From contig CAXHJY010000525.1 of the NCBI GenBank assembly GCA_964016885.1, forward strand, positions 62,001-126,000: a stretch of DNA of 64,000 nucleotides. Reading direction: 5' to 3'. This stretch comes from Eledone cirrhosa (lineage: Eukaryota). Below, one piece after another: positions 1 through 64,000 of the stretch (within the stretch, counting starts at the first letter, position 1; each line of letters begins with the position of its first letter). Below the pieces are notes generated by a model. The model saw nothing but the letters and a program-made list of their open reading frames with translations. It did not search any database and was not told the origin of the DNA. The translations under genes were made by a program, and so were the position numbers.

Positions 1-11980: not shown

Positions 11981-12889
11981 CATATTCAACAGTAGAAATA
12001 ACATATTTACTTTTAACAAATTATTTTACATTCAATAATCTATTATTGTTGTGTTACCAGATTGGGCACAGAAATGTTATGTCAACAAAGGAATTGAATT
12101 TTAACTCCCTTTCTTCCTAGTGTTAGGTACACATGTACATCCCTTGTCTAAAGTAGGAGTCTGTATTTACATTACACACACACAGATACACACACACACA
12201 CACACACAGATACACACACACACACACAGATACACACATGTACATCCCTTGTCTAAATGGGGAGTCTGTATTACATTACACACACACGCAGATACATAGA
12301 CACACACATATATATATATATATATAATTGTTTCTACTTTAGGCACAAGGCCAGCAATTACCCAGTGCATTACTGGTACTTTATTTTACCGACCCCGTAA
12401 GGATGAAAGGCAAAGTTAACCTCGGCGGGATTTGAACTCAGAATGGCAAGGGCCGTAACTCTATGCGTCAAAGCATGGCGTCCGACCCTCTACCGATACT
12501 GCCAATTCAATATATATATATAATGAGTTGATGGACCAAGCATATTTATAAATGCCAGTACCGGTTGTAACTCAGGGTACTCAATAGGCAATGTAAGATA
12601 CATTCCCAGAGTATACACATAGTTATTTGCTTCAATACAACACAGGTAAAACAGGTGCCTATAATAGTTCCTGGATTCATATATATATATATATATAACG
12701 AAGGAAATGTGGTAAGGAACCAGCTGGACCATAACGCACCAAAGTACTCAATACTTAGGGTAGTAGAGTGGCTAATAAGAACGAGTAGGACCCCGACGGC
12801 TGAGGACCCTGTCCAGAATTAGCTGTTGAAACGGCTTGAGCTCAGCCGTCGGGGTCCTACTCGTTCCTATATATATATATATATATGTG

Positions 12890-13170
12890 TGTTAGGTATT
12901 TCCGAAGAAAAAGCAAAGGAAAAAAGAGTGCTCTATGTATAGATCAGAGCTATTTAGTTAGAAAGTAAACAACACAATATATAACAACTCCATTAACAAA
13001 GGTTTCAGAACCCTAGACAATATTAACATATGTCTAGTTCGTTCATCAGACAGAGGGGTTATCTCTCTGTCTGATGAACGAACTAGACGTATGTTAATAT
13101 TGTCTGGGATCCTTGAAACCTTTGGTAATGGAGTAGTTATATTTTGTTTTGTTTACTTTCTAATTAAATA
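12890..13170. mobile_element. Family C fold-back element with two inverted hammerheads
   Basis: Inverted arms about 12950-13055 and 13063-13170, flanked by TA. Related pieces at 43519-43620, 48590-48745 and 57375-57510. Confidence 0.82.
13065..13133 (+). ncRNA. Type I hammerhead ribozyme (family C); inverted, slightly degenerate copy at 12988-13055
   Basis: CUCUGU-CUGAUGA-long stem II (cuagac..gucugg)-GAAA-CC-uuu-GG-UA/AUGGAG. Confidence 0.78.
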
Positions 13171-13184
13171 TATATATATATAAG

Positions 13185-13360
13185 TTTTAATATAGATGAG
13201 ATTCTACAGGACTAGAACTGTTTCATTCTTTAGAAATCATAAAGAATGAAACAGTTCTAGTCCTGTAGAATCTCATCTGTATTAAAACTTTTATACTCTG
13301 CAATGTATTGAGTACCTTACTTACTGTGGTTACCTCCGATTCAACCCAGAATAACGTATA
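13185..13360 (+). mobile_element. Family B fold-back element (other copies 56291-56478, 57110-57342; fragments 3315-3352, 5772-5812)
   Basis: Palindrome ttctacaggactagaactgtttcattc...gaatgaaacagttctagtcctgtagaa, plus tail tattgagtaccttacttactgtggttacc, in TA. Confidence 0.82.
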
Positions 13361-13569
13361 TCTATATCTATATATATATATATATATATATATAATTGGT
13401 GTTGGATGCTTAAAGCGTCCATTTGTGGTAGGCTGTTAGAGCACTTGATGCTCTCATAGAGCAGAGTATGATATCACAGAAAAAAAAGAGAATCAGTGTT
13501 GGTTCATTAAATTCCATTCGTCACAACTGATTCTCGTTATTTCTGTGATATATATAAATATGTTTTATA

Positions 13570-13607
<38 letters not shown>

Positions 13608-13663
13608 TTGTATATTTATACATTATATATAAATATATATATATATGTTTTGTATATTTATAC

Positions 13664-13694
<31 letters not shown>

Positions 13695-13709
13695 TTTGTA
13701 TATTTATAC

Positions 13710-13752
<43 letters not shown>

Positions 13753-13866
13753 TATATTTATACATTATATATATATATATGTGTGTTTTGTATATTTATA
13801 CATTATATATATATATATATCAACATTTTACGCCCACTTTTCCATGCTTGCAATATATCTATATAT

Positions 13867-14028
<162 letters not shown>

Positions 14029-14403
14029 CGTTGATTTATCCAAAAGCGGAATGAAACTGCTGGTAGTAGAGATGTATTGATGAGTTTGGTATGTTTATGT
14101 GCAATTTTTTCTTCTTACTTTGATTTTGCAACTAATTATGTATGGTCAATATGTCTAGTCAATTTCTACAGGCTATCAGAAATAAAATAATGGGTAAATT
14201 TTCTATAGCTGTGAATTGCGGATAAGCTATATCATTTATCTACTATTTCTTCATAAGTATATTTTAAGCCTATAGCCTCATTTAAATGATTTTTTGTGTG
14301 GTTAATTTATGCTGATTGGGAGAAGAAATAATGTATATATTTTATCTAATGATTCTATGGACTTACTTTATATATATATATATATATATATCATCATCAT
14401 CAT

Positions 14404-14450
<47 letters not shown>

Positions 14451-14866
14451 ATAAATACATATAGAAACGATCGTTAAATAATGAACTTTTTTTGTTTAAT
14501 ATAAGGAACTGTTTCATTGTTTTATTCATTATTTTTTTAATATTTTATCTTGACTCTGTATTCCGTTTATCTTTCACCGAAAGTGATTTTTCATTGAATC
14601 TCTTCTTTCCATGATATCCGGATTACATTGAGTTCTTCATACGGATTGGACACTACCGTAAACTCTTGGTAGATTTATCTACATAAATACATATATATAT
14701 ATATGAAGTCGTTGATCTTACTAATTAACATGAGTTCACTCTGAGTAATAGCTTTGTATTTTTTATAATATAAACCTAGTTATATCATTGAGTATGTAAG
14801 GGAAGAGTTCAACAGATATTTTTTGACTAGTTTCATAAACCTATAGATGTATGTATATATATAGGC

Positions 14867-14897
<31 letters not shown>

Positions 14898-14937
14898 TAT
14901 ATATAGGCATATATATATATATATAAATATATATATA

Positions 14938-15177
<240 letters not shown>

Positions 15178-15208
15178 GGCATATATAAATATATATATAT
15201 ATATAGGC

Positions 15209-15241
<33 letters not shown>

Positions 15242-15576
15242 GGCATATATATATATATATATTTATATATAGGCATATATATATATATATATTTATATAT
15301 AGGCATATATATATATATATATTTATATATAGGCATATATATATATATATAAATATATATAGGCATATATATATATATAAATATATATAGGCATATATAT
15401 ATATATATATATAAATATATATATAGGCATATATATATATATATATATAAATATATATATAGGCATATAGGCATATATATATATATATATATACATAGGC
15501 ATATATATATAGGCATATATATATATATATATATATACATACATATATGAGATACTATTCAGGATGTACACATGAG

Positions 15577-15721
15577 TGAAGACGATGGCGTGTCTGTCTG
15601 TTAAGACGATGGCATGTCTGTCTGTTAAGACGACGGCATGTCTGTCTGTGAAGACGGTGGCATGTCTGTCTGTGAAGACGACGGCATGTCTGTCTGTGAA
15701 GACGACGGCATGTCTGTCTGT
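15577..15721. repeat. 24-bp minisatellite (about 6 copies)
   Basis: gaagacgacggcatgtctgtctgt repeated. Confidence 0.9.
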
Positions 15722-15999
15722 GTGTGTGGAGGGTTGATGGTTGTTTCAATTGCCACAAGATAACATTTTGATAACATTTTTGTTTCCAAACTTTTTCTTT
15801 GGTTCATTGACCCAGAAGCCATGTTTATTGTGAAGTAAATATCTGGAACATCTTTGCACAGTACCCATGTATGTATATATAGATATAAATATATATATAT
15901 ATACACACATATATATACAGATATACAGAAACATATATATTTTTAATAACATGCATACATGCGTATATATATATATATATATAATGCATACATATATGC

Positions 16000-16044
<45 letters not shown>

Positions 16045-16050
16045 GCATAC

Positions 16051-16083
<33 letters not shown>

Positions 16084-16086
16084 ATG

Positions 16087-16122
<36 letters not shown>

Positions 16123-16123
16123 G

Positions 16124-16171
<48 letters not shown>

Positions 16172-16177
16172 GCATAC

Positions 16178-16216
<39 letters not shown>

Positions 16217-16372
16217 GCATACATATATATATATATATATATAATGCATACATATATGTATATATGTATATATAATGCATACATATATAAACATATATAT
16301 ATATGTATATATATATAGATATATATTTTTCAAATGCATACACAGGCATATATGTATATAGATTTATATATA

Positions 16373-16403
<31 letters not shown>

Positions 16404-16924
16404 GATTATATATATATATATATATGATTATATATATATATATATATATATATGATTATATATATATATATGATTATATATATATATATGTGTACATATA
16501 CACACACATATATCTATATAACTATATACATACATATATATATAATATACTTATATACATATACACACACACATATATATATATCTATATAACTATATAC
16601 ATATATATAAATATAATATACTTATATACAAACCTACATACATATTCATATGTATATATATATATATAATCGACACACAAACAGTAAACGTATATTTTCG
16701 TACTCGTGTTTTGGTGTGTTGTATTGTATTGATCAACTGAAGAATTTGGCGATGGTGATGGGTGGATCAATACTGGTTAAATAGATTGATTGGTTAAGTA
16801 GGTATGTAATTAGTTATGTATATACATGCATTGTGTAACATTAAAGAATTTTCAGGTAAAAAAAATCCACAGTAAAATCACTCACACACACATATATATA
16901 CATACACACATATATATATATATA

Positions 16925-17022
<98 letters not shown>

Positions 17023-17140
17023 ATATATATATGCATTTATATAAATAAATATGTATATATATATGTATGCATATATATATATATATATATATAAATATGT
17101 ATTTATATATAAGGTAAATTTACTTTGGATTCCTCTCTCC

Positions 17141-17183
<43 letters not shown>

Positions 17184-17292
17184 CATGCATGCATGTATGT
17201 ATGTATGTATATATATATATTTGCGTTTCGAAAGACAAAAACACTGTACGAAAATATACGTTAACGATTCATATTTTGTATGCATACATATG

Positions 17293-17374
<82 letters not shown>

Positions 17375-17521
17375 AAACACATTCACCCAGACATACATGC
17401 ATCTATCCATACACAACCACATCATTTTTATGTGTTTTATACTCTAATACTCCGTCAATGTTAGTTTCGTATGTATTTTTTCTTTGTTTTATAATAGTCA
17501 TCACCTCAGAAGATAATACAT

Positions 17522-17580
<59 letters not shown>

Positions 17581-17585
17581 ATATA

Positions 17586-17620
<35 letters not shown>

Positions 17621-17621
17621 A

Positions 17622-17721
<100 letters not shown>

Positions 17722-18620
17722 CATATGTATATATATATATATATGTATATACAATGGTATTGTTTTTGTGTTTTTCTTTTGTTCATATATATTATATTTA
17801 TATTTGGAGGGTTTTTTTGATTCGTCCATACGTATGTTTGTTTTCCAAAGATTTGTCGTGCAAAGTATGTTGAAGTGTGTATATATATATATATGTATAT
17901 ATATGTATATATATATATATATTCTATATATATATATATTTTATATATATATATATATTATATATATATTCTGTATATATATATATATATTCTGTACATA
18001 TATATTCTATATATATATATTCTCTATATATATATATTCTATATATATATTTTCTATATATATATATATATATTCTATATATATACATATATATATGAAT
18101 ATATATATATAGCTTTATATATATATGAATATATATATATAGCTTTATATATATATGAATATATATATATAGCTTTATATATATATGAATATACATATAT
18201 ATATATATATGAATATATATATACATATATATACATATGAATATATATAAACATATATATACATATGAATATATATAAACATTATATATATATATATATA
18301 TATATATGAATATATACATATATATGTATATATATACATAAATATAATACTGTATACCTTATATATATATATACATATATATATAATTAACTTTAAAGCA
18401 TGTCTTTTTCTTCCATCCTGTTGTCGTTATTAGTATTGATCAACGACAACCAATCATATATATATATCCATTAATTTGATTGTTTTATGATTTTTTTGAT
18501 TATTATTATTATCGTTTTTGTCATCACATCCTGTGTTTTGTTTCGTTTGATTTTCTTTTTTTTTCTTTTTGGCTTCTTTTCAAAACACATTTTTGCATTA
18601 TTGTAAAAAAAATATAATCA

Positions 18621-18746
<126 letters not shown>

Positions 18747-18762
18747 AATATATATATTTGTG

Positions 18763-18796
<34 letters not shown>

Positions 18797-18904
18797 GTTA
18801 TATATATATAAACATATATATAATATAAATATATGTTATATATTATATATATATAAATATGTTTTATATATATATATATATAAATATATGTTATATATAT
18901 ATAT

Positions 18905-18935
<31 letters not shown>

Positions 18936-18936
18936 G

Positions 18937-18979
<43 letters not shown>

Positions 18980-19067
18980 TATGTTATATATATATAGATA
19001 TATGTATATATGTTTTATATATATATATAAATAAATATATGTTATATATATATAGATATATGTATAT

Positions 19068-19121
<54 letters not shown>

Positions 19122-19300
19122 TATAATCTATTACAAATAATAATAATAATAATAATAGTAATAGTAATAATAATAATAACAATCAAACTGTAATATGGTA
19201 ATAGTTTTTTAGGGTTTTTCCAGCCTGTTTTATTACTGTCCCCCTTTGGTTTGCATGTATGTATATATACACATATATATACATATATATATATATACAT

Positions 19301-19386
<86 letters not shown>

Positions 19387-19495
19387 TCTGTGTGTATGTG
19401 TATATGTTGGGTTCTGGTCCTTTTTTGTTTGGATGGGGGATGGGGTTAAAATTTTAGTTTTAAATTTCATTTGAATGTTTGTTTGTTTGCTTTGT

Positions 19496-21223
19496 TCAAA
19501 CGACAGCAGATTCATTGCGTGGCACGAAAAAACGACAGTAAAATCTCTTCCATGAGTTGAGTGTTTTGCCTGTCCATATCCACACTCCAGAAGTTATTCC
19601 CACTATTATAGTCATTAAATACTTAATCATAAAAACTGTGAAGTCTGGCCAAGGACGCGACGGATCGCCTGTATGAGGGCATGGAAAGAAATAGGTGACA
19701 CAGACACGGGAATGCCAAGAAACCATCCAATGGTCTCGGAAAGATTGTTCGTAGAAAAGACAGGCGATAACAATTGTGGCCGGTACGGTATAGAGAACGG
19801 AAAATATGCCGATTCGGACCATCAACTTCTCGAGTTTGTCTGTTTTAGTGCCGTCGCTCTTCATTATGGTCCGTATTCGGAAGAGAGACACGAATCCAGC
19901 GAGCAAGAAAGTCGTACCGATAATTAAATAGACGACGAGGGGAGCTAAGACGAATCCTCGTAAGGCATCGACGTCGAATATACCTGTGAAACATACCCCA
20001 CTGAGTACGTCTCCATCCACTTGTCCCATAGCCAGAATGGCTATTGTTTTTATGGCCGGGACAGCCCATGCTGCCAGATGGAAATATTGTGAATTAGCCT
20101 CTATCGCCTCGTGACCCCATTTCATACCAGCTGCTAGAAACCAGGTCAGTGTTAATATAACCCACCAAATTGAGCTGGCCATACTGAAAAAATAGAGCAT
20201 CATGAAGAGAATGGTGCAGCCTTCTTTCTTGGTGCCTTGCGTGATGATAGAAACCATTTTCTCCGGCGCCAAATTTAGGCTTGGTGGATCGAAAGGTTTG
20301 TTGCAGGCTACGCTGTCTCCCAGTGCGAATCCAACCACATAGGCCAGCGCCACCATAAAATAGCATCCGGACAGAAATATAATGGGACGTTCTGGGTATC
20401 GGAAGCGCGTCATGTCGATTAGGAAAGTGAGCACTGTAAACAATGTGGATGCCATGCAAATTGCCGAGCATATACCAATCCACATTCGGGCAAAATCTCT
20501 TTTATCAGGGGTGAAGAACATGTCATTACAAGGTGCCCCACAGTCACGGTCTAAGTAATTTCCAACCTTGAGACGGTAATTCAAGGTTTTGGGCACTCGG
20601 AATTCTACAGGACAATGGAAACCGTATTCTGAGGAATTCAGGTTGGGCGAGAAAACATCGTCCTGGTCGCTGTGGTCTGTTGGACGGAAAGTGTGGACTT
20701 TGGTTGCTGGAGAAGGCGTTGGATCTGTGATGTTCTCACCCACACATAGACCGGATCTTGGAAATTTCTCACATCTTAGAGATTCAGGCCATTCGAAGCC
20801 GAACCTGTTCATGAGTTTTTCACACCCTTCTCGGGCCTGTTGACACATCTGTTGGCATGGTGGGATAGCATGGTCTAACATTGTACACACTGGAGCATAC
20901 ATTGAACAGAGGAAAAAGCGTAAGTAGGGGCTGCATTCCACTTTGACTAGGGGGAAAAACTGATGTACTTCAAGGCCTGCATCATCCTGTTTTTGATGGT
21001 TCAAGATGTTTGGTAATATGGTCATGTTGTATTGAATACCTTTACATAAAGGTATGGTAATGGGTTCACATCTATCATGGGTTGGAAATACCTGAGGGTT
21101 GTTCACACGACGACTAAACGACTGACAATCCGCCAAGAAGCCACCATTGTGGAATGAAGACAACAAAAAACTACATACATACACAACACCGATCATAAAA
21201 CTTCTTCCTATGTGGTAATACAT
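19496..21223 (-). CDS. fzd1/2/7: Frizzled Wnt receptor, Fz1/2/7 class, single coding exon, 575 aa
   Basis: Signal-peptide-like N-terminus; CRD (CEPITIPLC...[16 protein letters not shown]...[11 protein letters not shown]); [12 protein letters not shown]; seven TM segments; [24 protein letters not shown]; Dishevelled-binding KTxxxW (KTLNSW). The start Met is not verified. Confidence 0.97.
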
Positions 21224-21583
21224 CGTTGCAAATTAATAATAACAATATTATTATTATTATTATTATTATGATTTTTGATTTTGTGTATATTATATATATA
21301 TTATATATATATATTATATATTATATATGTGTGTGTATGTGTATAGTAGGTTCAAAATTTTTTTTTTAAATGAATAAAATTGTGTTCAAAGTATTTTCAA
21401 AGGTTTATAAAGAAATGTTAGTTGTTTATGGTGTTGCTGTGAATATGGTATGGTATATGGTAAATGGTATAGTATGGTATTTTTGATGGTGGTGATGGAG
21501 TTGTTGATGAATATGTTTTCAAATTTTCAAATGGAATAAAAGAAGGACTAGATAAGACAAATGGTATACCTCTCTCTCTCATC

Positions 21584-21618
<35 letters not shown>

Positions 21619-21682
21619 TATATATATAAATGTATATATGTGTGTATATATATATATATATTATATATATATATATAGTATG

Positions 21683-21727
<45 letters not shown>

Positions 21728-21946
21728 TTCAAAATTATATGTTATTCCCCTCGTAAAAGAAATAGGAGCTCCCTTGTTTTATTTCTTTTTTCTCTCCTGT
21801 CACTGTCTGTAGGTTCCATTAGATGTTTATATATTATATATTGGGCTGTTTGTTTATTTGGAGTTGGTTAGGTTTTGGCCTGAAAGAAAAGAAATGAAAA
21901 ATTAGTATTGTTGTTGATATGGGCAGAACATATATTTATTTATATA

Positions 21947-22410
21947 GTTATACTTTGGGAGGGCCATGCTGCCAATAAAAACACACGCACCTGTTGGTTT
22001 TCACTTCAATTTATTGTAAATTTCTGGTTGGTTGGTTGGTTCGATAACTGGATGGTTGTTGATATATTGTCAAAGGTCTTTTGTCACACATTCTGTGACC
22101 TCCTCAGTGAGTGGGTTTTTTATTTTGTGTCTCTCCTTTGTTCTGACCAACACCATCTTGTTTGTGTGTGTAGAACAAAACAAAGGAGAGACACAAAATA
22201 AAAACCCAGTCACTGAGGAGGTCACAGAATGTGTGACAAAAGAGCTTTGACAATATATCAACAACCAACCAACCAACCAAGCAGAAATTTATAATAAATT
22301 GAAGTGAAAACCAACAGGTGTGCGTGTGTTTTTATTGGCAGCATGACCCTCCCAAAGTATAACAATATCTGTTTCAACACACGTTTTCAGATAAGAATTC
22401 TTGCAAAAGA
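21947..22410 (+). mobile_element. Family F fold-back element (~190-bp arms) with a degenerate hammerhead at 22209-22251
   Basis: Arms 21947-22143 and 22178-22363. Motif GUCA-CUGAGGA-g-GUCACA-gaaug-UGUGAC-aaaa-gagc-uu-UGAC (GAAA mutated). The tail matches 48501-48566. Confidence 0.75.
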
Positions 22411-22421
22411 AATTCAAAAAC

Positions 22422-22479
<58 letters not shown>

Positions 22480-22655
22480 TAGTATGTATATATAAAAAAT
22501 ATATATATATATGTAAAAGGTAAACAGAAATAACACAAAGGGTACAGTATATGGAAGGAATATATTAGGTTAACGCTTAAAATAGCAGGAAGAGTGCCTT
22601 AAAGTTTTGAATGCTAGTCCTTCATCAAAAGAAAAAATTAGAAATTAGAAGAGAT

Positions 22656-22699
<44 letters not shown>

Positions 22700-22734
22700 A
22701 TCTCTTCTAATTTCTAATTTCTAAATAAAAGTTT

Positions 22735-22763
<29 letters not shown>

Positions 22764-22768
<5 letters not shown>

Positions 22769-22913
22769 AAAGTTTTATTTAAAATTGTTGGGTTACAACG
22801 AGTAAATATTTTATAACTGATATAAAGCACTCAACAAGTTTTGGAGTAGATATACGATATTAAACAAATGGAAACTATGGTTTTATAAATATAGTTTCCA
22901 TTTGTTTAATATC

Positions 22914-22918
<5 letters not shown>
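22764..22918 (-). mobile_element. Family D 3' fragment with a short fold-back
   Basis: Reverse complement matches 32578-32710; hairpin tatacgatattaaacaaatggaaacta...tagtttccatttgtttaatatcgtata. Confidence 0.75.
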
Positions 22919-22948
<30 letters not shown>

Positions 22949-23084
22949 GTATAGGATTATCCTAGATGTAGTAATGGTTAATTACTACACTGGATATGGT
23001 TGACGTACGGTGAGAGGTTACTCTACGAGTTATGGAAGAATTGTTGAAGAAATTTAGTTCCTGATCCTTCTGTATTCCGGAGTG

Positions 23085-23299
23085 TATATAAAGAATGAAT
23101 AATAACAGGTAGACATCATAAAAAGGTAATTTATTCCGTGTGCTCTGAGGATACAGTGGTCACAGCATTGGATATTTGAGTTCTGCAAATAGTTGTAAAT
23201 TTGCACATAGCATAACTAGGCTGTAGTACCACCGTGGAAACATTTGTAAGCACACGGAATAAATTACCTTTTTATGATGTCTACCTGTTATTATTCATT

Positions 23300-23308
<9 letters not shown>
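23085..23308 (+). ncRNA. Type I hammerhead ribozyme with a perfect 60-bp stem I and a large branched stem II (family G; element about 22945-23308)
   Basis: 23085-23144 is the exact reverse complement of 23249-23308. Between them lie CUGAGGA (23145), stem II uacaguggu/accaccgug plus acagc/gcugu, GAAA (23237), ca-uu-ug, and UA. Confidence 0.85.
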
Positions 23309-23330
<22 letters not shown>

Positions 23331-23753
23331 ACTTTGAATAACTTTGAAATGATTTGGCCAGTATTGGCCCAGGCCATGTCTAACTTAATAGCACCACCTG
23401 GCTAATATATATATATATAGTTCAAGGAGATGTCAAAACAGAGGTACAAAAAGTTATATTAGATTAACACTTTATATGGAAAAGGGGAAAAAAATTCAAC
23501 GTGTCGGGCTTCAGCCCTTCTTCAAGGGTACACAAATAGAGACAGGATCACAAAGGATAGATACAGAAAATAAAAGGTAGTCCAAGTAAAAAAAAAAAAA
23601 CGAAAATAAAGAGAGTAAAGGAGACAGACCATTAGGTAGTCTTAGTAATGATATTGGAATGCAAAGTGAAGTGTGTGTGTATTAGTGTTGATATTATGTG
23701 TGAGTGTATGTGTGAGTGTATGTGTGAGTGTATGTGTGAGTGTATGTGTATGT

Positions 23754-24935
23754 TTAACCTTTAGCATTTAAACCGGCTGCATCTGGCCAGAATTCTCTCA
23801 CCTCTTTCTGTTCAAACTGGCCATAACCAGCCCCTCATACTGACATTTTAACCCTTTAGCATTTAAACCGGCTGCATCTGGCCAGAATTCTCTCACCTCT
23901 TTCTGTTCAAACTGGCCATAACCAGCCCCTCATACTGACATTTTAACCCTTTAGCATTTAAACCGGCTGCATCTGGCCAGAATTCTCTCACCTCTTTCTG
24001 TTCAAACTGGCCATAACCAGCCCCTCATACTGACATTTTAACCCTTTAGCATTTAAACCGGCTGCATCTGGCCAGAATTCTCTCACCTCTTTCTGTTCAA
24101 ACTGGCCATAACCAGCCCCTCATACTGACATTTTAACTCTTTAGCATTTAAACCGGCTGCATCTGGCCAGAATTCTCTCACCTCTTTCTGTTCAAACTGG
24201 CCATAACCAGCCCCTCATACTGACATTTTAACCCTTTAGCATTTAAACCGGCTGCATCTGGCCAGAATTCTCTCACCTCTTTCTGTTCAAACTGGCCATA
24301 ACCAGCCCCTCATACTGACATTTTAACTCTTTAGCATTTAAACCGGCTGCATCTGGCCAGAATTCTCTCACCTCTTTCTGTTCAAACTGGCCATAACCAG
24401 CCCCTCATACTGACATTTTAACCCTTTAGCATTTAAACCAGCCATATCCGGCTAGAATTAGCTCACTTCTTTCTGTTCAAACTGGCTGTAACCAGCCATT
24501 CATACTGATGTTAAGGTAGTGTTCTAAAAATAAATAATATCAAAATCTCAGATTCGATAATATGTGAGATAATTATGTAAGATAAAGCCTTTACCACAAA
24601 AATATAATAGTATATATAGAGCAATGTGAATGCTATGTGAGATATTATGTGAGGTAAAGCCTTTACCACAAAAATATAATAGTATATATAGAGCAATGTG
24701 AATGCTATGTGAGATAATTATGTGAGGTAAAGCCTTTACCACAAAAATATAATAGTATATATAGAGCAATGTGAATGCTATGTGAGATAATTATGTGAGG
24801 TAAAGCCTTTACCACAAAAATATAATAGTATATATAGAGCAATGTGAATGCTATGTGAGATAATTATGTGAGGTAAAGCCTTTACCACAAAAATATAATA
24901 GTATATATAGAGCAATGTGAATGGTAAAGGGTTAA
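23754..24935. mobile_element. piggyBac-like MITE with tandemly amplified left (95 bp x ~8) and right (73 bp x ~5) parts
   Basis: ttaa(c)ctttagc-type starts at 23754, 23848, 23943, 24038, 24133, 24228, 24323 and 24418; the 73-bp unit spans 24565-24925; it ends gggttaa. Confidence 0.88.
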
Positions 24936-26142
24936 GGTATTGTTCTCAAAATAAATAATATCAAAATCCCATAAATTAGATATTAAGTGAAATAACTATA
25001 TGGGATAAAGACTTTACCATGGAAAATACAATAGTAAATATAGAGTAATAATCATCATCATCATCGATTAACGTCCATCTTCCACACTAGCATGGCTTAG
25101 ACAGGTCCTATTTAAGGCAAGTTGTGTCAGGTGACCGTGTCTTGCTCAAATAGAACTGTTTCTGGCTAGTTTTCTATGGCTGGATGCCATTCATAGCGCT
25201 AACCACCATTTACAGTGTGTAAATATTAAAGGGTTAAACGTGTGTAAGTTTTTATCTAAACTTTAGATAATAAACTTTTGATACTTTAGATTCTAAAGTA
25301 TCAAAGTTTGTGAGTATGATGCATATATCCATGTGGTATGTGTAGTACCGACTGAAATTGCTGTTATTATCAGGGGTGATGGATAAGTAATATTAACGGG
25401 GCATTGGACAAGATGCTTTGTGGTATATAGTTACAGCCCTTTACATTCAAAGTTCAAATCCCACTGATATTAAGCTTTGCTTTTCATCCCTTGGCAGGGT
25501 CGATAAAATACAGTACCAGTAACACCACACCCAGGTTGATTTAATTGACCCCCCCTCTCCCCCCACATATTGCTGGCTTTGTTCTTAAATTAGAACCCAT
25601 ATTAATTAAGACTGGTGGAAACAACAACCATGAGCTTGGGGATCCAGCCAGATCAGTTGGAGACATTTGCTTCTGAGAGGAGGACCTGCTGAGGGTAGTA
25701 TTTGATGGCTCTACCCCCTCCCCCACGACACTCTCAGGAATAAATGGGTGAAGAAGGGAACATGCCACCATTTCTGATGTTACCGTACTATTGCTGCTAC
25801 TGTTGTTGTTGGACCCCTGTTAGTTATGAAGACAAGTGTTCTAGTTGTTTGTTCAATGGAACAGCCTAATTGTGAAATTACCATGCAGTAAGTGGCTGAG
25901 CATTCTACTGACAATGCATCCCCCTCAACGTAATTTCTCAGGAGTTTCACCTTCCCCATGACATCCAAGTTGACAGGAGCGATGTGAAATAAAGTGTCTT
26001 GCTCAAGGTCACAATGCATTACTGGGTGTCATGCTCATAATCACACAATTGTGAACCAAAACCCTAACCCCTAAGCCACATGCTTTCCCCACTATGACTG
26101 CTATGGTCCGTCTGTCTATTCCATGACCAGAGCCTGTTATCC

Positions 26143-26370
26143 TTAACCCTTTAGCATTTAAACCGGCCATATCCGGCTAGAACTCTCTCACCCGTTTCTG
26201 TGCAAACCGGCTGTAACTTGCTACTCATACTGACTTTAAGGTATTGTTCTCAAATTAAATAGGATCAAAATCTCATAGATTTGATATCATATGAGATAAT
26301 TATGTGAGGTAAAGCCTTTGCCATAAAATACAATAGTATATATAGAATAATGTAAATGCTAAAGGGTTAA
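26143..26370. mobile_element. piggyBac-like MITE, complete with TTAA TSDs (others 26498-26725, 28743-28980, 30283-30683)
   Basis: TTAA-CCCTTTAGCATTTA...TAAATGCTAAAGGG-TTAA. Confidence 0.9.
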
Positions 26371-27309
26371 CATCCTGTAATAATTTAGCAAAAAAATATC
26401 TAAATATGTGTTAGTTAATTCAAATGTTTATATTACCTGCACAGGTAGACAGTTTGTTGTGAAAATTTACAGTAAACTAAAGTAAAATCTTTAATATTTA
26501 ACCCTTTAGCATTTACATTACTCTATATTACTGTTATATTTTCACAGTAAAGGCTGAACCTCTCATGAATATCTCGTATAATATCGAATCTATGAGATTT
26601 TGATATTATTTATTTTGAGAATAATACCTTACCATAAATATGAGCAGCCGATTATGGCCGGTTTGAACAGAAAGAGATGAGAGAATTCTGGCCGGATGCT
26701 GCCGGTTTAAATGCTAAAGGGTTAAACCAGCTGTATCCGGCTAGAATTCTCTCTCCTTTTTCTGTTCAAACCACTCATACTGATGTTAGGGTATTGTTCT
26801 CAAAATAAATATCAAAATCTCATAGATTCGATATTATGTAAGATAAATCCTTTACCGTGAAAATATAATAGTATATATAGAGTAATGTAAATACTAAAGA
26901 GTTAGTATGATGCAGTCATGGTGCTGTTTTATACTTTTCAAGTATGTCTGGGTTAATTCCTCATTATCAACGTTTCACATCCATTTTCCCTGCTAGCAAG
27001 AGTTGGACATATTGTCACCAACTAGTCAATCCTCAAGCAGAGATTTTGGCCTTCCACTAGGCTGAGGACCCAACATACAATCTTGTGCTCTACCAAGTGC
27101 ATTTTATCATAGAGTGAACACAAGAGAAGTTGTCATGTCTTTGACATAGCTGAAGAATCTTCCTAACTCTTTGCCTGGCATTTTTTTTATGGCTGGATGT
27201 CCTTAATCACTTGGTTAAATGTTTATAGTATGTCTACAAGTGGACAGATTGTTGTGAACATTTGTTGTAAACTAAAGTAAAGACTTTAATATCTCATGTG
27301 ATACAAAAA

Positions 27310-27690
27310 TGGGGATCCTTCGAAGAGTCTTTGGAGTAGCATTACTCAATAGAGTGTGTAGTACTCGGAGATCAGAGAGTCACTCCAGGTAGAGCTGCTA
27401 CTTCTCCAAATTGAGAGATCACAGCTACACTACTATGAGAATGTAGTTAGAATGTCTCCGGAAAGAATTGCTGGAGATATTTGTAGCTCATAGAGCAAAG
27501 TCACTCCAGGTAGAGCCACTACTTCTCCAAATTGGGAGATCACAGCTCCGATACTATGGACATGTGGTTAGAATATCTCAGGAAAGAACCACTGGAGACA
27601 TTAGTAGCTCAGAGATCAGAGTCACTCCAAGTAGAGCTGCTACTTCTCCAAATTGAGAGATCACAGCTCTGATAATATGGACATGTGGTT
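27310..27690 (+). mobile_element. Degenerate LINE C-terminal fragment in about 3 tandem copies
   Basis: Repeated SLQVE.LLLQI.RSQLRYYGHVVR, resembling the LINE L-RW-GHV-R motif. Confidence 0.65.
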
Positions 27691-28419
27691 AAATATAGAG
27701 TAATGTAAATGTTAAAGGTTTAATGTCAGTATGAGTGGCCGGTTATGACCAGTTTGAACGGAAAGAGGTGAGAGAATTGTGGACGGATTTGGCCGGTTTA
27801 AAAGTTAATGGTTAAAAATATTAAATAATATATATTAGAATATATTATTTTAACCCTTTCATGAACATATTTCGTTAACATAATGGGACTAGTGTTAGGA
27901 AGGGCATCCAACTGTTGAAACTAAGCCAAAGTACAGATCCTTGAACATGATATAGTCTCTGGATATGATTTGTCTCATAACACAACAACCCATCTAACCC
28001 ATGCAAGCATGGAAAAATAGATGTTAAATGATGATGATGATGGTGATGGTGATGATGGCGATGGTGATGATGATGATGATGATGGTGATGGTGATAAAAG
28101 ACACTGCCTAGAATTTTAAACTATTTAGTACAGCTGACCACCTCCATAAAATTGGAATGATAGCAACCCAATCTGAGGAAGGAGCCACACAAGGTGGGCT
28201 GGCTGGTACAGCAGATGTTGCTGGCCATTGTCCACAGAAATGCCTTTGCCATTTTGTTAACAAGGCACAACCGAAACACTGCTCTGACTTAGATGTAGAG
28301 TCTGTCACCCCCCTCTCATCTCCCCTCTTTCTTCTGTTGTCTAATAATCCTTGCTATTTCCCTCCTTTCTTCTCATTTATAGCATTTATAGTCCTTTCCA
28401 GTGCTACATTTTCACCATG

Positions 28420-28585
28420 CAGTGCCGGATTAACCATTGCGCTTAGCTGTGCTTAAGCACAGGGCCTCGTTGGTCAGGAGGGCTCATCTTCCTGCCCCCA
28501 AAATGTTTTACCTCCTTCAGGGCCCAAGTAAGGAGCTTCATAACTTAACTAGTGCAGGGCCTCATTTGTCCTAAATCCAGCACTG
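28420..28585. mobile_element. hAT-like MITE
   Basis: TIRs cagtgccggatt / aatccagcactg; the TSD is degenerate. Confidence 0.6.
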
Positions 28586-29663
28586 GCTTCATGTTTGATT
28601 AAATATCAAAGTCTTTTCTACTTTTGTGTACTTTTAACCGAGGAATATATTTGAGTATTTTGAAATAAAATAAATGTTCCTTCATCTGAAAAATAATCAA
28701 GAATTGGGAGGGATTTAGTAATATAACTGTTTTCCCCATTATTTAACCCTTTAGCATTTACAGTACTCTATATTTACTATTGTATTTTTGTGGCAAAAGC
28801 TTTACCTTACATAATTATGTCACATAATATCGAATCTATGAGATTTTGATATTATTCATTTTGAGAACAATACCTTAATATAAGTATGAGCAGCCAGTTA
28901 CAGCCGGTTTAAACAGAAAGAGGTGAAAGAGGTGAAAGAATTCTGGCTGGATATGACCGGTTTAAATACGTAAAGGTTAAACTGGTGTTTAGAACATAAC
29001 AAACATTCTTACATGAAATTATATGAGGAGGTTTTTAGATAACATCGACACTTTAAAATAAACAGTTTTTTATCATAGAATCAGAGAATGTTTCAAAAGG
29101 GCTAAGTAGATAGAATATATTAAATATATTATTTTAAATAAAGCGATAATTGTATGAAGAAATTTGTTAAGTATGAATTAACACTTGAAATTTATTTGCT
29201 TTTGTTCTGAAAAATTTGAATAAATTCTCACAGGGTGGAGAATATATTTATAGTGTTTTAATATTTTGATATTTAAAATGTTTTAAGTGTCAATTAGAGC
29301 ACTTAACATCAGTATGAGCGGCCGGATACAGCTGGTTTGAGCAGAAATATGTGAGTGAATTCTGGCCGGATATGGGTGGTTTAAATGCTAAAGGGTTAAA
29401 TATTCAATATTCATCCACTTTAATAAATTGCTCTTTTTATTATTGTTTCTTATATTGAAATGCACTTAAATAACAGATATGTGCAACTACTGGTCCACAG
29501 AAAGATTGTCCGGCATGAAGCTGGTCTGTGGTATAAAAAAGGTTAGAGACCACTGGTTTAGAGTATAGTTTTTGTTTCAAAACTCCATTATGTAATGAAT
29601 TTTTTACCAATTTCTGACCATTTTGAAAGCCCTACTTATTCAAAACATCAAAAACAATAGAAA

Positions 29664-30000
29664 TTTCACCTCCAAAGTAAAACTGATGTAATATTCACTT
29701 CCAAAGTAAAGCTGGTGTCATATTCACCTCCAAAGTAAAGCTGGTGTCATATTCACCTCCAAAGTAAAACTGGTGTAATATTCACCTCCAAAGTGAAACC
29801 GGTGTAATATTCACCTCCATCCAAAGTGAAACTGGTGTAATATTCACCTCCATCCAAAGTGAAACTGGTGTAATATTCACCTCCATCCAAAGTAAAACCG
29901 GTGTAATATTCACCTCCAAAGTAAAACTGGTGTAATATTCACCTCCAAAGTGAAACTGGTGAAATATTCACTTCCAAAGTGAAACTGGTGTAATATTTAC
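29664..30000. repeat. 29-33-bp minisatellite inside an inverted duplication
   Basis: attcacctccaaagt(a/g)aaactggtgtaat x ~11. Confidence 0.9.
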
Positions 30001-30131
30001 ACTGAATAATACACTGGTTTCACTTTAGAGGTGAAATTTCTATTGTTTATTTTTATGGCCATAGAAACGGTCAGAAATTGGTAAAAAATCATTACATAAT
30101 GGAATTGTGAAACAAAAACTACACTCTAAAC

Positions 30132-30268
30132 CAGACATGTCAAACATATGACCCACACAAAGGTTTTTCCAGCACAAGCATGTTTTGTCTTCGTAAAATT
30201 AGTTGTAATGTGCGCAATTAGTTGTCATCGTATGTGACCCTCGGAGGACCCTCAGTTTGACATGCCTG
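30132..30268. mobile_element. hAT MITE with an 8-bp TSD
   Basis: ctctaaac|cagacatgtcaaac...gtttgacatgcctg|ctctaaac. Confidence 0.88.
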
Positions 30269-31599
30269 CTCTAAACAACACTTAACCCTTTAGCATTCCT
30301 ATTACTCTATTTATACTATTGTATTTTTGTGGTAAAGGCTTTATCTTACATAATTATCTCACATAATATCAAAGCTATAAGATTTTGATATTATTTATGC
30401 GGTAGCTTGGCAGTATCGGTAGAGGGTCGGACGCCATGCTTTCCAGCATAGTTACGTCCCTTTACGATCTGAGTTCAAATCCCGCCGAGGTTGACTTTGC
30501 CTTTCATCCTTACGGGGTCGATAAAATAAAGTACCAGTAATGCACTGGGTAATTGCTGGCCTTGTGCCTAAAGTAGAAACAATACCTTAACATAAGTATG
30601 AGCAGCCAGTTATGGCCGGTTTGAACAGAAAGAGGTGAGATAATTCTGGCTGGATATGGTCAGTTTAAATGCTAAAGGGTTAATTCATTTTTAATATCAA
30701 AATATTAAAACATTATAAATATATTCTCCACTCATGTGAATTTCAAAACTGCACCATCTAAACATAATTGTTTCTACGTTTGGCACAAGGCCAGCAATTA
30801 TCCCAGTGTATTACTGGTACTTTATTTTATCGACCCCGTAAGGATGAAAGGCAAAGTTAACCTCGGCGGGATTTGAACTCAGTCTAAACATAATGTGTTG
30901 ATTAGCTACCTCATGGTTTATAAATTTGGATTTTCACCAATTTTTCACACATAAAATAGGGGTCAACTTATATCCCAGTATATACGGTGGTATATGAATT
31001 GGGGCAGCTTTTTATAATATAAGCAAATAAATGTGTTGTTTTTGTATTGCCATGGATGGGCAGATTATCATAGAAAGAGTGAGGGGAGAGAAAGAGAGGG
31101 AAAGAGAGGGGGAGAAAGAAAGAGAGAAGTGAATGGGAGAGAGTGAGAGGCAGAGAGAGAATGAGAGATAATTAATTGCAGAGGATGATGATGATGATAC
31201 ATTGTAGCTATTCTTAACCAGAGTGAAGTTAAGGGGCTTAGTGGTTATAGCATTGGGCTGACAATCTTGAGCTTGAGTGTTCAATTTCCAGGCCAGAGAT
31301 GGGGACTGTTGCCACCTTGAGCAAAACACTTTATTTCATGTTGCTCCAGTTCACTAAAGAAATGAGTTGTAATGTCTGTAGTCCCAAGCTGTATTGGGCT
31401 TTGTCTTTCCCTTAGATAACAGATTGAGAGAGAGACTAAGCATAAGAGGAATCAAATGCTTGCTGTGTGCAGGAGAGGAGATTACATTGATATGGACATG
31501 TGATGTGTATGAAGGATGGGATGCATAAAATGGTGCAGAGCACTTAAAGTCGAGGGAAGCCTTGGAGTGGGGAGACCCAAGAAGACCTGGGATGAGGTG

Positions 31600-31870
31600 A
31601 TTCGGTGCTGGAATATCCCCCTGTTTCACTCCATTTTTTACTGAGATAGGCTCCGACATTAACCCAAGCCTTCATGTCGTCATGGAAAGACCTAACTAAA
31701 GCAAGGAACTTATCAGGGCAACCAAGATTCTAGAGAATCTTCCATAATGCATTTCTGTTAACAGTATCGAAAGCTTTTGTCAGATCGACAAAAACCTGAT
31801 ACAGATCCAAACCTTGTTCCATGCACTTCTTCTGGGGCTGTCTAGTTGAGAAGATCATATCAGTAGTGAC
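31600..31870 (-). mobile_element. RTE (BovB-like) RT fragment
   Basis: DMIFSTRQ.Q.KCMEQ..DLYQVFVDLTKAFDTVNR.ALWKIL...PISVKNGVKQG. Confidence 0.85.
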
Positions 31871-32245
31871 CTTTCCTAATTGCCCCTCTTGAAGGTGATG
31901 ACACAGGACCGAGACCTCTGGCATTACGCAGTAATACAGAAGACCTGACTTCCCCGGGTACAAGCCGAAGCTGAAACGTATAGACAGTATGCCCCTACCC
32001 CCTCCCACTGCAAAGTGGTCGTGGAGGTGTCACAAAAAAGCACCCAGCCCACATTGTAAAGTGGTTGTGTAGGTGCCATAGTAAAAAAGCACCCAGCACT
32101 CACTGTAAATGAGGTTGGTGTTAGGAAGGGCATCCAGCTGTAGAAATCAAGCCAGAATCAGTTCCCGTCCCACCTTTGCAAGCAGGGAAAAAGCGGACGT
32201 AAAATGAAATGATGATGATGATGATATATATATATATATATATAT

Positions 32246-32703
32246 AATATTAAATAAATGGAAAACTATATTTATAAAACCATATTTATTTCACTATATA
32301 TATTTCGGGGATATCATATTAACAATATGCTATGCCTTCATCAGACAAAATACAATATAAACAGTTTTATAGATAAATATATTCGACATACCGTAATAAA
32401 CATCAACTTCATTTGAAGAGGTTTACTCTGCTAGAGTAAACCTCTTCAAATGAAGTTGATGTTTATTACGGTATGTCGAATATATTTATCTATAAAACTG
32501 TTTATATTGTATTTTGTCTGATGAAGGCATAGCATATTGTTAATATGATATCCCCGAAATATATATAGTGAAATAAATATGGTTTTATAAATATAGTTTT
32601 CCATTTATTTAATATTGTAAATATACTCCAAATATTTGTCGAGTCCTTTTATATCAGTTATAAATATTTACTAGTTGTAACCCAACAATTTTAAATATAA
32701 CTT

Positions 32704-32710
<7 letters not shown>
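32246..32710 (+). mobile_element. Family D fold-back element: apparently perfect 184-bp-arm palindrome (32246-32616) plus a 3' tail
   Basis: Centre tttactct-gct-agagtaaa at 32431; the arms match by eye; flanked by (TA)n. Confidence 0.9.
32510..32575 (+). ncRNA. Type I hammerhead ribozyme (family D); mirror copy 32287-32352 on the minus strand
   Basis: UAUUUUGU-CUGAUGA-agg.aua.cauauu-guu-aauaug.uau.ccc-GAAA-uauaua-UA/GUGAAAUA; stem III is palindromic. Confidence 0.78.
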
Positions 32711-32737
<27 letters not shown>

Positions 32738-33109
32738 CAAAATTAAATTAAGGGTGTCATGTCCGAGAGACAGATTGGCACCAGTGACATTGTAACTAAT
32801 ATATACATATATATATATACACAACAACACCACCAGCTCCCTCTTACATTCTCCTTCTCTGTCTCCTCTCCCTCTCTCTAAGTCTCTCTTTCAATCTACT
32901 CTCTCACAACCACTATCCCTTTCTCTCTCTCTGTTTATGAATATATATATATATCTGTTTATATATATATACATGGGTACACACACGCATACATACATAT
33001 ATATATATATACATGAGTGAGTGTGCATGTGTATACACCCATGAAATGACACTTGAATATTAACTGATATATTTTGTTTATTATTATTACAACATGCTTT
33101 GAAGCACAA

Positions 33110-34898
33110 AGTTTCGGCCCTTTATGTTCTGAGTTCAAATGTCACTGAGGACGTGACATATGGACGGTCGTAAACACAAAAGCCTTCCCTAGTGAGTAAT
33201 GTACCTCCCAACATAGCTTAGTTGTCAGCGACCTCACGGTCAGAACTAGACGAACCTGGAAACAGAGGCCAACCTGGAGAAGAAAAATCTGGAAGCTGAA
33301 AGACCCCTCAGCGAGTAACAGATTTAAAGATATTTTACTCAACGCCTATGACAGTAAAGAAGAACAGATAGAGACATTCAATGTAGAAGAGCACTGGGAG
33401 TTCTTAAAAAATAACTTACTAAAGGCGACGGATGAGATCTGTGGCTGGAGTAAGACCACAAGCAGGAGGAGAGCGACTTGGTGGTGGAACAATAAGGTAG
33501 ATGAGGCAGTTAATGCCAAGAGACAGGCATGGAAAGAATGGAAGAACGGGGAAGCAGGGTACATTACATAGAGACCAAGAGGGAAGCTAGGCGACAAGTA
33601 TACTTAGCTAGGAGGGAAGCAGAGGATAGAAAATTCAAGCATGTTTTGCAACATCAGGACCAGAAACAGGAGGTATTCAAGATTGCGAGGCAGTGTGTCA
33701 GAGAGAATTGTGATGTCATTGGAGAGAAGTGTATCCGGAATGATAAAGGTGAGCTTGCCCTCACAAGTGCTGAGAAGAAAGATGCATGGAAGAGCCATTA
33801 TGATAAATTACTAAATGAGGAGAATGCATGGGAAGAAGAGACCCTACCCCAAGTAGACCCTATGGAGGGGCCAGTAGTACAAGTCAGCAGCAGCGTAGTA
33901 AGTAAGGCAATCAAAGATATGAAGACGGGGAAGGCAACCGGTCCATCGGGTATAGCTGCAGAGATGCTGAAGGCATCTGGGTCAGTAGGTCACACCATAA
34001 CCACACGTATTGTTAACCAGGTAATACTAGGTGTCATACCAAAGGATTGGTGCAGTAGCATCATTGTCAACTGCTACAAAGGTAAAGGTGATGCACTAGA
34101 TAGAGGAAACTATAGAGGTATAAAGCTGATGGACCAGGTCATGAAAGTAACAGAAAGAGTTATAGCACAGTTGATTAGGGACCGGGTGAAACTAGATGAG
34201 ATGCAATTTGAGTTTGTGCCAGGAAGAGGCACCACTGATGCCCTCTTCCTTGTGAGGCAGTTACAGGAAAAGTACCTAGCTAAAAGTAAGCTGCTCTACC
34301 TGGCATTCGTCGATCTTGAGAAAGCCTTTGACAGAGTTCCCCGTGCTATAATCTGGTGGGCTCCTGTATGCAGATGACCTCGCACTTATAGCTGAATCTA
34401 TGGTAGAACTAGAGAAGAAATTCCAAACTTGGAAGCAGGGACTAGAAAAAAGGGTCTCAAAGTCAACCTGACAAAGACTAAGGTCCTTGTAAGTAGACAA
34501 GAAAACAGAACCCAGATCCCCTCAGGGAAGTGACCTTGCTCAGTATGTAGGAAAGGTGTATGTAGGAACTCCATTCTCTGCCCCAAATACAAACAATGGG
34601 TACACAAGAGATGTAGCGGGATCTCAGGAAGCTTAACTAAGAATGTAGGCTTCACATGTAGCAGCTGTGCTGGGACAGTAAGCAGCAAACAGCCACAGGA
34701 AGCAAGTACCACCAAACTCTGGGAGGGCTCTGTAAAAACAGTAGACAGCTTCTGCTATCTAGGTGAGCGAATTAGCAGTGGAGGTGGGTGTTCGGAAAGT
34801 ACAATAACTAGGGTAAGAACGGGATGGAAGAAGTTTAGGGAGCTACAACGATTGCTAGCTGCAAAAGGCTTTTCCCTCAAAATGAAAGGCTAACTGTA
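33110..34898 (+). pseudogene. Decayed RTE-clade LINE ORF (linker and RT, internal deletion, PHD finger); longest ORF 33529-34377
   Basis: KATGPSGI..EMLK, KGKGD..DRGNYRGIKL, QF.F.PGRGTTDA.F..RQLQEK, AFVDLEKAFDRV. A deletion near 34360 fuses this to LLYADDL; stop codons follow. Same family as 1-991. Confidence 0.93.
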
Positions 34899-34899
34899 T

Positions 34900-35475
34900 A
34901 AAATAACAGATTAAAGTTTAAGCAAAGAATCGCTGCTTTCACCCTTAACGGGATCTTCTGAAACTAACAAAGTCAATCTGTAAACGCAGAACTGGATATT
35001 TCAAAAAACGTTGCAACCGGAGGAAGACAGGAAGACGATACTTTGGTCCGTGGAAACGTTCGCTTTGCGAATAAGTAAAGGTATAAACAAAACATATACT
35101 TAGCTCCCACATCAAGACGTAAAATATCCACATATAGATCGTACTATCCGTTAGGGTATAACGTGGGGCTGTAATACAGGAAAGTTTTGTGCAATTTATG
35201 TTTACAAGCCGAAATTGCCTCAGATTTTTTGTTTAAGATGTGATCTGTGGCGTAGAGTATTTTCCAGGGCCTCAGCGGCGCAGAGGTCACATGGTCTTTT
35301 ATTTCCGTTATACGATCTAGCCCTAGCTAGGATCTCCCAGTGTAACTTATATTGGGTGTTGTTGTCTTTTAGACTCCAGATATAAGCTGAAAGTGCTCTA
35401 GGGTTCTTATATATTTGATATATATTTATCCTTATCGAGCCCTCTTTGGATTTTAGTCTTCAAATTTATTATTAT

Positions 35476-35480
<5 letters not shown>
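34900..35480 (+). mobile_element. Family H element, longest copy
   Basis: Homologous to 4293-4510 and 57865-58023; ends in (TA)n. Confidence 0.78.
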
Positions 35481-35512
<32 letters not shown>

Positions 35513-35919
35513 TTGAGCCACTAGTACTGGTGCCACAGAAGTGTACACAGTAAACCTTGTATGGAGGTTGGCAATAGGAGGTTTAGGAAGGAAATCAATC
35601 TATCAGTAGAATCTAATCGAATCTAATCTGGACGAATTTACACTCGCAAATAAGAAGAACCAGGGCCGTCCCTAAGAGCATTGGATTTGGTGTACTTCAT
35701 ATTTGTTTCGATTGCTGAATACAATTAGGGGCCACTGCTTCTCCTGGAGGTCAATAATTCTCTTGTAACTCGAGTGGTAGCGCCTTTCCATTGTCAATTT
35801 GTATTGATCATCTGCAAAGCCACATTGTTCTCAGAACCACTACACCAGTCTTACGATGCAGCTGCAACTACTGCCACCCATTGATTTGGCAGGATCGCAA
35901 CTCATTTCTATATAATAAT

Positions 35920-36300
35920 AATGAAATATTGTGTACAGTGCTCAGGTGCACTACAACTCATCAAAAAGTGTATGTATAGTACATAGGGTAATGTACAAAC
36001 GTCAGGAAAATGAACAGTGCATGAGTCATGATATACACATGTGTGCATGTGTATGGAAGGGGTACATCAGGTGTAGTTTTGGCGTATTTCGGGAAGCATG
36101 AGGGTTTTAAAGGATGCAGTGTCTCGGCAGCTAACAATTGACGCAGGCAGTTTGTTCCATGCTTCAGCAACTCTGAGCGTGAAAAAATGTTTACGAAAGT
36201 CATGGGAGCTGTGCCGTTTTCTGATTTTGTAGGCATGTCCACGTGTGTTAGACACATGGAGATCAAAAGGGTACTCAGGGTTGTTGTTGGCGAGATGGTT
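35920..36300 (-). mobile_element. CR1/L2-group LINE 3' end
   Basis: TRGHAYKI...RKHFFTLRVAEAWNKLP...ASFK is the typical CR1 C-terminus. Confidence 0.85.
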
Positions 36301-36304
36301 AATA

Positions 36305-36437
36305 ACAGCTGAGTAAACTGAAGCAACGTGAAATAAAGTGTCTTGCTCAAGGGCACAACACATCGCCCGGTCCGAGAATCGAACTCATAACCATTCGATT
36401 GCAAGCCCAGTGCTCTAACCACTAAGCCATGCCCTCA
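36305..36437 (-). mobile_element. tRNA-derived CORE-type SINE (others about 25960-26090, 31230-31420, 36965-37130, 50005-50125)
   Basis: tggcttagtggttagagc (A box), gagttcgattc (B box), tgtgcccttgagcaagacacttt (CORE-like). Confidence 0.82.
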
Positions 36438-37184
36438 CAACTTTTTCCATCAGTAGAAACCATGCTAAAAAGAGTCAAGAGAACTCTTCCGTTCTGCCAA
36501 TGGTGTGTGACAACCTTTTTAGTATTTAAATGATAAATGTACTCCAGTACATCTTGTAAAGTTGGTGGTGACAGGCGGGGCCTCCAGCCATAGAAAACTT
36601 AACAAACCATGTGCCATAAGAATGACTTCAGCTGTGTGAAAGACATGACAACCTCTCTAGTACGGGTGGTATAATAAAAGGTACTCTGAAGGGCCGCTAA
36701 CCTTGATTGAGTATTAAGACCTGGTCAACCCTTGCTAGCAAGTACAACAGACGTTAAATGATATATATATCATCATCACCATCATCATCATTTTACGTCC
36801 GCTTTTTCCTGCTTGCAAGGGTGGGACGGGAACTGATTCTGGCTTGATTTCTACAGCTGGATGCCCTTCCTAACACCAACCTCATTTACAGTGAGTGCTG
36901 GGTGCTTTTTCGTGGCGCCTTCACGACCACTTTGCAGTGGAATGATAGGGACTCCAGTCCCTATCATCTCATTTCTACAGCTGAGTAAACTGAAGCAATG
37001 TGAAATAAAGTGTCTTGCTCAAGGAAACAACACATCACCCCGGTCTGAGAATTGAACTCACAACCTTTCGATTGCAAGGCCAATGCTCTAACCACTAAGC
37101 CATGTGCCTCCATTGCTCTAACCACTAAGCCATATGGATATATATATATGTGTGTGTGTGTGTGTGTCCGTATATATATATATA

Positions 37185-37251
37185 CAGGGTGTCCCAGAAA
37201 TACATTTATTAGAATGCTGTTGAAGTGTGTATACATTTTTTTGACAACCTG
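37185..37251. mobile_element. Tiny Tc1/mariner-like MITE (second copy 43449-43518)
   Basis: ta|cagggtgtccca...ttgacaacctg|ta. Confidence 0.65.
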
Positions 37252-37319
37252 TATATATATATATAATATATATATAATATCTGCATTGCTTTATTGTACT
37301 ACAATAAAACTCACCTCCT

Positions 37320-37397
<78 letters not shown>

Positions 37398-37453
37398 TTC
37401 TTCATTGTACTGTGTTGTTTGCTTTATTTGTTTACTTTTCACACACACACACA

Positions 37454-37490
<37 letters not shown>

Positions 37491-37607
37491 ACACACACAC
37501 AAATATATATATATAGAGAGAGATAGGAAGTATAAATATAGATAAGGAAACAGGTCAATGAGCGAGGGGGAGGTATAGCTAGATATATATATATTTATAG
37601 AAAAAAA

Positions 37608-37645
<38 letters not shown>

Positions 37646-38185
37646 TCCACATTTTTTTCTATAAATATATATATATATATATAAGAAAGAGGGGGTAGAT
37701 AGGCAGATAGAGGGGAAAAGGGATGATCAAACAGGTATATAGAAAGGTTGATGTATGTTGATGCCCTAAGGACAGACACTGGTCTGTTGGAGACGCAGGA
37801 CATGGCTGCGATAATGAGGGACAGAGACCGCTGGAGAGAACTCGTCCGTGGATCTCGGGAATTTTACCCGCCTTAGAATAGAATAGAAAGGAAGGAAGAT
37901 TGAGGAAAACAGAGATTGATAGATACATTTAGATATATAGGCAGGAGATATATAAATAGATAGAGAGAAGGATAGAAATATAGATAGATAGGAGAGAGTG
38001 GAAGGTATGTAGTAGATATATTAGGTGGACAAAGAAAGAGATAGAATGATAGAGAAGGAGAAATATAGAAAGCAAGATGGTGAAAGAATGTGGCAGGGAT
38101 AGGATATAGGTAACTATCTATCTAGCTCGACAATGGAGGGGCAGCGGTAGATGTTATCTATGTTTCTTTTTGTCTATCTACCCCT

Positions 38186-38227
<42 letters not shown>

Positions 38228-38229
38228 GT

Positions 38230-38816
38230 CGCGGGTGGGACCAATCCGGTTGACCACCGAGTCCATTGTCATGATCAAACCGCCACCCTCCTTCAAAAAC
38301 GAAGGAGAGGCGGTTTTCCTTTGTGTGATAGCTATGGCGAAAGAGGTTGTATGGTGGACAAGGTTGAAAGGGCTGAGGTCAGACACCTTTCTCTCCGGCC
38401 AACAACTGATTCTTTTTTTCAAATACCACTTTGGAAGAAGAGTCAGGATGGAGAGAGAGGTGCTGTACCCCAGCAAGTTTTATGAAAGGTGGGTGGAAGT
38501 GGCGAGAATGGCCCGAGTGAATGGGCCTTCTCTCGATATCAGCCTGTAGGTTGAAGAAAAGGAGGAGGAGAGGAAGGGAGTACAAACTCTTCGTACTCCT
38601 GGAGATGAGGGTTGCACATTTTTTCGGGGGTATGTGTTACCCACATGAACTGTCTCCCCCTATTGGGGAAAATCGACTAATTTTTTAAATTGCATTTGTG
38701 ATAACATTTTACACGTTTTTATTGTATGTAAACTTCCCCCTTTGTATTTGTCCCCTTCTTTTGTGCCCCTGTGGCTAATAAAGAAACATATCTATCTATC
38801 TATCTGTCTGTCTACA

Positions 38817-38850
<34 letters not shown>

Positions 38851-39545
38851 CATATCTATCTATGAATGAAATAATTGCCTACATAATATATGTCTACATA
38901 TATACAATAATTGTCTACATATCTATAATAATTGTCTACATATCTATAATAATTGTCTACATATATACAATAATTGTCTACATATCTATAAATGAAATAA
39001 TTGCCTTATGTTGTTTATTACTTATCTATCTATATTGTTACCCATTATCTTTGTTAAAGATTTTATGTAAAACCACCGCAGTCACGTCTTGTAATATCCC
39101 ATTTTTGTACGTCCCCGTGGCAAATAAAGATATCTATCTATCTATTGGAAAGGGGTACTCACTCTTCGTACTCCTGGAGATGAGGGTTGCACATTTTTTC
39201 TGGGGTATTTGTGTGTTAACCATATGAAATGCCCCCCCCCCCCTATTGGGGGAAAATCGATTAATTTTTAAATTGCATTTGTGATATTATATTTTACACG
39301 TTTTTATTTGTATGTAAACTTCCCCCCTTTGTATTTGTCCCCTTCTTTTGTGCCCCTGTGGCTAATAAAGAAACATATCTATCTATCAGGTACATAGATA
39401 GATAGATACATAGCTAGCGAGCTAGATAGATAGATAGATAGGTAGATAGATTTCTTTATTAGCCACAAGGGCGCAACAAGAAAGGGGACAATACAAAGAC
39501 ATGCCGGGGATTTTACATACAGTCGTGTAAAAAATATAAAAAGAT
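38230..39545. mobile_element. Cluster of L1/Tx1-like LINE 3' ends in (TCTA)n repeats
   Basis: ORF end AMAKEVVWWTR...KFYERW resembles L1/Tx1 C-termini. Four tails of the form gtggc(t/a)aataaaga run into (tcta)n. Confidence 0.65.

Positions 39546-64000: not shown

What the first reader, a model, noticed from the sequence alone, without database searches (positions are those of the whole stretch)
22945..23308. Hammerhead with a perfect 60-bp stem I whose inversion junction coincides with the cleavage site
Seen: the sequence immediately 3' of the predicted GUA cleavage site (agcacacgg..., 23249) is mirrored exactly up to the base before CUGAGGA (23144). Stem II is about 85 nt and branched (tgcaaat/atttgca). 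Inference: 22945-23144 is cDNA of an RNA whose 5' end was made by self-cleavage. That cDNA end equals the stem I 5' strand and re-primed on the ribozyme core, giving a genomic record of cleavage. The alternative is a genuinely long stem I. The element lies about 1.9 kb upstream of the frizzled start codon.
Basis: partly seen in the sequence, partly recalled or inferred. Interest (0 to 1): 0.75.

Follow-up and report, generated by a model that had tools for sequence, protein, structure and literature searches.

The report
Inverted Penelope insertion mimics long stem
This is a short, head-to-head insertion of a jumping gene that carries a predicted self-cutting RNA; its perfect 60-letter hairpin was likely made when two copied strands were joined during insertion, and copies across the genome stop no more often at the predicted cut site than at nearby letters, so it is likely not a record of cutting.

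Summary
The 60-bp perfect inverted repeat and the type I hammerhead core are there. The element is a truncated, inverted insertion of a Penelope-like retroelement (PLE) with Hydra-clade motifs. It is likely not a record of cleavage. 1350 of 1364 arms read through the cut site and 8 stop there, against 4, 4, 8 and 8 at four control positions. 5' ends instead pile up at -114..-109, the first bases of stem I (21 of 162), on an initiator-like A. A sister family repeats this: 0 of 100 at the cut, 15 of 100 just before its core. The junction carries the 4-base overlap TGCT, which is native stem I, so stem self-complementarity alone gives the coincidence. A small share of cleaved templates is not excluded. 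The scan noted both patterns before in other genomes. No RNA data. Ordinary member of a known kind; the breakpoint census is of moderate interest.

The parts
22914..22944 (.). (TA)n microsatellite, left target half
   Evidence: 88 of 100 long ends of the family have (TA)4 within 12 nt
22945..23144 (-). Long arm: inverted copy of element positions +200 to +1 (counted from the predicted cut); its outer end is the family's long 3' end (with the 140-nt tail)
   Evidence: 199 of 200 identical to L034/L035; 93 of 100 long arms end at +199..+204
23085..23144 (+). Left arm of the perfect 60-bp inverted repeat (apparent stem I 5' strand); only the last 4 nt are native stem I
23141..23144 (+). 4-nt overlap TGCT shared by both arms (+4..+1 inverted = -108..-105 direct): the junction
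   Evidence: gap -4; same junction at one other locus, L143, 9 differences in 364 nt and different adjacent flanks
23141..23308 (+). Short arm: direct copy of element positions -108 to +60; outer end is the family's short 3' end
   Evidence: 168 of 168 identical to L034/L035; partner arm ends at +55..+62 in 62 of 100 insertions
23145..23248 (+). Type I hammerhead core: CUGAGGA, 85-nt stem II hairpin, GAAA, 2-bp stem III with 4-nt near-palindromic loop, GUA
   Evidence: core letters kept in 109-115 of 115 copies except the free position N7; compensatory versions in three sister families
23248..23249 (+). Predicted self-cleavage site GUA^A (not tested)
   Evidence: position by hammerhead consensus (established knowledge)
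23249..23308 (+). Right arm of the inverted repeat, element +1 to +60
23303..23331 (.). (TA)n microsatellite, right target half (overlaps the element's terminal TATATA)
19496..21223 (-). Neighbouring single-ORF frizzled gene; bystander, reads away from the ribozyme strand

Best explanation
This is a 364-bp head-to-head insertion of a Penelope-like retroelement in a (TA)n tract, and its 60-bp stem is likely a joining product of two cDNAs copied from uncut RNA rather than a record of ribozyme cleavage. Shown: the two outer ends are the family's two fixed 3' ends (+200 and +60), the arms are inverted, and they overlap by TGCT. Inferred mechanism: the element's endonuclease cuts both strands of (TA)n, each end primes reverse transcription inside the RNA (one at about +200, one at +60), the +60 cDNA runs through the uncut ribozyme to or near the RNA's 5' end (likely a transcription start at -112), and its 3' end anneals to the other cDNA where the two are complementary. 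Native stem I offers such a match at +4..+1, so the join lands on the cut site and extends the apparent stem to 60 bp.
For: Intact unit with RT and GIY-YIG-like ORF between two repeats 3182 bp apart; Atlas look-alikes carry RVT_1 and GIY-YIG. 72 of 100 long arms join an inverted partner within 30 nt; 39 of 72 joins overlap by 1 nt or more, 11 of 72 by 4 or more. 1350 of 1364 arms read through the cut; 8 true junctions there, against -1: 9 (8 distinct), +2: 4, +12: 4, -13: 8 (curated by eye). Hot spot -114..-109: 21 of 162 ends, 4.5% per nt against 0.2-0.3%; maximum 11 in 20000 uniform simulations; 44 of 668 exact matches break after -112, 20 of the first 30 are junctions. Sister family: 0 of 100 at the cut, 15 of 100 at -98..-100. 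In vitro, a PLE uses uncut RNA and two internal start sites (PMC11167929).
Against: 8 junctions at +1 exceed the rate seen 3' of the ribozyme (0.21% per nt predicts 2.9; Poisson p 0.009, or 0.03 without the window copy), though not the rate inside it (0.34% predicts 4.6; p 0.10) nor the control mean of 6 (p 0.26). 6 of the 8 stop at +1 without using stem I as overlap. Control denominators were not counted, only assumed near 1300. The transcription start is inferred; the cap-G signature is inconclusive (9 of 20 C, several templated), and start site and stem edge coincide, so a structural stop is not excluded. No RNA run was available.
Confidence: 0.78

Rival explanations
1. One reading: the long arm was copied from a self-cleaved RNA, ended exactly at +1, and its TGCT end then primed on the second cDNA. 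A small share of insertions, this one among them, would record cleavage.
For: The long arm does stop at +1. 8 ends at +1 and 8-9 at -1 are about twice the 4 and 4 at +2 and +12. The same junction arose at two loci. The ribozyme is under selection: C3-G8 to U3-A8 and changed stem I pairs in sister families.
Against: -13 has as many junctions as +1; 1 of 162 and 0 of 100 ends at the site in unbiased samples; the overlap makes the break ambiguous and predicts recurrence without cleavage; the partner arm was copied from uncut RNA; the active fold is not the lowest-energy fold of the native RNA (3.9-8.2 kcal/mol above it).
Confidence: 0.18
2. The 60-bp stem I is an intrinsic, selected part of this ribozyme or a host-adopted regulator of frizzled.
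For: Perfect pairing; hammerhead-constrained fold only 1.5 kcal/mol above the minimum in the window copy; 1.9 kb from a frizzled start.
Against: 2 of 1364 exact-match arms have this junction; intact copies have a short stem I; arms are 99.5-100% identical to young dispersed copies, so perfection reflects age; the locus is a (TA)n tract crowded with other repeats.
Confidence: 0.02
3. The hairpin is an assembly or library fold-back artefact.
For: No contig bridged the junction with 31 letters on both sides in four public runs of unrecorded type (one 59-nt contig has 17 and 42).
Against: Both outer ends are the family's biological ends in (TA)n; the arms are asymmetric; 72 of 100 insertions have such joins at varied positions; the junction recurs at an independent locus.
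Confidence: 0.02

Closest known systems
Hydra clade of C-terminal EN+ Penelope-like elements (PMC8557442, section 11 read)
   Same: RWK, DKT, CxCX5C linker, CxxC and CxH in the endonuclease, single ORF, hammerhead in the terminal repeat, (TA)n targets.
   Different: Unit 3.2 kb against 'generally <3 kb'; tail 140 nt (130-137 in the sister family) against the 30-40 bp given for PLEs; stem II 72-90 nt. No tree was built.
Inverted pLTR insertions of Penelope elements (PMC3846280 passages; PMC8557442 passages)
   Same: Inverted 5'-truncated copy, tail at one end only, microhomology at junctions, initiator-like sequence in the pLTR.
   Different: There the inversions were read as self-priming on an antisense template; here the two fixed, different outer ends fit priming from both target ends. 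Here one junction falls on stem I.
Poseidon element PAc of Anolis, in vitro (PMC11167929, parts 1-2 of 4 read)
   Same: Both DNA strands cut and extended, two internal RT start sites that define the tail, uncut RNA as template, no RNA ends at the cut site.
   Different: PAc start sites are adjacent and not homologous to the target; here they are 140 nt apart and each ends in TA-rich bases that match the (TA)n target.
PLE minimal hammerheads (PMC4209133, passages)
   Same: Type I, short stem I (4-5 bp), tiny palindromic stem III, U3-A8 variant, pairs on opposite strands 100-700 bp apart.
   Different: Stem II is far longer here (85 nt against 7-8 bp); activity untested.

Membership tests
Type I hammerhead ribozyme | Core CUGANGA ... 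GAAA ... NUH in order, with stems I, II, III | tested here: met
   constrained fold keeps all three stems
Type I hammerhead ribozyme | Core conserved and stems kept by compensatory change | tested here: met
   8 of 20 sister-family loci hold a core (plus 1 likely chance hit; none found in 11); U3-A8 in two families, stem I TATT/AATA, GTATT/AATAC, AGGT/ACCT; within the family changes are too few
Type I hammerhead ribozyme | Match to an Rfam hammerhead model | tested here: not met
   no hammerhead family; the 85-nt stem II likely exceeds the models (inference)
Type I hammerhead ribozyme | Self-cleavage after GUA | not testable with these tools
   no RNA holder listed
EN+ Penelope-like element | Single ORF with RT and C-terminal GIY-YIG endonuclease between pseudo-LTRs | tested here: met
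   L032: repeats 3182 bp apart, YRDDG and IVY..YIG motifs, two frameshifts; open frames of 784-788 aa in other copies; Atlas neighbours with RVT_1 and GIY-YIG at 0.92-0.94. Pfam and PDB searches gave no RT hit
EN+ Penelope-like element | Partial tandem and inverted 5'-truncated copies, tail on one end | tested here: met
Hydra clade of PLEs | RWK, DKT, CxCX5C, CxxC and CxH motifs; (TA)n targets | tested here: met
   RVRWKAF, KADKTSN, CNCHLPERC, CRLC, CNH; definition; targets
Hydra clade of PLEs | Placement in the clade on an RT tree | not tested
   no reference sequences fetched; the paper's supplementary alignment was not seen
Non-LTR retrozyme | Head-to-tail tandem short units, each with a hammerhead, no ORF | tested here: not met
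   copies are dispersed, inverted and truncated from a coding unit; definition in 10.64898/2026.07.22.740005

The most novel reading that the evidence does not exclude
PLE insertion breakpoints are a genomic map of the element's RNA: it starts on the first base of the ribozyme's stem I, is copied uncut more than 99 times in 100, and the slight excess of ends at +1/-1, this copy included, is the first in vivo trace that a metazoan PLE hammerhead cuts and that the cut RNA can be reinserted.
Probability: 0.18. Interest if true: 0.55.

Novelty: new member of a known kind. Interest (0 to 1): 0.3.

Why it matters
What hammerheads do in Penelope-like elements is an open question (PMC8557442; PMC4209133). 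The census here bounds it: under 1% of copied templates end at the cut, which agrees in vivo with the in vitro result that uncut RNA is the template (PMC11167929). It also predicts that the RNA begins on the ribozyme's first bases, so a cut would remove the cap and 112 nt; that is directly testable. As a warning, long perfect 'stem I' hammerheads in animal genomes can be insertion junctions. The locus itself is an ordinary young transposon stub.

Tried and rejected
Rfam: no hammerhead match. Pfam and PDB: no RT match for the L032 pieces. RNA: no RNA holder listed; the four runs were contigs with (TA)n-flanked ends, showed no splice joint and did not bridge the junction by the 31-letter rule; neither is evidence. 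Intron idea: GUA^AG is also a GTAAG donor, with CTAAT at +197 and AG at +217/218, and splicing would remove two upstream ATGs; donor and acceptor are not kept in most sister families, so it is left unsupported. Cap-derived G at -112: 9 of 20 junctions show C next (p 0.04 against 25%, 0.11 against 30%), several explained by the partner arm; inconclusive. The similarity search favours copies like the query and was not used for rates. Sequence look-up in earlier findings returned nothing. Copies starting at the cleaved 3' end (-1): none among the 30 loci.

Full report
Coordinates. Element positions are counted from the predicted cut: +1 is the first base after GUA (window 23249), -104 is the C of CUGAGGA (23145). 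The reference is the minus strand of locus L032.

Observation. The repeat is real: 23085-23144 against 23249-23308, 60 of 60 complementary, z = -16.7. The core is CUGAGGA, an 85-nt stem II, GAAA, AC-AUUU-GU and GUA. Stem II is a bulged, unbranched hairpin. Rfam gives no hammerhead. Frizzled starts at 21223 on the minus strand, 1.92 kb away.

What it is. A search of the own genome scored 40 of 2228 candidates and gave 86 matches. Mapping three parts of the query on 40 loci showed copies in which the core is followed by the reverse complement of 22945-23144 and preceded by another sequence. L032 holds two such repeats 3182 bp apart around a frameshifted ORF with RWK, DKT, YRDDG, CNCHLPERC, IVY..YIG, CRLC and CNH, the motifs listed for the Hydra clade of Penelope-like elements (PMC8557442 section 11). 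Other copies have open frames of 784-788 aa. Pfam and PDB searches missed the RT; Atlas neighbours carry RVT_1 and GIY-YIG. The native stem I is TGCT/AGCA, a CACG bulge, then ATTC/GAAT. The window copy is thus +200 to +1 inverted, joined to -108 to +60 direct, with TGCT shared. Both arms are 99.5-100% identical to L034 and L035: a young insertion.

The ribozyme motif is under selection. Of 20 loci from families at 64-77% protein identity, 8 hold a core with all three stems, 1 gave a likely chance hit and 11 none (several are truncated). Two families have U3-A8 in place of C3-G8, a variant also reported in PLEs (PMC4209133); stem I differs in sequence and still pairs; stem III is an exact palindrome in two. 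The native active fold lies 3.9 to 8.2 kcal/mol above the minimum, and such motifs cleave poorly as monomers. Cleavage itself was not tested.

Architecture of insertions. A 24-mer at the far end of the long arm had 139 exact matches, 100 listed; all 100 were fetched. Of 102 rows, 2 duplicates were dropped. 93 of 100 long arms end at +199..+204, 88 next to (TA)n. The partner ends at +55..+62 in 62, near +200 in 5, elsewhere or cut off in 10, and is not seen in 23. 72 join an inverted partner within 30 nt; 39 of 72 overlap by 1 nt or more and 11 by 4 or more, 4 are blunt, 29 have inserted bases. This is the known PLE pattern of an inverted 5' copy and a one-sided tail (PMC8557442; PMC3846280).

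Test of the cleavage claim. If cut RNA were a usual template, 5' ends should peak at +1. In the sample 1 of 162 arms ends at +1/-1. Genome-wide, a 20-mer ending at +1 is followed by the native base 1350 times and by another base 14 times; 6 of the 14 are substitutions and 8 are junctions, 2 of the window's type. The second, L143, differs at 9 of 364 bases and has other adjacent flanks. The same design at -1, +2, +12 and -13 gave 16, 13, 17 and 28 matches and 9, 5, 4 and 11 automatic junction calls. By eye I removed L175 (substitution, +2), L222 (ends at -19) and L210/L211 (short templated fragments of one event) at -13, and counted L165/L166 once: 8, 4, 4, 8. Denominators for these controls were not measured. 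Against their mean of 6, 8 is unremarkable (p 0.26); against the rate 3' of the ribozyme it is high (p 0.009), against the rate inside it not (p 0.10). So at most a few of about 1360 arms could be cleaved ends; the excess is neither shown nor excluded.

Where ends do fall. 21 of 162 lie at -114..-109, 4.5% per base against 0.21% (+45..+2) and 0.34% (-2..-99); uniform simulation never exceeded 11 in 20000 runs. After -112, 44 of 668 exact matches leave the native sequence; 20 of the 30 examined are junctions, about 29 of 668 against 8 of 1364 at +1 (Fisher p 1e-8). In an independent sister family (1526 matches, the 100 listed fetched) no arm ends at +1/-1, 15 end at -98..-100 (8 at -100), 1.9% per base over -95..-110 against 0.25% inside the ribozyme; outer ends are +53/+60 (54) and +190 (25). 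A cluster at -416..-456 in that call is likely the edge of the reference and was ignored. Both peaks sit on the A of a pyrimidine-CA context (CCATTCT, CTCACTA), 8 and 6 nt before the core. The initiator consensus is recalled; TCACT is called initiator-like in a rotifer PLE, and Penelope has its start inside the pLTR. A transcription start is the likeliest reading, but it coincides with the edge of stem I, and the cap-G test is inconclusive.

Mechanism. Shown: ends, orientation, overlap and breakpoint frequencies. Inferred: both target ends prime inside the RNA, at +200 and +60; the +60 cDNA crosses the uncut site and stops near the RNA's 5' end; its 3' end is complementary to +4..+1 of the other cDNA because those bases are stem I; annealing and fill-in give the perfect stem. 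In vitro, the Anolis PLE extends both strands, starts at two internal sites, prefers uncut RNA and shows no RNA ends at the cut (PMC11167929).

Novelty. Inverted copies, tails and pLTR hammerheads are in print. Six searches listed no paper whose title or abstract start describes a breakpoint census against the cut site; most subscription papers and all supplements were unseen, and the supplements of PMC8557442 and PMC11167929 may bear on clade and end positions. Two earlier notes of this scan report the same two patterns in other genomes; my reading was filed before seeing them. Papers seen: PMC11167929 parts 1-2 of 4; PMC8557442 passages and sections 10-11; PMC4209133, PMC3846280, PMC2377424 passages; 10.64898/2026.07.22.740005 part 1 of 5. 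The host was not determined.

Verdict. Real motif, real hairpin, ordinary origin; new member of a known kind; interest 0.3.

Noticed in passing
L032 minus strand, element -3 to +250: The cut triplet doubles as a GTAAG splice-donor match; CTAAT at +197 (its second A is the long 3' end) and an AG at +217/218 precede the first ORF ATG at +250; no ATG in -112..-4, two at +26 and +29. Not kept in most sister families.
   Followed up: partly
L290, L294, L295, L297, L300, L302: Sister PLE families with 72-90 nt stem II hammerheads, two with the U3-A8 core; one has 1526 exact matches of a 22-mer.
   Followed up: partly
family-wide, element +60 and +200: The tail is 140 nt, far above the 30-40 bp in print, and nearly always one end is long and the other short (62 against 5 of 100). 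Why the two target ends use different start sites is unexplained.
   Followed up: partly
window 21942-22368: A second large head-to-head repeat (arms about 180 nt, 92-96% complementary) next to (TA)n, present in 31 of 390 fetched loci; each arm has CTGAGGA and a hairpin, with no GAAA seen after it. Possibly another inverted PLE stub.
   Followed up: no
window 22500-22915: Several short repeats between (TA)n tracts, one found in 41 of 390 loci: the tract upstream of frizzled is an insertion hot spot.
   Followed up: no
window 23750-24430 and 24572-24926: Tandem arrays of 95-bp and 73-bp units, 98-100% alike, inside a dispersed repeat.
   Followed up: no
L108, L210/L211, L011, L251: Junctions with short repeated template switches (20-150 nt fragments copied twice), a sign of repeated re-priming during joining.
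   Followed up: no
L173/L174: A perfect fold-back in which both arms end at +2, one base from the cut site.
   Followed up: no
window 33200-34893: Fragments of an RTE-type LINE reverse transcriptase frame (label recalled from the translation).
   Followed up: no
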